64,000 nucleotides of DNA, taken from NCBI GenBank assembly GCA_050010355.1, contig JBEKLE010000007.1:3976-67975 (forward strand), written 5' to 3'. The notes under the pieces were generated by a model. The model was not told where the DNA came from, did no database searches, and saw only the letters and a program-made list of their open reading frames with translations. The DNA comes from Rhodopila sp. GTDB taxonomy: Bacteria > Pseudomonadota > Alphaproteobacteria > Acetobacterales > Acetobacteraceae. The translations under genes were made by a program, and so were the position numbers. Of this stretch, positions 1-64,000 are shown piece by piece (position 1 is the stretch's first letter; each line of letters starts with the position of its first letter).

Positions 1-136
1 CGGCGATTAGCTTTCGCAGCGCGGCCGCGGCGGCCTCGTCGGCCTGCGGATCGCTCTTCGGCGTGGCGCCAAAAGCGGCGGCTATCGGCACCAAGGTGAC
101 CAGGCTGGCCGCCAGGCCACGTCGCGTGAGGCTCAT
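1..136 (-). CDS. Exported protein, N-terminal part only (runs off window); twin-arginine-like signal
   Basis: ATG at 136 with AGGAG RBS; reads MSLTRRGLAASLVTLVPIAAAFGATPKSDPQADEAAAAALRKLIA (RR followed by a hydrophobic stretch). Confidence 0.6.
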   Translation of the reverse strand, partial: MSLTRRGLAASLVTLVPIAAAFGATPKSDPQADEAAAAALRKLIA

Positions 137-257
137 GGGTATCTCCTGATGATGAGGGATTGTATCGGGCGGCCGCCAAGCTCAGCGTCAATCACAGATG
201 AGTCTGCAGCCAGTGTGAGTATTGCATTGTCGAACCTCAAAAGGTGCATTCACCGAC

Positions 258-722
258 TCAAAATAGTTTGGTGATGATGCTCACGAACAATACGACGCCG
301 CTTATGGACATAAAGACGGCCATAATTAAGGGCGGTCGCGTGATCGGAAAGTGTCCGTGCAGACGAAGTTCTCTGATCTCAAATACATATTGGGTCGTGC
401 CCATGAGCATTGCCACCGTCCCCGCCCCGGTCAGAAACAAACCCACCGCCCGCGGTGTATTGATATTCCTGCCGGGCAAGACTCCTCCAGCTTGCTCAAA
501 CGCCTGGAGAACTTTGTAGATGGTAAAGCCAAAACTCAGCATGGAAAGAGCGGTGCGGATCCAAGCCATCAACGTTCGGTCCGCTGCCATGCGTGTGCGG
601 GCTGCCGCCAGGTTCGTTGAGTTCTTCGCCGGATGCTCGTCCGGAGCCTGACGCCACATTGTAAATGGGACCTCTGTGCCTGCTGCATTAAGTGACAGTG
701 GTGTGGAATTTTGAATACCCAT
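258..722 (-). CDS. DUF202 (YidH-like) inner membrane protein
   Basis: LAAARTRMAADRTLMAWIRTALSMLSFGFTIYK motif and three hydrophobic helices; start moved from 923 to MGIQN at 722. Confidence 0.85.
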   Translation of the reverse strand: MGIQNSTPLSLNAAGTEVPFTMWRQAPDEHPAKNSTNLAAARTRMAADRTLMAWIRTALSMLSFGFTIYKVLQAFEQAGGVLPGRNINTPRAVGLFLTGAGTVAMLMGTTQYVFEIRELRLHGHFPITRPPLIMAVFMSISGVVLFVSIITKLF

Positions 723-1196
723 CGGCGGATTCACTATCTTCCCGGATACACGATGTGCCGCCGGCACGTCGCTTCGCTTCGCCTGGATGATACCACGAGG
801 CCCGGCAATGCGGTCGCCGGAGCAACGTCCTTTAATACCAGCGCGAGGAGTGGTGGATCTACCTTGACGTGGGTCAAGTTGCACCGCTCTCCCACTCGCC
901 GATCGCCGGAGGCGGACCGCCATCGCCGTGCGGGCGCAGACGGACCTATCGCCGGCTGATCAGGCGCCCGCCGCCAGCGCCTTCTCGTCCTTGCGCGGAA
1001 GCTTTGACGCTGGGGGCTTCGGGCGAGCCAGTGAATAGAACCTAACACCCTGGCGCCCTGCTTTTGTGGCTGCTTAATCTTGCCAGGATCCTTTGTCCAT
1101 CGGAATGCGGCAAAGAGGCGGTTGATTGGGCCCTGACGTTCGGAGATCGAACAACACACCCCGGTGCCATTGCCTCGCGCTCCAGTGATAGCGGTA

Positions 1197-1760
1197 CTAG
1201 CTGGCCAGGGTCAGTTCCACTCGCCGGTTTGCTGCTCGGCCTTTCGACGTATCGTTCGGCGCGACTGGCTGGGCCTCGCCAAACCCGTGCGCCTCGACGA
1301 GACTCGGATTTAGGCCTTGTGAAATCAAATACTCCATGACGTTTTCCGCACGTTTTTGCGACAGCATCTCGTTAGAGGTTATGCCCTGCCGCTGCAACGC
1401 CGGACCCACCGCGGCGTTATCGGTGTAGCCGTTCACCACGATCTTGTTCTGCTGCGTCGGCGCAAGTTTCGCCGCCATTTTGGCGACGATTTGCTTCCCC
1501 TGGTCACTGATCTGCCAGCCACCCGAGGGGAACAGCAGATCGCTGTTGACGGTATACTTGATGGCCCCCTGCAGCCGGCTGATCTGCGTCTTGTCCGCGG
1601 CGATCTGCTGCTGTAGCTGTTGGTTTTGCGCCTGAAGATCGTCGTATTTGCTCTGGGAGACGCAACCCGCGAGGCCCATGATTGATAGCAACGATCCAGC
1701 GATGAGGCTTTGCTTGATGAGATTTGTCACAGTTCGGAATCCCCTATGCCGGACAAACAT
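1197..1760 (-). CDS. OmpA/MotB-family peptidoglycan-binding lipoprotein
   Basis: Lipobox LAGC, short coiled coil, LLFPSG, V-N-G-Y-T-D, N..LSQKRA..V and NRRVE motifs. Confidence 0.9.
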   Translation of the reverse strand: MFVRHRGFRTVTNLIKQSLIAGSLLSIMGLAGCVSQSKYDDLQAQNQQLQQQIAADKTQISRLQGAIKYTVNSDLLFPSGGWQISDQGKQIVAKMAAKLAPTQQNKIVVNGYTDNAAVGPALQRQGITSNEMLSQKRAENVMEYLISQGLNPSLVEAHGFGEAQPVAPNDTSKGRAANRRVELTLAS

Positions 1761-1955
1761 GATCGTCGAAAGTGAGCAGTTGGTCCAAGGCTTAACCTAC
1801 CAGGAAACCAGACTGCCGACAACTGTTGGCGTCAAACCTTGTGTTCCTGGCTCTGAAAGCGCTATGCAGTTTCGGCAATCGGTAAGCAGAACAAAAGCGT
1901 CCGAGAATTGCTGCCCTGGCATGTGACCGAAACGGCAGCCTCCCACCGTATACGC

Positions 1956-2825
1956 CTACCTCCCAAACAGGAGCGTCAAGGTAAGTTGAGCGGCCCAGAC
2001 GGACCCGTTGTCTCCCGGCCGCACGATGTTGTAGTACCCTTCTGCTTTGATCGTCATCGCCTGTGTGCCGATTTTGAATGCCTTGCCGATCCCGCCTCCG
2101 ACGGGCACAGTCCAGCGTTTGTCGTTTGTCGACGCCCAGTTGGCCGTGATGTTGGGGGAGGAGCTCACGGACCAACCGTCTCCAAAACGGTAGGCGACAA
2201 TTGGGTTAAGCATCAGGCTATTACTCCTGTTGCTCCCATCGGGAGGTTCGCTTAAACTCCAAACATTGTTCGTAACGAACCCGAAGGTCCACGGGATGCT
2301 GCCCTGCCACGTGAACGCGACGGAGGGACCCAAGCCCCACCTGTTCTGACCCGTTGCGGCGTTGGTTGCCGTCGGGAAAGAAATCACCGGCCCAGCCCCC
2401 CAGAAGAACTTGTCACCCCAGGCCGGCGACAGGAACAGCGTCGTTTGCAAATTGTTGAGACCGTCTTCCCAGGAATCGCCTGGCTTCTTCGGCGCCTGTG
2501 TAATAAAGGCCTCCTTGCTTCGGGCGATGAGGAACCAGTCGTCGTTCAGCGAGATCGGGACCACGGCATTGCTAAGTTCCAAAGTGTTTGTTGTGGCGTC
2601 GTAGTAGCCGTCCTCAAACGACGCTTTGTATCGAAGCGGCAGCGTGTAGAATCGTGTCACTGGATTTTCCGATTCCTTTTCGTACTCCTCGTTGGTCTCG
2701 TCGGCAGCCGACTGTGCGCTTGCTCGCGTGACCCACAGCAAGAGCGCGAGACCAATCAGCCTGGTGGCGATTCGGCGTGAGGATGGCAAAGCCGAGTTGC
2801 CAGGTTCTCGGGATCTACATAACAT
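1956..2825 (-). CDS. Putative outer-membrane beta-barrel protein (family often mis-annotated as neuromedin U)
   Basis: Signal peptide ending ASA, ENPV motif, WGAGP/WGLGP repeats, alternating aromatic strands; paralogous to 5981-6850. Confidence 0.7.
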   Translation of the reverse strand: MLCRSREPGNSALPSSRRIATRLIGLALLLWVTRASAQSAADETNEEYEKESENPVTRFYTLPLRYKASFEDGYYDATTNTLELSNAVVPISLNDDWFLIARSKEAFITQAPKKPGDSWEDGLNNLQTTLFLSPAWGDKFFWGAGPVISFPTATNAATGQNRWGLGPSVAFTWQGSIPWTFGFVTNNVWSLSEPPDGSNRSNSLMLNPIVAYRFGDGWSVSSSPNITANWASTNDKRWTVPVGGGIGKAFKIGTQAMTIKAEGYYNIVRPGDNGSVWAAQLTLTLLFGR

Positions 2826-3090
2826 CGGCTTAGCCTTGCCTACCTAGAGGACGAGTTATCCAGCTTATGCCTCGGAGGAGGAACCCAGCGCTTCACGCTG
2901 ATCGAAGTCCAACCGGGGGCTTGTACTTTGGTCATCCCCAGGTCGCACGTGCCAGCGTCGCGGGGTCCCCCTTCAGGTGTAAACTCGTCTACTAGAACGA
3001 GAAATTCACCGCGAGCATCGGGCCCTTGATCGCTAGGCACTGCAGACACCCACACCGGGTCTGCGGCGCTAACATGTGGCAAAAAACGAC

Positions 3091-3429
3091 TCACGTTCCT
3101 TCGTCCGCTCCGGCCAAATCGCGCTCGAGGAAGAAGTTTAGAAACGTCCGGATAACCGCGATTGCGGCCAACCGTTCGATATCCGTCCAACCTGGAGCGA
3201 TCGCGGTTTCGATGATGTCCGCTGCTAGCTGAAACGTCAGGCCGGCAACCAGCCAGCGCGCGTAACGCGCCCAAATACCACGAAACGGCTGGTCCGGAGC
3301 CAACGGAGATAGCATCGCCCGGAGCCCGCGAACGAATGCCTCGCACGACCCAAAGGTTATGACCACCAGCGCCATTGATTCAATGACGGCGATTGCGATT
3401 CGTGTTATGATATCGAACCAATATTCCAT
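3091..3429 (-). CDS. DUF1622 domain membrane protein
   Basis: GLTFQLAADIIETAIAPGWTDIERLAAIAVIRTFLNFFLERD signature. Confidence 0.9.
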   Translation of the reverse strand: MEYWFDIITRIAIAVIESMALVVITFGSCEAFVRGLRAMLSPLAPDQPFRGIWARYARWLVAGLTFQLAADIIETAIAPGWTDIERLAAIAVIRTFLNFFLERDLAGADEGT

Positions 3430-3454
3430 AGAACCCCTTCATTCGACGGCGTTG

Positions 3455-3922
3455 TCATTCCTTAAACGTCACGGCAATCAGCCCCATGAGTCCGAGGAGC
3501 GCTACAAAGCCTCCCACGACCACGGCCAATGAGGGTGGTGCCTCGATGCCCGCCGCCCTCAGGCTTCGCAGATCCCGAACATGCTGCGCGCCAGCGATAC
3601 CGACCACGCTGAGCCCGATAAGGATCATCGTAGCCCCAAAGCCCCGTGAACCGATGACCCCCTCCTGGAATGCGCCCTTGAGTCCGATCTCCCGGATCTG
3701 GAAGAACTTGTAAATGGAGAACCCGAACGAGATCAGCGATACCCCGGTCCGGAGCCAGGCCATCATCGTACGTTCGTACGCCAGCCGAGTGCGCTCCATG
3801 CTCAGGTAATTAGGGTCTGCGCGGCTCCACGTTCCCTGTTCCCCCAGGATGAGGTCAACACAGTACGAGATTGCCCGTTGCCACGGTTTGCCTTCTGAAG
3901 TGGGTCGCGGCGATTGGCTCAT
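3455..3922 (-). CDS. DUF202 (YidH-like) inner membrane protein, second copy
   Basis: LSMERTRLAYERTMMAWLRTGVSLISFGFSIYKFF; start placed at MSQSP. Confidence 0.85.
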   Translation of the reverse strand: MSQSPRPTSEGKPWQRAISYCVDLILGEQGTWSRADPNYLSMERTRLAYERTMMAWLRTGVSLISFGFSIYKFFQIREIGLKGAFQEGVIGSRGFGATMILIGLSVVGIAGAQHVRDLRSLRAAGIEAPPSLAVVVGGFVALLGLMGLIAVTFKE

Positions 3923-4059
3923 CGGATTGCACTCCAATGTTCGAAGCGGATAAGCCGGGGAATCGCGCATGACACAGCGGCGGTCGTGAACGTTTTCCAT
4001 AAGAATGTCTGTTCGAACCTTCAGCGGATTGAGATGTCGAATGCTGCTCGGAGCGGAGG

Positions 4060-5229
4060 TTACATGCCGGACAGCCTGGTGACGAACTTCTCGGCCAACG
4101 CTGCAAGGGGGTATTTAATCAGCAACAGCGGTAGCATTGGCAGCAGCGCGGCGATCAGCAATTGGGCCCACAATTTCCCGCTGACCGGAGCTAATCGCAT
4201 ATTTCGCACGACGTTGACGCTGTTGGACAGGTCGGCCAGGGACTGCAAATCTGGCGTGCCCAACAGTGGCTCTCCAGGATCGGCCGTGCGGAGCCATTTT
4301 ATGTCGAAGCTGTCCACATAGCGTGAGGCGAGAGTCCCATAATCGCCCAGGCCCTTGATCTTGGCTGCCCAGAGCCTGGGGCTGAAAAGAAAAAGCGGCC
4401 CGGCGAACAGCACCGCATCGACCGAAAGAGTTAGCACGAGCGAGGGGTAAATCGCCTCGAACGTCATGGTGCCCAAAGATATTTCCTCTGCGAAGGAGGC
4501 CGATTGAAGCGCCGAAATTGCCAGTATCAACGGAATAAAACAGGTATGCACATGTTCCAGAGATCCGAGGCCGGCAGCGCCATCAGGATGGGTCGGCACC
4601 AGATGAAGCTCCAGTTTGGTGATCCGCCAGAGAAAGTACGTCCAGTGGCAAAGTCGCCAGAGCCAGCGAAGCAGCAGGAACCGAAACAGTGTCAGGCAGA
4701 CAATCCAGTACCACAGACCCGCCATTGTTAGGTCAGTTCCGACACGAAATGGGTCATGGGCGGCCGTCGCTCCGGCCAACTGGAGCGACGGGGCAGCCAA
4801 TGACATCAAAATTCCAGCCAACAGGCACAGCACCTCCGCAAACCAGGAATCCTTCCACCGGGTGGCGTGTGCGATTTCCGCCGCCAGGGCCGGCAAAGCC
4901 GGTTTAGTAACGATTTCCTTCCGGCCCAGCCCACTGACGAATCCCGTCATCATTGGATCGACCCACGCTTCGCACATGAAGAACAGCGGGATGACTACAA
5001 GCAGGCGGATATGCCCGGCGATGACTGACACAGAAAAAAGACGAGGGGTAAGTCCCTCGATCACCGCCGATGCCAGCAGCACGGTCCAAAGGAAGGCACC
5101 TAGCGCCAATCCAAGTGGTACGGTGTTCGTTCCGTTCCGGACCAGGCCAACGCGGATGCCCAGCCTATGGAGCGGCCCCCCGAGCAACGAGAAATCCTCT
5201 ATTCTATTGTTTTCTCCCATCTCTTGCAT
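4060..5229 (-). CDS. Conserved hypothetical polytopic membrane protein
   Basis: Long ORF with many hydrophobic segments and motifs FSLLGGP, HPDGAAGLG, DLQSLADLSNS; start placed at MQEMG. Confidence 0.7.
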   Translation of the reverse strand: MQEMGENNRIEDFSLLGGPLHRLGIRVGLVRNGTNTVPLGLALGAFLWTVLLASAVIEGLTPRLFSVSVIAGHIRLLVVIPLFFMCEAWVDPMMTGFVSGLGRKEIVTKPALPALAAEIAHATRWKDSWFAEVLCLLAGILMSLAAPSLQLAGATAAHDPFRVGTDLTMAGLWYWIVCLTLFRFLLLRWLWRLCHWTYFLWRITKLELHLVPTHPDGAAGLGSLEHVHTCFIPLILAISALQSASFAEEISLGTMTFEAIYPSLVLTLSVDAVLFAGPLFLFSPRLWAAKIKGLGDYGTLASRYVDSFDIKWLRTADPGEPLLGTPDLQSLADLSNSVNVVRNMRLAPVSGKLWAQLLIAALLPMLPLLLIKYPLAALAEKFVTRLSGM

Positions 5230-5324
5230 CTCACTCACTCTCACTGCGTGATCAAATCGCCGGACGGTCGGGCGCCCCCGTGGGTCCATCCCGGCATCGT
5301 CTCGGCAAGAGCACGCACGACGCT

Positions 5325-5834
5325 TTATCCGGATCCACCCGCCGAAGCACGATCGCGCCACCAGTGCGCAACGCGCGCGATCGGTCCGCGCAGCAGCAGG
5401 TACGGAACGAAGGCAAGCAGGAACGCGACAATCACCGTCTCGACCGGATAGAACGCCTTGAACACGATGATCTGATAGATCGTGTCCATGGCCAGTCCCA
5501 GGAGAATGACCCGGGCTGTCGAGATCAGTCCTTCGCGCAGGCGGCCGGCACGGTGCGCCCTGTTGGTCAGAATGGTCCAGAGATAAGGGGACCGCCCGAT
5601 CCGCGCGTCGGTCATGCCGTCATGCAGTGCCGCAATCGTCGCCATGACGGGCTGGAGAATGAAGCGGAATTTCATTGGGCCGCCTGGGCGATCAATAATG
5701 TTCTGCCAGAGCCGCTGACGGGACTCAGCCGACAAGTCATACCAAGCGACGCCACTTATAATAAGTGCGATCGCGAGAACGACGACCAGTTGGGCCAGGA
5801 AGACTTTGGTCTTGGATGGGGCTTCGGTTATCAT
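5325..5834 (-). CDS. Conserved hypothetical membrane protein
   Basis: GPMKFRFILQPVMA and DARIGRSPYLW motifs, 3-4 TM segments, co-oriented in operon. Confidence 0.7.
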   Translation of the reverse strand: MITEAPSKTKVFLAQLVVVLAIALIISGVAWYDLSAESRQRLWQNIIDRPGGPMKFRFILQPVMATIAALHDGMTDARIGRSPYLWTILTNRAHRAGRLREGLISTARVILLGLAMDTIYQIIVFKAFYPVETVIVAFLLAFVPYLLLRGPIARVAHWWRDRASAGGSG

Positions 5835-5980
5835 ATCAACTGCGTCTCATGCGTGGCGCCACGGAAATCTGGTCATGTGAACCATGATTGCTGGCGTTCC
5901 TCGATCTTCTGGACAACGTGTTTCTCCCTCTCGTTGGACGCTCGGCGCGCTCATTCTTCGCCCTGTTGATCGGAACATCC

Positions 5981-6850
5981 TCAGAAGATAAAGGTGATTT
6001 GTGTCCTGAGCTGCCAGGTCGAGCCGAATTGCGGGCGTAGCGCGTTGTAGTACGAACCAATACTGAGATTCACAGGCAATTTTCCCGCGATCTTTATGAC
6101 TCGACCGACCTGACCGCCCAGCGGCAAGGTCCATGCCTTGTCGCCAGAGGCGGGCCATTTGGCGGTGATGACCGGGGACGTGCCGACATACCAGCCCCCG
6201 CCGAAATTGTAGTTTGCGAACGGCTGAGCCAGGAACATGCTGTATTTCGTACCACTCGGTCCCGGGGTGCCGCCGAACGACCAAACATTGTTGACAAGCA
6301 CGCCTGCGACCCACGGTCCCTTCATGTAGACTACGAGACCGGTCGGACCTGCTCCCCAGACATTGGAGCCAAGAGTGCTGTCGCTGCTCGTGGGTACCTG
6401 GACGATCGGTCCAATACCCCACAGCCAACCATTGCTCGGCTGGCTCGGCGAGAGGAACGCCGAAAACGAGGTCGGCCCGGTGCCGAATGGCACGGTTTGC
6501 GCCGGCTGCAGCGACGGCTGCCAGATCAGAGGCAGGATCGTTCGCGTGATGATGTTCCAATCCTGGCTGATATGGATTGGCAGGACCGGCTGGATGTTGA
6601 GGATTTCCTGCGTGCCCTTATGCGGGCCGGTGTTGAAGTTGGTGTTGCTCTGAAATGGGACACTGTAGAGGTCGCCGATCGGGTTTTGCAATTGCTTGGC
6701 AAGATCGGTCTCGCTCTCCGCCTCCACGGCCTCCAGGCTACTGGGCGCCGGCGGTGCGCTCGCTGCCGCTGACTGGGCATGGGCTGCCGTTCCCGCCGCG
6801 AAAAGCAATGGTGCGAGCAGGATCGCGCTTGACCTTAGCCTGACAATCAT
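5981..6850 (-). CDS. Putative outer-membrane beta-barrel protein (paralog of 1956-2825)
   Basis: Signal peptide ending AHA, LAKQLQNPIG, WGIGP/WGAGP, C-terminal QITFIF ending in Phe. Confidence 0.75.
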   Translation of the reverse strand: MIVRLRSSAILLAPLLFAAGTAAHAQSAAASAPPAPSSLEAVEAESETDLAKQLQNPIGDLYSVPFQSNTNFNTGPHKGTQEILNIQPVLPIHISQDWNIITRTILPLIWQPSLQPAQTVPFGTGPTSFSAFLSPSQPSNGWLWGIGPIVQVPTSSDSTLGSNVWGAGPTGLVVYMKGPWVAGVLVNNVWSFGGTPGPSGTKYSMFLAQPFANYNFGGGWYVGTSPVITAKWPASGDKAWTLPLGGQVGRVIKIAGKLPVNLSIGSYYNALRPQFGSTWQLRTQITFIF

Positions 6851-8988
6851 TTTGCTAACGACCTTCGTTCATTTCGCGACAACTTGGCCGAATTTTGGTT
6901 CGGGTTGGTTGCCACGCCCGCGGCCTCGCGACGGCGGTCAAATCGGTTGGTCGATTGTCGAAGCGTGTTGTGGTCGGACGAAACCCGTTGTTCCGTTCTT
7001 TTGGTCATCAACTCAGTTAGCCCTGCCCTAATAGCGCGGGCTTCCATGGCCCGTTCATCGAGCGGAATCGTAGGTAATCCGCCCGGGTGTGACACCGGCA
7101 GACTGCGCAAGTGATCCATGATCGCCTGCCATTCCTTGATCTCATGGACAGCGTCCTTCCCCGTCCCCATGGCGACGCTGCGCTTGTCCGTGGTGCCCGG
7201 CGGCGGCAGCAGGTCGGGGGTGTCGATGCGCGGGTCGTCGAGCGCCTCGACCCTCGACCCGAACGGCTGCCCTGCTTTGTTCTTGGGTAGAAGCGTCAGT
7301 TTGCCCTTGGTGTATTTCGGGATGGCCACGAGGACGATGCCGAGATATAGCGGGCACGTAAGGCTGTACAGCCGTTCGTCCTTCCCCGAGGTGTCGATCA
7401 CCTGATAGCCGCGATCCAGGTCCCCCAGTTCGATTTCCGTCACCACGTCGAACATTGGGCGCGACTTGTCGTAACGGAACCTCATGCCCGAGGCGCGAGG
7501 GAAGTACTCGCCGGGGTGGGCGGGGCTGTCGATGAGCAGAAACTCAAGCACATGCTTGAGTTCCTCGCCGGTGAGGTAGGCGGTCACCAGCGCGCTGCCG
7601 GCCGTCATGTCCACCACACCGGCGCCAAGCGGCGCCACGGTGAACACGTCGTAGACCGTCTGCACGCCCGTCTTGCCTCGCGTCAAGCCGGCACGGATCA
7701 TCCCATTGGCGCTGAAGCCGATGTCCGCTTCTGTCGCCTTCCTGAAGGCGTCGGTGACGAGATTGGCGAGCGGCGTGCCGGCGGCGATGTCGGTGAACGT
7801 GTTGGGCAGGTCTCTTGGCACCACCGCAAGGGGTTGATCGACGCTGTAACCGCGGGACGCGAACACGGCCGCTGTGACCGACTTCTTGAACGTCTCAATC
7901 GCATCACCGATGGCGTGATCGCCGGCAATGGTGTCGTCGATCGGATGAAGCCGGTAGAACTCGACCGTCAGCCTGTCGCCGTCCAGGGTGATCACCAGTT
8001 CGCCGAGATTGCGTCCTTCCAATCCGGTCTGCACCACGGGCGTCCGGCCGTTGACGATGATCGCCTCTTCCAGTTCGGTGTGGCTGTGGCCGCCGATCAC
8101 CACGTCGATGCCCGGCACGGCCTTGGCCAGGTGCACGTCGTCGCCTTCGGTGAAGCGTCCGTCCTTGCCTTTCTGCACGCCGCCGTGGCTGAGAGCGATG
8201 ACGACGTCCACGTTCTCCGTCTCGCGAAGGATCGCCACCATTTCCTTGGCAGTCTCGATGGCGTCGGTGAACGAAACCGCGCCTGCGCCCGTGGTGTAGA
8301 TCATGGCCTCTTTGCCGAGCACTCCGAAGAGGCCGAAGCGGATGCCGCCGCGCTCGATCACCCGGTATCGGCGAATCACCTTGTCCTGGGCGAGCCGCTG
8401 TAGCGTCGTCAGCGTTGCGTCTGTCCCCGCGAAACTGGAGTTTGCGGCAAGCACCGCCGGAATGCGGCCGGCCTTGGCGGCCACATCGATCGACTGGCCC
8501 AGACCTTCCGGCCCAAGGTCGAAATCGTGATTGCCAAGAGTGACGGCATCGTAGCCCATCAGGGACATGATCTGCAGTTCGCCGCCGGTCTCGCGGCTGG
8601 CGGCGCCGAAAGCGGTCCCCATGCTGTAATCGCCCGCGTCAAGCACCAGCACGGGACCCCGACCCGCGCGCGCCTGTTTCCTCGTCGCGATCACGGAGGC
8701 GAGACGCTCGTATCCGCCTCGGGTGGTGTCGTCGTTGAGGGTGTACGGCGTGTAGTCCGAAGACGGACCCATGCCGATGAACGCTGAGTGCATATCGTTC
8801 GTGTGCAGGATCGTGAAGGTCTTCTTCATCTCATTCTCCTCCGCTGCCGCGGGGCGTGTACCGGTCAGGATCGCCGCTCCAACCGCCGTCGCACTGGCCA
8901 GAAATTCGCGACGAGAGGGTGTTTCGCCTGGCCTGGGGGCGGCGATCTTCGTCGCCACTGCGGCCGTGCTTCCTTCCGATGCTTTCAT
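6847..8988 (-). CDS. Bifunctional metallophosphatase/5'-nucleotidase, Tat-exported
   Basis: SRREFL Tat motif and AAA cleavage site; ILHTNDMH, LDAGD, GNHDFD and GGHSH metallophosphoesterase motifs; C-terminal 5'-nucleotidase domain. Confidence 0.9.
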   Translation of the reverse strand: MKASEGSTAAVATKIAAPRPGETPSRREFLASATAVGAAILTGTRPAAAEENEMKKTFTILHTNDMHSAFIGMGPSSDYTPYTLNDDTTRGGYERLASVIATRKQARAGRGPVLVLDAGDYSMGTAFGAASRETGGELQIMSLMGYDAVTLGNHDFDLGPEGLGQSIDVAAKAGRIPAVLAANSSFAGTDATLTTLQRLAQDKVIRRYRVIERGGIRFGLFGVLGKEAMIYTTGAGAVSFTDAIETAKEMVAILRETENVDVVIALSHGGVQKGKDGRFTEGDDVHLAKAVPGIDVVIGGHSHTELEEAIIVNGRTPVVQTGLEGRNLGELVITLDGDRLTVEFYRLHPIDDTIAGDHAIGDAIETFKKSVTAAVFASRGYSVDQPLAVVPRDLPNTFTDIAAGTPLANLVTDAFRKATEADIGFSANGMIRAGLTRGKTGVQTVYDVFTVAPLGAGVVDMTAGSALVTAYLTGEELKHVLEFLLIDSPAHPGEYFPRASGMRFRYDKSRPMFDVVTEIELGDLDRGYQVIDTSGKDERLYSLTCPLYLGIVLVAIPKYTKGKLTLLPKNKAGQPFGSRVEALDDPRIDTPDLLPPPGTTDKRSVAMGTGKDAVHEIKEWQAIMDHLRSLPVSHPGGLPTIPLDERAMEARAIRAGLTELMTKRTEQRVSSDHNTLRQSTNRFDRRREAAGVATNPNQNSAKLSRNERRSLAK

Positions 8989-9190
8989 CGACGTGCACTT
9001 TCGATATTCCGATGACTTCGCCGCTCACCAACGCGCTGCTTACGGCCCCTGGGATGTGAGCAGCGAGGCTGCGCGGCGAGGGTGGCGTCTGCTGCGGAAG
9101 CGCGTGTTGCGCCTGTACCCCGCGGGCCGTAGTCTGCCCGCGGGGTACCCACTCGCCCTTTCACCCCCTCAATCGATGAAAGGCCGTCGG

Positions 9191-10681
9191 CTAGTGGCTC
9201 GCGCCACCGCTGGCGTTCTGTAGACTCTCCATCACTGCGTCCAGATTGAACGAAGCCGCCTTCTGGCGCGGCGGGAACGCCACGAACCCGGGAATCTGCT
9301 CCGCGACAACCGCCTGCATCGCGTAGATCAGGTAGACGTGGGTGATTACCCAATCCCAGTAGGTATTCGAATTGTCGTCGGCTCGCTCGAACGGATCGCG
9401 ACGCAAATTGAAGATCTTCGGGACGCGTAGTTTCACGAACGGCTCCGCCCAGCATTGCATCCGCGTTGCCCGCTGCTCCGCCAACACCATCTTCCAGTCC
9501 CTCATCCGGATCGCCAGCACTTCCCCATCATCGCTGATATAGATGAAACTCTCGCGCGGGCTCTCCTTCACTTCGCCGGTCAGATACGGCAGCAGATTGA
9601 AGCCATCGACATGGACCTTGTAGGTCTTGTCGCCAATCTTATGGCCTTTGAGCAGTTTGTCCTTGATCTCGGGCTCTCCCGCGGCGGCGAGGAACGTCGC
9701 CATCCAGTCCTGGTGGGTGACGATGCCGTTGAGCACCGTGCCGGCCTTGAACTTCCCGGGCCAGCGCACGAACGCCGGCACGCGCCAGCCGCCTTCCCAG
9801 TTGGTGTTCTTCTCGGCCCGGAACGGGGTGATCCCGGCGTCCGGCCAACTGTTGTAGTGCGGGCCGTTATCCGTGGAGTACATGACGATCGTGTCGTCGG
9901 CGATGCCCAGTTCGTCAAGCTTGTTCAGCATCTCGCCGATATGCTCGTCATGCGCGACCATCACGTCGTTGTAGTCGCCCTGGCCGCTCTTTCCTTTGTG
10001 CTTCTCGGCCGGATGGGTCCGGAAATGCATGGCCGTGGTGTTGTACCAGAGGAAGAACGGCTTATCCGCCTTGTGCTGCTTATCGATGAAACTCAGCGCC
10101 TGCTCGGTCACCTCATCGTCAATGGTTTCCATGCGCTTCTTGGTGAGCGGGCCGGTGTCCTCGATCTTCTGGCCACCCTTGCCGTCCGCCCAGCAATGCA
10201 GCACGCCGCGGGGACCGAAGCGCTTCTTGAATTCCGGCATCTTGGGATAGTCAGGGTCTTCCGGTTCCTCTTCGGCGTTCAGGTGATAGAGATTGCCGAA
10301 GAACTCGTCGAACCCGTGCATGGTCGGCAGGAATTCGTCCTTGTCGCCGAGATGGTTCTTGCCGAACTGGCCAGTTGCGTACCCCAACGGCTTCAGCAGT
10401 TCCGCGATCGTCGGGTCCTCTGCCGACAAGCCGAGATCCGCACCCGGCACGCCGACCTTCGTCAGACCGGTGCGGATCGGGTTCTGGCCGGTGATGAAAG
10501 CAGCGCGGCCAGCCGTGCAGCTTTGTTGAGCGTAGTAGTCCGTGAAGGCCACGCCCTCATTGGCAACGCGGTCGATGTTGGGTGTACGGTAACCCATTTG
10601 CCCGCGGCTGTTGTAGCTGATGTTCCACCAGCCGATGTCATCCCCCCACAGGATCAGAATATTGGGTTGCTTCGTTGCCAT
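9191..10681 (-). CDS. Arylsulfatase (Cys-type formylglycine sulfatase), no signal peptide
   Basis: PNILILWGDDIG, SCTAGRAAFITG (CxxxR), GKNHLG, TDNG, EGGWRVP. Confidence 0.95.
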   Translation of the reverse strand: MATKQPNILILWGDDIGWWNISYNSRGQMGYRTPNIDRVANEGVAFTDYYAQQSCTAGRAAFITGQNPIRTGLTKVGVPGADLGLSAEDPTIAELLKPLGYATGQFGKNHLGDKDEFLPTMHGFDEFFGNLYHLNAEEEPEDPDYPKMPEFKKRFGPRGVLHCWADGKGGQKIEDTGPLTKKRMETIDDEVTEQALSFIDKQHKADKPFFLWYNTTAMHFRTHPAEKHKGKSGQGDYNDVMVAHDEHIGEMLNKLDELGIADDTIVMYSTDNGPHYNSWPDAGITPFRAEKNTNWEGGWRVPAFVRWPGKFKAGTVLNGIVTHQDWMATFLAAAGEPEIKDKLLKGHKIGDKTYKVHVDGFNLLPYLTGEVKESPRESFIYISDDGEVLAIRMRDWKMVLAEQRATRMQCWAEPFVKLRVPKIFNLRRDPFERADDNSNTYWDWVITHVYLIYAMQAVVAEQIPGFVAFPPRQKAASFNLDAVMESLQNASGGASH

Positions 10682-10749
10682 GAATTTTTCCTCTCGTTTT
10701 CAACTATTCGCCAGGACGGTGGCCCTTGACGAAATGAGGCGGCATCTCG

Positions 10750-12225
10750 TCACGCAATTCTTCCGGGCGCACCTGGAAACGATGCCTGGACGGGACGTTC
10801 GGCCCGTAGGCTTTGTTCTTGCTGTGGTGCCGCCGATACTGGGTTCACCCGGCTGAAGGGTGACGGCGACGCTCTATCTCCGTGGCAGAATCGGAACTTT
10901 CGGCCACTTCCGCACGGACAAGGCTTGTACGGGCCGCGCCTCGCATCCTCGGTGGCGACCAAGGCCATCACATCGGAGGGCGGGCGACCCAGCCTAAGCA
11001 GCTGACCCATCGTCTGCATGGCCGGCCTTGTGTGTGTGAAAAATAGTTCCAGGCCGGAACAAAGGTAGTTTTGGCCGGGCTCACCGTCGCGCGACAACGC
11101 GAACCGGTCCTTTGGACAGCCGCCATTGCAGAGTGGCCTGACTTTGCAGTTTTGGCACTGGGTGGTCAGCGTATCGCGCTTGTCCTGGCCAAATTTGCGC
11201 TGCTCGGGCGAGGCCACCAGGGTCTGCATATGCGTTTGGTGGATATTGCCCAGGAGAAAGCGTGGCTCGACGAAATGATCGCAAGAGTAAAGATCGCCGT
11301 TGGCCTCCAGCGCGGGACCGTAGCCGCAGGTGGGCGCGTGAATGCACAGAAGATGCCGGTCGAACAACGCCTCCAGCGTTACATCGAAGAGCTGAACGTA
11401 CACCCGGCCCACGTCGTGGCGGACCCACTCCTCGAAGATGTCCACGAGGAAGCGGCCGTATTGCTCACTACCGACCGAACGTTCGGTGACGAGGTTGCCG
11501 GCTTGCATATAGAGTAGACGCTTTTGGCCGGGCCGCTCGCTCCAGCCCTGGTTGGCGATTTCCAGGGTCTCCTGGGTCGCACGCTCGACGATCGGGATGA
11601 ACTGCACCCATTTTGCACCAAGTTCGTCGCGGAAAAAGCGGTAGACGGTGCTGCCGTGTTGCTCATTAGCGGCGTTCACCGTGCATAGGATATTGAATTC
11701 TACGCCATACTGGCGCAGGTGCCGCCAACCTCGCATGACGAGGTCGAACGTCCCCTGTCCGCGGCGATCGACCCGATAGGCGTCGTGGAGTTCCCGCGGC
11801 CCATCAACGCTCAAACCGACCAGGAAATTGTGTTCCTTGAAGAAGACGCACCAGTCATCATCGATAAGGATACCGTTGGTCTGAAAGGTATGTTGTACGT
11901 TCTGACCAGGCCGGCGGTATTGTTCAACGAGTTCGACAGCGCGCCTGAAGAATTCAAGCTTCATGAGCGTCGGCTCGCCGCCCTGCCACGCCACGGTTAC
12001 CTGCGGCGTACGGTGCGACTCGAGCAATTGACTGATATACGCCTCAAGCGTCGCATCCGACATTCGGTGCTTGTCGTTGGGATACAGCGCCTCTTTGGAC
12101 AGAAAAAAACAATAGGTGCAATCGATGTTGCAAGTGGATCCGCTCGGTTTCGCCAGTAGATGGAAGCCCGGCGGAGAGCCGATCGGCGGTTCGCGTGGCC
12201 GAACCGCGTCGATGTGGCCGCTCAT
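10750..12225 (-). CDS. Anaerobic sulfatase maturase (radical SAM/SPASM) with C-terminal SEC-C motif
   Basis: CNIDCTYC, WQGGEPTL, SPASM cysteines (YSCDHF, CQNCKVRPLCNGGCPKDR), tail PCPCGSGRKFRFCHG. Confidence 0.95.
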   Translation of the reverse strand: MSGHIDAVRPREPPIGSPPGFHLLAKPSGSTCNIDCTYCFFLSKEALYPNDKHRMSDATLEAYISQLLESHRTPQVTVAWQGGEPTLMKLEFFRRAVELVEQYRRPGQNVQHTFQTNGILIDDDWCVFFKEHNFLVGLSVDGPRELHDAYRVDRRGQGTFDLVMRGWRHLRQYGVEFNILCTVNAANEQHGSTVYRFFRDELGAKWVQFIPIVERATQETLEIANQGWSERPGQKRLLYMQAGNLVTERSVGSEQYGRFLVDIFEEWVRHDVGRVYVQLFDVTLEALFDRHLLCIHAPTCGYGPALEANGDLYSCDHFVEPRFLLGNIHQTHMQTLVASPEQRKFGQDKRDTLTTQCQNCKVRPLCNGGCPKDRFALSRDGEPGQNYLCSGLELFFTHTRPAMQTMGQLLRLGRPPSDVMALVATEDARRGPYKPCPCGSGRKFRFCHGDRASPSPFSRVNPVSAAPQQEQSLRAERPVQASFPGAPGRIA

Positions 12226-12593
12226 GTGTCAGGCGCTCCCCCTGCTCGGCAGTACCGGGTCGTGACGACCACGTCGTTTCCTTCCACGCTGCCAGGATCG
12301 GTAATGCAAACGGCCAACGTTGCCGTCAGTAGTGCTGAAACGACGATACCCGGACGACCCCAACCTCACATTGATGTCGATCAAAGCTGCGATTGCCAGG
12401 CCGCGACGCGCTCCACACCATCCCGGCCTGTTTCGCCGTTACTCAGGGCACGGACGCAGCGCATGTCAGGCTATTCAGTTTCGGCTGAAATGCTCACAAG
12501 TCGTACGATCAGCTCACGTTGCGTTGCCAGTAGTTGTCCTGGGGCTTAGCCAAGGCACTGGATGTGCCGAGGGTTCGGCCCCGTATGGCAGTT

Positions 12594-13016
12594 TTAGCCG
12601 CCGCCTCCGCCCAGTCCGCCCACGACGCGCGGAATGGCAAGGTTAACCCCATCGCAGGCCGTCCCGGAACCCGTAATGACGACATTAATAACGCTACCGG
12701 CAGCTTTCCCCTTGACGACAGCTTTCTTGCCCGTCCCACCAACCTCCGTGGCGTCCATCTCAAAGTCTCTATCTTTATTGAGTGACCCGGAGAGATGGGC
12801 TATATGTTGCCCTTGATCCCACGCGACAAAGCCGGTCAAGCTGTTATCCGATCCGAGGGTAATGTGCCAATCCAGCCCGGGGCAGCCACCAACAACGGCC
12901 CCCGTATGAAACGCGTATAGCCCGGCCGACCCTGACTGTGCCAAAGCTGGATGGAGTAACGCGGCCGCCGATAAGGCGACTGAGGCGACCGTCATCCTGA
13001 ACATTCTGGGTCTCAT
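12594..13016 (-). CDS. Secreted hypothetical protein
   Basis: Signal peptide ending ALA, two Cys, beta-rich, Gly tail. Confidence 0.65.
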   Translation of the reverse strand: MRPRMFRMTVASVALSAAALLHPALAQSGSAGLYAFHTGAVVGGCPGLDWHITLGSDNSLTGFVAWDQGQHIAHLSGSLNKDRDFEMDATEVGGTGKKAVVKGKAAGSVINVVITGSGTACDGVNLAIPRVVGGLGGGGG

Positions 13017-13638
13017 CGTATTTCCTTCCGTTTGAACAGAGCGTTGCTGCTCCGATTTGTATCGCTGTGACGTCTAGCCAACAAAACCCGGACAGGCCTA
13101 TGCAGAAATGGCAGGCCGAACTTTGTAGCTAATCGAAATCGGCTGCGAGAATAGCCGGTGCAGCATCCATCCTGTTGCTCCATCCTGTGATTGGCTTTGA
13201 TCGCAGCGCTACAAAAGTAGTGGCCATGCATGAGCCCGGCCCTGCGAATATTTTGTTGGTCACGCCCGGCGCACCGACGGAATATGCTGCACCCAAGATG
13301 GGCCCACTGATAGCCAAGGCCGATGTCAACGTAGCCCCCCTTGGATGCACCGGGCGACGAGCCCGCGGCTGCGTCAAGCGCTCCGCCTGTAGCGGAGTGA
13401 CCCTCGAAGCCACGACACCGCAAAGCCTGAAGACGCGTGACCGCAGCGCAGGTCATCGGGATCAGTCACAACTTCGTGCGCGTCGGGTCTGGTCCGCCTG
13501 TTGTGGGGCCAAATCTTCCCCGGCGACCAGTAAAACCATAGAGTAGAGCAGCGCGATGATCTTCCTGCTCGGTTTGCAGTAGCATCCACGGAAGAGCTGA
13601 CGATGGTTGACGATCGGGATGCCGAAGCATCCACTGGC

Positions 13639-13926
13639 TCATTGCGAGGTGCTCTTTTTCTGACCGGCCGCGTAACCTTGTTGATACGAGGCCTGCTGAT
13701 TCTTCTTCACCGAGTCGTAAATCAACCCGCCGACCAAACCTGCTCCCGCACCAGCGACGGCGCCGAGCCCGGCATTCCCGCCGATGGCGCCCAGCGCAGC
13801 CCCAGCTGCGGCACCGCCTGCCGTGCCGGTAAGTGCTCGCTGCTGAGTATCGGACATGCCTGTGCAGCCAGCAAGCAAGAGACAACCGAGTACGGCCGCT
13901 TTGATTGATTTCATTATATTCTCCAT
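13639..13926 (-). CDS. Glycine-zipper (YMGG-like) lipoprotein
   Basis: Lipobox LAGC, GxxxG repeats, basic C-terminal tail. Confidence 0.8.
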   Translation of the reverse strand: MENIMKSIKAAVLGCLLLAGCTGMSDTQQRALTGTAGGAAAGAALGAIGGNAGLGAVAGAGAGLVGGLIYDSVKKNQQASYQQGYAAGQKKSTSQ

Positions 13927-13939
13927 TCGCGCCTTCAGT

Positions 13940-14353
13940 TCAGCGCAACTTCCGGCAAGGGTAGGTATCGACTAGGTACGAAAGAATCGCATCGGCCGGC
14001 GCAAGTGTTTGGACGCTCGGCTTCTGCTTGATCCATGCGACGAACCCGGCGATTGCCCCGGTGCGCGTTGGCCGTGGGTCGGTCATACAGAACAGCTTCG
14101 ACCGCAGGCCATCCTGCTCCTCATCCAGTGTCTGATAAACGCCAACCGCGAAGCCCTGGCAGAAATTCGCCGCAGCAGTCATCAGCGGATCGCCTGGTTC
14201 GGCCGAACACAGCGCGACAATGTCACCAGCCGAACGAAGTTGGAAGTTGTCCTCACTGACTGCGGCGCCAGCCACGGTCGGTAAAGCTGTCGCCAACAGT
14301 AGCATACCGATGCCGGCACCTAACGTTCCACAGCCCATGTTTCTCTCCTCCAC
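13940..14353 (-). CDS. Rap1a/Tai-like (T6SS amidase-immunity fold) secreted protein
   Basis: Signal peptide; Cys pattern C..FCQGFAVG..FC..YPC matches the Rap1a family as I recall it. Confidence 0.65.
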   Translation of the reverse strand: MEERNMGCGTLGAGIGMLLLATALPTVAGAAVSEDNFQLRSAGDIVALCSAEPGDPLMTAAANFCQGFAVGVYQTLDEEQDGLRSKLFCMTDPRPTRTGAIAGFVAWIKQKPSVQTLAPADAILSYLVDTYPCRKLR

Positions 14354-14551
14354 TTTCGCGTTTCAGTCGTCAGTTGGGTCGACACGGCTCGTGGCGAACG
14401 ATCTCGGATCTGATCGGCGCCCGCCGTGGTTTCGCAAAGGTTGCCCGCGGTCAGGTCGAATAGTTCTGTCATTATCGATGGTTCCTGAGCCGTTCACCAA
14501 CCGAACCCGCTAGCGCCGCTCGGATGAGCCGATCCGGTCTGGCCAGATCGT

Positions 14552-15520
14552 TCAGCCGCCTCCCGGGTCATCGTCCGCCTCGCCCGCAATCGGCGCCGGT
14601 GCGCCAACCTTCTGCCATGTCGTGTCGGGGTCGAACCGGGTCATGCCCTTTGCGATCGCTGGCGTCGTCGGCCCGAGATCCTTCTCGTAGATCTCACCGT
14701 CCTGGTTGACGACGAACGTCTTCACCCCAGTGCTGCCCCAGTGTGCGGGCCATGCAACGAGGCCGAAACCGCCCAGCATCTTCCCGTTCACCACATAGTC
14801 GTAGGCGCCACCTGGGGCATGTGGACCCTGACCCTTCAGCATCCCGAAGTAATAGCCGTGAAAAGGCTGCTGCTCGGCGTTTTCTCCCGGGTGGTAGCCG
14901 GCGGCGCGGGCCTCCGCGATCAACGGGCCGAGCGGACTCGGTGATTGGTCTACCTCGGTCGGCCAGTAGAGTCCGTCGTGCTTGCCGGGGCTGCTCAGTA
15001 GACGCGCCGCGTAAACGTGCAGCTTGTTGCCGTCGTGCAGGTCTTGCATGTACTCGATCTGCGCGTCGACATAGGCAAGCATGACCTGCTGCGTATAAAG
15101 CTCATTGGCGCCGATACGACGATCGAGGATCTCCTCCCGCCCCGCTGCTACGTCGAAGGTCCAGCCCTGCGATGCGTGCTTCAGCGGGATCGCGAATGGC
15201 CAGTCATCCGCGCCGATCGAGAGCGTCGCGGCATCGCCCTTCACGTCGATCGCGTGCTTTGCGTCATAGGCCGCGACAAATTTTTGACGCTGCGCTTCGT
15301 TGGCGACCGGGTCGCCGGCGCTGACGTCGCGCAATCCAGCTTCCCCGAAAAGCAACCGCAGTTGTGCCACGTTGCCGGCACGTACGGCCGCAACTAGCGT
15401 ATCGATTGCCGCGTCCGGCGACGCGAAGCGCTCCGGGGAGTCGCCTGGCGGGGCCGCGGCAAGCACCGGCAGCGCAACCAGGATTGGGGTAAGCCAGGAC
15501 CTGAAAGATCGCGCATACAT
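14552..15520 (-). CDS. DUF2950 family protein
   Basis: FASPDAA, WPFAIPL, RRIGANEL, HDGLYWP, PFHGYYF, GGFGLVAWPA..G.TGVKTF; start overlaps the DUF3300 stop. Confidence 0.9.
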   Translation of the reverse strand: MYARSFRSWLTPILVALPVLAAAPPGDSPERFASPDAAIDTLVAAVRAGNVAQLRLLFGEAGLRDVSAGDPVANEAQRQKFVAAYDAKHAIDVKGDAATLSIGADDWPFAIPLKHASQGWTFDVAAGREEILDRRIGANELYTQQVMLAYVDAQIEYMQDLHDGNKLHVYAARLLSSPGKHDGLYWPTEVDQSPSPLGPLIAEARAAGYHPGENAEQQPFHGYYFGMLKGQGPHAPGGAYDYVVNGKMLGGFGLVAWPAHWGSTGVKTFVVNQDGEIYEKDLGPTTPAIAKGMTRFDPDTTWQKVGAPAPIAGEADDDPGGG

Positions 15521-16821
15521 CAGCGACGTCCCCCTCTGGCGGCACCGCCGCCCGCACGACCAGCACCACCGCCACCATGGGCCGCGGCTCTACCCACGCC
15601 ACCGGCCCCGGCCATTCCTTGGCGGCTGGCGCGACCCTGTGCAGATTGAGCGCGGGTAGCCGCACCGTTGCCAACGCCCCTGAACGCGGGGGCTCCCCCG
15701 CCAGCTGCATTCGCCCGTGTGGTGTTTGGCAGCGTGCCCTGTCCATTCGGCCGCGAAGCATTCGACAGCTTGCCTTGAGCGCTGCCAGCCGCGCCCACGG
15801 TCGGTCCCCTCCCTTGAAGATTAGCTGGAGGTGCCGAACGTTGCCCTGCTTGGCCCAAGGCCGGAGTCCCGGTTGTTTCACGGCCACGATACGCGCTGCG
15901 GGCAGCGGAATTGCCAGCCGAATTCGGTCGGTATTGCTGTCTTAACTGGGGGTTCGAATAGCCCACGCCTCGGCGGTGGTCGGGGTTATGCTGCCACGTG
16001 TCGGAGCTGAGAGACCGGTTGCTGATCCGGTTGGCATTAACACTGTTGACATTGATGCTGTTAAACCGGTTGACGTTGACGTTGACGCTGCCGCCCCCCC
16101 AGTTTGGTCTGCCCCATCCCCACAGCGCGCCGGTGATCGCTATTCCGGCCCCGAATGCAAGCCCGGTCATCAATGCCGATCCGACGTAGTATCCGGGCGG
16201 GGGCGGGTAGTAGACAGGCGGATAGGACGGATAAGGCCACGCACCGTAAACCACCGTCGGGTTATAGGCTGGCACATAAACCGTGGTTGGCTGAGCCGGC
16301 TGGATGACGATCGCCGAGGCTTCCTGGACAACGACCTGCTGGGCGTTAGTCTGCAACGCTCCGGCCGCCTTGGCGCGCGCGCGCAACGCCTGCACCGCGG
16401 CGAGCACAGCCGCCTCCTGAGCCAGGAACGCATCACCTAACCTTTGGGTCCATTCGAGTTGCTCGCTCATCGTCTTCAGCACACTCGGGAAGGGCACGAG
16501 CGATTTCGTACTCGGGTCCCAGTCCTGCTCATCGAGCGCCTTGATCAGCGCGTCGCCGGTCAGGTTCTTGTTCCCTGTCTGTTCGACCCAGCGACTCGCC
16601 ATCACCACCTCCAGCGGATAGGTCGAGGCAATCAGAACCTGGGTCAGCAAATCATCTGGGTAGAGTGCGATCGGCGCCAGCAGCGCTTCGAGTTCAGCTT
16701 GGCTAAGCGCCGGCGCAGCGGTCTGAGTCTGCGCAGGCGGAATCTGCTGTGCGAACGCGAGCGGCGGCGCGACAGGTATAAGCGCTAGCGGTAAGGCCAA
16801 AAGGTAAGGCCATTTGATCAA
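15520..16821 (-). CDS. DUF3300 domain protein
   Basis: LLAPIALYPDDLLTQVLIASTYPLEVV, WDPS, WTQRLGDAFLAQ, VYVPAYNP, Gly/Arg-rich tail. Confidence 0.92.
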   Translation of the reverse strand: MIKWPYLLALPLALIPVAPPLAFAQQIPPAQTQTAAPALSQAELEALLAPIALYPDDLLTQVLIASTYPLEVVMASRWVEQTGNKNLTGDALIKALDEQDWDPSTKSLVPFPSVLKTMSEQLEWTQRLGDAFLAQEAAVLAAVQALRARAKAAGALQTNAQQVVVQEASAIVIQPAQPTTVYVPAYNPTVVYGAWPYPSYPPVYYPPPPGYYVGSALMTGLAFGAGIAITGALWGWGRPNWGGGSVNVNVNRFNSINVNSVNANRISNRSLSSDTWQHNPDHRRGVGYSNPQLRQQYRPNSAGNSAARSAYRGRETTGTPALGQAGQRSAPPANLQGRGPTVGAAGSAQGKLSNASRPNGQGTLPNTTRANAAGGGAPAFRGVGNGAATRAQSAQGRASRQGMAGAGGVGRAAAHGGGGAGRAGGGAARGGRR

Positions 16822-17039
16822 GTGTCCCGTCCCCCGTGTTGCGAATCCCCGTTGCCAAACACGCTATCGCATTCGGGTGGAGGGCGTGTTGATCTGGATC
16901 AATACTGATAACTCACAACCGAGTGCTATGGTCATCGACAGTCGAACCTGTCGCTCGGCACCAAGCTGTTTGCTCGCGGCATCGACGGCGGAAGAAGATC
17001 CGAGGGTCAAGATCCAGGTGGCCGTCGACAAATACGGCA

Positions 17040-17163
17040 TCCCCCTGCACTTTCCTTCAGACGGTCCCTTGCGGTTCCACCCTTGCGCTTCACTCGTGCT
17101 TCACCTCCATCAGGTTGCACAGGGGACTTTCACCCTCCAGACTGCAGGACATGCCCAGCGCAC
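17040..17163 (-). mobile_element. Group II intron 5' end remnant (domain I only, no RT ORF)
   Basis: Minus strand starts GTGCGCTGGGCATGTCCTGCAGTCTGGAGGGTGAAAGTCCCC (GUGYG start plus GGGTGAAAGTCCC); hairpin at 17165-17186 immediately upstream; downstream boundary approximate. Confidence 0.6.
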
Positions 17164-17424
17164 GGGTGGGCCTTCGGCCCCCCACCTCCCGCACACGATA
17201 ACCTTTCGAACCGAAACCTGGCCCCCACCGGCCAGCGGTTTCCGCGCGCCGGTGTAACCCAGAAAGGGTCCTATCGAACCCGAAAAACCGCGACTCCGCG
17301 AAGACAAGCCAAACCTGTCCTTGATATGGGTCAACGACATGGATCTAGGTTACGCTATGGGCGATGAGGCGTCCGCTGAATGTCGGCACGGGCGCTCCAG
17401 ATAGTTTCGAAGAGGGGCAAAAGT

Positions 17425-17994
17425 ATGAGGCGGCGGCTGTGTGCTTTTTCGCTCGTCGCACTTATCAATGGTGCGGCGTTGGCGGCGGGTGCCGATGTGC
17501 CCGAAGGAATGGTTGAACACGTTACTAATCTGACTGCCGTCGTGGAGTCGGTCGATCTAAAGGATCGCAGCGTGCTGCTAAGAGTACCCGACGGACTTGT
17601 GACGGTCGAGGTCGGCCCGGAAGTCAGGAATCTTACTCAGATTAAAGTTGGCGACCGGGTAACGATCGGAATGCGTCAAGCGTTGGTCGCGCGTCTGACA
17701 ACGCCCAATGACGCATCGATGGCCGAGATCCAGTCAGAAAGTTTGACAGCGAAGCCTGGTGCACGGCCCGCAGGCTTTAGCCGCAAGTCCATTCGGGCCA
17801 ATGTTCACATTACCGGCATAGATAAAGCCACCAATACAGTGCAATTCGTGGGTCCGGCCGGTGTGTCGCGAGTCGCTCACATAGAGGATCCTTCGCTGCA
17901 ATCGCTACTGCAAAAATTGCAGGTCGGCGATGTTGTTGAAATGACCTATAGCATCGCACTTGCTGTGCGCGTCACACCTGTCACAAGTCAGTAG
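17425..17994 (+). CDS. Secreted hypothetical protein (paralog of 23815-24387)
   Basis: Signal peptide ending ALA; internally duplicated V.S.D....V...GP.G and L.VGD.V motifs. Confidence 0.7.
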   Translation: MRRRLCAFSLVALINGAALAAGADVPEGMVEHVTNLTAVVESVDLKDRSVLLRVPDGLVTVEVGPEVRNLTQIKVGDRVTIGMRQALVARLTTPNDASMAEIQSESLTAKPGARPAGFSRKSIRANVHITGIDKATNTVQFVGPAGVSRVAHIEDPSLQSLLQKLQVGDVVEMTYSIALAVRVTPVTSQ

Positions 17995-18241
17995 ATGGAA
18001 CCAGACCGATCTCACGCGTGTCCCACAGGGATTGTCGCGGACAGTTTGAGGACGATGAACAGCGAGTTCCATAAGCACGTGGCCAGATCGGGGGGGAACG
18101 CATGTTTGGTAATTGAACCGCACAGCTGTATTTGTAGCGCATCCGGTTGAAGCGTTCCTCAAGACCAGCAGACCCAAGCTCCGACTTCGGGGCGATCAAA
18201 CCGCAGCGCGGTGAATGAAGTGAGCACGGGAGATAACGACG

Positions 18242-18682
18242 TTGGAGAAGTTAAAGGAAATAGCGGTAATCACTACTGTCGCCATGGTCATGGCTTTGCC
18301 ATGCGAGGCGCAGAACGTGATCATCTATCCGGCCAAAGGTCAGAGCCAAGCGCAGCAGGACCAGGACAATTATGCCTGTCACAGCTGGGCCGTGCAGCAA
18401 AGCGGCTACAATCCATCTCAACCACCGCCTCAGGCCTCGGCATCTGGAGCAAGTCCCCTTCGGGGTGCTGCACGCGGTGCGACGATCGGCGCCGTCGGAG
18501 GCGCGATCGGAGGCAATGCCGGTAAGGGCGCCGGAACAGGCGCCGCGACAGGTGCTCTCGTCGGCGGGATGCGACGCCGCGATCAATATGCGCAGCAACA
18601 ATCATCTAATTCCCAGCAGCAATCGCTCTACAACAGGGCGCTGGCGACGTGCATGCAGGCGCGTGGTTATACAGTCGGATAG
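18242..18682 (+). CDS. Glycine-zipper (YMGG-like) secreted protein
   Basis: IYPAKGQSQAQQDQDNYACHSWA, GAARGA..GAVGGAIGG, C-terminal C...RGY. Confidence 0.8.
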   Translation: MEKLKEIAVITTVAMVMALPCEAQNVIIYPAKGQSQAQQDQDNYACHSWAVQQSGYNPSQPPPQASASGASPLRGAARGATIGAVGGAIGGNAGKGAGTGAATGALVGGMRRRDQYAQQQSSNSQQQSLYNRALATCMQARGYTVG

Positions 18683-18690
18683 AGGCAAAG

Positions 18691-19095
18691 ATGAAATTTA
18701 TTTCTGTCACCTCCGTTCTTCTGGCGATTGCTGGCAGCGGGCACGCAGCATCGCTGGCGGACAACGACGCAACGCTCATTTGTGCCGTCGTGGACTTGGC
18801 TTCATGCGTCCCTGGGGAGGGTTGCACGCGCGAGACTTCCGACTCAATCAATGCACCGCAACTCCTCACGGTTGATCGCAAGGGGCACGTCATCACGGCA
18901 CAGAGGCCGGATGGGGAGCTCCTTTCGTCGAACATCGACCGTGTCACACAGGAACAGGATCTGCTCGTGTTTGACGGCGTCCAGAATCAATTGAGCTGGA
19001 CAATGACGATAGCTGGAGCGAACGGTCACATGAGTCTGTCGGCTATCGGCGATGGCGAGGCATACACAGTATTTGGAAGCTGCGAGCTGAAATAG
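18691..19095 (+). CDS. Secreted hypothetical protein
   Basis: Signal peptide ending GHA, four Cys, ends FGSCELK. Confidence 0.65.
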   Translation: MKFISVTSVLLAIAGSGHAASLADNDATLICAVVDLASCVPGEGCTRETSDSINAPQLLTVDRKGHVITAQRPDGELLSSNIDRVTQEQDLLVFDGVQNQLSWTMTIAGANGHMSLSAIGDGEAYTVFGSCELK

Positions 19096-19124
19096 GGTGC
19101 AGAGCTAAATGGTATGAAGTGAGG

Positions 19125-19797
19125 TGAGGTGGTCCCTAAAAACTGGACAGCGCCCGTTCGGCTGCCAGATCTGCTACGACTATCGCCGCTCGGAACTCGG
19201 AACACCAGCCGCGCTGGCGCTGCAACACCCGTTCGGTCGGATATCTGGATCGAACAGCCGCGCCGGGCGCACCGCGACCACGCTCGCCGCCGAAGTGTCC
19301 GCCGCCGAGATAGGCATCGTCGAGTTCGACGTGCCTACGCAACGGCTTCGTGGCGTCACGCTCCATCATCACCTGCGCCAGCATGTGCTTGACCTTTCAG
19401 GCCGTCGTCTGGGTCCACGCCGAGGCGACGCCATGCCCTGCTTGCTCTGGGTCAGGTGATACATGGCGCGGACCACAGGCGCAGTGGCAGATGGGTCGAG
19501 GTGTTAGATCGTGCCTGCGATCGGCGAGCTCTGGCGGCGGCAGGCGCTGCACTGAAACAGGCCACGCGACTTCACTTGGCAGTAGGCCGCCCGATGCAGC
19601 ACGGGGAGCCGTCCGGCCACCGCGACGGACTCACCACGGCGCGGCATTTTTCCCTTCGTGCCGTAGATGGCCTCGAACCCCGCCTCACTGAGACCCTTCT
19701 GAAATTGAACCTTGTTCCGAGCCATCGTCGCACCCTGCTGGACTTCTTGTTCACGTTACCTCGATGCCAGGACGGCTGAGGAAAGTACGTAAACAGG
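19125..19797 (-). mobile_element. Degraded IS1595-family (ISXO2-like) transposase remnant with a possible IS3-type end on its left
   Basis: MARNKVQFQKGLSEAGFEAIYGT, FQCSACRRQSSPIAGTI and VELDDAYLGG in broken frames; candidate IR CCTGTTTACGTACTTTCCTCAGCC (19774-19797, minus); TGAGGTGGTCCCTAAAAACTGGACAG at 19125-19150 resembles an IS3 terminus. Confidence 0.75.
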
Positions 19798-19865
19798 TTG
19801 AATTTTGATCATCAGAAGAAGGTGGAGCGGTCACGGTGGCGTTCTCCTCTCCGCTCCCGGTCTGA

Positions 19866-20857
19866 TCAGAAGCTCACGCCGATCCCCGCAGAGAAACCTG
19901 AAACGTCTGGCCCGAAGAAATACCGCCCCATCAGGCGCACACGTTGCACTGTTACGCCGAAGGCTCCGACCTCCAACCCGCCGACATCCACTTCGAGACC
20001 TCCACCAACGCTGGTCAGCGAGTTGAACCCCAGTGCGCGCGCTTGGTCCGCGAAGAAATTCGAGTGGGTCGCCTCGACAACGTAACGGAGCGGACGGTTC
20101 AGCACCTCGACACCTGTGGGCCAACGCAGCCTCGTCCACAGACTCGCGGAGACTGCGTTCGCTTGGCCCCGGACCGCCGGCGAGGTGTCGCCCCAGGTTG
20201 TGAGCCAGAGACTGGTGGAGCGCAGTTCCATATCGAATTCATACGCCTCCTGGTGCTTATAATAGCCTAGCACCAACGCCGGCACCCGCGGAGTCGATGT
20301 GCCCGTACGATAGGAAGCGCAGGTCGGTATCGGTCTTGAAATTGAGGTGTAGTCCGAACAGGTTCGCGTCGGACGCAACGTAGCCGACCATTCCGTTGAC
20401 GATGGGCCGAAGAACCCAGTGCTCCGACAGATGGAAGTCCCATCCGATGCCGGCCATGCCGGCAAGGCTGTTCCACCGCGTCGGAAGTCGCCGTTCCTGC
20501 TGTCCTTCGCTGAACAGGAATTCCGGGTCATAGCGCGCGTAACCGATATAGCCTTCAAAATAGAGCGCGAATGAATCGGACATGGTACCGCCGGAGCCGA
20601 ACTGCCCCAGGATAAGGCCGGGACTGCCCGTTGAAGCGCGATTGATCTGAAAGGAGCTGGTGCCTATGCCGGGCGCTACGGAGTAGCCAGGCACGCCGAG
20701 CACGCCATTGGCGTTGGCGCGTAGGTTGGTGCCTACAATTGGTCCCAGGCTCGCCGGGGTCTGCGCGCTTACGGTGCGGCAAGAGGATGGGCGCGATGAC
20801 AGCAGCGCATTGTCCCAGGCGCCGGACCGAACAGTGCTGGGTGATAGCGATCTGCAT
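19866..20857 (-). pseudogene. Outer-membrane beta-barrel protein with two frameshifts
   Basis: ATG overlaps the lipocalin stop; signal-like frame shifts near 20780 into TVSAQTPASLGP...; second shift near 20280 into LVLGYYKHQ...GIGVSF (terminal Phe). Confidence 0.65.
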
Positions 20858-21384
20858 CAGGTTTGGGGCGGAGTCTTGACAAGTTTGGTTGTATCAAAGC
20901 CCTGGGCAGCGGCGACACGCTCCGCACAGGCATAATCCTCCGCGGAAAGCGTCGGCGTTCGGGACAAAATCCATAGGTAACGTCGGCTTGGCGATCCGAC
21001 GACCGCCCACTGATAGTTCTCATCGAGGCCAATGATCCAGTAGTCGGCAGAGAATGGCCGGAAGAACGTTACGTGCAACTTTGATCCGCTCACATCGGCT
21101 GCACGTCCCCAGCCCTCGCTGATCTCTTCCCGCCCCCCTTTCAAGACGTCACTACAGGTGTTACGGATACGGAACTTGCCATCCGGCTGAAGGGTGTAGG
21201 TTGCATTGACGTTTACGCACCGCTGGCGCCAAGCATCTTCGAAATCATTCACATAGCGGGCAGCTTCGTGCCATTCGCCTGCATAGCGTCGTAGATCGAC
21301 GGAGGCCACCGTCTGCGGGTGGCGAGCCGGGGTCGCGCATGCCCCGACGCCAAGAGTCAGAAGAAAGATGCAGCGTGTTAACAT
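20857..21384 (-). CDS. blc: Bacterial lipocalin (Blc-like lipoprotein)
   Basis: Lipobox VGAC, VDLRRYAGEWHEAAR, YWIIGLDENYQWAVVGSPSRRYLWILSR; GAAAGGAG RBS. Confidence 0.9.
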   Translation of the reverse strand: MLTRCIFLLTLGVGACATPARHPQTVASVDLRRYAGEWHEAARYVNDFEDAWRQRCVNVNATYTLQPDGKFRIRNTCSDVLKGGREEISEGWGRAADVSGSKLHVTFFRPFSADYWIIGLDENYQWAVVGSPSRRYLWILSRTPTLSAEDYACAERVAAAQGFDTTKLVKTPPQT

Positions 21385-21907
21385 CCGCCTTTCTCCTTTC
21401 TTACGATGTTTCGGGGAAGGCTGGGTAAGCGCTCGAATAAGAGAACCTCCCTGCGCCATGCTCAACAGGGGCCGTTTATCACTACAAAAGATCCGCCCTG
21501 CGAAATCTCTTCGGAAGAAGCGACGCAGGACAGCGGGCGAAAGCGAAGAGCAGTAGCGGCAGCGGACGGGTGGGTCAATCGATCCCGCCCGTTTCCGTTT
21601 GGCAGCGACATGGTGACGCCCTCCTTGGCAAGCTGATCCCGGACAAACTGGCACCACTGATATTGCGTGATCGAAATAGGTCCCGTGTAAGTCTCGCTTG
21701 AATCTTGCGCGGCGGATATTGCAAGTAGGTCTCTTCATCAGCTCTTTGATCGCAGCATTGATCGATACCAGAGACTAAGTGTGTTCGGTGTACCACGCCT
21801 TGTCCGTCGCCCGCTCGCGATAGGCCCTGTTCAGGCCATTTGCCGCCGCATCCAATCCGTCGCGGATCGTTCGCGCGACGTCGGGTTTCAACTCGAACTG
21901 CCCGAAG

Positions 21908-23122
21908 TCATCTCGACTTGGCACGGGCCACCATGAAGTCGCGCGTGATCGGCACCGACTCGATCCGCCGGGACAGCAGCAGCTGAAACACCATGTTCGG
22001 ACCGTTGCGGAAACCAACTTGTACGGCGGCGAGATAGTACTCCCACATGCGGCAGAACCGTTCGCCGGAAATGGCGACCGCCTGGGCGCGGTTGGCGGCA
22101 AACCGGTCGCGCCAATGCTGGAGCGTATAATCGTAGTGGCGGCGTAGCACTTCCATGTCAGCAACCCAGAGGCCGACCCGCTCGGTGGCGGCGAAGACTT
22201 CGGAGAGCGAGGGCGTGTAGGCGCCGGGAAAGACGTATTTGCGGATGAACGGCCCGGTGGTGCCCGGCGGCGTCATGCGGCCGATGCAATGGACGAGTGC
22301 ATAGCCGTCATCGGTCAGCAGCTCCCGGATCTTCCCGAAATATTCGGCGAAATGACCGATGCCTACGTGCTCCATCATGCCGACGGAGACCACGCGGTCG
22401 AAACGGCCGGACAGCTTGCGATAGTCAAGCTCGACGAACTCCACCCGTGCACTAACGCCGGCCGCTTGCGCGCGTTCGCGCGCCACGTTGATCTGCGCGG
22501 GGGAGACGTTGATGGCCGTGACCAGCGCGCCAGCGAGCCTAGCCAGGTGAATCGCGAGCGATCCCCAGCCGGAGCCGATCTCGGCGACCGCCATGCCTGG
22601 GCGCAGGTCCAGTTTAGCCGCGATCCTTTGGAGCTTGTTCAGCTGCGCCTGCTCGATCGTTTCGTGCGCTGGATCCTCGAAGAAAGCGCAGGAGTAGTTC
22701 AGCCCTTCGTCCAGGAACAAACGGTAGATCGCAGTATCGACATCGTAATGCTGCCGCGCGTGCAAGGCGGCGACGCCGATCGGATTGGCCTGGTGCCAGC
22801 GCCGCGCCGCCCGCCAGATCTGCCGAAGCAGGCGCTGTGAGGCATGCCCGGAAAGGGCCGCCCGATTGAGCGAAAACAGGCCCATGAGACCACCGACGTC
22901 AGACCCCTCCTCGAACGTCAGTGTCCCGTCCATGTAAGCCTCGCCGGCATAAAGCTCGGGGTTAAGGGCGAGCTTTATCTCAAGAGCACGATCATGCAGC
23001 CGCAGCGTGACCGTCGGACCCGGCACCTTGTCCCCGAAACTGCGCAGCGTCCCGCCGCTGTCGAACACCCGGAGTGTTCCTGTTTGGATGAAGTTCGTCA
23101 GAAGGTTCGACAGCAGCCGCAT
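21908..23122 (-). CDS. cfa: Cyclopropane-fatty-acyl-phospholipid synthase family methyltransferase
   Basis: HYD, LNYSCAFF, EIGSGWG, FDRVVSVGMMEHVG, FIRKYVFPG, RMWEYYLA. Confidence 0.9.
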   Translation of the reverse strand: MRLLSNLLTNFIQTGTLRVFDSGGTLRSFGDKVPGPTVTLRLHDRALEIKLALNPELYAGEAYMDGTLTFEEGSDVGGLMGLFSLNRAALSGHASQRLLRQIWRAARRWHQANPIGVAALHARQHYDVDTAIYRLFLDEGLNYSCAFFEDPAHETIEQAQLNKLQRIAAKLDLRPGMAVAEIGSGWGSLAIHLARLAGALVTAINVSPAQINVARERAQAAGVSARVEFVELDYRKLSGRFDRVVSVGMMEHVGIGHFAEYFGKIRELLTDDGYALVHCIGRMTPPGTTGPFIRKYVFPGAYTPSLSEVFAATERVGLWVADMEVLRRHYDYTLQHWRDRFAANRAQAVAISGERFCRMWEYYLAAVQVGFRNGPNMVFQLLLSRRIESVPITRDFMVARAKSR

Positions 23123-23814
23123 TTTTCGTGCCGTAGCTCCAAGACTAATCGCATAAAGTTAAGCTGATCCTCCCGCACACCTGGGTTGTTTTCAACTGTC
23201 CGCTCAGGCGCCTCGCGCTGATCGGGCCGACGGCGGATCACATCCATGGTCAATGGAGGCGGTTCGCCAGGTGCGGCCGGAGGGATTTTGCCTCCAGCCG
23301 CCCACAGAACCGTGCGTAAACCTCTCGATTTACTCGGTGCAACGGGTTCATTCCGATATCGATCATACCGCCAACGTTTCTCCCGCCGCCCCAACCAAGA
23401 CACCGCCGTCAAGTTTCGTATCGCCCGCAATCAAGCACTCACCATATGGGCCGAGGTCACCGGCGTGGCGATGGCTGCCTGATCACGCCCGCGCCAGCCG
23501 TCGCTCAAACCGTCGCACTTTTCGCGATTCCATCAGCAACAAGTTGACGGTGCCCGAACACGGTGGTGGCGGAGCGTCTCGTGATGAGCTTGCGTCGGAC
23601 CAAGCACATCGCGTGTTGACATTAGCCTCGTTCAACGATATTGGGCCCGTAAAACCATAAGATACTGCCCAACAATAACGCAAACCTCATGCTGTCACGC
23701 AAACCCATACTGTCTAGCCTCGCGGCCGGGTTGGACACCTCATGGTCGTCTGCGAGCGGCACGAGCGACCGGCATCCTGCCAAGGTCCGGCTTTAGAAGC
23801 GGGAGGAGTGTGGT

Positions 23815-24387
23815 ATGAGAATGAACATCGTTCGCTTCAGCCTGGCGGCGGCGGTGCTGACAGGGATAAGTCTGCCTCTTACAACCGCTCAGGCGGTGAC
23901 GGTTCAGGACGAGGACCAACTCAGCGGCACGGTCGAGTCGGTTGATCAGGCAACACGGCAGGTTCTGTTTCGCGGGCCGGAAGGCGGATTGGTGACTGTA
24001 ACGGCCGGACCGGCTGTGAAGAACCTTGCGCAGTTGAAACCCGGCGACAAAGTGATCGCGACCTACCGACAGGCTTTCGCGGCGGAACTCGCTAAACCCG
24101 GCACATCTGCGCCCCCGCTGCAGGCCGCACAGAGTACCAGCCGCGCGGCGCCTGGCGAAACTCCTGGCGGCAGCCATGAGCAGATGATTCGCGTCCGAGT
24201 GAAAATTACTCGCATCGACCATAAACATCATGTGGTTTCGTTTATTGGGCCGGCGAAGATTGAGCGGACCGTCGATGTCGACGACCCAGATATGCAGAAT
24301 TTCCTAAAAACGCTCGAGGTCGGCGACGAGGTTGACTTGACCTACACAGAGGCGCTTGCCGTCAGCGTAGAAAAAATGCCGAGCTAA
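23815..24387 (+). CDS. Secreted hypothetical protein (paralog of 17425-17994)
   Basis: Signal peptide ending AQA; TVESVDQATRQVLFRGPEGGLVTV and LKTLEVGDEVDLTYTEALAVSV. Confidence 0.75.
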   Translation: MRMNIVRFSLAAAVLTGISLPLTTAQAVTVQDEDQLSGTVESVDQATRQVLFRGPEGGLVTVTAGPAVKNLAQLKPGDKVIATYRQAFAAELAKPGTSAPPLQAAQSTSRAAPGETPGGSHEQMIRVRVKITRIDHKHHVVSFIGPAKIERTVDVDDPDMQNFLKTLEVGDEVDLTYTEALAVSVEKMPS

Positions 24388-24567
24388 TCCAAGTAACAGA
24401 TCGTGGCCTGACGGCAGCGATCAGCATAGAGGAGAGGCCAACGTCGCCCGTTCCGGATCGCCAGGAAAACCTTCACGGCGTCGCCATCCCTAGGTCTCAG
24501 TCGCTGTAAAAATGCGGATAGTGCAGAGGTGTAGCGAAAATCGCGCGTTTTTGACGGAACTCTGCTA

Positions 24568-25590
24568 ATGGGTGATGGGCAGGACACAGGGAATGCGCGC
24601 TTCTTCGCTCGCACCGGACCGCACACGCTGGCGACGATCACGGCTGTCGTCGGCTGCGAGGCCCCCGTTGAAGAAATCTTGATCTCTGGGCTCGCGTCAC
24701 TTGAGGACGCCGGTCCAGACCAGATCAGTTTCTTGGGCACTCCCCGTCACGCCACCCTGCTTGAACAGACCCAGGCCGGTGCGGTGATCGTGCCGCCCAG
24801 CCGGCGGGACAGGACGCCCGAGCGGACAGTGGCCCTGGTGTCGTCTGCCCCCATCGTTGCCTGGGCGCGCGTCGCGGCCTTGTTCCACCCGGCCGCGACG
24901 GTGCAGGCAGGCGTCCACCCGACGGCCTGTGTCGCGCCCGGCGCGATGGTGGATGACAGTGTCGAGGTTAGCGCCCATGCGGTCATCGGCACGCAGGCGA
25001 AAATCGGGCCGCATTGCCTGATCGGTCCAGGTGCGATGATCGGCGACGGAGTCGTAATGGGCCCGGATTGCCGGATTGGTTCGCATGCCAGCATCACCCA
25101 CTCAATCCTCGGGGCCCGCGTCTATATCTATCCCGGCGCCCGCATCGGCCAGGAGGGGTTCGGTTTCGATATGACCGAGGCCGGGTTCGTTACCATACCA
25201 CAGCTGGGATGTGTCATCCTGGAGGACGATGTCGAGGTTGGCGCCAACAGCACGATCGATCGAGGGGCGCTACGAGACACCGTGATCGGGTCGGGCACGC
25301 GCCTCGATAACCTCGTGCAGATCGCGCATAATGTTCGCATTGGCCGGTATTGCGCGATCGCGGCGCAATGCGGGATCGCGGGATCGGTCGCAATTGGCGA
25401 TTTCGTGGTCATGGGCGGACAGGCCGCCATTGCCCCGCATGTGACCATTAGATCCCGAGTCAGGATTGGCGCGCAGGCCGGTGTCATGTCTGATATCGAA
25501 GAGGGGGCGGTCGTGGTCGGCAGTCCGGCCAGGCCGAGAAACGAGTTCTTTCGTGAAATCGCGGCTTTGAAGCAGCAGGCCCGGCGCTAG
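24568..25590 (+). CDS. lpxD: UDP-3-O-acylglucosamine N-acyltransferase
   Basis: Hexapeptide repeats, [42 protein letters not shown]. Confidence 0.92.
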
Positions 25591-25889
25591 GTGACGCCCA
25601 AACGACGCTTCCCGGATGGCGTCCGCTGAAGCGACCTTCCGCTGATCCATCCGTTGACAGATCTTCATAATGCCGTTTTGGGCCACGTTACGCAGTAACG
25701 CGCCGCCGTGCGTCACCGGCAAGCGCGGCTCGGGGCGGCGGCAGCGCCAGCATCGAATGGAAGCGGTGGCCGAGCCAGGAGAGCCACATCTCCGGCTCCG
25801 TTACCATGCCAGCGATTATGGATCATGTCGTTTTCGTAAGCCGATTGCGACAGGGCCAGTTGTGTGTGTCCCCTGTTCTTGTTTGTGGT

Positions 25890-26010
25890 TCAGACCGCGA
25901 GATAGCCCGCGACCTTTTCCCTGAGCGTCCTCGTGCACGATGTTGCCGCCTTCCAGAACGAGAACGCCGTCGGCGATCTCCAGGGAAAAGCTGAGCACCT
26001 GGCGTCAACA
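25890..26010 (-). pseudogene. 3' fragment of a LivF/UrtE-type ABC ATPase
   Basis: VLSFSLEIADGVLVLEGGNIVHED, then a shifted frame KVAGYLAV*; no Walker A region upstream. Confidence 0.5.
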
Positions 26011-26330
26011 GGTCTCCATCGCCGAGATGATGCGAATCCAGGCCGGGGTCATCGCCGCGCTGCGCGAGGACACGCTGCACGACCGCTTCCTTGCGGATAT
26101 GAGTCTTCGCAATGTGCTCGATGGTCACCCCCGGCCTCCGCCGCAAGCTTGGCCGCGCCGTCGTCCGGCTTAGGCTTAGCCCATCTTTGACACTCCGGAC
26201 GCCATTTTCCGTAATGACTCTGGAAATCCCCCGTAAATGACTAGGTCAAAGTCTAGAACCCGTCATATGGTGACATAATCTCCGGGAAGCCCATTGACGG
26301 AATCCCGCCACCCCGAGCAGCCTCCGGGGC

Positions 26331-26591
26331 ATGTTCATCCGTCGCGCCAGAACCCGAAACAAGGCGACCGGCGAGGCCTATTTCACCCACCGCCTCGTCG
26401 CCTCGCTGCGTGCCGGCAAGCAGGTCCGCCAGATGACCCTGCTCAACCTCGGCCGTCATTTCGACCTGCCGCAGCCCGACTGGCCGCGTCTGTGTGCCCG
26501 TATCGAGGCGTTGCTGGCCGCGCAACCCGGCCTGCTCGCTGAGAGACCAAACCCATCGAGAGCCTGGCCCAACGCTATGCCGCCCGCCTGA
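26331..26591 (+). mobile_element. IS1634-family transposase N-terminal fragment
   Basis: MFIRRARTRNKATGEAYFTHRLVASLRAGKQVRQMTLLNLGRHFDL; truncated before the DDE domain. Confidence 0.75.
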
Positions 26592-26655
26592 CGGCCAACC
26601 ATCCCGCGGCGCCATGCTTGCCGATATTTTCGCGTAGAAGAAAACACAACCTTTT

Positions 26656-26686
26656 AAGCCCGGCACTAGGGTGCCGGGCTTTTTTT
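26656..26686 (+). terminator. Intrinsic terminator
   Basis: AAGCCCGGCAC-TAGG-GTGCCGGGCTT perfect stem followed by a T run. Confidence 0.8.
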
Positions 26687-26804
26687 GGCGGACCGTAACC
26701 TGATCCCGTGCCGCCAGGACAGCTTCGATAGGATGCGGCCCTTCAGCTCAATTACAGCGGGATCAAGACTCGCCTCGGCATCCATCAATGACCAAGTTTG
26801 TGGG

Positions 26805-27661
26805 ATGGGCGTCGACATCTACCACCTCCGGCCGCAGGTCCGGCGTCAGGTTCTCATTGGGCAGGCCACGCACAGTGTTGGCGTGATGAGCAGGCTTTGG
26901 AAGGTCACGGAAACCGGGTCGCTCCAGGATCGAATAGACATGATCGAAGCGCTCCAGGATGCCGAGATGACCCGGAACGTCACGACGCCGAATGCTGTTA
27001 TGGTGGACGGCCACAACGAATTCGGCGGGCGTGGGGAAATCTGGGCGTTCCGGCTGCTGGGGTGGGACAAAGGCGACTTCAAACCCAGGATTGCAACTGG
27101 GACCACGTGCCGACAATTGGCTGGGCCGTGGAAACATCCAGCGGAGTTCTTGTCGTCCACGAGGCCGTTGGAGACCGTCTGGTCCCGATGTCCGGCGAAC
27201 GGGCGACAGCGCTCGGTGTCGTTGGCCCGGATGGGCGGCTGGCCGAACATCGGCTGCCGATCATCAGCGAGTGCTACTCCGTCAGCAGCCTGGGTGAGGG
27301 GTTCTATGTCGCCGAGTATATGTTCGGGGACGGCCGGAATCACAGGGTTTCCGGGGGAAGCGAATCCGGCGAACCGCCGGACGTTCAGTGGTTTTTAGGG
27401 CGCGATACGGCGTCCGCGGCTCACTTCAGCCTGGCGGACAAGTTGCCTGCAAACCGAGTTCGGCAAGTTGAGAGCCGACCGTGCCCTGACGCAGGTGCCA
27501 GCACCACATTGAACAATCCGTCACTTTTGGGGCACGCCGGGGCACCTCAGAGGAGTGGCCACAGTGGAGAAAAACGAGGATGCCCTGGTGATGAACGCCG
27601 TCACGGTCGCCAGCAAGGCGGCAGCCGACTTCGACCGGGTCTTCCTTCTGCACTCGCCTGA
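26805..27661 (+). pseudogene. Hypothetical protein, apparently frameshifted near 27120
   Basis: Protein-like sequence MGVDIYHLRPQV...TTCRQL continues in another frame as GWAVETSSGVLVVHEAVGD...; no family recognised. Confidence 0.35.
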
Positions 27662-27821
27662 CGTCCATAACCGGGTCGAGTGGTCGCTCTATGCGACCTC
27701 AGGGCGACTCCTAGACACGCGCGACTTCGGCAATGCGGATTTGGGGTCGGTTCCCGCCGGACTGCTTGCCGCCGTCAATGAGATTGTGTCGGTCAATCAT
27801 CAGCCGCCAGGTAGCGAATAA
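27555..27821 (+). CDS. Small hypothetical protein
   Basis: AGGAG at 27551 fits a GTG start at 27564 better than 27555; protein-like composition. Confidence 0.45.
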   Translation: MATVEKNEDALVMNAVTVASKAAADFDRVFLLHSPDVHNRVEWSLYATSGRLLDTRDFGNADLGSVPAGLLAAVNEIVSVNHQPPGSE

Positions 27822-28004
27822 CGATTGGGTTAGGTGGAAAACTTGAAGTTTTGTCCCAAATGCCGGAGTGTCGCACCTCATGCGAACGCAAAGGCTCGTT
27901 GCACTCCGGCTGTCATGGTATGTTCTTGGTCTGCCCCCGCCTGTTGTGATAGGGCGCGCGTCCGCCTCAACCCGGCCGACGGTGGGCCATCAAGGATCGA
28001 TTCG

Positions 28005-28217
28005 ATGTCTTTTGAAACCGAGGGGTTTTTCTCGGCCGACATGGCCCAGTTCTGGGCTGCCGTTAACAACCAGGGGCCGACGAAAGCGTGGTTCGACTTC
28101 GCGCACGACCTGAGCAGGTTTGTGCTCGAGATGATTGGCCGCCAGAAGATACCGCCATGCAGCGACACGCAGCGGTTCACGCTGACGGCACGCTGGAAAG
28201 GGGTGCCCACTCCATAA
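28005..28217 (+). pseudogene. Truncated N-terminal fragment of a hypothetical protein
   Basis: MSFETEGFFSADMAQFWAAVNNQGPTKAWFDFAHDL, then an abrupt junction with IS-end-like sequence. Confidence 0.35.
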
Positions 28218-28323
28218 CGTGACCTCTAGCATCCCTTCGCCGTTTCATTTCGAAAAGTTCCACCGAACGGTGGCCATTCCTGCCCGGCGGAAGTCGCCAG
28301 CGCGCGCCAGTGGTGAACCCAAA

Positions 28324-31300
28324 TCACGCGGCCATCCGGCCAGGCGTGACACCAAACAGATAGTCGATATCCTCCGCATCCATCGCCGGCAGCGCAATCC
28401 CGTCCTCACTCAGCGCCAGACTCGCCAGCGCGGCCTTCCGCTCCTGCAACTCCACGATCCGCTCCTCAACCGTGTCCGCCGCGATCAGCTTGTAGACAAA
28501 CACCGACTTCGTCTGCCCGATCCGGTGAGCCCGGTCCGACGCCTGGTCCTCAACCGCCGGGTTCCACCAAGGATCATAGTGGATAACGGTATCGGCCGAA
28601 GTCAGGTTCAGCCCGCGCCCGCCCGCCTTCAGGCTGATCAGGAACAGCGGCACCTCCCCGGCCTCGAAGCAGCGGACCGGTTCCGCACGATCGGTGGTGT
28701 CGCCACGCAACTCGGCGAACGCAATCCCCGCGGCCGCCAGCGCCGGCTTGATCAGATCGAGCATCGACGTGAACTGCGAGAACAACAGAATACGCCGGCC
28801 TTCCGCGATCATCTCCGAGACCATTTCCAACAGGTCGTCCAGTTTGCTCGAAGACCCGGTCAGCCGCGCCGACGGCAACTTCACCAGCCGGGGATCGCAG
28901 CACACTTGCCGCAGCTTCAGCAGCGCGTCGAGCACCAGCACGTGGCTCTGCGCCACGCCCCGCGCGGCAATGCCCTGTGTCACCCGCTCGTGCATGGTCG
29001 TACGGATCGTCTCGTAAAGCTCCCGCTGATCCGGTGCCAGCGTGATACGCCGCAAGATCGTATGCTTGGGCGGCAGTTCGGTTGCCACCGCTGACTTGGT
29101 GCGGCGCAAAATGAAAGGACGAATGCGAGACGCAAGCTGGCGGCGGCGCACCGGGTCGCCGTCCTTCTCGATCGGCGTGCGGAACCGGCGCGTGAAGCTT
29201 TTGCGATGACCCAGCAGCCCGGGCATCAGGAAGGCAAACTGGGACCACAGTTCGCCGAGATTGTTCTCGATCGGCGTGCCCGACAGACACAAACGATGGC
29301 GCGTATCCAGCCGGCAGACCGCATGTGTCGCCTTCGCGGACGGGCTTTTGATGGCCTGCGCCTCGTCCAGCACGACCATGTGCCAGGGCAGGTTCGCCAT
29401 CTCCTCGATGTCGCGTGCCAGCACGGTGTAGGTGGTGATCACAACATGCTCACGGGTCAGGTCGCGCCGCCGCTCGTGGCGTTCCAGCCCGTGCAGCACC
29501 ACCACACGCAGATCCGGCGCGAACCGGGCTATCTCGGCGGTCCAGTTCGGCACCAGGCTGGTCGGCACGACCACGAGTGCCGGCCGGTCGAGCCGGCCCT
29601 GCGCTTCCTCGATCACGATATGCGCGATGACCTGGGCCGTCTTGCCGAGGCCCATGTCATCCGCCAGCAGCCCGCCAAGCCCGTTCTCCCGCAGGTGCTG
29701 CAGCCAGTTGACCCCCTGCTGCTGATACGGCCGCAGATGCGCGGTGAAACCCGCGGGCACCGGCGCCTCAGGGATCTCGGCGACCGCGCGAAACCGGGCG
29801 ACATGGGCGGCGATGGCCGCGCCGTCATGCCAGCGCGTGGTAACCAGATCCTCCAGGTCAAGCACGCTGGGCGCCGCGTCGGCCTCCAGCACCATCGTAT
29901 CATCCGTGGTGCGGCTGGCCGCCTCGAACAGATCATCCATCACCGCGAGCAGGCGGGTGATGCGTTCGGCCGGCAGCTTCAGAATCCGGCCGTCGTCCAG
30001 GCTGGTGACAATCTCGCCGCCGGTGATCCGGGCCGCTGCGATGCCGCCACGTTCGCGCAGGCGCGTCAGGATCGGCAGCAGCGGGTGGCGGACACCATCG
30101 ATCTCGATGCCGAAATCGAGCGAGAACGCTCCCTGCGGCGCGTCGGTCACCGTCATGTCGCAGAGGCCAACGGACTTGACCAGACGGGGACCGAAATCCG
30201 TGTCGATCCGGCTGCGCCAGCCAAGCGCCTGAAGTGCGGGGACGCGTTCGGCGACGAAGCCCTGCCAGCACTCGGCGGCCTCGCGACCACGGAAGACGAA
30301 CACCAGCCGGCCCTTTTCCGCCTTTCCAGCCGCCATCCGCATCTGCACCATGCCGTCCTGGCGAATCGCGTCCAGGGCGGCGGTTTCGGCCGCGCGGTCG
30401 CGCCGCACGAACACCGGCCCGCCCGGTGCGTTACAACGCACGAACTGCCGGTCGTCATCGAACGGGACGATGGCACCGTCGTAGTCAAACTCGATTAGCA
30501 GCGCGTCAACCTGCTGCATCCGGCCGAACTCGTCGGGGCAGGGGAAGCGGGTCAGCCGCAGCACAGGGGTCGGCGGCCGTTCGACGATCACCTGCTCGCT
30601 GACGGTGGCCGTTTCGGTCCGCCGCCTGGGCGGCTCGATCGGGCCGCGGCCGCCAGCGGGTGCGACGAACGCCGGCCGCGGCGGCGGGGCGGGCGCCTGG
30701 ATGCGGATGCGGGCGACAGCGCCGGTGGACGCATCGACATACCAAGGTCCGGAATCGGCAACAATGACGCCCGATCGGGGTGGCAGTGTCGCGGCCGAGG
30801 CGGAGGTGAACACCCGCGTCTCCCCCTTGACGAGGCGACTTCCCCCGGCATGCCAGCGCGCCTGCCCGCTCTCGATCAGCGCATCCAGGACGTCGACAAC
30901 CAGCGTCGCCGGCACACCCGTGCGTGGTTCGTTCCCCTCGCCCAGCAGGTAGGCGACATCGCGGATTTTCGGGTCGGCCTGTTCGTCGCCGGCGATCTGG
31001 CGCGGTGTGGTCGGCTCCCCGATACCCGTCCGTTCGCCAAGCAGCAGCGTGGTGACGACGCAGGCGTGCGGGGCTTCGGCGGGGGCCAGTTCGAACACGA
31101 CCCGTTGCCGCTCTTTCACCGGCGCTGCCGTGGTCAGCGTGTCGAGGAAGCTCTGCTGCTCCGGCTTGCGCAAGGCAGGGAACCGGTCGAGTGCCGCAAA
31201 CGCCGCCGCCGCCAGATGAGCGCAGCCGCGGATGCCACAACTGCACGCGTGATCGAACACCACGCGGCGCCCAAGCAGCGCGGGGGTGAAGCGAACTTGG

Positions 31301-31452
31301 TGGGCGACGCCCCTTTCCTGGACGACGCCGGTGACCGTGTCGCCGCCGAGGGCCACCTCCACGCCACCCGCCAGCCCCAGACCACGGCCTTGCGTGAGGG
31401 CGCGGGCGTCGAAGATGCGACCGAGGTCCTGGGAAGTGAACGGCGTCGGCAT
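28324..31452 (-). CDS. SNF2-family helicase with N-terminal SWIM-like zinc finger
   Basis: CSCGIRGCAH; LADDMGLGKT, VLDEAQAIK, LSGTPIENNLGELWSQF, FSQFTSML, SLKAGGRGLNLT, DPWWNPAVEDQASDRAHRIGQ. Confidence 0.95.
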   Translation of the reverse strand: MPTPFTSQDLGRIFDARALTQGRGLGLAGGVEVALGGDTVTGVVQERGVAHQVRFTPALLGRRVVFDHACSCGIRGCAHLAAAAFAALDRFPALRKPEQQSFLDTLTTAAPVKERQRVVFELAPAEAPHACVVTTLLLGERTGIGEPTTPRQIAGDEQADPKIRDVAYLLGEGNEPRTGVPATLVVDVLDALIESGQARWHAGGSRLVKGETRVFTSASAATLPPRSGVIVADSGPWYVDASTGAVARIRIQAPAPPPRPAFVAPAGGRGPIEPPRRRTETATVSEQVIVERPPTPVLRLTRFPCPDEFGRMQQVDALLIEFDYDGAIVPFDDDRQFVRCNAPGGPVFVRRDRAAETAALDAIRQDGMVQMRMAAGKAEKGRLVFVFRGREAAECWQGFVAERVPALQALGWRSRIDTDFGPRLVKSVGLCDMTVTDAPQGAFSLDFGIEIDGVRHPLLPILTRLRERGGIAAARITGGEIVTSLDDGRILKLPAERITRLLAVMDDLFEAASRTTDDTMVLEADAAPSVLDLEDLVTTRWHDGAAIAAHVARFRAVAEIPEAPVPAGFTAHLRPYQQQGVNWLQHLRENGLGGLLADDMGLGKTAQVIAHIVIEEAQGRLDRPALVVVPTSLVPNWTAEIARFAPDLRVVVLHGLERHERRRDLTREHVVITTYTVLARDIEEMANLPWHMVVLDEAQAIKSPSAKATHAVCRLDTRHRLCLSGTPIENNLGELWSQFAFLMPGLLGHRKSFTRRFRTPIEKDGDPVRRRQLASRIRPFILRRTKSAVATELPPKHTILRRITLAPDQRELYETIRTTMHERVTQGIAARGVAQSHVLVLDALLKLRQVCCDPRLVKLPSARLTGSSSKLDDLLEMVSEMIAEGRRILLFSQFTSMLDLIKPALAAAGIAFAELRGDTTDRAEPVRCFEAGEVPLFLISLKAGGRGLNLTSADTVIHYDPWWNPAVEDQASDRAHRIGQTKSVFVYKLIAADTVEERIVELQERKAALASLALSEDGIALPAMDAEDIDYLFGVTPGRMAA

Positions 31453-31725
31453 TGTCGTGACAAGACCCTCGGGCGGTTGGAGGTAAGGCGAAGGCCGACT
31501 CGGGCTGAGCCAGCCGGGGAATGAACGAGACGCCCGATTTCGCCCGTCATTGCAAGGCTTGAAACCGCGGCGAGTACGATGCCCATCCTCACGGATCGGC
31601 GAGCCTCCTCACGGACCGGCGAAAGTGTCGTCCCCTGCCGAACGCGGCATGAACAAGCCGCCATCCCGGGAACCGGCGCCGGTCCCGGCGGTTCCTCACG
31701 CATCTTGAGATGCGGGAGAGCGGAT

Positions 31726-33519
31726 ATGGCGCAGACGGTCGGGGATTTCTTCTGGGATCGCCTCTATCAATGGGGTGTGCGCCGCGTTTTCGGTTATCCC
31801 GGCGATGGTATCAACGGCCTGCTCGGCGCACTCAATCGTTTTGGCGAGGACAAGATACAGTTCGTCCAGGTCCGCCATGAGGAAATGGCGGCATTCATGG
31901 CATCCGCCCATGCCAAGTTCACCGGCGAGCTTGGCGTGTGCCTCGCCACCTCCGGCCCCGGCGCATCCCACCTCATCACCGGACTGTATGACGCTCGGCT
32001 CGATCACATGCCGGTCCTCGCCATCGCCGGCCAGCAGGCGCGCAACGCCGTCGGCGGCCACTATCAGCAGGAAGTCGATCTGGTCAGCATGTTCAAGGAC
32101 GTCGCCGGCGCCTTCGTGCAGCAGGCCAGCACAGCACCTCAGGTCCGCCACCTGATCGACCGCGCCGTCCGTATCGCAATGGGCGAGCGCCGCGTCACCG
32201 CCCTGATCTTTCCCAACGACCTGCAGGACGAACCCTACACCGAGCCGCCGCGCAAGCACGGCACACTGCACTCGGGCGTTGGCTACACCGACCCGAAGGT
32301 CGTTCCGTATGAAACCGATCTGCGCCGCGCCGCCGAGGTGCTGAACGCCGGCAAAAAAGTCGCCATCCTGGTCGGTGCCGGCGCGCTGCACGCCACGGAC
32401 GAGGTCATTGCGGTCGCCGATCGGCTTGGTGCGGGCGTGGCAAAGGCGCTGCTGGGCAAAGCCGCGCTGCCTGACGATCTCCCCTGGGTCACCGGCTCCA
32501 TCGGGCTGCTCGGGACCAAACCAAGCTGGGATCTGATGACCGGCTGCGACACCCTGCTGATGGTTGGGTCTGGCTTCCCCTATGCCGAGTTTCTGCCCAG
32601 CGAGGGACAGGCCCGCGGCGTTCAGATCGACCTCAAACCCGATATGCTGAGCATCCGCTATCCCATGGAAGTCAGTCTCGTCGGCGACAGTGCGGAAACG
32701 TTGCGCGCGCTGCTGCCGCTGCTGAACGAGAAAGCCGATCGCTCCTGGCGCGAAACGATTGAACAGAACGTTTCCGCATGGTGGAAGGAAGCCGAATCCC
32801 GAGCCATGCACCGCGCCAAACCGGTCAATCCGCAACGCGTCACCTGGGAACTGTCGCCGCGCCTGCCGGAACGGGCGATTGTCACCAGCGATTCCGGATC
32901 ATGTGCAAACTGGTACGCCCGCGATATCAAAGTGCGGCGCGGCATGATGTGCTCGCTGTCCGGCGGCCTGGCCTCGATGGGGGCCGCGGTTCCCTACGCC
33001 ATCGCGGCGAAGTTCGCGCATCCTGACCGGCCGGTCGTGGCGCTGGTCGGCGATGGCGCGATGCAGATGAACAACATGGCGGAACTCATTACCGTCGCGA
33101 AATACTGGCGCGCATGGCCCGACAGGACCTGGGTGGTCTGCGTCTTCAACAACCAGGACCTCAATCAGGTGACATGGGAACAGCGCGTCATGGAGGGTGA
33201 CCCGAAGTTCAACGCCACCCAGCAGATTCCCGATGTGCCCTACCACCGCTTCGCCGAAATGATCGGGCTGCGCGGTATCTTCGTCGATGACCCGGACGAT
33301 CTGGCCGGCGCCTGGGATGAAGCGCTGTCATCCGATCGCCCCGTGGTCCTGGAGGTCCGGACCGATCCGAACGTCCCGCCGCTGCCGTCACACATCACAT
33401 TGCAGCAGGCCAAGGCCTTCGCATCCACCATGGTCAAGGGCGACCCGGAGGAAAAGAGCATGATCGTTGACACCGCAAAGGAGCTCCTCAGCGGCGTCCT
33501 TCCGGGCCGGCGGGGTTAA
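31726..33519 (+). CDS. Thiamine-pyrophosphate-dependent enzyme (pyruvate oxidase/PoxB-like family)
   Basis: FGYPGDGING, RHEEMAAFMA, TSGPGASHLITGLYDA, GDGAMQMNN TPP motif; GGGAG RBS. Confidence 0.92.
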   Translation: MAQTVGDFFWDRLYQWGVRRVFGYPGDGINGLLGALNRFGEDKIQFVQVRHEEMAAFMASAHAKFTGELGVCLATSGPGASHLITGLYDARLDHMPVLAIAGQQARNAVGGHYQQEVDLVSMFKDVAGAFVQQASTAPQVRHLIDRAVRIAMGERRVTALIFPNDLQDEPYTEPPRKHGTLHSGVGYTDPKVVPYETDLRRAAEVLNAGKKVAILVGAGALHATDEVIAVADRLGAGVAKALLGKAALPDDLPWVTGSIGLLGTKPSWDLMTGCDTLLMVGSGFPYAEFLPSEGQARGVQIDLKPDMLSIRYPMEVSLVGDSAETLRALLPLLNEKADRSWRETIEQNVSAWWKEAESRAMHRAKPVNPQRVTWELSPRLPERAIVTSDSGSCANWYARDIKVRRGMMCSLSGGLASMGAAVPYAIAAKFAHPDRPVVALVGDGAMQMNNMAELITVAKYWRAWPDRTWVVCVFNNQDLNQVTWEQRVMEGDPKFNATQQIPDVPYHRFAEMIGLRGIFVDDPDDLAGAWDEALSSDRPVVLEVRTDPNVPPLPSHITLQQAKAFASTMVKGDPEEKSMIVDTAKELLSGVLPGRRG

Positions 33520-33523
33520 CCGC

Positions 33524-33760
33524 ATGAGCGCGACACCACGACCCAGAAGCGGGACGCTCCATGCCATACTGCGAGAGGTGGAACCAGGGCTCTACCGCGC
33601 GGAATACAGCGGCGAGATCAATCCGGAAAACCCCGATGAACGGGAAATCCCGGATTTTCACATCGGCACTGATCCCGCGGCGGTGACAAACTGGGTGGAG
33701 GAAATGGCAATCGGTCTGGGTTACGACCAGGTCGTCTGGGATTTACCAGACCGGAACTGA
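33524..33760 (+). CDS. Small hypothetical protein
   Basis: Directly follows the TPP enzyme; 78 aa with protein-like composition. Confidence 0.6.
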   Translation: MSATPRPRSGTLHAILREVEPGLYRAEYSGEINPENPDEREIPDFHIGTDPAAVTNWVEEMAIGLGYDQVVWDLPDRN

Positions 33761-33764
33761 AGTC

Positions 33765-33929
33765 ATACCAGTCCGCGTTGGAACCGACCTTCCGACGATA
33801 CTGTCTCGTCTTGCCGACAGAGGTCGGCATCCACGCCTTTCTTGTGGGTAGTCAGAGGCGTGGATACCGACCTGCGTCGGTATGACAAGTGAAACGGCGT
33901 TGCCGATTGTTCGATATGCCGGCTGGTGT
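33765..33929. repeat. Palindromic miniature element (MITE-like family A), copy 1
   Basis: Ends ATACCAGTCCGC / GCCGGCTGGTGT; core GCCGAC..GTCGGCATCCACGCCTTT...AGGCGTGGATACCGAC..GTCGGTATGAC. Confidence 0.75.
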
Positions 33930-33944
33930 CAGCCAGTCCTGAAC

Positions 33945-35735
33945 TCAGAAAGCCGCCTCGTCCATCTCCATCATGGCACCCTTGCCCGCCTTGATCGCAA
34001 CCAGCAGCCCGCCAACCTGGGGCAGAACCCGTTCCATGTAGAAGCGGGCCGTCGTCAGCTTCGCCTTGTAGAACGCAGCGTCGCCGTCGCCGCGGCCCAG
34101 CTTGTCGACCGCGATGACCGCCGAACGTGCCCACATGAAGCCGAGTGCAACGAGCCCGAACAGCCGCAGATACTCGGTCGCGGCGGCGCCGGCTTCTTCC
34201 GGATCGGCCATGCCCTTCGAGGCGATCTCCCTCGTGGCAAGTTGCAGCGCCCCGAACGCCTTCGTGAACCCCTTGATCATCTCGCCAAGCTGCTCGTGCG
34301 CGCTGTGCGCTTCAATGAAATCGCTGACTGGATGGAAAAACGCCCGCAGCATTCGCCCGGCGTCCTGCGAAATTTTGCGACCGACCAGATCGAGCGCCTG
34401 GATGCCGTTGGTCCCCTCATAGATCATCGAGATCCGGGCATCGCGCACAAGCTGCTCCATCCCCTGTTCGCGGATGTAGCCGTACCCGCCACACACCTGC
34501 AGCCCGAGGTTGGTGGCCTCGAAGCCGAGGTCGGTGAACAGCGCTTTCACCACCGGAGTCATCAATGCCGTAAAGTCCGCGGCGCGCTTGCGGGCGTCCG
34601 GATCGTGCGACCGATCCATCTCGTCCAGCTCCCGCGCCACCCAGCCCCCCAGCGCTCTGCAACCCTCGGTATAGGCGCGAATTGTGAGAAGCATGCGGCG
34701 CACGTCGGGGTGCACGATGATCGGGTCCGCTGCCTTGTCGGGGGCCTTGGCACCGCTCAGGCTGCGGCCCTGGATGCGTTCGCGGGCAAAGGCGACAGCG
34801 CTCTGGTAGCTGGTTTCCGCAGCACCCAGGCCCTGGATGCCGACCGAGAGGCGCTCGCTGTTCATCATCGTGAACATCGTGGCGAGGCCCTTGTTCGCGT
34901 CGCCCACCAGCCAGCCGGTGGCGTCCTCGAACGCCAGTTGGCAGGTCGCGGACCCCTTGATGCCCATCTTGTGCTCCAGCGCGGTGCAGATCACGCCATT
35001 CCGCACGCCGGGCCGGCCGTCAGCGGTGGGAATAAATTTCGGGACCAGAAACATGCTGATCCCGCGGCTCCCACGCGGCGCATCCGGCAGGCGGGCAAGC
35101 ACAAGGTGAATGATATTCTCCGTGAGGTCGTGCTCGCCGGCGCTGATAAACGTCTTCGACCCGCTGATCCTGTAGCTGCCGTCGTCCTGCGGAACCGCAC
35201 GGGTCCGCAACAAACCCAGATCGGATCCGGAATTGGCTTCCGTCAGGCACATCGTGCCGGTCCATGTGCCATCCACCATCTTCGCCAGATAGGCATCCTT
35301 CAGTTCATCCGAGGCATGGCTGGCGATCGCCTGGTAAGCGCCGTGAGTAAGGCCCGGGTAAAGGCTGAAGGCGAGATTGGCCGAACAGATCATTTCTTCG
35401 ACGAGTTTGTTCAGGCTTTCCGGCAGCCCCTGGCCGCCATATTTCGGATCGGATGCCAGCGCAGTCCAGCCGCCCTCGCGAAAGGTATCGTAAGCTTCCT
35501 TGTAGCCCTTGGGCGTACGAACGACACCGTTCTCCAGCACGCAGCCCACCTCGTCACCGGGTGCGTTGGTCGGCAGCAGGACTTCCTCGGCCACCTTGGC
35601 AGCTTCTTCGAGGATACTGTCCATCAGGTCAGGTGAAATTTCCTCGAAGCCCCGAAGCCGGCTAAGGGCCGCGCTGTCGTGCAGTTCGTGCAGCACGAAG
35701 CGCATGTCACGAAGTGGGGCCTTATAGGTCTGCAT
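33945..35735 (-). CDS. Acyl-CoA dehydrogenase
   Basis: YKAPLRDMRF, TGTMCLTE..GSDLG, GSKTFIS, HKMGIKGSAT, GGYGYIREQGMEQLVRDARISMIYEGTNGIQALDL. Confidence 0.95.
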   Translation of the reverse strand: MQTYKAPLRDMRFVLHELHDSAALSRLRGFEEISPDLMDSILEEAAKVAEEVLLPTNAPGDEVGCVLENGVVRTPKGYKEAYDTFREGGWTALASDPKYGGQGLPESLNKLVEEMICSANLAFSLYPGLTHGAYQAIASHASDELKDAYLAKMVDGTWTGTMCLTEANSGSDLGLLRTRAVPQDDGSYRISGSKTFISAGEHDLTENIIHLVLARLPDAPRGSRGISMFLVPKFIPTADGRPGVRNGVICTALEHKMGIKGSATCQLAFEDATGWLVGDANKGLATMFTMMNSERLSVGIQGLGAAETSYQSAVAFARERIQGRSLSGAKAPDKAADPIIVHPDVRRMLLTIRAYTEGCRALGGWVARELDEMDRSHDPDARKRAADFTALMTPVVKALFTDLGFEATNLGLQVCGGYGYIREQGMEQLVRDARISMIYEGTNGIQALDLVGRKISQDAGRMLRAFFHPVSDFIEAHSAHEQLGEMIKGFTKAFGALQLATREIASKGMADPEEAGAAATEYLRLFGLVALGFMWARSAVIAVDKLGRGDGDAAFYKAKLTTARFYMERVLPQVGGLLVAIKAGKGAMMEMDEAAF

Positions 35736-35772
35736 GGAATGCCTCGTGTCTTCGGTGGCCCAACGCCGCGTG

Positions 35773-35938
35773 ACACCAACCCGCGATGACACCGAACTCT
35801 CTGTCGGCGCCTTCCGTCATGCCGACCACGGTCGCCATCCACGCCTTTCCCGCGCGAGTAATGCCTTCCCGTCATGCCGACGACGGTCGGCATCCACGCC
35901 TTTCCCGCGCGAGTAATAAAAGGCATGGATGCCGAGTG
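35773..35938. repeat. Family A element, copy 2, with an internal ~54-bp tandem duplication
   Basis: Starts ACACCAACCCGCGATGACACCG; units 35811-35862 and 35865-35917 are near-identical (CCGTCATGCCGAC..GGTCG.CATCCACGCCTTTCCCGCGCGAGTAAT). Confidence 0.8.
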
Positions 35939-35960
35939 TACCAATCCAGAGCGTGACAGC

Positions 35961-38282
35961 CTAATTGCGCAACGGCTTGCCGGTCTCCAGCGTATGCTGG
36001 ATCCGCGCCAGCGTCGGTGCCGTCTGTACCAGCCGCATGAACGCCCGGCGCTCCAGGTCGAGGATCTGCTGCTCGGTTACCGTATCGTTGATGTCGGTGT
36101 CGCCGCCACTCAGCACCTCGGCCAGCGCATCGGCAACGACCAGATCATGATCGGTCGCGACCCCGCGCTGATGCAACCCCTCCGCCGCCGAATTGAGCGC
36201 CACCCGCCCGGACGCGCCCGGCAAGATGTATTCCGGGGGCTTCGGCGGCGTGTAGCCGTCAACCAGCGCCAGTGCCCGCTGCTTCGCATCAGCAAGCAAC
36301 CGATCCCGGTTCATGCTGATGCCATCGGTCGAGCGGAGGAACTTCGCATCCATCGCCTGATGCGCCGATTTCGAGACATGAGCCGTGCTGACGATCTCGA
36401 ACACCTTGGCAAGGCCCGGCATCGGTCCACGCGGCAGCTTGGGTTCCGCCTGCCAGCGGGCGAGCATTTCGCTGCAACCGCCCCAGGCGGGGATCAGGCC
36501 TACGCCACACTCGACCAGCCCGAGAAAGGTCTCGGCGAACGCCTGCACCGCGTCGGCATGCAGGGTGATCTCGCAACCACCGCCGAGCGCCATGCCCGCG
36601 GGTGCAACCACGACGGGGAAGGGCGCGTATTTGAGGGCTTTATAGGCCTGTTGGCCGGCGGCAAGCAACGTCTCGATTTCACCCCAGGCGGCGATATTCG
36701 CGGCCACCAGCGCGGGGCCCAGATTGGCGCCAAGCGAGAAGTTGCTGCCCTCGTTGTAGATCACCAGCGCCTTGAATTTCGCTCCGACAACCTCGATCGA
36801 CTTGCCGAGCGCCTCGATGGTCTTGTCGTCCAGCGTATTGGCCTTCGAGGTGAATTCGAAGCACGCAACGCCGTCGCCAATGTCCCACAGCGAGGCGGAT
36901 CCGTTCTTCAGCACCGGCTCGGCTGTCAGCTTGATGTCTTCCAGCAGCAGTACGCCTGGCGCGCGGCCGATGTCATGGTAGGCCCCGTCGATGCCGAGAT
37001 ACTGGCGCTTGCCGCCATCGATTCGGTAGAAGGGTTTACCCGCGGCGTCCGACAGCAGTTTCGGGACGGTCAGACCGGCAACCGTCAACTGCTCGACCAG
37101 CCAGGCCGAACCCAGTTTGTCGGCAAGCTCAAACGGCCCCCATCTCCAGTTGTAGCCCAGCCGCATCGCCGCATCGATGTCGACGATCGAGCCAGCCGCT
37201 TCGGGGATCAAGGTCGCGGCATAGGCGAGGGTCTGGGTCAGTACCCGGAACGCGTAGGTGCCGGCTTTCCCCGGCGCCTTCAGGAGCACGCGCAAATCCC
37301 GCCCGGCGGCTTCGATTTCCGGCAGGCGGGGCTTCTGCTCTTGCCGGTACTGTCCGGAGTTCAGATCGATCGCCATCATGGTGCGGCGGCCTTCGGAACG
37401 ATCCAGACGGTAGAAGCCGCCTTTGCCTTTTCGCCCGATCAGACCTTGCTCGATCATACGCCCGATCAACGGCACGTCGCGGTCGACGCTGTGAAAAGCA
37501 TCGGATTTCGGCAGCGCCGCGCGCAGCGAGGCGTTCAAGTGCGGTCCCAGATCGATGCCGACGAGGTCCATCAGTCCGAACACGCCGGTCCTGGGAACCC
37601 CCATCGGCGGGCCGACGATCGCGTCCGCTTCCTCGACCGTTAGTCCCTGGTCGATGGCTTCGATCATTGCCAGTTGCATCCAGTAGATGCCAAGGCGGTT
37701 GGCGATGAAGCCCGGGCTGTCCTCGCAGCGCACGAGGCTCTTGCCGAGCGCGACATCGGAGAACCGCTCGACCGCCGCGAGGGTGTCCGCTGCGGTCTCC
37801 GGACCGGAGACAATTTCCAGCAGGCGCATATAACGGACCGGGTTGAAGAAGTGGGTGATCAGGAAGTCACGGCGGAAGGCCTCGTTCATGCCCTCGGTCA
37901 GCACTTTCAGCGCGATGGTGGAGGTGTTGGAACTGATCGCGCTGCCCGGCCGGCGCACCGCGTCCAGCTTGCGATACAGCGCCTGCTTGATGTCGGTGCG
38001 TTCGATCACCGCCTCGACGATCCAGTCGCAGTCGCGGAGCTTGCCGAGGTCGTCTTCGAGGTTGCCGGACTCGACCAGCTTGGCCGCCGCATCGTGCATG
38101 AACCCTTCAGTCTTCCGCAGCTTGGCCACCGCTTCCTCGGCCAGGGCGCTTCGGTTGTTGTTGCCGCTCGGGACGATATCGAGCAGCACCACCGGAATCC
38201 CGGCACTGGCGACCTGGGCGGCGATTCCCGCCCCCATCGTGCCCGCACCGATAACGCCGACCTTCTGAATCTGATTGACCAT
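35961..38282 (-). CDS. 3-hydroxyacyl-CoA dehydrogenase / enoyl-CoA hydratase (FadN-like)
   Basis: VIGAGTMGAG, SSNTST, HFFNPVRYMRLLE, GFIANRLG, C-terminal crotonase ALGGGCE; start overlaps the thiolase stop. Confidence 0.92.
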   Translation of the reverse strand: MVNQIQKVGVIGAGTMGAGIAAQVASAGIPVVLLDIVPSGNNNRSALAEEAVAKLRKTEGFMHDAAAKLVESGNLEDDLGKLRDCDWIVEAVIERTDIKQALYRKLDAVRRPGSAISSNTSTIALKVLTEGMNEAFRRDFLITHFFNPVRYMRLLEIVSGPETAADTLAAVERFSDVALGKSLVRCEDSPGFIANRLGIYWMQLAMIEAIDQGLTVEEADAIVGPPMGVPRTGVFGLMDLVGIDLGPHLNASLRAALPKSDAFHSVDRDVPLIGRMIEQGLIGRKGKGGFYRLDRSEGRRTMMAIDLNSGQYRQEQKPRLPEIEAAGRDLRVLLKAPGKAGTYAFRVLTQTLAYAATLIPEAAGSIVDIDAAMRLGYNWRWGPFELADKLGSAWLVEQLTVAGLTVPKLLSDAAGKPFYRIDGGKRQYLGIDGAYHDIGRAPGVLLLEDIKLTAEPVLKNGSASLWDIGDGVACFEFTSKANTLDDKTIEALGKSIEVVGAKFKALVIYNEGSNFSLGANLGPALVAANIAAWGEIETLLAAGQQAYKALKYAPFPVVVAPAGMALGGGCEITLHADAVQAFAETFLGLVECGVGLIPAWGGCSEMLARWQAEPKLPRGPMPGLAKVFEIVSTAHVSKSAHQAMDAKFLRSTDGISMNRDRLLADAKQRALALVDGYTPPKPPEYILPGASGRVALNSAAEGLHQRGVATDHDLVVADALAEVLSGGDTDINDTVTEQQILDLERRAFMRLVQTAPTLARIQHTLETGKPLRN

Positions 38283-39418
38283 CACACACGCTCCATAATT
38301 GTTGCGATTCCCTGACCGCCACCGATGCACTGGCTCGCCAGGGCGTAGCGTCCGCCAGTGCGGGCAAGCAATGCCGCCGCCTTGCCGGTGATGCGGGCGC
38401 CGGTGGCGCCCAGCGGATGACCCAGTGCTATGGCGCCACCGTCGAGGTTCAGCGTTTCGTCGCGGATCCCCAGTTCCCGGGCGCACGCGAGCGCCTGGCT
38501 GGCGAAGGCTTCGTTCAGTTCCACGACATCGATCGCACCGATCTCGATCCCGGCACGGGCCAGTGCCTTCTTCGTAGCCGCGACCGGGCCGATGCCCATG
38601 ACCTCCGGCGCGCACCCCGCGATAGCGATCGACTTGATCCGGGCGAGCGGCCGCAGACCATGCTTCTCGGCATAGGTCTCGCTGCATACCAGCACGGCTG
38701 CGGCGCCGTCGGTCAGCGGCGACGACGTGCCAGCCGTTACGGTGCCGTTCTTGTCGAACGCCGGCTTGAGCGCGGCGAGCCCCTCCTGCGTCGTGTCGGG
38801 ACGGATACAGCCATCGCGATCGACCGTGCCCCCCTTGCCGGAGATCGGCACGATTTCATCGGCCAGCTTGCCGGCTGCGACAGCGGCCGCGGCACGCTGA
38901 TGGCTGCGCACGGCGAACGTCTCCTGGTCGCCGCGCGGGATCTGCCACTTGCGGGCAACGTTCTCGGCGGTTTCACCCATGCCGATATAGGCGGCGGGCA
39001 TGGACTTCATCAGCGCAGGATTGGGCAGCGGATTGTAGCCCATGATCGGCACACGGCTCATGCTCTCGATGCCCGCGCAAATGAACACGTCGCCCGCGCC
39101 CGCGGCGATCTGTCCGACGGCGATATGGATGGCTTGCATCGACGAGCCGCAGAAGCGGTTGACGGTGACACCGCCTACAGAAAGCGGCAGGTCCGCCAGC
39201 AATCCAACCAGGCGGGCCACGTTCAGCCCTTGCTCGCCCTCCGGAAAAGCGCAGCCCATTATAATGTCCTCGATGTCTTCGGGATTGACACCGGTGCGGC
39301 TGATCAAGGCCCGAACGACCTGCGCCGCCAGGTCATCGGGACGCACCCGCGCGAGGCCGCCTTTGCTGGCGAAATGAAAGGGCGAGCGTGCGTAGCCCGC
39401 GATCACCGCGTTGGGCAT
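38282..39418 (-). CDS. Acetyl-CoA C-acyltransferase (thiolase)
   Basis: NRFCGSS, NEAFA, GAIALGHPLGATG, CIGGGQG. Confidence 0.95.
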   Translation of the reverse strand: MPNAVIAGYARSPFHFASKGGLARVRPDDLAAQVVRALISRTGVNPEDIEDIIMGCAFPEGEQGLNVARLVGLLADLPLSVGGVTVNRFCGSSMQAIHIAVGQIAAGAGDVFICAGIESMSRVPIMGYNPLPNPALMKSMPAAYIGMGETAENVARKWQIPRGDQETFAVRSHQRAAAAVAAGKLADEIVPISGKGGTVDRDGCIRPDTTQEGLAALKPAFDKNGTVTAGTSSPLTDGAAAVLVCSETYAEKHGLRPLARIKSIAIAGCAPEVMGIGPVAATKKALARAGIEIGAIDVVELNEAFASQALACARELGIRDETLNLDGGAIALGHPLGATGARITGKAAALLARTGGRYALASQCIGGGQGIATIMERV

Positions 39419-39433
39419 GTTTTCTCCTTTGTT

Positions 39434-39844
39434 TCAACCGCTGGCAGCGCGTTTGGCACGCGGAGCGGGTATTTTCAGGGCGGCCTCGGTCTGGGCCGTA
39501 ATGTCGGAAAGTTCGGACAGGGCGTCGTCGATCGCCTGACGCTGCGCCAGAAGCTGGTCGCGGCGCCTGGCGATCCCCGCAAGCAATACCGGAAGCTGCG
39601 AGTGCTGCGTTACGTCGGTGTCGTAAAGGTTGAGATATTCCTTGATGGCACTCAATGAAAAACCGAGCCGCTTGCCGCGCAGAATAAGAATCATCCGCGC
39701 TCGGTCGCGGGCGGAATAAACGCGGGTCGTTCCGGCACGCTGCGGCGTGATCAGGCCTTTGTCCTCGTAGAAGCGTATGGCGCGCGCAGTCATGTCAAGC
39801 TCCTTGGCCAGTTCTGTCACCGTGTAGAGCCGCCCTCGTGCCAT
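39434..39844 (-). CDS. MerR-family regulator, LiuR-like
   Basis: YTVTELAKELDMTARAIRFYEDKGLITPQRAGTTRVYSARDRARMILILRGKRLGFSL. Confidence 0.9.
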   Translation of the reverse strand: MARGRLYTVTELAKELDMTARAIRFYEDKGLITPQRAGTTRVYSARDRARMILILRGKRLGFSLSAIKEYLNLYDTDVTQHSQLPVLLAGIARRRDQLLAQRQAIDDALSELSDITAQTEAALKIPAPRAKRAASG

Positions 39845-39863
39845 TTGCCCTCTGATACAGGCC

Positions 39864-39880
39864 GTTAAACTTACGCCAAC
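39864..39880 (-). promoter_or_regulatory. Candidate LiuR-type operator upstream of the MerR gene
   Basis: Minus strand GTTGGCGTAAGTTTAAC resembles the TTGACGT..ACGT.AA type box and the site at 42889. Confidence 0.4.
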
Positions 39881-39889
39881 CAACGCACG

Positions 39890-41521
39890 TTATCTTTGAT
39901 CCAGCGCAACCGCCTCCGCGATCAGTTCCTTGCGGGACAGCTTTCCAACCATGGTCTTCGGCAGGCTGGTCCGGATTTCCACCCGCACGGGAAGTTCGAT
40001 CGCGGAAACGCGGGTGCGAAGGAAATCCCGCAGTTCGTCACCGGTTCTGAATTCACCGGCGCGCAGCGTAACGAAGGCGAGCGGTGCCTGGCCACGATAG
40101 GAGTCGGGGATGCCAATGACGATCGCCTCTGCCACCGCCGGATGTTCGTACAGCGCATCCTCGATCATCCGCGGATAGACGTTGAAACCGCCGCAAATGA
40201 TCAGGTCCTTGATCCGGTCGGTGATGTACAGATACCCATCGGCGTCCAGGTAGCCCGCATCGCCGGTTCTCAGCGCGCCATCAATGAAGACAGCCTGGGT
40301 CTCCGCCTCGCGGTTCAGATATCCCTTCATCACCTGAGGTCCCCGCACGCAGATTTCCCCGCGCTCACCCGGCGGCAGGATGCGAGTGATATCATCCAGC
40401 GCCCGGATCTCCACGACCGTGTCCTGCATCATCGTCCCGACCGAATCCGCTCGGACCTCCCCGTCTGGCGGGTTGGCCGACACCGCGGGGGACGTCTCGG
40501 TCAGACCATAACCCTCGTAGATCCGGCACCCCGTCACTTTCTCGAACCGTTCGCGGATCTCCGCCGGCAGCGGGGCCGCGCCGGAGACGCAAAGCCGCAG
40601 GCTCGAGATATTGACAGGGTTCTTCTCGGCCGCGGTGGCGATCGCGCTGTAGATCGTCGGCACGGCGTGCATCATCGTCGGCTTGTCGCGAACCAGCGAC
40701 GCCATCATGGCATCGATCTCGAACCGGGGATGCAGGATCAGTTCGCCGCCGAGACCGATTCCGCCGTTCATCACCGCCGTCATGGCGAACACGTGATAAA
40801 AAGGCAAAACGCACATCAGCTTTTCGTAGCCTGGCCGCAGGCTGGACATGTGGTGAGTGGTCTGCTGCGCGTTGATCGAAACATTGGCGTGCGTCAGAAT
40901 GGCGCCCTTCGGCCAGCCGGTCGTTCCGCCGGTGTATTGCAGCACCGCGACGTCGGACGGGTCTATATGAACCGGCGTGGGTGGCGCACCCCGGGCCATG
41001 ATCGCGCGATACGGAATCAGGCGCGCGCCATAAACCGGACGAGAAACCATTTTGCGTTTCAGGATTGCAAATGCGATGCGCCTGGCTGTCGGAAGCATGT
41101 CCGCGAACGGGCACACGATGATTCGTTCCAGCTTCTTTATATCCACGACATTCTCGTAAATCGTGGTGATATCGGGCACCACCATCGTCGTCGTGCCCGA
41201 GTCCTCGATCTGGCGGCGCAGTTCGCGCGCGACATACAGCGGGTTGTAGGTGACCACCACCAGACCGGCCTTCAGTGCCGCGTAATAGAAAATCACGAAA
41301 TAAGGCGTGTTTGGCAGGCACAGGCCGACTCTGTCACCCGGACGGAGGCCGAGGCGCTGCAGCCCGGCGGTGGCGCGATCGACCAGCGCGGCGAGCCGGG
41401 AATAGGTCCAGCGCCGCCCCTGAAAAGACATCGCCGGCCGGTTACCAAACGCCGCGGTCGAACGGTCCAGAAGGGTCGGAACTGCCAGCGCCTCCAGCGG
41501 TTTTTGCGACACGGTGTCCAT
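39890..41521 (-). CDS. fadD: Long-chain-fatty-acid--CoA ligase
   Basis: LQYTGGTTGWPKGA, IYEGYGLTE, LRTGDAG, DRIKDLII. Confidence 0.9.
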   Translation of the reverse strand: MDTVSQKPLEALAVPTLLDRSTAAFGNRPAMSFQGRRWTYSRLAALVDRATAGLQRLGLRPGDRVGLCLPNTPYFVIFYYAALKAGLVVVTYNPLYVARELRRQIEDSGTTTMVVPDITTIYENVVDIKKLERIIVCPFADMLPTARRIAFAILKRKMVSRPVYGARLIPYRAIMARGAPPTPVHIDPSDVAVLQYTGGTTGWPKGAILTHANVSINAQQTTHHMSSLRPGYEKLMCVLPFYHVFAMTAVMNGGIGLGGELILHPRFEIDAMMASLVRDKPTMMHAVPTIYSAIATAAEKNPVNISSLRLCVSGAAPLPAEIRERFEKVTGCRIYEGYGLTETSPAVSANPPDGEVRADSVGTMMQDTVVEIRALDDITRILPPGERGEICVRGPQVMKGYLNREAETQAVFIDGALRTGDAGYLDADGYLYITDRIKDLIICGGFNVYPRMIEDALYEHPAVAEAIVIGIPDSYRGQAPLAFVTLRAGEFRTGDELRDFLRTRVSAIELPVRVEIRTSLPKTMVGKLSRKELIAEAVALDQR

Positions 41522-41540
41522 TGTGTCCCCTTGTTTGGAC

Positions 41541-42821
41541 TCAGAAGCGGTATTTCACACCCAGGCTGGCCGTGTTGGCCGCGTCGGTATACTTGCCCAC
41601 CAGAACGCCTGAGGTCGTCGAAGATGTGCGAGTACGCCGCCTGCAGCGTCAGGTTCGGCAGCACCTGATACTGTGCGCCGATGCTGATCAGGTAGCGGTT
41701 GCTGTCAGGGATGCGGGACGTGCGGTTCTGATACGTCACCGGGCTTTCGTCGAACCCGATACCGCACTGGAGCATCAGTTGTTGTGTCAGGTTGTAATTT
41801 GCGCCGACAGAAACGGCGACGGTGTTGCGCCAGTTCTCGACGATGGTCGAGGGCGCCGCGAACGGCGACGCCGGCACGATGTTGATCGCCTTGAGCAACG
41901 ACCAGTCGGTCCAGCTTATATCGGCCAGAACCGCGAGTTGCGATGCCAGTAGAAGCCGCCCGTGACGCTGTCGGGCAGGGTGATCTTGGTGCCGGCGGGC
42001 GAGTTCTGGGCATTGAGAACAGCCGCCGTGGCGGGGGACAGCAGGCCGAGCAGCGGCGGCACATAGATCGACTGCGTGCCGGAAATGTTGTGCTGAATGC
42101 GGCTGCGGTAGTCGAGCCCAAACCGCAGGTCCGGTGTCGCCTGGTACAGCACCCCGAGGTTGAAGCCGGCGCTGGTATCGGACCCGTTCAGGTCGGCGTC
42201 CGGATCGCCGGTAACCGCTGAAGCGGCGCCGATGTTCAGCGCCTGCGTCAGGCGCGCACTGAAGAAGTCGATGACGGGGCCGCCGCCAATCGACCATTGC
42301 TCGTTGATCTTGTAAGCGCCCGAAATGGTGACCTGTTCGTCGCTGATGGAGGACACAAGGCTTTGATAGCGGCCGACGAAGGTCCCAGGGTTACTCACGC
42401 GCTGGCCGAAGGGCGCGTCGGCGCCAAGGCCCAACTTGAAGTCGGGGGTGACGCTCCATAAAGCATAAACACCGCCGGTGGCAGCGGATTGGATCAGATT
42501 CCCGCCCGTGGTTCCCGGCGTGGTCGCACCAGGGCCGACAAGGTTGGCACCGGAGAAATTGATGCTGGGAAAGATGCCGTTGACGGAGCCGTCGATCTCG
42601 TTCTGGTCCAGCCTCACCATGCCGGCAGGGTTCGACCAGACCGTGGCGGCGTCGTAGGCCTTCGCAGTGTCGCCGGCAAAGGCATTGGCCATCCAGTCAG
42701 CACTTCCTTCGCGCAGTTCGAAGCCCGAGGCGTGCGCCTTGCCGGCCGCTCCCATCGCACACGCCGCCATGACGCCGAGCGCCGCAGAGCGTCGAACGCG
42801 GCGGATTAGCGCTGTTTGCAT
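41541..42821 (-). pseudogene. fadL: FadL/OmpP1 long-chain fatty acid outer-membrane transporter with two frameshifting lesions
   Basis: Signal ending AHA-SGF, NPAGM; frame breaks near 41942 (GGFYW / QLAVLADISWTDWS) and near 41620 (YSHIF / STTSGVLVGKY...GVKYRF*). Confidence 0.85.
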
Positions 42822-42888
42822 CTGGTATTTCCCCCCCTCGGTGCGCGTTGGTCATTTCGGCCAGTGCCGTTGACCTATCAGTATTCTA

Positions 42889-42905
42889 GTTGACGTAAGC
42901 GAGAA
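42889..42905. promoter_or_regulatory. Candidate LiuR-type operator upstream of fadL
   Basis: GTTGACGTAAGCGAGAA, about 70 bp upstream of the fadL start. Confidence 0.4.
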
Positions 42906-42987
42906 GCAGAATGCTCGACGCTTGGCCGGAATGCAAGGCGGTCCAGGTTTCACGTCCGTCAGCCCTGCCTGTGGATGCGGGCCAGCT

Positions 42988-43461
42988 TCACCGAATGGTG
43001 ATGACCGGCTCGTAATCAACCGGAAAGTTCACCGAATTGGCGATGAAGCAGAACTCATGGGCGTCCCGATGCAGATCGGTTGCTTTCGCGATGTCCCCTC
43101 CCGATTGAATGATGATCCTCGGATGCAGCACGACACTCACGAAACGGCCGGCGCCGTTCGGATCTTCCATCATCGTGGCCTCGGCGTCGTCGCGATAGCT
43201 GAGGACCGAAATGCCCGCCTCGGCGCACAGGCTAAGATACCACAACTGATGACAGGCGGAGATCGAGCCCAGCAGGAGATCTTCCGGGTTCCATCGCGCC
43301 GGATCGCCGCGAAAGGCAGGATCGGAGGACCCGGCGATCGGCGGTTTCGCGCCGGCCGAAATGGTGTGGTCGCGGCCGTAGCCGGCATGGCTGGCCGTGC
43401 CGGCGCCACGGTTGCCCGTCCATTGGACGGTGACACGATACGTGTGCCGCTTGCTGGCCAT
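42988..43461 (-). CDS. OsmC-family protein
   Basis: WTGNRGAGT, FRGDPARWNPEDLLLGSISACHQLWYLSLC, AHEFCFIANSV. Confidence 0.9.
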   Translation of the reverse strand: MASKRHTYRVTVQWTGNRGAGTASHAGYGRDHTISAGAKPPIAGSSDPAFRGDPARWNPEDLLLGSISACHQLWYLSLCAEAGISVLSYRDDAEATMMEDPNGAGRFVSVVLHPRIIIQSGGDIAKATDLHRDAHEFCFIANSVNFPVDYEPVITIR

Positions 43462-43579
43462 TTTCGCCTCGCCCGGTTTTGTCAGCCGCCCAACTTGATC
43501 GATGCCCCAACTTGATCGACCCCATCGAAACTTTTCTTCGATCCTCCCGTTGTCTGCGATCATTTGGCAGGAGGTCAAG

Positions 43580-43768
43580 ATGCCCGCAAAATCGCAGGCT
43601 CAACAGAAAGCCGCCGGCGCGGCCCTGTCCGCTAAACGCGGCGAGCAGAAAGTCAGCGACCTGAAAGGCGCGTCGCGCTCGATGGAGCGATCCATGACCG
43701 AGGAGGCGTTGGACGAAATGGCCTCCACCAAGCGGAAGGGAAAGCCGGAGGCCGCCGCCAAGGACTGA
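43580..43768 (+). CDS. DUF3008 family small protein
   Basis: MPAKSQAQQKAAGAALSAKRG...LKGASRSM..SMTE..LDEMASTKRKGKPE; GGAGG RBS. Confidence 0.85.
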   Translation: MPAKSQAQQKAAGAALSAKRGEQKVSDLKGASRSMERSMTEEALDEMASTKRKGKPEAAAKD

Positions 43769-44074
43769 TCCATTTCATCGCCCCAGCGATGGTATCGAGT
43801 TGATGGCCTCCAGTTGATGGACGAGTGCGCAGACCCACGGCGGAACGACAACCGGCCAAAAGGTGGTGCCGGCCGATCGCGGCGGCGCAAATCAGCGGAC
43901 CGGATTCAGGATTTTTTTCGCCGAGAGGTTGTCAGGTCATCGTAACAGGTAGAGTGTCGACACAGGTCCCGGTGTCCGAGACTGCCAAAAAAGAGACTTC
44001 ACGTGATTGTTTTTTGCTGATTGATATCTAATGCGGTATTGATATTATACGCCCATTGATACTAGGAAACAGTC

Positions 44075-44776
44075 ATGTCGGCTTTGCGACCCATTCTAAT
44101 CGTTGAGGATGATGACGCGCTGCGTCATGTTTTGGCCGAACAGGTCGCATCCAGCGGTATTTTCCAGTCGATCGAGGCCGCCTCGCTGGATGAAGCCAGC
44201 CAGTACCTCGGCGCGCCCGAGGCGCGGTTCGATTCGATCATTCTCGACCTCAATCTGCCCGATGGTGATGGACGCGATTTCTGTGCCCGGATCCGTAAGC
44301 AGGGGCATACAATGCCGATCATCATGCTGACCGGCGCCGCCGAAGAAGGCGATGTCGTGAGCGGCCTGAATTCCGGCGCGAACGACTATATCGCCAAGCC
44401 GTTTCGCGTGAATGAACTCCTCGCCCGCTTGCAGGCCCAACTCCGGCTGTTCGACATCTGCGAGGACGCCGTCTTCACCATCGGGCGCTACACATTTCGT
44501 CCGGCCGCAAAACTGTTGCTCGGTCCTGACAAAAAGCGCCTTCGTCTGACCGCGAAGGAAGTCGATATCCTGAAGTTCCTATATCGCAACCCCAACCGCG
44601 TGGTGACGCGGCAGGTGCTGCTGGACGAGGTTTGGGGCTACAATGCCAGTGTAACGACCCATACGCTCGAGACGCACATCTACCGCCTGCGCCAGAAGAT
44701 CGAGGTCGATCCGGCCAACTGTCGCATGCTGCTGACCGCGCCGGGCGGCTACCGGCTCGATCTGACCGCCAACTGA
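44075..44776 (+). CDS. OmpR-family response regulator (no adjacent kinase)
   Basis: IVEDDD, ILDLNLPDGDG, DYIAKPF, winged helix TLETHIYRLRQKIE..GGYRL. Confidence 0.92.
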   Translation: MSALRPILIVEDDDALRHVLAEQVASSGIFQSIEAASLDEASQYLGAPEARFDSIILDLNLPDGDGRDFCARIRKQGHTMPIIMLTGAAEEGDVVSGLNSGANDYIAKPFRVNELLARLQAQLRLFDICEDAVFTIGRYTFRPAAKLLLGPDKKRLRLTAKEVDILKFLYRNPNRVVTRQVLLDEVWGYNASVTTHTLETHIYRLRQKIEVDPANCRMLLTAPGGYRLDLTAN

Positions 44777-44778
44777 AA

Positions 44779-45566
44779 TCACGGCCGCGCCGATATCAGC
44801 CAGATCGAACCAGTCAGGTTGATGCCGGTCGGGCCGTCGAGGATTCTCGGCGCCTCCGCGACCGCCTCCCGGGCGCGTGCCCACACCTCGGGGCCTTCGT
44901 CAGCCAGGATGCGTGCCGGCGCGCCCACACGGGTCGCGAAGTCGGTTGCCTGTTCGAGCTGCCCCCCTGCGGCGAACTGCATCGGCACGTCGTGCCTGGT
45001 GAGCGCCACATCGTGCCAGCCGGCACTGGCGAGAAAACCACGCGTCCGGTCCGGGTCAGCGAACGCGAAGGGACCAGGGGCGTCCGGGGACGCCACGCAG
45101 CGCAAAGCAGACGGCCACCGGGCCGCACCGCACGGTGCAGGTTAGCGAATGCGGCAACCGGGTCCGCGAAAAACATGACGCCAAAGCGGGAGAACAGCAG
45201 ATCGACCCCGGCCCCTGCGAAGTCATGCGTGGCGGCGTCGGATACCATGATCTGGACGTTGGTCAGCCCTGAAGCGGCGATCCGCTCACGCGCGCGCGCC
45301 GCCATGGGGTTTGAAACGTCCAGGCCCAGAACCTGACCGCTCGGGCCGACGCGGTCCGCCAGCGCCAGCACGGTGGCGCCGCAGCCGCACCCGACGTCGA
45401 TCGCATGTTCACCCTTTGCCGGCCCCGCGGCGTCCAGCGCCAGCGCGGTAAGAGGCTCGAACAACACGTCGAGCCGCTCCTGGAATGCCGTCCAGGTGAC
45501 GGCCGCCCGATCGTTCCAGTATGCGATCTGAGCCGAATTATCCTGCTCGTCGGGTAAGCCGGACAT
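44779..45566 (-). pseudogene. Class I SAM-dependent methyltransferase with an internal frameshifting deletion
   Basis: IDVGCGCG, SRFGVMFFADP, RPGGRLLCAAWRP, then jumps at ~45087 to PDAPGPFAFADP in another frame. Confidence 0.8.
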
Positions 45567-45679
45567 GACATGCCTCCAGGCAGAGCGGTCGGATCGTGCG
45601 GCGCGTGATCGTCCCGTCACGTATGGCACAGGCCCGCGATAGGCGCTATTTATGGAGCAACCGTGGAAAGGGGAAAGCC

Positions 45680-45919
45680 ATGCCGAAGCTCCACTACCGG
45701 GTTGTCCAGCACGACGGCGGCTGGGCGTACCGACTGGGAGACGTGTTCTCGGAGCCGTTTCGCGACAAGGCGGCGGCGTTGGCCGCGGCACGGCGGGTGG
45801 CGGCAGAACAGCGCGTGCCCGGCGACACGACGCGCATCGAATTCCAGGATGCGGCCGGTAAGTGGCACACGGAATTGTCCGAGGGCGCTGACCGGCCCGA
45901 TGCCGATGTGGTGCCCTGA
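45680..45919 (+). CDS. DUF2188-like small protein
   Basis: YRVVQHDGGWAYRLGDVFSEPF..AAARRVAAEQ..IEFQDAAGKWHTE. Confidence 0.7.
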   Translation: MPKLHYRVVQHDGGWAYRLGDVFSEPFRDKAAALAAARRVAAEQRVPGDTTRIEFQDAAGKWHTELSEGADRPDADVVP

Positions 45920-46056
45920 TACCAACCCGCGGTGACACCGGCTCTTTCTCGGCACCTGCCCGTCATGCCGGCGACGGTCGGCACCCACGCCTTTTTGCGC
46001 CCGCCATGACGACAATAGGCCGTGCCGTTGGGTCGATCCCGCGGGCGGCTGGCAAT
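45919..46056. repeat. Family A element, copy 3
   Basis: ATACCAACCCGCGGTGACACCG starts on the last base of the upstream TGA; core CGTCATGCCG..GTCGGCACCCACGCCTTT; end GATCCCGCGGGCGGCTGGCAAT. Confidence 0.75.
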
Positions 46057-46129
46057 GACACACAGACCGACGGCCGCCCGCGGTCAAAGCGCGGTCCGTC
46101 CGGGGAACAACCGTTGTGCCACTTGGTCA

Positions 46130-46438
46130 TCAGGAAGGCGTAAGCGGACCAAACGGTCTGACGAAATCAGCCTCATCTTGTGCGTCGATCGCCCGTGGCC
46201 CGACCGGTACCATGCCGTGGACAAGAACGATGTCCGGCTGCCGCTGGTAATCCGGATGCGGCTCCGAATCCGCTTTGGGGTCCGGTGCCGCGCTATCGAA
46301 CGTGGGCGAGGTGACAAGATCTATCAGGACGGCGACCGCAACGTCCCGCCCAATGCCTTTCGCGACCGCTTCGTTAACCAGCGCGGTCAGGCGTGGCAGC
46401 AGGAAGTCGTGGGCGGGCGCGTCGCGGGGCATGGCCAT
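46130..46438 (-). CDS. Hypothetical protein
   Basis: Protein-like 102 aa: LLPRLTALVNEAVAKGIGRDVAVAVLIDLVTSP. Confidence 0.6.
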   Translation of the reverse strand: MAMPRDAPAHDFLLPRLTALVNEAVAKGIGRDVAVAVLIDLVTSPTFDSAAPDPKADSEPHPDYQRQPDIVLVHGMVPVGPRAIDAQDEADFVRPFGPLTPS

Positions 46439-46657
46439 GTTCTCGCAATCGTTGCACGCACAATCTGCACTTTCCGGCACGGCCAGGGAAGCGGTTCGCG
46501 CCGGTGCATCCCGCGGTTCGATCCAGCGTTCAAGGCGGACACCGCTGAGAGTTTGAAAAAGAATGCCCTCCCGAACCGGACTCGACCAGAAAACCTCAAA
46601 GTTAACCGCGGGCTTGCTTTTTCAGATTCGTTTGATTTTCGCGCTCTGAGGACAAAG

Positions 46658-46822
46658 ATGCCGATTCCACCCAGCACGCCGCCCGAAACGCCGCCGCCCG
46701 CCCCGCCGCCGGAACAGGCTCCGGGCGGTCCGCCGGAGGACCCGATCCCGTCACCCGGCATTCCGCCTGACCAGACCCCGCCAAACGCGCCGCCGGGGCC
46801 AATCGTCGCCGCCAGTCAGTAG
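46658..46822 (+). CDS. Small proline-rich protein (54 aa)
   Basis: GAGGA RBS, MPIPPSTPPETPPPAPPPEQAPGGPPEDPIPSPGIPPDQTPPNAPPGPIVAASQ. Confidence 0.5.
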   Translation: MPIPPSTPPETPPPAPPPEQAPGGPPEDPIPSPGIPPDQTPPNAPPGPIVAASQ

Positions 46823-47692
46823 CCCGCGGCTCGGTCCACGACCGCCGTCAACGGATCGCCGTTCAGGAACCGTCGGAGGTTCTCGACGAACAGTTTGGCG
46901 ACGATGCTGTCGCGCTGCGGGTGCGGGCCGCCGATATGCGGCAGCACGAGAATGCCCTCGGTGGTCCAGAACCGGTGTTCCTTCGGCAGCGGTTCCTGGC
47001 GGAACACGTCCAGAACCGCGCCGGCAATCGTCCCGGCCTGCACCGCCGAGATCAGGTCATCATCCTTGACCAGATGACCGCGCCCGAAATTCAGCAGCCA
47101 CGCCCCCGCCTTCATCTGCCCCAGCCGCTCGGCATTGATGAAATTGTCGGTCTCCGGCGTGGCGGGCAGCAGCAGCACGACGAAATCGGATTGCCCCAGA
47201 ACCTCGGCGGTTCGTTCGGTCGGAAAGACCTCCGCCAGCCCCGGCATCGCCGTGGGACGGCGTTTGGTTCCGATCACCCGCATGCCCAGGGCCGAACCAA
47301 GGCGTGCGAGTTCCTGGCCGATGGCGCCCAGGCCGAGAATGCCAAGCGTCGTACCGTTGAGCGGCGTGGCGATGCGGTTGCGCCACAGACTTTGCTTCTG
47401 GTCCTCGGCAATCGCGGCGTAAGGCTTGGTGATGTGGAACAGCGCGCCGAGGATGTTTTCCGGCATAGACTCCCGGTGCGTGCCGCGCGCGCTGGTCAGG
47501 GTCAGGCCGTCCGGAAGGTCGGGCAAAGCGAGCCAGCCCTCGACCCCCGCCGTGAGAGCCTGGGCCCAACGCAGGTTCGGCATGGCCGGCAACAACCCGG
47601 GCGGAACGCCGATCGCGAGCAGCTGCGGAAATGGCGTCGATGTAGGGTTCCGGGGTGTCGGTCCAGAGCAGCAGGCGGGGGATGTTGCGCAT
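46816..47692 (-). pseudogene. D-2-hydroxyacid dehydrogenase with an N-terminal frameshifting deletion
   Basis: MRNIPRLLLWTDTPEPYIDAISAA shifts at ~47620 to LLAIGVPPGLL...; GILGLGAIG, LLNFGRG, LDVFRQEPLP, LPHIGG. Confidence 0.85.
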
Positions 47693-47860
47693 AATGTGGC
47701 TCCTGAGCAGGCATCCCAGTTTAGGACGACAGGAGCAGGGCGCCTATCCGCGGCCGGCATGATGCACAGCAAATCCGCGCATCATGCCGGACCGTTCAGG
47801 CCGCGACCGGGTGAGAGCACCTTTCGCCGGGTTCAGCCTCGGATGGGCCATCGAAGCGGA

Positions 47861-48520
47861 TCATGGATTGCTCTTCGGTAGATTTCGCAGGACCTCGACC
47901 GTCGGTTCCACTTCCGGCCGATGCGTGTAGTCCGGATCGGCTTCAACCGCGGCGACAATCCCGTCGCGGCGAATGACAAGCCTGGCCGGTATCGAAAGCC
48001 GCCAGCTTTCGTCACCGTTGAAACGAGGCAGATCGACACCGAGCTTCTTGTAGACCTCGATCAGATCGTCGGGCAGGCGAAACGCCAGGCCGTAGGCCTC
48101 GCCCACCTGGTTGTCATGATCCGTGAGGATCAGGAAGCCCAGCTTCTGCGCTTTGGTCCCTGGCTTGGTGAATTGCTGCAATTGTGGGCAAAGCACGACC
48201 AGGCTGGCTCCGAGGGATTCGATCTGGGGCAGTACTGCTTGCAAAGCATCCAGCTCATGCCGGCAGTACGGTCACCAGAATCCTCGGAAGATGCTGACGA
48301 CGACCGGCCCGGCCGTAAGCAGCGCCGACAGCACGACCATCTGGCCGTTCTGGTCGTTCAGTGAAAAGTCCGGAGCTTGCGCGCCCGGTTTGATCACCCG
48401 TTCGAGGATGCCGGAGCCGCGCAGCCGTTCGGTCGCACTGTGCATGATCGCTTGCGCTTCAGGCGGGATGCGTTTCGCCGAAGCTTCCCGCGTTGCCGCC
48501 AGTTTCGCTTCCAGGGTCAT
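47861..48520 (-). CDS. Peroxiredoxin-like (AhpC/TSA, thioredoxin-fold) protein with an in-frame TGA; candidate selenoprotein (Sec83, UxxC)
   Basis: ORFs 48272-48520 and 47861-48244 are one reading frame: ...FRGFW-TGA-PYCRHELDALQ..., corresponding to the family WCPYC motif; APDFSL before and PARLVI..DG after. Confidence 0.8.
48232..48269 (-). promoter_or_regulatory. Candidate bacterial SECIS element
   Basis: GTACTGC (+3..+9 after UGA) pairs with GCAGTAC (+34..+40); upper stem GGCAT/ATGCT; apical loop GAGCTGG starting at +16. Confidence 0.6.
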
Positions 48521-48620
48521 GACAAGAGGGTCTCAAATCCAGTTGTTCAAGCGCTATGTGGCCATTGCGAGGCGTGCATGGCATCATGTGCGCCGCCGAG
48601 CTCCCAGGCTCGTTCGGCAT

Positions 48621-48983
48621 TCATCCTGCCGGTCCACCATCGTCCGAAACCAGACGCGCCAAACATGCGATCAGTGGATCGAGGTGCTCCTGCACCACAA
48701 ACCACACCAGATCGAGCTGGACGTCGGCATAACCATGGATCAGCCGGTGGCGCATTCCTGTGATCTGGCGCCAGGGTATGTCTGGGTACGCGGCCTGCGT
48801 GGTCGCCGACACTTTGCCCGCGGCCTCCCCAATCACTTCTAGCGATCGGATCACAGCGTTCTGGTGCAGACGGCTCGCCAGGAACTCGGCCTCGTCCATC
48901 CCGGCCACAAAGCCGCGCCCATCTCGGGCCGCCAGCAGCATGTCCAACAGAAGCGGCGTATCCCGGTCTGGCCCGTCAACCAT
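48621..48983 (-). CDS. HepT-like HEPN ribonuclease toxin (DUF86)
   Basis: LLDMLLAA, AVIRSLEVIGEAA, IPWRQITGMRHRLIHGY (Rx4H), DLVW. Confidence 0.9.
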   Translation of the reverse strand: MVDGPDRDTPLLLDMLLAARDGRGFVAGMDEAEFLASRLHQNAVIRSLEVIGEAAGKVSATTQAAYPDIPWRQITGMRHRLIHGYADVQLDLVWFVVQEHLDPLIACLARLVSDDGGPAG

Positions 48984-49290
48984 AGACCGGTTCAGCCTCG
49001 GCCAGGATGCGGCGGCGACGAATGAAATTCCGGCTTGCCTCGACCGCCCCGCGCTCCACCAGATCGACTTGCCGGCCCAGAAGTGCCTCCAGCGCATCCT
49101 TGAAATCGGCGAACCCGGCAAAATCGTTGCGCGCCTCCGGAGCGAACGTGACAAGAAAATCGGCGTCGCTCCGGTCTGGATCGAAATCGGCCGCCCTGGC
49201 GGCGGAGCCGAACACCTCCAACTGCCGCACGCCATAGCGGTCGCAAAGCAGGGCAATCTCCGCGCGGTGATGGTCGATCAGCGTGTGCAT
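48976..49290 (-). CDS. Minimal nucleotidyltransferase (MNT) antitoxin
   Basis: LEVFGSAAR..FDPDRSDADFLV (GS..DxD), LEALLGRQVDLV; overlaps the HEPN gene start. Confidence 0.9.
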   Translation of the reverse strand: MHTLIDHHRAEIALLCDRYGVRQLEVFGSAARAADFDPDRSDADFLVTFAPEARNDFAGFADFKDALEALLGRQVDLVERGAVEASRNFIRRRRILAEAEPVYG

Positions 49291-49402
49291 TACAGTCCCC
49301 AGGATGCTTACCACGATCCGCCCGTAACCGTGCAACTTAGACAGGCTCGACCGGAACCGCTATGGCAAGCTGACACGCCGTCGACCAAGGAGGAGCATCA
49401 GG

Positions 49403-50838
49403 ATGCCGGCACGCACCGGGGCGGAATTTCTGCGCGGCCTGCGCGACGACCGCGAGGTCTGGCTCGGCGGCCAGCGTATCACGGATCCGATGCAACACCC
49501 CGCCCTGCGCGGCGCCGCCCAGTCCATCGCGGCGGTCTACGACCTGCATTACCAGTACCCCGGCGACTGCCTGATGCCGGACCCCGAGACCGGCGAGCCG
49601 ATCGCCGTCAGCCACATGATCCCGCGTTCGAAGGAAGACCTCCTGCGTCGCCACAAGGCCCTGCGCCGCGTGGCGGAGTTCTCGGTCGGCCTGATGGGGC
49701 GCACCCCTGACTACATGAACGTCACCTATGCGGGTTTTGCCGGCCGCAGCGACGAATGGGCCATCAACGGCAACGACGAGGGCGCCGCCAACCTCGTCGC
49801 CTTCCAGAAGGAACTGGCGCGGAAAGACCTCAGCCTGACGCACACCCTGATCCACGCCATGTCGGACAAATCGAAGGGCCACGTGCCCTCCGGTTTCGAC
49901 GAAACCCAGTTGCACACAGTGGAAAACACCGAACACGGGATTCTGGTCCGGGGTGCCAGGGTGCTCGCGACCCTGGCGCCGTTCTCCGACGAGCTTGCGG
50001 TCTATCCCAGCCAGCCGATGCCCGATGCCAGCCGCCGCCATGCGCTGTCGTTCTGCATCCGAATGGACACGCCGGGCCTGAAGTTCATCTGCCGCGACAG
50101 TGTCTCGTTGCCCGATAACCGGTTCGACCACCCGCTCTCCGGCCGCTTCGACGAGCAGGACGCCTTCGTCATCTTCGACAACGTGGAGGTGCCGCGGCAC
50201 CGCATTTTCTGCAACGGCAACCTGCAAGTCTACAACAGCGTCATGTCCGCAAGCTGGCGCGCCAACGCGATGCACCAGACGATGATCCGAGCATGGACCA
50301 AGCTGGAATTTGCCTGGGGTCTCGCCTGCCGCATGGCCGAGGCGATCGGCGCCTCCGACCCCGTCACGCTGCAGATGCTCGGCGAGATTTGGTCTTACGC
50401 CGAACTGACCCGGTCGGCCGTCCGGGCGGCGGAGGAGGGGGCCTATCATCACGGCAACGGCGCCTGGTTCCTCGACGGCCGACCGATGGACGCGCTGCGG
50501 ACGTCGCTGCCGTACTGGTTCCCGCGGGTCAACGAGATCATCCGCCTGATCGGATCGCACAACGTGCTGGCGACGCCGGCGGCGGGCGCCTTTGACGATC
50601 CCTATCTGCGCCCGCTCATCGACAAATACCTCCGCGGTGCCGGCGATACCACGGCGCTCGAACGCGCTCGGATTTTCCGCCTCGGCTGGGATTTCGCCGG
50701 CAGCGCGCTAGCAAGCCGCAACGAACAGTACGAGCGGTTCTACCTGACCTCGGGCGCCCGCAACCGGCAGAACGTCCAGCTCAGGGCGGACCGGACCGAG
50801 GCGGATCGCCTGGTCGACCGGTTCCTGACGGAGGACGT

Positions 50839-50842
<4 letters not shown>
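49403..50842 (+). CDS. 4-hydroxyphenylacetate 3-hydroxylase family flavin-dependent monooxygenase (oxygenase component)
   Basis: TGAEFLRGLRDDREVWLGG, MGRTPDYMN, GARVLATLAP, LKFICR, PLSGRFDEQDA..IFDNVEVP, LYERFY-like tail; AGGAG RBS. Confidence 0.9.
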
Positions 50843-52044
<1,202 letters not shown>

Positions 52045-52056
52045 GGAGAAACCGCA

Positions 52057-52953
52057 TTGCGCGCCATCGATGTCCACGTCCATCCGATGAACCCGGACTA
52101 CGTGCAGGCGAGCCTGCCGTTCATGCCGGCCGCCCAGCGCATGTTCAAAGGCAAGTTCGAGGCACGCCCCGACTCCCAGATAGCCGATGAGTATCGCCGC
52201 GACGATGCGCTCGCGATCCCGATCGCCTGGGATGCCGAACACGGCGCCGCCGGCGGGGTCTACCCGAACAAAGCGCTTGCCGCGCTGACCCACGACTATC
52301 CGGATGTGTTCCTGCCGGGCTGGGCGATGGTCGATCCCTGGCGCGGCCGAAAAGGCCTTGAGGAGATCGAACACGCCATCAAGACCCTCGGCCTGCTGGG
52401 CGTGAAATACCAGCCGCCCGTGCAGGGCTTCTCGCCCAACGACAAGCAATTCTACCCGATCTGGGACCTGCTCCAGTCGCTTGAGGCGCCGGTGCTGATC
52501 CACTGCGGCACCACCGCCATCGGCGCCGGCGAGCCCGGCGGCCTCGGCTTCAAGCTCGGGCACGCCCGCCCGATCCCCAACATCGATGACGTCGCCGCAG
52601 ATTTCCCGCGCCTGAACATCGTCGCCGCGCACCCCGGCTGGCCCTGGACCGAGGAACTGATCGCCGTCGCGATCCACAAGGCCAACGTCTCGATCGACAT
52701 CTCCGGCTGGGGTCCCAAATACATCCCGGCGCCATTGAAGCACGACATGCAGCGTCGCCTCCAGGACAAAGTATTGTTCGGCTCCGACTACCCCGGTTGG
52801 AGTCCCGGCCAGTGCTGCGACGAATGGGAAATGGAGGGCCTCCGGTCAGGTGTGATCGAAAAACTGTTCTACCAGAACGCCATCCGCATTCTGAATCTGG
52901 AGAACGCGGTGGCCAACGCGGCCAAAGCAGAATCGACGCGAGCTGAACCTTAG
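52057..52953 (+). CDS. Amidohydrolase_2 family metallohydrolase/decarboxylase
   Basis: IDVHVH, LIHCG, AAHPGWPW, LFGSDYP; TAAGGAG RBS, TTG start. Confidence 0.9.
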   Translation: MRAIDVHVHPMNPDYVQASLPFMPAAQRMFKGKFEARPDSQIADEYRRDDALAIPIAWDAEHGAAGGVYPNKALAALTHDYPDVFLPGWAMVDPWRGRKGLEEIEHAIKTLGLLGVKYQPPVQGFSPNDKQFYPIWDLLQSLEAPVLIHCGTTAIGAGEPGGLGFKLGHARPIPNIDDVAADFPRLNIVAAHPGWPWTEELIAVAIHKANVSIDISGWGPKYIPAPLKHDMQRRLQDKVLFGSDYPGWSPGQCCDEWEMEGLRSGVIEKLFYQNAIRILNLENAVANAAKAESTRAEP

Positions 52954-53190
52954 CACAGGCGACGCCTGGCAATCCCGATTCGCCCGGGGGTGTGTCGGGG
53001 GTGTGACACACCCCTCCCCATCAAGGTGGCCATTCGCGAAAGGGCGCTGCACGCCGCTCCGCGTCAAACCGAGGCAGTTCGGCATCCACGCTTTACGATA
53101 ACCGTGTCGGCAAAGCCGTGGATGGAGGGCCTTCGCCCGCCAGGACGCAGGTCATGTCGCCCGGCAGGGGCAAATCGGGCGAACCCTGTT
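52951..53190. repeat. Composite palindromic intergenic element
   Basis: GGGGGTGTGTC/GACACACCCC hairpin, core CGGCATCCACGCTTT...AAAGCCGTGGATG shared with family A, GATTCGCCCG/CGGGCGAACC imperfect inverted pair. Confidence 0.55.
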
Positions 53191-53289
53191 ATAGCGGGCT
53201 GAACCCGCCGGACAGTGCGGATCGCAGCCGCCAGATTTTTGCGCAGATTAAGGATGGCTGCACGCGAATGCACGCAGATCAAGGCGGGA

Positions 53290-53779
53290 TCACAGGCCAT
53301 TCGCTACCCGCTTGATTTCTAGTCGCGACTTGCCGAAGTTAAGCAGCAGGCAAAGCGGCAAGCCGGATGCCTTGAGGTAGTTGACGCACTGGGCACGATG
53401 CCCTTCATCCCAGGCACTCGCGGTCTTCAACTCCACCAGCAGCGCTTGCTCGACAAACAGGTCGACAAAATACTGACCGACAACGACGCCATCATAGTAC
53501 CTCCCGTCATCGATTCTGCGGTGATACTGCGGCGGGTTTGCGACTCTGGCCAGGACGTTTCGTCGAGCCGAAACCCCGCAGTATCAGTGACCCGGGGTAA
53601 TAGGTGACCGTAAGGCCTCGCTGCTGCACGACATCCAGCCCCGTCTTGCGCAATTCGTGCGCCAAAGCGTTTTCATAAACCTTCTCCAGGAATCCCGCTC
53701 CAAGCGTATTGAGCACGGCAAAAGCGCAGCCGATGACGCGCCCCGACAGTTCATTCAGCCGAATTTCGTCCGCGTGCAT
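53290..53779 (-). pseudogene. GxxExxY family (PD-(D/E)XK-like nuclease) gene interrupted by a MITE
   Basis: MHADEIRLNELSGRVIGCAFAVLNTLGAGFLEKVYENAL...QQRGLTVTY | DGVVVGQYFVDLFVEQALLVELK...QCVNYLKASGLPLCLLLNFGKSRLEIKRVANGL*. Confidence 0.9.
53498..53599. mobile_element. 102-bp MITE with a 4-bp target-site duplication
   Basis: ATAG at 53494-53497 and 53600-53603; termini TACCTCCCGTCA / TGACCCGGGGTA; internal arms GATACTGCGG / CCGCAGTATC. Confidence 0.85.
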
Positions 53780-54018
53780 CTGCGTGCATCCTATTTTGTA
53801 TCTGCGTAAAACCTTCACTTCCGACACTGGCAGCAAATCATTGCCAAAGTATTGACCGCTCGGGCACGCGGATGCGCGCGAAACCAAAACGATACCGCCA
53901 CGCGCAGAGTCCGGCCGGCTGGTATTGCTCTCGCCGTCTACCTGGTGCCCTTTCCCCCGATCGCCCTGTGCCGCCCAGACGGCCGTGTTGCCAGACCGTG
54001 ACCGTTCAGGATACGTAG

Positions 54019-55530
<1,512 letters not shown>

Positions 55531-55758
55531 TGAGAAGGCGCGACAACAGGGGCATCGGCGACGAAAGCGGCAGCTTATCGGTTCGCGGCGACACGCCGTT
55601 CACGAACTCCAGAACGGACCCGATGTGGGCATCCCAGGTGGTGCCCGCCCAGCCGGGCAACCGCGCCATTTGCGCGTTCCGGCGGTCAACGCGGCGACCG
55701 GGCGCGACTGGTAGATCCGGAAATGAAAGGTTCTCCAGTACGCGCCCTGCGAACACTG

Positions 55759-58700
55759 CTACGTCGGGATGAAGACCCAGTTGGCGTGGGTGGCGCCGGC
55801 CGTCAGGAGGCGGTTTTCAGTGCTGTCGGAAAAACCGATGAGGACACTCGCCTCACTGCCGCCCTGCACCAGGAAATTTGTCCAGTCCTGCCGTCCGACC
55901 GGATCGGGTGCACGATGCAATACGTTCTGATACAGAAGGGTGACAAAATCGCTGATACTCAGTGCTCCGTAGTCCTGGAAGAATTCCGCCGAACCCACGA
56001 AACCTTGCGCGACTTGCGTTGGCGTGGCGCCGCTGGCCAGATCCGCAGCCCAGTAGGCTTGACCCGCGGGGTCTGGTTTGCGATTGAGCGCGGCCCCGTA
56101 GAGACGATAAGCCTCGGCGTTGAAATTGTCCCCTGCGCCGGACAGCGTATCGGCCTCGAACTCGGCACTTTCGGCAAAGCCGAGCAGCACGGTGCCGCGG
56201 GAACCGCCCGATGCCAGTAATCCGGTCCAGTCTTGCAACCCGGTCGCATCGGCCGGCCGGCCGAGCACGTTCTGATAGAGTTGATCGACAAAATCAGTAT
56301 CGGAGAGCGAGCCGTAGTCCTGGATGAACTCCAGCGATATGGTAAAATCCGTTGCCACGACCGACAACGGGACGTTTGAGTCATCGACCAGGCCGGTCCA
56401 GTACTGCAGGCCGGGGAGGTCCGGGGCTCGATCCAGTGCTGCCTCATAGAGGCGGGAAATATCCTCCGCTGTGCCGGTGGGGTCGAACAGGGCCATCCCG
56501 TCCGTGAACGACATAACGGTGATCCCCGGGAGTACCTGGGTTCCGTTGCGCCCTGCGACGGTGTCTTGAATGTACAGAGTTCCGTTGTCATTGGCGATGA
56601 TGTACTGGGCTGACGAACCGCTCAGGATGACCTCACCGGCAGTGGCTGTTACGGCAGTGGTTGTGACCGTGGTGGCGGTGTCAACGGCGCTGGCGCCGGC
56701 GGTGTCTGTTACACTGAGGTTGAATCCGGTGGTGACCGTCTGGCCTCCCGCGACCTCCGCGCGGGTCGGCACGAACACCAAGGCTTGCAAAGTAGCCGTG
56801 ACCGCGGCGGCCGAACCGGTGACGGCATAGACGCCGGTCGATGCATTGTACGTGCCGCCATCGACGTCGGTCAGCGCGCCATTGGCCGCTGCCGACAGAG
56901 TGACCGTCACGGTCTCGGCCTGGCCGGCGTTGGCGTCGGCGATCACGACACCCACGAACGGCGCAATCGAAGCCTCATCCGTGGTCGTCCAACCCCCAGC
57001 GGTGCCGCTGATTGTCGGCAAGACTGCCGTGGCGGTCGCGATGACGGTGGTCATGCTGTCGGTCGCGGTTTGCTGTGCGGAGTCGGTGTCGGAGATGGTG
57101 AAAGTTGTGGTGACGGTGTTGCCTGGCGCGACCTGATGGGCGGTCGGCGTAAAGACCAGCCCCTCCAGGGCCGTCGTAACCGCTGCAGGGGTCCCGACAT
57201 CGGTATAGACGCCACTGTTGTAGCTGCCGCCACCCAGGTTGGTGAGTGTGCCGCCGCCGGCAGAGGACAGGGTGATGGTAACGGTCTCGGTCTGACCGGG
57301 ATTGCCGTCTCCGATCACTACGTTGGCGAATGGCAGGACTGTCCCTTGATCCGAGACAGGCTGGCCGCTGACGGTGCCGCCGATCGTCGGCGCGACGGCC
57401 GTGACAGTGCCAGTGACGGTTGTGGTGCTGTCAGTGTCGGCTTGCTGCCCAGCGGTGTCGATGTCGGTGATGGTGAAACGTGTGAGGACCTGCGTCCCCT
57501 GAGATTGGGCGAATATCAGGCCATCGAGTGCGTTTGTGACCGCGATGGCGGAGCCGATGATCGCATAAACCCCGTTGGCAGCATTGTAGGTGCCGCCGTC
57601 CAGATTGATCAGGGTGCCGTTGGCCGGCACGGACAGAGTAACGGTCACCGTCTCGGTCTGGCCGAAGTTGACATCGCCGATCAGCACATTGGCGAACGGG
57701 GCGATTGTTCCCTGGCTGCCGATCGTTTGGCCGCCCACTGTGCCGCCGATCGTCGGCAGAGACGTGCTCGCCTGGGTGACGACGGTTCGGCTGGTGTCGG
57801 TTGCGGTTTGCAGCGCGGTGTCGATGTCGTGGATGGTGAAGTTTGTCGCGATTGTCCCGCCGGGCGCGACCAGATGCGGCGTGGGATTGAACACCAGAGC
57901 GTCGACGGCAGCGGTGACCTGAGAGGTGGTGCCGACGGCGCGATAGACGCCATTGACCGCTTTGTAAGTGCCCCCGCCCAGATTGGTCAGCGAGCCGTTT
58001 GTCGATAACGACAAGGTCACCGTCACGGTCTCGGTCTGGCCAAAATTCGCATCGGCGATCACGACGTCGAAGAAAGGCGCGATTGTCCCGAGATCCGAGA
58101 TCGTCGGCGTGACTCCGCCGGCGGCGCTGATCGTCGGCAGAACGGTCGCGGCCGTGGTGATCACGCTCGTCGTGCTGTTGCTCGCGGACTGTAGCGCGGT
58201 GTCGGTGTCGGTGACGGTGAAACCCGTCGTTATCGTCTGCCCGGGTGCGACCTGATGAAGGGTGGGTGTGAACACCAACGCATTCAGCACGGCCGTGACA
58301 GCGGAGGCTGCGCCGGTGATCGTAAAGACGCCCGTTGTCGTGTTGTAAGTGCCCGCACCGCTCAGCGTCCCGTTTGCCACAGTGCCTGGACTCGGGGTCA
58401 CGGTGACGGTCTCGGTCTGGCCAACGTTGGCATCGGCGATCACCATCGCCGCGAACGGCTTGATGGTTGCTTGATCCGAGATCGCCTGTCCGGGTGACGC
58501 CCCGCTGATCGTGGGTGGGACGGCCGTTTCCGTGGTGACGACGGTCGTTGTGCGGTTTACCGCGAATTGCGACGCGGTGTCGGTGTCGTCAATCGCGAAG
58601 GTTGTGGTGACCACCTGGCCGGGGGCCGCCTCGTGGGGGGTCGGGGTGAACACCAAGCCCTGCAGGACGGACGTGACCGCGGAGGCGGAGCCGCTGACAT

Positions 58701-60582
58701 TGTAGATGCCGTCGGCGGCGTCATAGTGGGGGTCAGCGCCGCCGCTGCTGCTCAGGACGCCATCGTTGGCGTCGGACAGCGTCACCTTCACATTCTCGGT
58801 CTGGCCATAATTGGCATCGGCGATCGTTACATTGGCAAATGGCTTGACTGTCCCCTGATCGGAAATCACCTGATTTGCTGATGCGCCGCTGATCGTCGGC
58901 ACATTGGTCCCGGCGGTGGCGATGACCGTTGTGGTGTTGTCGGTTGCACTTTTTGTCGCGGTGTCGGTGTCACTGATGGTGAAACGGGTGGCGATCGTCA
59001 GACCGGGATTGATCTGACCTTGCGTCGGTGTGAACACCAGCCCATCCAGGGCGGCGGTGACGGCGGAGGCAGAACCGCTGTCAGTATAGACACCCGAGCC
59101 TGCGATGTAGGTGCCGCCGCCGAGATTTGTCAGGGTGCCGTTCGCCGCCGCGGACAAGGTCACGCTCACGAACTCGGTCTGCGCCAAATTTGTATCGCCG
59201 ATGGCGACCCCGGCAAACGACGTGATCGTTGCGTGGTCCGACGTTGTCTGTCCAGCGACGCTGCCGCTGATCGTCGGGGGCGCAAGAATGGTGACGACAG
59301 ACCCGCTGGCGATGAAGCTGTCACCGGCATAGGAACCAGCCAGGAGCAGCGATGCGACCGTCTGGCTGCCGGCGTTCCTGACAACCAGGGTTCCCAGGTT
59401 GAGGATGGCGCTCGCGGCGGCCAGACCTTGCAGGATGAACCTGCCGCCCATTCCCGCAACGATCGTGCCCGCGAACGCCGCCGGCGTTGCCAGAATGAGC
59501 GTGTCGCCGCCGCCATTCACGGTGATCGTCTGGCCGGCCGACACGCTGTTGAGCAGGAGTGTTGCCTCGGTTGGATCACCGCCGGTCGAGGCGTTCTTAT
59601 CGAACGCCACGGCACCGGTGCCGGTCAGGCTGCCAAGCACATCCAAGGTGCCGCCGATCGTGCCACCAAGGGCGATCACCGTGCCGTTGTTGGAGATCGA
59701 ACCGGCGATCGTTCCGTAACCTTGAACAATACCGCCGTTGATGTTGATCCCGCCGGCGACGGAGACCGTTCCAGCCTGCAGGTTGAGCATGGCGGGGCCA
59801 AAAAAGCTGTCGCCGATGGCTTCGTCGATCGTCACCGAACCGCTGGTGGTGTAGTTGCGGCCGCCGAGAACATCCACCGTGCCGCCCGCACCAATATCCC
59901 GCAATGTGGTTTCGACAGCAACGAGTGTGGAACCGTTCCATTCATTTATTGCGGCGGTCGTGCCGGACAATGTCAGTTCAGTGTAACCGAATATTCCGGC
60001 CACAGTGGCAATGCTGACGATCTGGCCCGCGGATGCGCTGCCAAGATTGATGGTGGCCGCCGAACCCGTGGCGTTGAATATGCCATCGATGAGGGTGTTG
60101 CCGGTGACGTCGCCGATCGGCGCTGCGATGGTCACCGTCCCGCCAAGCGCCTCAATCTCGTTGCTTATGTAGACGCTGTTGGTGCCGGAGAGGAGCAGCG
60201 TGCCCTGGGCCTGGATGAACGCATTCAGGGTGCCGGCATTTAGAATCGCAGCGTTGGCGCCGGCCTGCTCATGCACGTTTGTCTGCGCCGAACCGAGAAA
60301 TGCCCCGGCCGATCCGGCGGCAAAGATGAGCGTTCCGTCCAGTTCCAGTTTGGCCGCAGCGTAGGGCGCCTGATACGATCCGGTGAAATTGTTGGTACCG
60401 TTCATGCTCAGGCTGTGAACGGTCTCGGTTTCGCCAGACGCAATGGTGACCGTGTAGGCAAGCGTCGTCGCGGCGTCGATCGTCACATCGGACGTGGCCG
60501 CGTTGGGCACCGATGTTGGGATCCAAAGGGTGCCGGTGTTCCAATCACCGCTTGCGTTGGCAGCCCAACTGAAGATCGCCAT
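55759..60582 (-). CDS. Large surface/secreted repeat protein with seven ~105-aa Ig-like repeats and C-terminal DUF4214 domains
   Basis: Seven PTI(S/G)G...PF..V.I.D.N..QTE.VTVTLS..NG.L...GG.Y...G...AVT.AL..LVF.PT units; RLY.AAL.R.PD..G..YW and FV..LYQNVL.R motifs twice; no classical signal peptide; GGAG RBS. Confidence 0.85.
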   Translation of the reverse strand: MAIFSWAANASGDWNTGTLWIPTSVPNAATSDVTIDAATTLAYTVTIASGETETVHSLSMNGTNNFTGSYQAPYAAAKLELDGTLIFAAGSAGAFLGSAQTNVHEQAGANAAILNAGTLNAFIQAQGTLLLSGTNSVYISNEIEALGGTVTIAAPIGDVTGNTLIDGIFNATGSAATINLGSASAGQIVSIATVAGIFGYTELTLSGTTAAINEWNGSTLVAVETTLRDIGAGGTVDVLGGRNYTTSGSVTIDEAIGDSFFGPAMLNLQAGTVSVAGGININGGIVQGYGTIAGSISNNGTVIALGGTIGGTLDVLGSLTGTGAVAFDKNASTGGDPTEATLLLNSVSAGQTITVNGGGDTLILATPAAFAGTIVAGMGGRFILQGLAAASAILNLGTLVVRNAGSQTVASLLLAGSYAGDSFIASGSVVTILAPPTISGSVAGQTTSDHATITSFAGVAIGDTNLAQTEFVSVTLSAAANGTLTNLGGGTYIAGSGVYTDSGSASAVTAALDGLVFTPTQGQINPGLTIATRFTISDTDTATKSATDNTTTVIATAGTNVPTISGASANQVISDQGTVKPFANVTIADANYGQTENVKVTLSDANDGVLSSSGGADPHYDAADGIYNVSGSASAVTSVLQGLVFTPTPHEAAPGQVVTTTFAIDDTDTASQFAVNRTTTVVTTETAVPPTISGASPGQAISDQATIKPFAAMVIADANVGQTETVTVTPSPGTVANGTLSGAGTYNTTTGVFTITGAASAVTAVLNALVFTPTLHQVAPGQTITTGFTVTDTDTALQSASNSTTSVITTAATVLPTISAAGGVTPTISDLGTIAPFFDVVIADANFGQTETVTVTLSLSTNGSLTNLGGGTYKAVNGVYRAVGTTSQVTAAVDALVFNPTPHLVAPGGTIATNFTIHDIDTALQTATDTSRTVVTQASTSLPTIGGTVGGQTIGSQGTIAPFANVLIGDVNFGQTETVTVTLSVPANGTLINLDGGTYNAANGVYAIIGSAIAVTNALDGLIFAQSQGTQVLTRFTITDIDTAGQQADTDSTTTVTGTVTAVAPTIGGTVSGQPVSDQGTVLPFANVVIGDGNPGQTETVTITLSSAGGGTLTNLGGGSYNSGVYTDVGTPAAVTTALEGLVFTPTAHQVAPGNTVTTTFTISDTDSAQQTATDSMTTVIATATAVLPTISGTAGGWTTTDEASIAPFVGVVIADANAGQAETVTVTLSAAANGALTDVDGGTYNASTGVYAVTGSAAAVTATLQALVFVPTRAEVAGGQTVTTGFNLSVTDTAGASAVDTATTVTTTAVTATAGEVILSGSSAQYIIANDNGTLYIQDTVAGRNGTQVLPGITVMSFTDGMALFDPTGTAEDISRLYEAALDRAPDLPGLQYWTGLVDDSNVPLSVVATDFTISLEFIQDYGSLSDTDFVDQLYQNVLGRPADATGLQDWTGLLASGGSRGTVLLGFAESAEFEADTLSGAGDNFNAEAYRLYGAALNRKPDPAGQAYWAADLASGATPTQVAQGFVGSAEFFQDYGALSISDFVTLLYQNVLHRAPDPVGRQDWTNFLVQGGSEASVLIGFSDSTENRLLTAGATHANWVFIPT

Positions 60583-60799
60583 CTGGTCTCTCCGGGGTGC
60601 TTCTCAAGGACTGCGTCATAAGCGGACGCAGTCCCGTGCAATCCGATGGGATGATAGGACGATTGGGTTAATGAAAGATTTATGCGGCCGGTACCACGCG
60701 CGAGCGAGGGCTACATGCCGGGGCATGTGACGCCGCTGGGAAAGTCAGGCCGACGTACCGATCCTGAGGCCTGGCGTCGTAGGCCGGCGTGCGCCCCTC

Positions 60800-61165
60800 T
60801 CAATCGCTCTCCCGCAGCACCTCGGTCTTCAGCGGCAACGCCGCGCCCATCCAGGTCGCGTTGAGGGTGTGGTCGTCACGCGGGCGCCCAGACTGGGGAT
60901 GCAGCAGGATCGTCAGTCCCATGCGGTTCATCATCAGGAACGGCGCCAGCGTCGGGAACTGATCCGGCGCGAACTGGATCTGATACATAGCGGTCGGGTG
61001 CGGTCCGACCGGCACGTCGTGCCAGCGTCCCATACGGACCGCGAACTTTTCCTCCACCCACTGGCGCAACAACGCCGCACGATCCCGGCTTTCGGGATCG
61101 TAGTAGACATGGGCATGATAATCGGTGATTCCAGCCGGATCGATGGGTGCGGGATTGGCCATCAC
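60800..61165 (-). CDS. DOPA 4,5-dioxygenase family protein
   Basis: YHAHVYY, VGPHPTAMYQ, LTILLHP, DDHT..ATWMG. Confidence 0.9.
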   Translation of the reverse strand: MMANPAPIDPAGITDYHAHVYYDPESRDRAALLRQWVEEKFAVRMGRWHDVPVGPHPTAMYQIQFAPDQFPTLAPFLMMNRMGLTILLHPQSGRPRDDHTLNATWMGAALPLKTEVLRESD

Positions 61166-62691
61166 ACGTCCTTCAGCAACAAGTGTTTCACATCGCGTTT
61201 CGTTACTTTACCGTAGCCAGACTTCGGCAACTCGGACCAGAAGACAAACTCCTGAGGCCATTTGTATTTCGCCAGTTTGCCGCCCAGGTGCGACAGCAAC
61301 TCATCCGGCGACGCGTCTGCCCCAGGCTCCAGCACCAGCACGGCGACGCCCGTCTCGCCCCATCTTTCGTGCGGCATGCCGACGACGCAGGCCTCGGCGA
61401 CGGCGGGATGCAGCAGCAGCGCTTCCTCGATCTCCCGCGGATACACGTTTGACCCGCCGGAGATATACATGTCCGACGCCCGCCCGGTGATATAGACGAA
61501 CCCCCGCGCGTCCATGTGGCCGAGGTCCCCGGTGTGGAACCAGCCATGCTCGGTGGCCTTCGCGATCGCCTCGACGTTGTCGTGATAACCGGCGAACACC
61601 CCGGGTCCGCGCACGCAAATTTCGCCCGTGGTGCCATCGGCAACCGGCTGGCCAGCCTCGTCCAGGATCGCAACGTCCATGCCGGTGCGCGGAAAACCGC
61701 AGCTTCCGACAGGCATTTCCCAGTCATTCTCACTGTGCAGCGCAGCAGGTAGCACGGTGATGTTGCCGGTGACCTCGCCCATGCCGAAATACTGCACCAG
61801 CACCTTGCCCAGTTTGCGTAGCGCATGCACCTGATCGGCGCGGTACATCGGCGCACCGGCGTAGATGACATGGCGCAGACTGCTGTGATCGTAACGATCC
61901 ACCGAATCATGGCGCGTCAGCATCGTCAGGATCGTCGGCACAGCGAACATGTTCGTCACGCGATGCTTCTCGACCAGCCGCCACGCTTCCTCGCAATCGA
62001 GCCGCTCGCCGGACAGAATGATCGTCGCGGACCCGCGCGCGACCTGCGGCACGGCGTGAACCCCCGCACCGTGCGACAGCGGGGCCACAACAAGAGACGC
62101 GTCCTGTTCCGTCGTCGCCGGCATCAGGTCGCAGAGATGGTTGCAGACGACATAATCCATCTGCCCATGGGTCAGCACGCCCGCCTTCGGCCGCCCCGTG
62201 GTGCCGGAAGTATAGAAGAACCAGGCCGGATGGTCGCGGTCCACATCCGCGGGCCAGGTGACCGGCGTTGCAAACGCGGCGAGCGCCTCCCAGTCGTCCT
62301 CACCGCTGCCACCGATGGAAATCTCCAGACTGCAAGAAGGGTTTTCGGCGCGCGCCGCGGCGGCATGGTCCGGAAAGCCGGCATCGAAAACATGTGCCGA
62401 GGCGCCGGACGACCGAGCCAGATAGGCAACCTCGGGCGGGGTCAGGCGGAAATTGGTCGGCACCCAGACCGCACCGATCATCCATGACGCGAACATGGTT
62501 TCCAGCACGGCGTTGGAATTGCGCGCGTGCAGCAGAACCCGGTCGCCATGCCGCACACCGCGGGCCGCCAGCGCGCCCGCCGCCGACTGCACCCGGTCAC
62601 GGAACGAGTGCCAGCGCCAGACCTCATCACGCCAGACGATCGCCGGCCGGTCGGGAAACCGGCGAGCGGTCTGGATCAGCAGCGACGCCAA
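61162..62691 (-). CDS. Acyl-CoA synthetase (AMP-binding)
   Basis: FYTSGTTGRPKAG, VQYFGMGE, WFHTGDLG, SGGSNVYPREIE, LPKSGYGK; exact start uncertain. Confidence 0.92.
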   Translation of the reverse strand: MASLLIQTARRFPDRPAIVWRDEVWRWHSFRDRVQSAAGALAARGVRHGDRVLLHARNSNAVLETMFASWMIGAVWVPTNFRLTPPEVAYLARSSGASAHVFDAGFPDHAAAARAENPSCSLEISIGGSGEDDWEALAAFATPVTWPADVDRDHPAWFFYTSGTTGRPKAGVLTHGQMDYVVCNHLCDLMPATTEQDASLVVAPLSHGAGVHAVPQVARGSATIILSGERLDCEEAWRLVEKHRVTNMFAVPTILTMLTRHDSVDRYDHSSLRHVIYAGAPMYRADQVHALRKLGKVLVQYFGMGEVTGNITVLPAALHSENDWEMPVGSCGFPRTGMDVAILDEAGQPVADGTTGEICVRGPGVFAGYHDNVEAIAKATEHGWFHTGDLGHMDARGFVYITGRASDMYISGGSNVYPREIEEALLLHPAVAEACVVGMPHERWGETGVAVLVLEPGADASPDELLSHLGGKLAKYKWPQEFVFWSELPKSGYGKVTKRDVKHLLLKDV

Positions 62692-62705
62692 GTTCGCAGT
62701 CGGGA

Positions 62706-63878
62706 TCAGCGCAATGGCTCCAGGATCGAAACGTAATTGGCAACCGCCGCCCCGCCCATGTTGAACACCGCGCCAATGTCCGCCTTCGGCAACTGCATGC
62801 CACCCGGCGCCTCACCGGTAAGCTGCATGGCGGTGATCGCGTGCATCGACACCCCGGTGGCGCCGATCGGGTGACCCTTCGCCTTCAGCCCGCCCGACGG
62901 GTTGATCGGCAGCCGCCCATCCTTGGCCGTCCAGCCTTCCAGCACCGCCCTCGCACCCTGGCCCGGCGCGGTCAGCCCCATCGCCTCATATTCCAGCAGC
63001 TCGGCGATCGTGAAGCAGTCATGCGATTCGACGAACGACAGGTCGGTCAGCTTGATGTCCGCGGCCTCCAGAGCGCGCGCCCAGGCGTGGGCCGCGCCGT
63101 CGAACGCGGTAATGTCACGCTTGCTGATCGGCAGGAAGTCATTGACCTGCACAGCGGCCTTGAAGCGCACCGCCTTGCCCATGGCGCGCGCCGTGTCTTC
63201 GTCCGCCATGATCAGAGCAACGGCGCCGTCCGAGACCAGCGAACAGTCCGTGCGCTTCAGCGGCTGCGCCACGTAGGGGTTCTTCTCGCTGAGCGTGCGG
63301 CAGAAGTCGTAGCCGAGGTCCTTGCGCATCTGCGCAAAGGGATTGTCCACGCCGTTCTTGTGGTTCTTCGCCGCGATCGCGGCCAGCGCGTCCGACTGGT
63401 CGCCGTAGCGCTGAAAATACCGCTCCGCAATGCGACCAAACACCCCGGCGAAGCCAGCCGGAATCTCAGCCTCCTCCTTGTGATAGCTGGCTTTCAGCAG
63501 ATGGTCCCCGACGTCCTTGCCGGAGGTCGACGTCATCTTCTCAACCCCGATCACCAGGGCAAAGCGCCCGCGTCGCGACAAAAGGAAGTCCCGCGCGCCG
63601 TAAACCGCGGCGGAGCCCGAAGCGCACGCGTTCTCGAACCGCGTGATCGGCTTGAACCGCATTTCGGGCACGTGCTGCAGCACCAGTGACCCGGGAAAAT
63701 CCTGCGCCGAGAACCCGTTGTTGAACAGGCTGAGGAACGTCGCCTCGATTTCGTGCGGCGCGATACCGGCATCGGCAATCGCGGCGCCGGCGACCCGGCC
63801 GATCAGAGCCTCGATGTCGACGTCATCCAGCTTGCCGAACGGCGAGTGAGCCCAGCCAACGATGCAGGCTTCGGTCAT
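62706..63878 (-). CDS. Thiolase-family acetyl-CoA acetyltransferase (SCP2-thiolase-like)
   Basis: ENACASGSAA, VESHDCFT, NPSGGLKAKGHPIGATG; AGGAGG RBS before MTEAC. Confidence 0.92.
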   Translation of the reverse strand: MTEACIVGWAHSPFGKLDDVDIEALIGRVAGAAIADAGIAPHEIEATFLSLFNNGFSAQDFPGSLVLQHVPEMRFKPITRFENACASGSAAVYGARDFLLSRRGRFALVIGVEKMTSTSGKDVGDHLLKASYHKEEAEIPAGFAGVFGRIAERYFQRYGDQSDALAAIAAKNHKNGVDNPFAQMRKDLGYDFCRTLSEKNPYVAQPLKRTDCSLVSDGAVALIMADEDTARAMGKAVRFKAAVQVNDFLPISKRDITAFDGAAHAWARALEAADIKLTDLSFVESHDCFTIAELLEYEAMGLTAPGQGARAVLEGWTAKDGRLPINPSGGLKAKGHPIGATGVSMHAITAMQLTGEAPGGMQLPKADIGAVFNMGGAAVANYVSILEPLR

Positions 63879-64000
63879 GCGGATCCTCCTGAGGGTCGAT
63901 GTTCCGGACAATAACTTGGCAGAGGCCGAAAGGCGATGGGTCGTTTCCAGTTCCGCCGTGATCCGTCCTGGCGCCGCGACGTCCGCCATTGGTCGAGACG

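Follow-up and report, generated by a model that had tools for sequence, protein, structure and literature searches.

The 64,000-nucleotide stretch of DNA analysed here, which we call the window, belongs to a Rhodopila metagenome-assembled genome (MAG) of 832 contigs with an estimated contamination of ~5%. On the minus strand of the window, the frame running from 48520 to 47861 is interrupted by a sole internal TGA (48274-48272), and reading through it yields a 219-aa protein with the sequence ...SIFRGFW-U-PYCRHELD... at the interruption. Translation with table 11 splits this gene into an 82-aa ORF (48520..48272) and a 127-aa ORF (48244..47861), reproducing the coordinates and the split on which an initial annotation had based its claim that two short ORFs are one frame broken by a single TGA. 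The full coding sequence (47864..48520, minus strand) comprises 219 codons, with selenocysteine (Sec) predicted at codon 83, and has a number of landmarks: firstly, its ATG start (48518..48520) opens an N-terminus, MTLEAKLAATRE, that is kept in orthologs, whose starts coincide (M-[ST]-L-E) and which end at about the same place; secondly, the in-frame UGA predicted to encode Sec (U83; 48272..48274) specifies the first residue of a U-P-Y-C motif and is followed by a C (UGAC); thirdly, the second residue of this UxxC motif, Cys86 (48263..48265), is invariant in 64/64 aligned sequences; and lastly, the gene ends in a further TGA (47861..47863), this one without SECIS context, while the terminators of its orthologs are TAA, TAG or TGA and fall within a few codons of one another.

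Public databases represent this gene poorly. A search of 5.8 billion predicted proteins gave as its nearest matches (54–100% identity) ~100 clusters of ~121–147 aa; nearly all are C-terminal fragments labelled 'hypothetical protein' or 'peroxiredoxin', and the set contains no Sec form at full length. Public annotation cuts the gene short throughout a soil/peat alphaproteobacterial clade. As a result, databases consistently miss a redox enzyme, active site included, in Alphaproteobacteria that are common in peat and soil (Rhodopila, Acetobacteraceae, Reyranella). No NCBIfam model would recover it: the selenoprotein models for SelL-related (NF040769, 29.5 bits against a cut-off of 120), WAxxUGC (NF041054, 15.6 against 300) and deiodinase-related proteins (NF038285, 18.5 against 250) all score the protein below their cut-offs.

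The read-through product matches PF00578 (AhpC/TSA) over profile positions 1–123 of 124 with an E-value of 3.7e-20 and 72.6 bits against a gathering score of 26, bearing out the initial assignment to AhpC/TSA; PF08534 (Redoxin) matches with 64.3 bits. The protein consists of a thioredoxin fold preceded by a ~40-aa extension of two helices. In an AF2 model (pLDDT 96.4), U83 is predicted to directly precede the helix 84–102, and the best Foldseek matches are Bcp/PrxQ, AhpE and ResA. W82, P84 and C86 of the W-U-P-Y-C motif are invariant in the 64 sequences, and in 3kcm, 3hdc and ResA the residue opposite U83 is the first Cys of WCPxC. By eye, no signal peptide is evident. We read the gene as encoding a cytoplasmic, thioredoxin-fold, Prx-like redox enzyme of 219 aa whose codon 83, a UGA, is very probably decoded as Sec.

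An in-frame TGA in a fragmented MAG could also be a lesion, arising by nonsense mutation as the gene decays or by an error of sequencing or assembly, and this assembly offers some precedent: the 2-hydroxyacid dehydrogenase gene immediately downstream is frameshifted (overlapping partial ORFs 46816-47772 and 47060-47692), and a ferredoxin-domain gene on contig C433 of the same genome has a TGA at a position that reads as Cys in all relatives. The distribution of the TGA argues against this explanation. The same alignment column holds TGA in 37 distinct orthologs and TGC or TGT in 27 more distant homologs; the 37 come from independent assemblies and include a cultured strain. Of 43 related loci in public genomes, 35 have TGA at the homologous codon, as do 10 relatives recovered by searching whole genomes. 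Other assemblies thus share the TGA, a point on which the initial annotation had made its claim depend. Carriers include Rhodopila and other Acetobacteraceae, Reyranella, the cultured Enhydrobacter aerosaccus ATCC 27094 and one Planctomycetota MAG. A shared assembly artefact is implausible across Illumina MAGs, long-read MAGs and an isolate genome, and Logan contigs of two further metagenome runs, X1 and X3, carry identical sequence, TGA included; the two runs belong to different studies, one of them other than the study behind the present assembly. Besides the U83 codon, the gene contains neither stops nor frameshifts, and purifying selection acts on its two halves to the same degree, by a test that the initial annotation had suggested: the median dN/dS relative to the window's gene is 0.23 for the part before the UGA and 0.22 for the part after it. 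The C433 gene, by contrast, has the look of a private lesion. Taken together, these data make a lesion at codon 83 extremely improbable.

Immediately downstream of the UGA, the transcript can fold into a SECIS-like hairpin (48232..48269, minus strand). It starts 5 nt after the UGA, and its apical stem-loop begins 15–19 nt downstream. The 7-bp lower stem described in the initial annotation, GUACUGC/GCAGUAC, is present at 48269-48263 / 48238-48232. Above it stands an upper stem, GCA(U)GAGC/GCUUUGC (48260-48258 and 48256-48253 paired with 48247-48241), with U48257 bulged, capped by an apical loop UGGAU (48252-48248). The initial annotation had instead drawn an upper stem GGCAU/AUGCU and a loop GAGCUGG beginning 16 nt after the codon. 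We discarded this register, which is paired in 80% of alignment cells as compared with 100% for GAGC/GCUY across the 36 distinct orthologous sequences; the minimum-energy and conserved register is GAGC/GCUY with loop UGGAU, whose loop begins 19 nt after the UGA. This distance falls inside the 16–37 nt range of the bSECISearch model. The loop G (column 27) is invariant.

A 66-nt stretch containing the hairpin folds at -27.3 kcal/mol, compared with -16.7 +/- 2.6 kcal/mol for 200 dinucleotide shuffles, none of which folds as well (z = -4.1, 0/200). Covariation adds little. One lower-stem pair (12-43) shows a compensatory change from C-G to U-A in 8 sequences, probably a single event; the apical stem is invariant and hence shows zero compensatory changes. 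The outer pairs 9-46 and 15-40 frequently fail to form, and RNAalifold, run on the 36-sequence alignment, recovers solely the 4 bp of the apical stem and finds no compensatory pair. Because this covariation support is thin, we relied mainly on the contrast between Sec and Cys forms at synonymous sites. The motif GAGC-N5-GCUY occurs in 37/37 Sec forms as compared with 0/27 Cys forms. Synonymous entropy is 0 at codons 88–90 and 92 (CAT-GAG-CTG-..-GCT) in the 37 Sec forms as opposed to 1.7–1.9 bits in the Cys forms, and the Ala codon within the Sec-form hairpin is always GCT, which is otherwise rare. The 45 nt after the codon also fold more stably in Sec forms (-15.8 kcal/mol) than in Cys forms (-10.7 kcal/mol; p = 1.5e-4, a value that ignores kinship). 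Part of the stem conservation is protein-driven, since the stem overlaps the conserved residues E-L-x-A-L; the comparison of sequences nevertheless strongly supports conservation of the hairpin as RNA, beyond protein constraint. A search of the whole window against Rfam at gathering thresholds gave no match, and hence no described RNA family covers the hairpin.

The genome encodes the machinery that Sec incorporation calls for. selD (287 bits), selA (548) and selB (409) all exceed curated cut-offs, as does a tRNA-Sec(UCA) (76 bits) that adjoins selA; all four components sought in the light of the initial annotation were thus found, on contigs other than that of the selenoprotein gene. Among relatives, every carrier of a Sec form has selA matches (those of one genome, G035, lie in two pieces just below the cut-off), selB is present in the four other Sec-form carriers tested, and two relatives without selA (G016 and G017) have Cys forms only. 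The genome also contains an FdhA gene with exactly one in-frame TGA, at the known Sec position, for which the host puts its Sec machinery to use. The single TGA of FdhA counts against an alternative genetic code in which TGA is sense genome-wide, an explanation for which the open frame is the only point in favour. We reject it because TGA terminates this gene and most of its homologs in the genus; in addition, no TGA has to be read through in selA, selB, selD or the Cys paralog, all of which are open. We assign a genome-wide recoding of TGA practically no probability.

A conserved, functional UGA that does not encode Sec deserves more attention. The UGA could act as a programmed stop, giving an 82-aa product and a re-initiated one of 122–127 aa, or the hairpin could stimulate read-through as Trp or Cys by a near-cognate tRNA. 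Gene callers do give the C-terminal ORF its own start in all relatives, which accounts for ~90 protein clusters of 122 aa, and UGA-C is generally known as the leakiest bacterial stop context. Yet the split would break the thioredoxin fold in the middle of the active site, separating strand 73–77 from helix 84–102 in the predicted model; the site aligns specifically with Cys, as in a classic Sec/Cys pair; among the genomes tested the Sec form occurs only where selA or selB is present; and the hairpin lies within the range that bacterial SECIS models allow, with its loop G unchanged throughout. We consider a non-Sec role improbable. On the sequence evidence, the two ORFs are almost certainly a single gene whose active-site UGA encodes Sec, and the initial proposal of a 219-aa UxxC selenoprotein split by standard annotation was contradicted by none of the refutation tests put forward with it, all of which were run. 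By analogy with how bacteria are known to insert Sec, SelB-GTP loaded with Sec-tRNA(Sec) would bind the apical hairpin as the ribosome reaches the UGA-C, and Sec would be delivered in competition with RF2.

We also looked for other UGA-containing genes in the genome. A scan for Sec/Cys paralogs (10,741 TGA candidates against 76,520 ORFs) left, after filtering, this gene, FdhA, the ferredoxin-domain gene on C433 and nothing else; it sets no bound on the selenoproteome, because a selenoprotein is detected only if the genome also encodes a Cys paralog of it. We rejected the C433 gene as a selenoprotein, since its TGA is private to the assembly, with relatives all Cys, and the gene is truncated as well. 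A de novo scan combining a redox motif with GC3 returned 452 matches, nearly all off-frame noise, and the U83 gene itself failed its GC3 filter.

In a phylogeny, the Sec forms group together as a single clade (90/88 support) that lies among the Cys forms. This pattern is best explained by a single conversion from Cys to Sec in an ancestor of a putative PRX_like2-type family; the Sec form has persisted in Rhodopila/Acetobacteraceae, Reyranella/Enhydrobacter and a few others. Two full-length Cys homologs (P0058 and P0097; 43–48% identity) carry WCPYC and bear the NCBI name 'peroxiredoxin-like family protein'. The Sec clade lies inside the group so named, and the window's protein may belong to the conserved-domain family cd02970 (PRX_like2).

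The residue that Sec replaces depends on which relatives are used for comparison. The initial annotation had placed the UGA at the catalytic Cys; this holds if the protein is viewed as a CxxC thiol-disulfide oxidoreductase but not if it is viewed as a peroxiredoxin, where Sec falls on the Thr of the AhpE TxxC. In alignment with Mycobacterium tuberculosis AhpE (PDB 4x1u/1xvw), U83 lies opposite that Thr and C86 opposite the peroxidatic Cys; the Thr or Ser typically found three residues before the peroxidatic Cys of peroxiredoxins is absent, and U83 stands in its place. R180, within P-A-R-x-V-I, is invariant in 37/37 Sec forms as compared with 10/27 Cys forms and, going by motif spacing, presumably occupies the position of the peroxiredoxin catalytic Arg. 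Since C86 is at the peroxidatic position and R180 presumably at that of the peroxiredoxin Arg, the substrate could be a peroxide or a disulfide or sulfenate. Judging from the fold, U83 at the N-terminus of helix 84–102 would take the place of the nucleophilic first Cys of CxxC, form a selenenylsulfide with C86 during turnover, and be regenerated by a cellular thiol system.

Prx-like selenoproteins with UxxC already form a recognised, predicted family, the Prx-like thiol:disulfide oxidoreductase selenoproteins (pfam00578, UxxC/UxxU), which is defined by domain and motif (PMC9312934). The family goes back to Kryukov & Gladyshev 2004, appears as 'Prx-like 1' in the GOS survey and has WP_010940744.1 of Geobacter sulfurreducens as its type (PMC9312934, PMC2398784, PMC13188914). 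With PF00578 and UxxC, the gene's predicted product fits this family and is not a new kind of system: PF00578 scores above its gathering threshold, Sec comes first in U-x-x-C, the SECIS lies directly 3' of the UGA, Cys homologs far outnumber Sec forms and function is predicted only. The likeness to the Geobacter and GOS members is nevertheless one of domain and motif only; the protein described here differs by its ~40-aa N-terminal helical extension and by its hosts, which are aerobic Alphaproteobacteria of soil and peat and not Deltaproteobacteria or marine plankton. A peroxiredoxin-like family selenoprotein (cd02970) reported from an Olavius symbiont metagenome likewise has Sec first in its motif, which is UxxS rather than UxxC (PMC13188914).

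Other relatives are further removed. Prx (TxxU) and PrxU share the AhpC/TSA fold, and Bcp/PrxQ and AhpE are the closest structural neighbours, but in TxxU and PrxU proteins Sec replaces the peroxidatic Cys, whereas here it replaces the Thr three residues earlier and Cys86 is kept; the PrxU model NF040737 scores 15.8 bits against a cut-off of 270, and the Bcp model NF006960 scores 32.4 against 140. ResA/TlpA-type proteins and Geobacter 3kcm and 3hdc are the best PDB sequence matches, their W-C-P-x-C aligning with W-U-P-Y-C; unlike the protein described here, these are Cys proteins and mostly extracytoplasmic. R180 probably stands where ResA has its cis-Pro. The hairpin resembles the Escherichia coli fdhF-type SECIS in lying a few nt after the UGA, in its bulged upper-stem U (in some orthologs the bulge is missing and the upper stem runs unbroken for 7 bp) and in its apical-loop G (often GU), although the two are unrelated in primary sequence and the SECIS role here is a prediction.

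A survey in 2006 found FdhA to be the only alphaproteobacterial selenoprotein family (PMC1794560), in agreement with the initial annotation's statement that selenoproteins of this class are mostly formate dehydrogenases. Its further claim that the gene would be unusual has to be qualified: the UxxC family had already been predicted, and the alphaproteobacterium Reyranella massiliensis is credited with 10 selenoproteins in a supplementary table (PMC5029168 supplement). The gene would be a second selenoprotein beside FdhA, in a lineage long thought to use Sec for formate dehydrogenase alone. A more far-reaching reading, which we offer tentatively and consider rather unlikely, is that the Sec forms are a distinct, uncurated subfamily with a hybrid active site, acting as a selenium-dependent peroxidase or sulfenate reductase, with a single origin in aerobic soil Alphaproteobacteria and transfer to at least one planctomycete. 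If this were true, Sec would replace the peroxiredoxin Thr while C86 and R180 (invariant only in Sec forms and the sister clade) are kept, the mechanism would match neither that of TxxU peroxiredoxins nor that of CxxC disulfide reductases, and, together with the 10 selenoproteins of Reyranella, these lineages would count as aerobic selenium users that have so far escaped notice. Comparison of the Sec clade with its Cys sister clade offers a clean natural way to ask what advantage selenium gives at an aerobic active site of the CxxC/Prx type, and the cultured carrier E. aerosaccus ATCC 27094, whose motif reads FFRGSW-U-PYC and whose genome has selB, makes this question directly testable.

With regard to expression, the metatranscriptome with the most sampled words of the gene yielded no transcript piece, and a peat metatranscriptome run contained a 67-nt piece over the UGA and SECIS, apparently from a relative. 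In flanking-ORF clustering of 30+ loci, which gave no universal operon partner that would point to a substrate, a TetR-like regulator accompanies the gene at ~10 loci and a GST-like gene at ~7, and the downstream 2-hydroxyacid dehydrogenase is common only to a few close Rhodopila.

The two short open reading frames that the initial annotation had taken for one gene interrupted by a single TGA proved to be just that: translation of the minus strand from ATG 48520 to the stop TGA at 47863-47861 gives a single open frame of 219 codons, whose sole break is the TGA at 48274-48272 (...VVVSIFRGFW-U-PYCRHELDAL...) and which table 11 splits into same-frame ORFs of 82 and 127 amino acids. The supposed AhpC/TSA-like nature of the product was likewise borne out, as the read-through protein covers the Pfam AhpC-TSA profile (PF00578) almost fully (E 3.7e-20; 72.6 bits against a cut-off of 26) and matches Redoxin (PF08534) at 64.3 bits. 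Pairwise NG86 comparisons with the window's gene revealed purifying selection on both halves, with median dN/dS of 0.23 over the 82 codons upstream of the UGA and 0.22 over the ~117 codons downstream of the hairpin that follows it; among closer relatives the values are 0.07-0.30 in each half. An AlphaFold2 model (45-sequence alignment; pLDDT 96.4, pTM 0.92) has N-terminal helices at 3-17 and 20-35 followed by a thioredoxin/peroxiredoxin fold, and places residue 83 between strand 73-77 and helix 84-102, so that a cut at 83 would be expected to bisect the fold at the active site. Judging from sequence, we consider it very probable that the gene is real and conserved and encodes a UxxC selenoprotein, with Sec predicted at the TGA.

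Searching 60 relatives in six frames recovered the gene from 25 genomes. Of the orthologs beyond the host genome, the ten closest (49-86% identity) each carry one TGA within the match, always between W and P-Y-C in translation, and more distant paralogs and homologs carry none. GTDB genomes, scanned at one per species, yielded 43 loci, 35 with TGA at the codon and eight with TGC; TGA occurs, among others, in many MAGs of Rhodopila and Acetobacteraceae, in Reyranella MAGs, in the cultured Enhydrobacter aerosaccus ATCC 27094, and in one Hyphomicrobiales-labelled and one Planctomycetota MAG. After de-duplication, a single alignment column holds 37 distinct Sec-form genes (TGA) opposite 27 Cys-form genes (24 TGC, 3 TGT). 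Two long-read MFD MAGs (L071 and L087) were left out of the analyses, since their genes contain frameshifts besides the TGA, probably long-read indel errors.

A lesion, sequencing error or assembly artefact might also produce such a TGA, and the host assembly does hold real lesions. The D-2-hydroxyacid dehydrogenase gene directly downstream (PF02826, 168 bits; 46816-47772, overlapping ORF 47060-47692, minus strand) is divided over two frames, one ORF supplying a plausible N-terminus (MRNIPRLLLWTDTPEPYIDAI...) and the other the NAD-binding domain, which indicates a frameshift near 47600-47700 from assembly error or gene decay. This explanation is nonetheless excluded for the UGA under study, because the TGA is conserved in relatives and recurs in an assembly from a different study: Logan contigs of the metagenome runs X1 (peat) and X3 (the different study) cover the site with zero differences, which rules out both sequencing error and a private nonsense mutation. 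The second lesion, in a plant-type [2Fe-2S] ferredoxin domain (..DCRPGACGT-TGA-KCH..) on another contig of the MAG (C433:813-1109, TGA 966-968, minus strand), serves as a negative control showing how a private TGA looks. Its TGA falls on the third cluster-ligand Cys, which is Cys in 6/6 homologous matches (five relatives and a same-genome paralog), all of them longer ORFs (195-473 aa), and no good hairpin follows the TGA; we therefore rejected it as a selenoprotein gene in favour of a private nonsense lesion or a pseudogene.

The host MAG (8.1 Mb, 832 contigs, 93% complete, 4.8% contamination; the window lies on contig C7) encodes the complete set of Sec genes sought, all above cut-off: selD on C2 (287 bits against 125), selA on C9 (548 against 268), selB on C93 (409 against 242) and one tRNA-Sec with anticodon UCA at C9:1140-1235 (Rfam 76 bits against 47; the same gene is called by ARAGORN). 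The tRNA-Sec gene lies 23 nt downstream of selA (selA/tRNA-Sec region C9:1140-2587, minus strand) and selB is separate, unlike the nesting of tRNA-Sec inside selB that a passage of PMC9312934, citing Mukai 2021, reports for some Alphaproteobacteria. The formate dehydrogenase alpha subunit at C16:15938-18973 (plus strand; TIGR01553, 1429 bits) contains exactly one in-frame TGA (...NQARV-U-HGPS...) followed by a hairpin, and is the 'classical' selenoprotein one would expect in this genome. Thus, a recoding system is present and already used in this organism. Across the relatives, selA matches occur in every genome with a Sec form (in G035 as two pieces just under cut-off), the two genomes without selA (G016 and G017) carry Cys forms only, and selB is present in 4/4 more distant carriers tested. 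A genome-wide reassigned code, with TGA read as sense, is excluded because TGA also terminates the selenoprotein gene and its homologs.

The sequence facts in the initial annotation were correct, and of its hairpin model the lower stem stood. The 66-nt segment that spans the UGA and the bases after it has a fold energy of -27.3 kcal/mol, compared to a mean of -16.7 +/- 2.6 for 200 dinucleotide-preserving shuffles (z = -4.1; 0/200 folded as well). The lower stem (48269-48263/48238-48232, minus strand) is retained in most of the 36 distinct sequences of our alignment; in the eight Reyranella-group sequences both bases of pair 12-43 have changed, from C-G to U-A. The proposed upper stem, GGCAU/AUGCU, is possible in the window's own sequence but held in only 80% of cells. 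In its place, an apical stem GAGC/GCUY (48256-48253/48247-48244, minus strand) pairs in 36/36 sequences, below a loop of UGGAU or UGUAU that starts 19 nt downstream of the UGA and has an invariant G at column 27. The window's version carries a bulged U (48257, minus strand) between GCA/UGC and GAGC/GCUU, where some orthologs have an unbroken UCAGAGC/GCUCUGA stem. Classic covariation is weak because the apical stem never varies.

The decisive evidence for a putative SECIS comes from synonymous sites, at which Sec and Cys forms differ. In Sec forms, the codons for His88 (CAT, 31/31), Glu89 (GAG, 37/37), Leu90 (CTG, 35/35) and Ala92 (GCT, 37/37) are fixed at 0 bits and the flanking codons vary at 1.2-1.8 bits; in the 27 Cys forms, by contrast, Leu90 and Ala92 reach 1.88 and 1.67 bits, Ala92 being GCG, GCC or GCA, with GCT in one distinct sequence. 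The motif GAGC-N5-GCTY occurs in 37/37 Sec forms and 0/27 Cys forms, and the 45 nt after the codon fold at a mean of -15.8 versus -10.7 kcal/mol (p = 1.5e-4, uncorrected for phylogeny). UGA is followed by C in every Sec form. Programmed termination, or near-cognate read-through in place of Sec, fits poorly with this SECIS-type hairpin, with the pairing of Sec and Cys at the site and with the co-occurrence of the Sec form with sel genes.

What kind of enzyme would Sec insertion yield? The top PDB sequence matches are the Geobacter 'thioredoxin family proteins' 3kcm and 3hdc (E ~3e-10) and ResA, whose W-C-P-x-C aligns with W-U-P-Y-C, so that Sec stands where CxxC motifs have their first, nucleophilic Cys. 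Alignment with the 1-Cys peroxiredoxin AhpE (FFPLAF-T-GI-C-QGELD against IFRGFW-U-PY-C-RHELD) instead sets Sec opposite a conserved Thr and the peroxidatic Cys opposite C86. The fold of the protein comes closest to those of Bcp/PrxQ, AhpE and ResA (TM 0.85-0.90 on target). R180 (P-A-R-x-V-I), invariant in all Sec forms and present in 10/27 Cys forms, presumably corresponds to the catalytic Arg of peroxiredoxins, judging by motif spacing in peroxiredoxin sequences. Together, these features give the enzyme a CxxC-like motif on a Prx-like scaffold, with either a peroxide or a disulfide/sulfenate as possible substrate.

A maximum-likelihood tree of 64 proteins groups all Sec forms in one clade (UFBoot/SH-aLRT 90/88), whose sister is a Cys clade including Rhodopila, Rhizobium, Mesorhizobium and Sphingomonas sequences. 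One change suffices to explain the trait, and 0/500 label shuffles were equally clustered; the simplest reading would be one Cys-to-Sec conversion followed by retention, and the Planctomycetota member suggests transfer. The host genome also encodes a Cys-form paralog (WCPFC, 36% identity; C17:18993-19616, plus strand) from a different, more distant family clade. One Reyranella MAG (L072) carries a Sec-form gene (1793-2440, plus strand) and a very divergent Cys-form homolog (3322-3990, minus strand), convergent and ~900 nt apart.

In published surveys, selenoprotein subfamilies rest on domain and Sec motif, and by these the gene belongs to a known Prx-like kind: the GOS survey put 'Prx-like 1' (pfam00578, UxxC) at 225 sequences (PMC2398784), and the literature also lists a cd02970 'peroxiredoxin-like family protein' with UxxS and a PF08534 'redoxin family protein' with UxxC. 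That it would be unusual for an alphaproteobacterium holds in part: we found no literature linking Rhodopila to selenocysteine and no dedicated paper on Reyranella selenoproteins, but the surprise is modest because Reyranella massiliensis was already credited with 10 in a 2016 supplementary table (PMC5029168). No NCBIfam model reaches cut-off for the clade (best selenoprotein-related scores 15-30 bits against 120-300). In a collection of 5.8 billion proteins, close relatives (54-100% identity) appear only as fragments of ~121-147 aa, typically starting MQAVLP..., and full-length matches are all Cys forms at <=50% identity. The gene is systematically cut short in public annotation; the main value of the finding lies in correcting this and in the tractable natural experiment that the Sec and Cys forms offer in aerobic soil Alphaproteobacteria.

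None of the neighbouring genes is an operon partner conserved across loci. The genes directly upstream, for a HepT-like ribonuclease (PF01934, 84 bits) and an MntA-type nucleotidyltransferase (PF01909), are a toxin-antitoxin pair (48621-49335, minus strand) shared with one close relative only (L056); HpaB and CobW genes lie farther upstream. A TetR-like regulator lies near the Sec-form gene in ~10 loci (L073:1197-1865 and ~9 others of the Reyranella group; upstream on the same strand in nine), and a glutathione S-transferase-like gene adjoins it in ~7 (L063:2274-2978 and ~6 others); neither is universal, and they hint at a possible regulation or reductant. The X3 contig, identical over the gene, carries a 28-nt insertion (CGGAAGGGTTGAAGTCCACCGTTGTGAA, plus strand) at 48526/48527, 6 nt upstream of the start codon, which points to population variation in the 5' leader.

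Follow-up and report, generated by a model that had tools for sequence, protein, structure and literature searches.

The window analysed here, a 64,000-nucleotide stretch of DNA, carries between an amidohydrolase gene and pobA a locus that is probably a decayed copy of a repeat-framed GxxExxY cassette, whose inverted arms appear to act at the level of DNA and would most likely be sites for the cassette's own Cas4-like nuclease. Its features are listed below in window coordinates; C135 and C82 are paralogous copies elsewhere in the same genome.

52954..54063 (1110 bp), no strand: whole spacer from the amidohydrolase stop to the pobA start; unique DNA, REP-like repeat (53052-53147), cassette and nested MITE; 0-10 nt in four congeners
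53168..53236, minus strand: 3' trailer, outside the arm and common to paralogs C135 and C82; small hairpin GCGGGTTCAGCCCGC; 66/69 positions identical to C135
53237..53287, minus strand: 3' arm, an inverted array of phased units, plus-strand TTTTGCGCAGAT-TAAGGATGGC-TGCACGCGAA-TGCACGCAGAT-CAAGG; begins 2 nt past the stop codon; 49/51 identical to C135
53290..53493, minus strand: GxxExxY gene, C-terminal part, codons 61-127 and TGA; D...ExK (VDLFVEQALLVELK) intact; TIGR04256 70 bits and PF13366 67 bits, positions 50-116
53498-53599 (102 bp; 53494..53603 with duplications), no strand: MITE-like insert with imperfect terminal inverted repeats TACCTCCCGTCA... / ...TGACCCGGGGTA; ATAG at 53494-53497 and 53600-53603
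53600..53779, minus strand: GxxExxY gene, N-terminal part, codons 1-60, MHADEIRLNELSG...TVTY; GFLEKVY; TIGR04256 56 bits, profile positions 2-51
53765..53812, minus strand: 5' arm, phased units, sense strand TTTTACGCAGAT-ACAAAATAGGAT-GCACGCAGAT-GCACGCGGAC; start codon in the last unit; 45/49 identical to C135
53813..53896, minus strand: 5' leader, common with the C135 copy (82% identity); a GTCAAT...TTGGCAAT stretch is partly conserved in related cassettes of other genomes

The interrupted GxxExxY gene

The gene is read on the minus strand from an ATG at 53779-53777 to a TGA at 53292-53290, and it is a pseudogene: 106 bp of interrupting sequence after codon 60 shift the frame and introduce a stop. 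The frame that opens at the ATG gives MHADEIRLNELSGRVIGCAFAVLNTLGAGFLEKVYENALAHELRKTGLDVVQQRGLTVTY, then runs into foreign sequence and a stop, and a second frame, from 53493 down to the TGA, gives DGVVVGQYFVDLFVEQALLVELK...RVANGL. Both halves match the TIGR04256 "GxxExxY protein" profile above its curated cut-off of 35 bits (55.9 bits for the N-terminal and 70.1 bits for the C-terminal half), and both also match PF13366 (PDDEXK_3) above the curated cut-off. When the frame is joined without the insert it is 127 aa long and scores 130.6 bits over TIGR04256 profile positions 2-115. GFLEKVY and VDL...VELK are both present in the window copy, and the GxxExxY and D...ExK residues are invariant or nearly invariant in homologue alignments; the interruption is the sole lesion of the gene. 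The preliminary description had taken this to be a gene of about 130 aa, but there is no continuous reading frame, since a 102-bp insert and a 4-bp duplication divide it after codon 60. No Pfam or NCBIfam match to a transposase was found in the cassette, in which the PD-(D/E)XK nuclease is the only ORF.

The 102-bp insert, the cause of the frameshift and in-frame stop, is a low-copy MITE: it is short and non-coding, with terminal inverted repeats (about 12-24 bp), a flanking duplication, several copies and an empty site. The empty site is the C135 paralog, which has a single ATAG and reads through. The insert is predicted to fold into a hairpin (-39 to -41 kcal/mol), and it has relatives at 75-83% in this genome (C267) and at G008:C19, G079:C23, G079:C20 and G051:C486. 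Alignment of three of these gave flanks of CTAG-TAC...GTA-CTAG at C267 and G008:C19, and of CTAG and CTA (one end degenerate) at G079:C23; the sequence duplicated by the MITE is open to two readings, a 4-bp (C/A)TAG or TA. No relative of the cassette in 77 congeners carries the insert.

Protein family and predicted fold

PF13366/TIGR04256 is a very large family whose function is given as "unknown" in a census of the superfamily (PMC3424549). Full-text searches of the literature on the family names (GxxExxY, PDDEXK_3, PF13366) returned incidental mentions and none on repeat arms; we use "repeat-framed GxxExxY cassette" as an informal class, for which those searches found no published description. 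A PDB sequence search with the GxxExxY protein gave no significant relative, and only a fold search was informative. An intact homologue modelled from 39 sequences (pLDDT 94.9, pTM 0.89) had as its top fold matches Cas4 (SSO0001, TM 0.59 normalised to the query, and Pcal_0546), lambda-type exonuclease and the AddAB nuclease domain. The model thus portrays the GxxExxY protein as a minimal RecB/Cas4-like PD-(D/E)XK core that is without the Fe-S module; D71, E81 and K83 are invariant or nearly so in the 39 homologues.

The insertion site between the amidohydrolase gene and pobA

Seven congeners have the two flanking genes adjacent, and in four of these (G003, G005, G009 and G010) the site is empty, the amidohydrolase stop abutting or overlapping the pobA start, e.g. 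GCCTGAGATGCGC. From this comparison of sequences the cassette is judged to have arrived by insertion into a normally tight amidohydrolase-pobA junction. The present spacer combines the REP-like repeat (53052-53147), which occurs dispersed in this genome and also in congeners, the cassette at 53168-53896 with its nested MITE, and two stretches of unique DNA, one of 98 bp with a hairpin and one of 167 bp. Because of this repeat and a 3' lesion in pobA, the surroundings are less orderly than the "otherwise coherent" region of the preliminary description. A search for proteins identical to the amidohydrolase yielded a single 1.8-kb contig, which matches the window exactly and ends inside the trailer.

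In two further congeners (G001 and G017) this junction is occupied by a foldback without a gene, whose phased arms are of the GGAG type. Their insert and that of the window share no homology outside pobA, so these are independent events. A different GxxExxY gene, at 60% identity, is found in G011 on the opposite side of pobA.

Copies in this genome and in the genus

The genome has nine GxxExxY loci, eight of them with their own matched flanking inverted arms and six of them broken. The arm units differ by subfamily, being TGCACGCAGA at C7, C135 and C82, GATGAACGCGAAT at C222, GGATGAAGGGGAT at C93, C456 and C59, and ACACGGAGAACACGAAG at C146; arm sequence varies among subfamilies, yet matches between the two ends of any one gene. 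The C222 and C93 copies are intact and have near-perfect arms.

Two of the other copies, C135:9654-10271 and C82:~17070-17400, lie at unrelated loci and share about 90% identity with the window copy across 53168-53896. At C135 the cassette stands in place of the 3' two-thirds of a tandem M20 hydrolase paralog and is dead, with a stop at the codon for the catalytic lysine, a deletion of 9 bp and changes at invariant residues; the C82 copy is dead through 5' truncation and a stop. These three within-genome copies are thus about 10% diverged, old (dS 0.17) and all dead. Between window and C135, dN/dS is 0.22 at that dS, which indicates that purifying selection acted on the gene during most of the period after the copies diverged and that the inactivations came late.

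Across the 77 congeners PF13366 matches range from 0 to 27 per genome; twelve genomes have none, and 65 of the 77 have at least one. No cassette more than 78% identical to that of the window was found in the 77. One congener, G036, has about ten dispersed loci of the GGATGAAGGGGAT subfamily, at 81-89% identity over 500-770 bp; around half of them contain internal stops or match the profile only in part. Variable presence and multiple copies are both seen for the window cassette (an empty site in four congeners, three copies here), the first of these in a comparison between species only. The findings are the opposite of what would speak against the mobile unit of the preliminary description, namely other copies without repeats at a locus fixed among relatives: eight of nine copies are armed, and four of seven congeners have the empty site.

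Extent of the copied unit

The preliminary description took the arms to be the edges within which the unit is packaged. This does not hold, as homology between the window copy and its paralogs spans 53168-53896 and so runs 69 bp past the 3' arm and 84 bp past the 5' arm; the three-way homology of window, C135 and C82 ends near 53168. In G036, too, the shared sequence continues outside the arms, through roughly 150 bp of leader and 90 bp of trailer, and a REP often comes next. Homology that continues for 70-85 bp past the arms here and 90-150 bp in G036 argues that the arms are not simply transposon termini, and neither the window copy nor the C135 copy has a recognisable target-site duplication. 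In comparisons of distant genomes, conservation reaches no further than the outermost unit of either arm. To judge from these alignments, the arms are the conserved core of the cassette and the segment recently copied within the genome is larger.

Over the trailer and 3' arm, window and C135 differ at 5/120 positions, versus 14/93 synonymous sites (p = 0.007), and this stretch is therefore either constrained or homogenised. The 5' leader may carry a promoter. A promoter scan found no sigma-70 consensus at the window cassette, and a sigma-54-like TGGCA-N-TGC in the leader was dropped because its spacing is one base off. A terminator scan of the window cassette called only the arm units themselves. 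With permissive thresholds, a search of Rfam turned up no relevant family, whether at the window locus or in a cassette of G036 taken together with its leader.

The inverted arms

In inverted alignment, 53237-53278 and 53769-53811 match at 33/42 positions with one gap, and their local score of 33 compares with 14.1 +/- 2.1 (maximum 24) in 1000 shuffles. The bracketing of the gene by imperfect inverted repeats, reported in the preliminary description, is therefore real, and so is its observation that the upstream repeat supplies the start codon, the ATG being inside a unit of the 5' arm. The units of the window arms are 10-12 bp apart (..ACGCAGAT / ..TAGGAT / GCACGCAGAT / GCACGCGGAC). In the whole 8.1-Mb genome the 12-mer ATGCACGCAGAT has just four occurrences, which form one inverted pair at each of two GxxExxY loci. 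The genome holds no solo copies of the window arm, the few 11-mer matches being at chance level, and no gene-less arm pairs of the window (C7-type) subfamily.

Such arms are a trait of the family. At 76 loci from Pseudomonadota, Planctomycetota, Acidobacteriota, Cyanobacteriota, Chloroflexota and other phyla, the inverted-repeat score of a gene's own flanks has a median of 46, against 20 for flanks taken from different loci and 18 for the direct orientation, and most of the loci have their own matched arms. Each arm has two to four units, which repeat every 10 bp and share the core ..AAC(C/G/A)(G/A)C-N-GAT(G/A)..; the 5' arm typically covers positions -30 to +12 relative to the start codon, and the stop is followed after 0-20 nt by the 3' arm. 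In the L024-type gene the two arms are identical over 38 nt.

Gene-less arm pairs

Arm pairs without a gene, 90-180 bp apart, occur in this genome for the C222 and C146 subfamilies (at C497, C320:6525-6642, C16:19107-19289, C120, C1:67430-67552 and C43). Three of them occupy operon junctions that are tight in congeners, those of formate dehydrogenase alpha/beta, an engB/yidC-like pair and rplO/secY. The formate dehydrogenase junction is 9 nt in G001; the engB/yidC-like junction is 7-59 nt in most of the twelve congeners compared and 280 nt in G001; and the rplO/secY spacer varies from 84 to 1942 bp among congeners, with no GxxExxY gene in the large spacers of G011 and G007. The inserted blocks at the gene-less foldbacks (about 375 and 560 bp) exceed the arm pair and include unique DNA. 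At two of these foldbacks the block is bounded by short direct repeats (GGGCATGACCG / GGGCAAAGCATGACGG, and GTCACG / GTCACG), which take in the start or stop codon of the adjoining gene; they hint at a target duplication and do not prove one.

Possible function of the arms

The reading that we favour has a cassette of about 0.62 kb, composed of leader, 5' arm, a 127-codon gene for a Cas4/RecB-like PD-(D/E)XK protein, 3' arm and trailer. Its arms, in which ..C-N-GAT(G/A)NAC.. units are phased at 10 bp and arrayed in opposite orientations, appear to act at the DNA level. Gene, arms and trailer appear to have been kept by purifying selection through most of the period after the copies in this genome diverged; inactivation came later, that of the window copy by the 102-bp MITE and those of its sisters by stop codon, deletions or truncation. 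We infer that the arms are arrays of binding or cleavage sites, set on one face of the helix, for the cassette's own nuclease. The two might then form a nuclease-arm partnership of the REP/RAYT or Ssn/NTS kind, one that would let an arm pair, with or without its gene, be copied to new intergenic sites, presumably operon junctions and hairpin-rich spacers for the most part; the copying could proceed by transposition, by repair-mediated homing or by another route. The preliminary description's mobile unit of gene plus repeats stands in so far as armed copies and empty sites point to one inserted unit. Its selfish self-mobilisation is not borne out: no movement was detected, the nearest cassette among the 77 congeners being only 78% identical, the copied unit is larger than the segment between the arms, no target-site duplication was found at this locus, and the copies are about 10% diverged and dead. 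The lack of gene-less copies in the window subfamily also counts against the favoured reading.

One variable position of the arm unit, ACGC or ACAC, was examined for covariation with the protein: it changes 8 times on the protein tree, compared with a mean of 8.5 when shuffled, and no column is associated with it (best 0.53 bit). The position looks like free CpG-type drift, and the result neither supports nor excludes a readout of the invariant GAT core.

The arms might alternatively be operators. The gene would then be an ordinary accessory gene, often horizontally transferred and spread by general recombination and HGT only, and its product, or a host protein, would bind the arms to autoregulate a potentially toxic nuclease. 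The position of the ribosome-binding region and ATG under the 5' arm in most loci suits such control, as does a copied unit that takes in leader and trailer, which is what a gene with its control regions would give; the age of the copies and the lack of a target-site duplication also agree with it. Operators that have no gene to control should not proliferate, however, whereas gene-less arm pairs are multi-copy here (the loci named above) and are also found at the window's own site in G001 and G017, and 0-27 copies within one genus, many of them pseudogenes, are dynamics of a selfish kind. We consider this explanation unlikely.

Host functions have been proposed for the Ssn/NTS system (natural transformation) and for REP/RAYT, and the cassettes could similarly be a domesticated repeat-and-nuclease system, kept for a host function, in which dispersed arm pairs are targets of the nuclease in trans and the arms beside the gene only mark where the repeats arose. 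Purifying selection on the gene (dN/dS 0.22) and the retention of at least one copy in 65/77 congeners agree with this, and 42% of ssn genes provide a precedent in being flanked on both sides by their target repeat (PMC11893778). Yet 6/9 copies here are broken, twelve congeners lack the gene altogether, and the window subfamily has no dispersed repeats on which a nuclease could act, which leaves domestication with a rather low probability.

Mismatches between the arms bear on a role in the transcript. At the 56 loci with clear arms, 78 are compatible with a G:U pair in the mRNA and 80 only with one in the antisense strand (A:C in the mRNA; binomial p = 0.94), and most lie at variable positions of the repeated unit and are not compensated pairs. 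The symmetry argues against RNA pairing of the arms; the constraint is the same on both strands, which is what arrays of protein-binding sites, or a secondary structure of the DNA, would produce. The mRNA of hok is locked by a fold-back element, and a long-range 5'-3' stem that likewise locks the message and hides the start codon, close to the sequestering of the gene that the preliminary description had proposed, would make use of complementary arms, an ATG within the 5' arm and a gene short enough for end-to-end pairing, but the absence of a G:U bias, the uncompensated mismatches, the lack of an Rfam match and the presence of the same arms on gene-less foldbacks make it very improbable.

A cassette whose arms are sites for its own nuclease would bear on the whole family, as near-constant framing by phased inverted units leads to the hypothesis that the arms are the substrate and could assign a function to it. 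The window copy itself is a pseudogene, dead and fairly old, and a poor candidate for biochemistry; what the locus contributes is a clean empty-site comparison with four congeners, arms and trailer that change more slowly than silent sites, a test against RNA pairing, and the caution that the copied unit exceeds the segment bounded by the arms. It is conceivable, if rather doubtful, that GxxExxY cassettes represent a class of very small DNA elements, mobile or persistent, that spans phyla and has gone unrecognised; in these a minimal Cas4/RecB-like nuclease, their sole protein, would assemble on the 10-bp-phased units of the two arms, and the arm pair, with or without the gene, would be copied into operon junctions. 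If that were true, this genome would show the whole life cycle, with intact, MITE-killed and mutated copies and gene-less foldbacks.

Comparison with known systems

The cassettes resemble insertion sequences and their MITE derivatives in having gene-bearing and gene-less versions with the same inverted ends, in variable presence and copy number and in frequent pseudogenes, and they resemble the ends of Mu and Tn7 in their repeated (here putative) protein-binding units. Unlike all of these, the cassette has no member of a known transposase family (DDE, HUH, serine or tyrosine), there is no target-site duplication at the locus, and homology runs past the arms. Free-standing homing endonuclease genes are also small nuclease genes in intergenic gaps that are transferred together with flanking DNA and need neither terminal inverted repeats nor a target-site duplication; they are not framed by inverted repeat arrays, however, and leave no gene-less foldbacks, and homing cannot account for copies at unrelated loci.

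The likeness to REP/RAYT systems (REPtrons) is closer. There too one small nuclease-type gene is flanked by inverted copies of its presumed target repeat, gene-less doublets lie in intergenic spacers, and each gene lineage has its own repeat variant. RAYTs are HUH/Y1 proteins (IS200/IS605-like) that act on single-stranded DNA hairpins and are usually single-copy. Here no HUH/Y1 RAYT gene is present and the protein is a 127-aa Cas4/RecB-like PD-(D/E)XK member of PF13366; arrays of 10-bp-phased units take the place of a single palindrome; and the genes are multi-copy and often dead, the window subfamily having no dispersed copies.

In the Ssn/NTS system, GIY-YIG nucleases are flanked by the repeat that they cut, on both sides in 42% of cases (Chenal et al. 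2025, PMC11893778), and binding and cleavage of the repeat by Ssn have been shown experimentally (PMC11893778). The cassettes share with it a small nuclease gene framed on both sides by a short repeat, an arrangement that is found here at most loci; the two differ in that a GIY-YIG protein and the SRM hairpin are replaced here by a PD-(D/E)XK protein and phased direct units in inverted arrays. By analogy, then, the cassette appears most similar to the REP/RAYT and Ssn/NTS systems, and its protein could be a third, structurally unrelated nuclease, after RAYT and Ssn, to be encoded inside its own target repeats.

Foldbacks and cassettes in related genomes

Homologous gene-less foldbacks (inverted arm pairs that lack a GxxExxY gene) occupy the amidohydrolase-pobA spacer, the site that holds the cassette in the window, in the congeners G001 (locus L007, G001:C2) and G017 (locus L008, G017:C170). 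Their arms differ concordantly, with TTTTTTACCACGGAGG.. in both G001 arms versus TTTTAACACAGAGAA.. in both G017 arms; the two arms of one element change together. Congener G011 has another GxxExxY gene:

L011:580-960 (G011:C15), GxxExxY gene just downstream of pobA and convergent with it

Its amino acid sequence is 60% identical to that of the window's gene, and it represents an independent cassette within this gene neighbourhood.

Other foldbacks and cassettes in the source genome

The source genome, G000, carries gene-less foldbacks elsewhere, among them the two listed here, and a sister cassette, about 90% identical to that of the window:

C320:6525-6642, gene-less foldback between rplO and secY in the ribosomal protein operon; its arms are of the GAACCGCAGAT type
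C16:19107-19289, gene-less foldback; the ~375-bp block that contains it separates the alpha and beta genes of formate dehydrogenase
C135:9654-10271 (L093:1654-2271), sister cassette adjoining a tandem M20 amidohydrolase paralog

The C320 foldback is enclosed by an outer GC-rich stem, whereas congener G009 has a plain terminator hairpin there; across the congeners, the length of the rplO-secY spacer varies between 84 and 1942 bp. The formate dehydrogenase alpha-beta spacer is 9 nt long in G001. Flanking the C16 block that stands in its place is a near-duplicate of the region where the beta-subunit gene starts (GGGCATGACCG ... GGGCAAAGCATGACGG). The M20 paralog beside the C135 cassette is frameshifted and ends after ..FQPAEKGRGGAEAI, at a site where congeners keep a tandem array of two or three complete M20 copies; a deletion therefore accompanied or followed cassette insertion.

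Sequences flanking the cassette

Three features lie around the cassette in the window:

52987-53014, perfect 10-bp stem closing an 8-nt loop (GGGGTGTGTC / GACACACCCC)
53052-53147, REP-like dispersed palindromic repeat (..CATCCACGCTTT...AAAGCCGTGGATG..)
54064-55533, pobA open reading frame (489 aa), with a lesion near 55168

The stem lies 35 nt past the amidohydrolase stop codon and has no T-run. The REP-like repeat directly adjoins the cassette trailer; the source genome has about seven copies of it (71-78%), congeners G016, G017, G009 and G001 have many, and in G036 several cassettes have REPs after the trailer. The CobW-like GTPase reading frame (50839-52044) contains in-frame REP-derived peptide text, ..MPTEVGIHAFPATNQTHEW.., at 51365-51535.

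The pobA reading frame starts with TTG, versus ATG in congeners, and only its residues 1-369 match the 4-hydroxybenzoate 3-monooxygenase models (~393 positions); in place of the last ~25 residues, the frame reads through into REP-like sequence for 120 aa.
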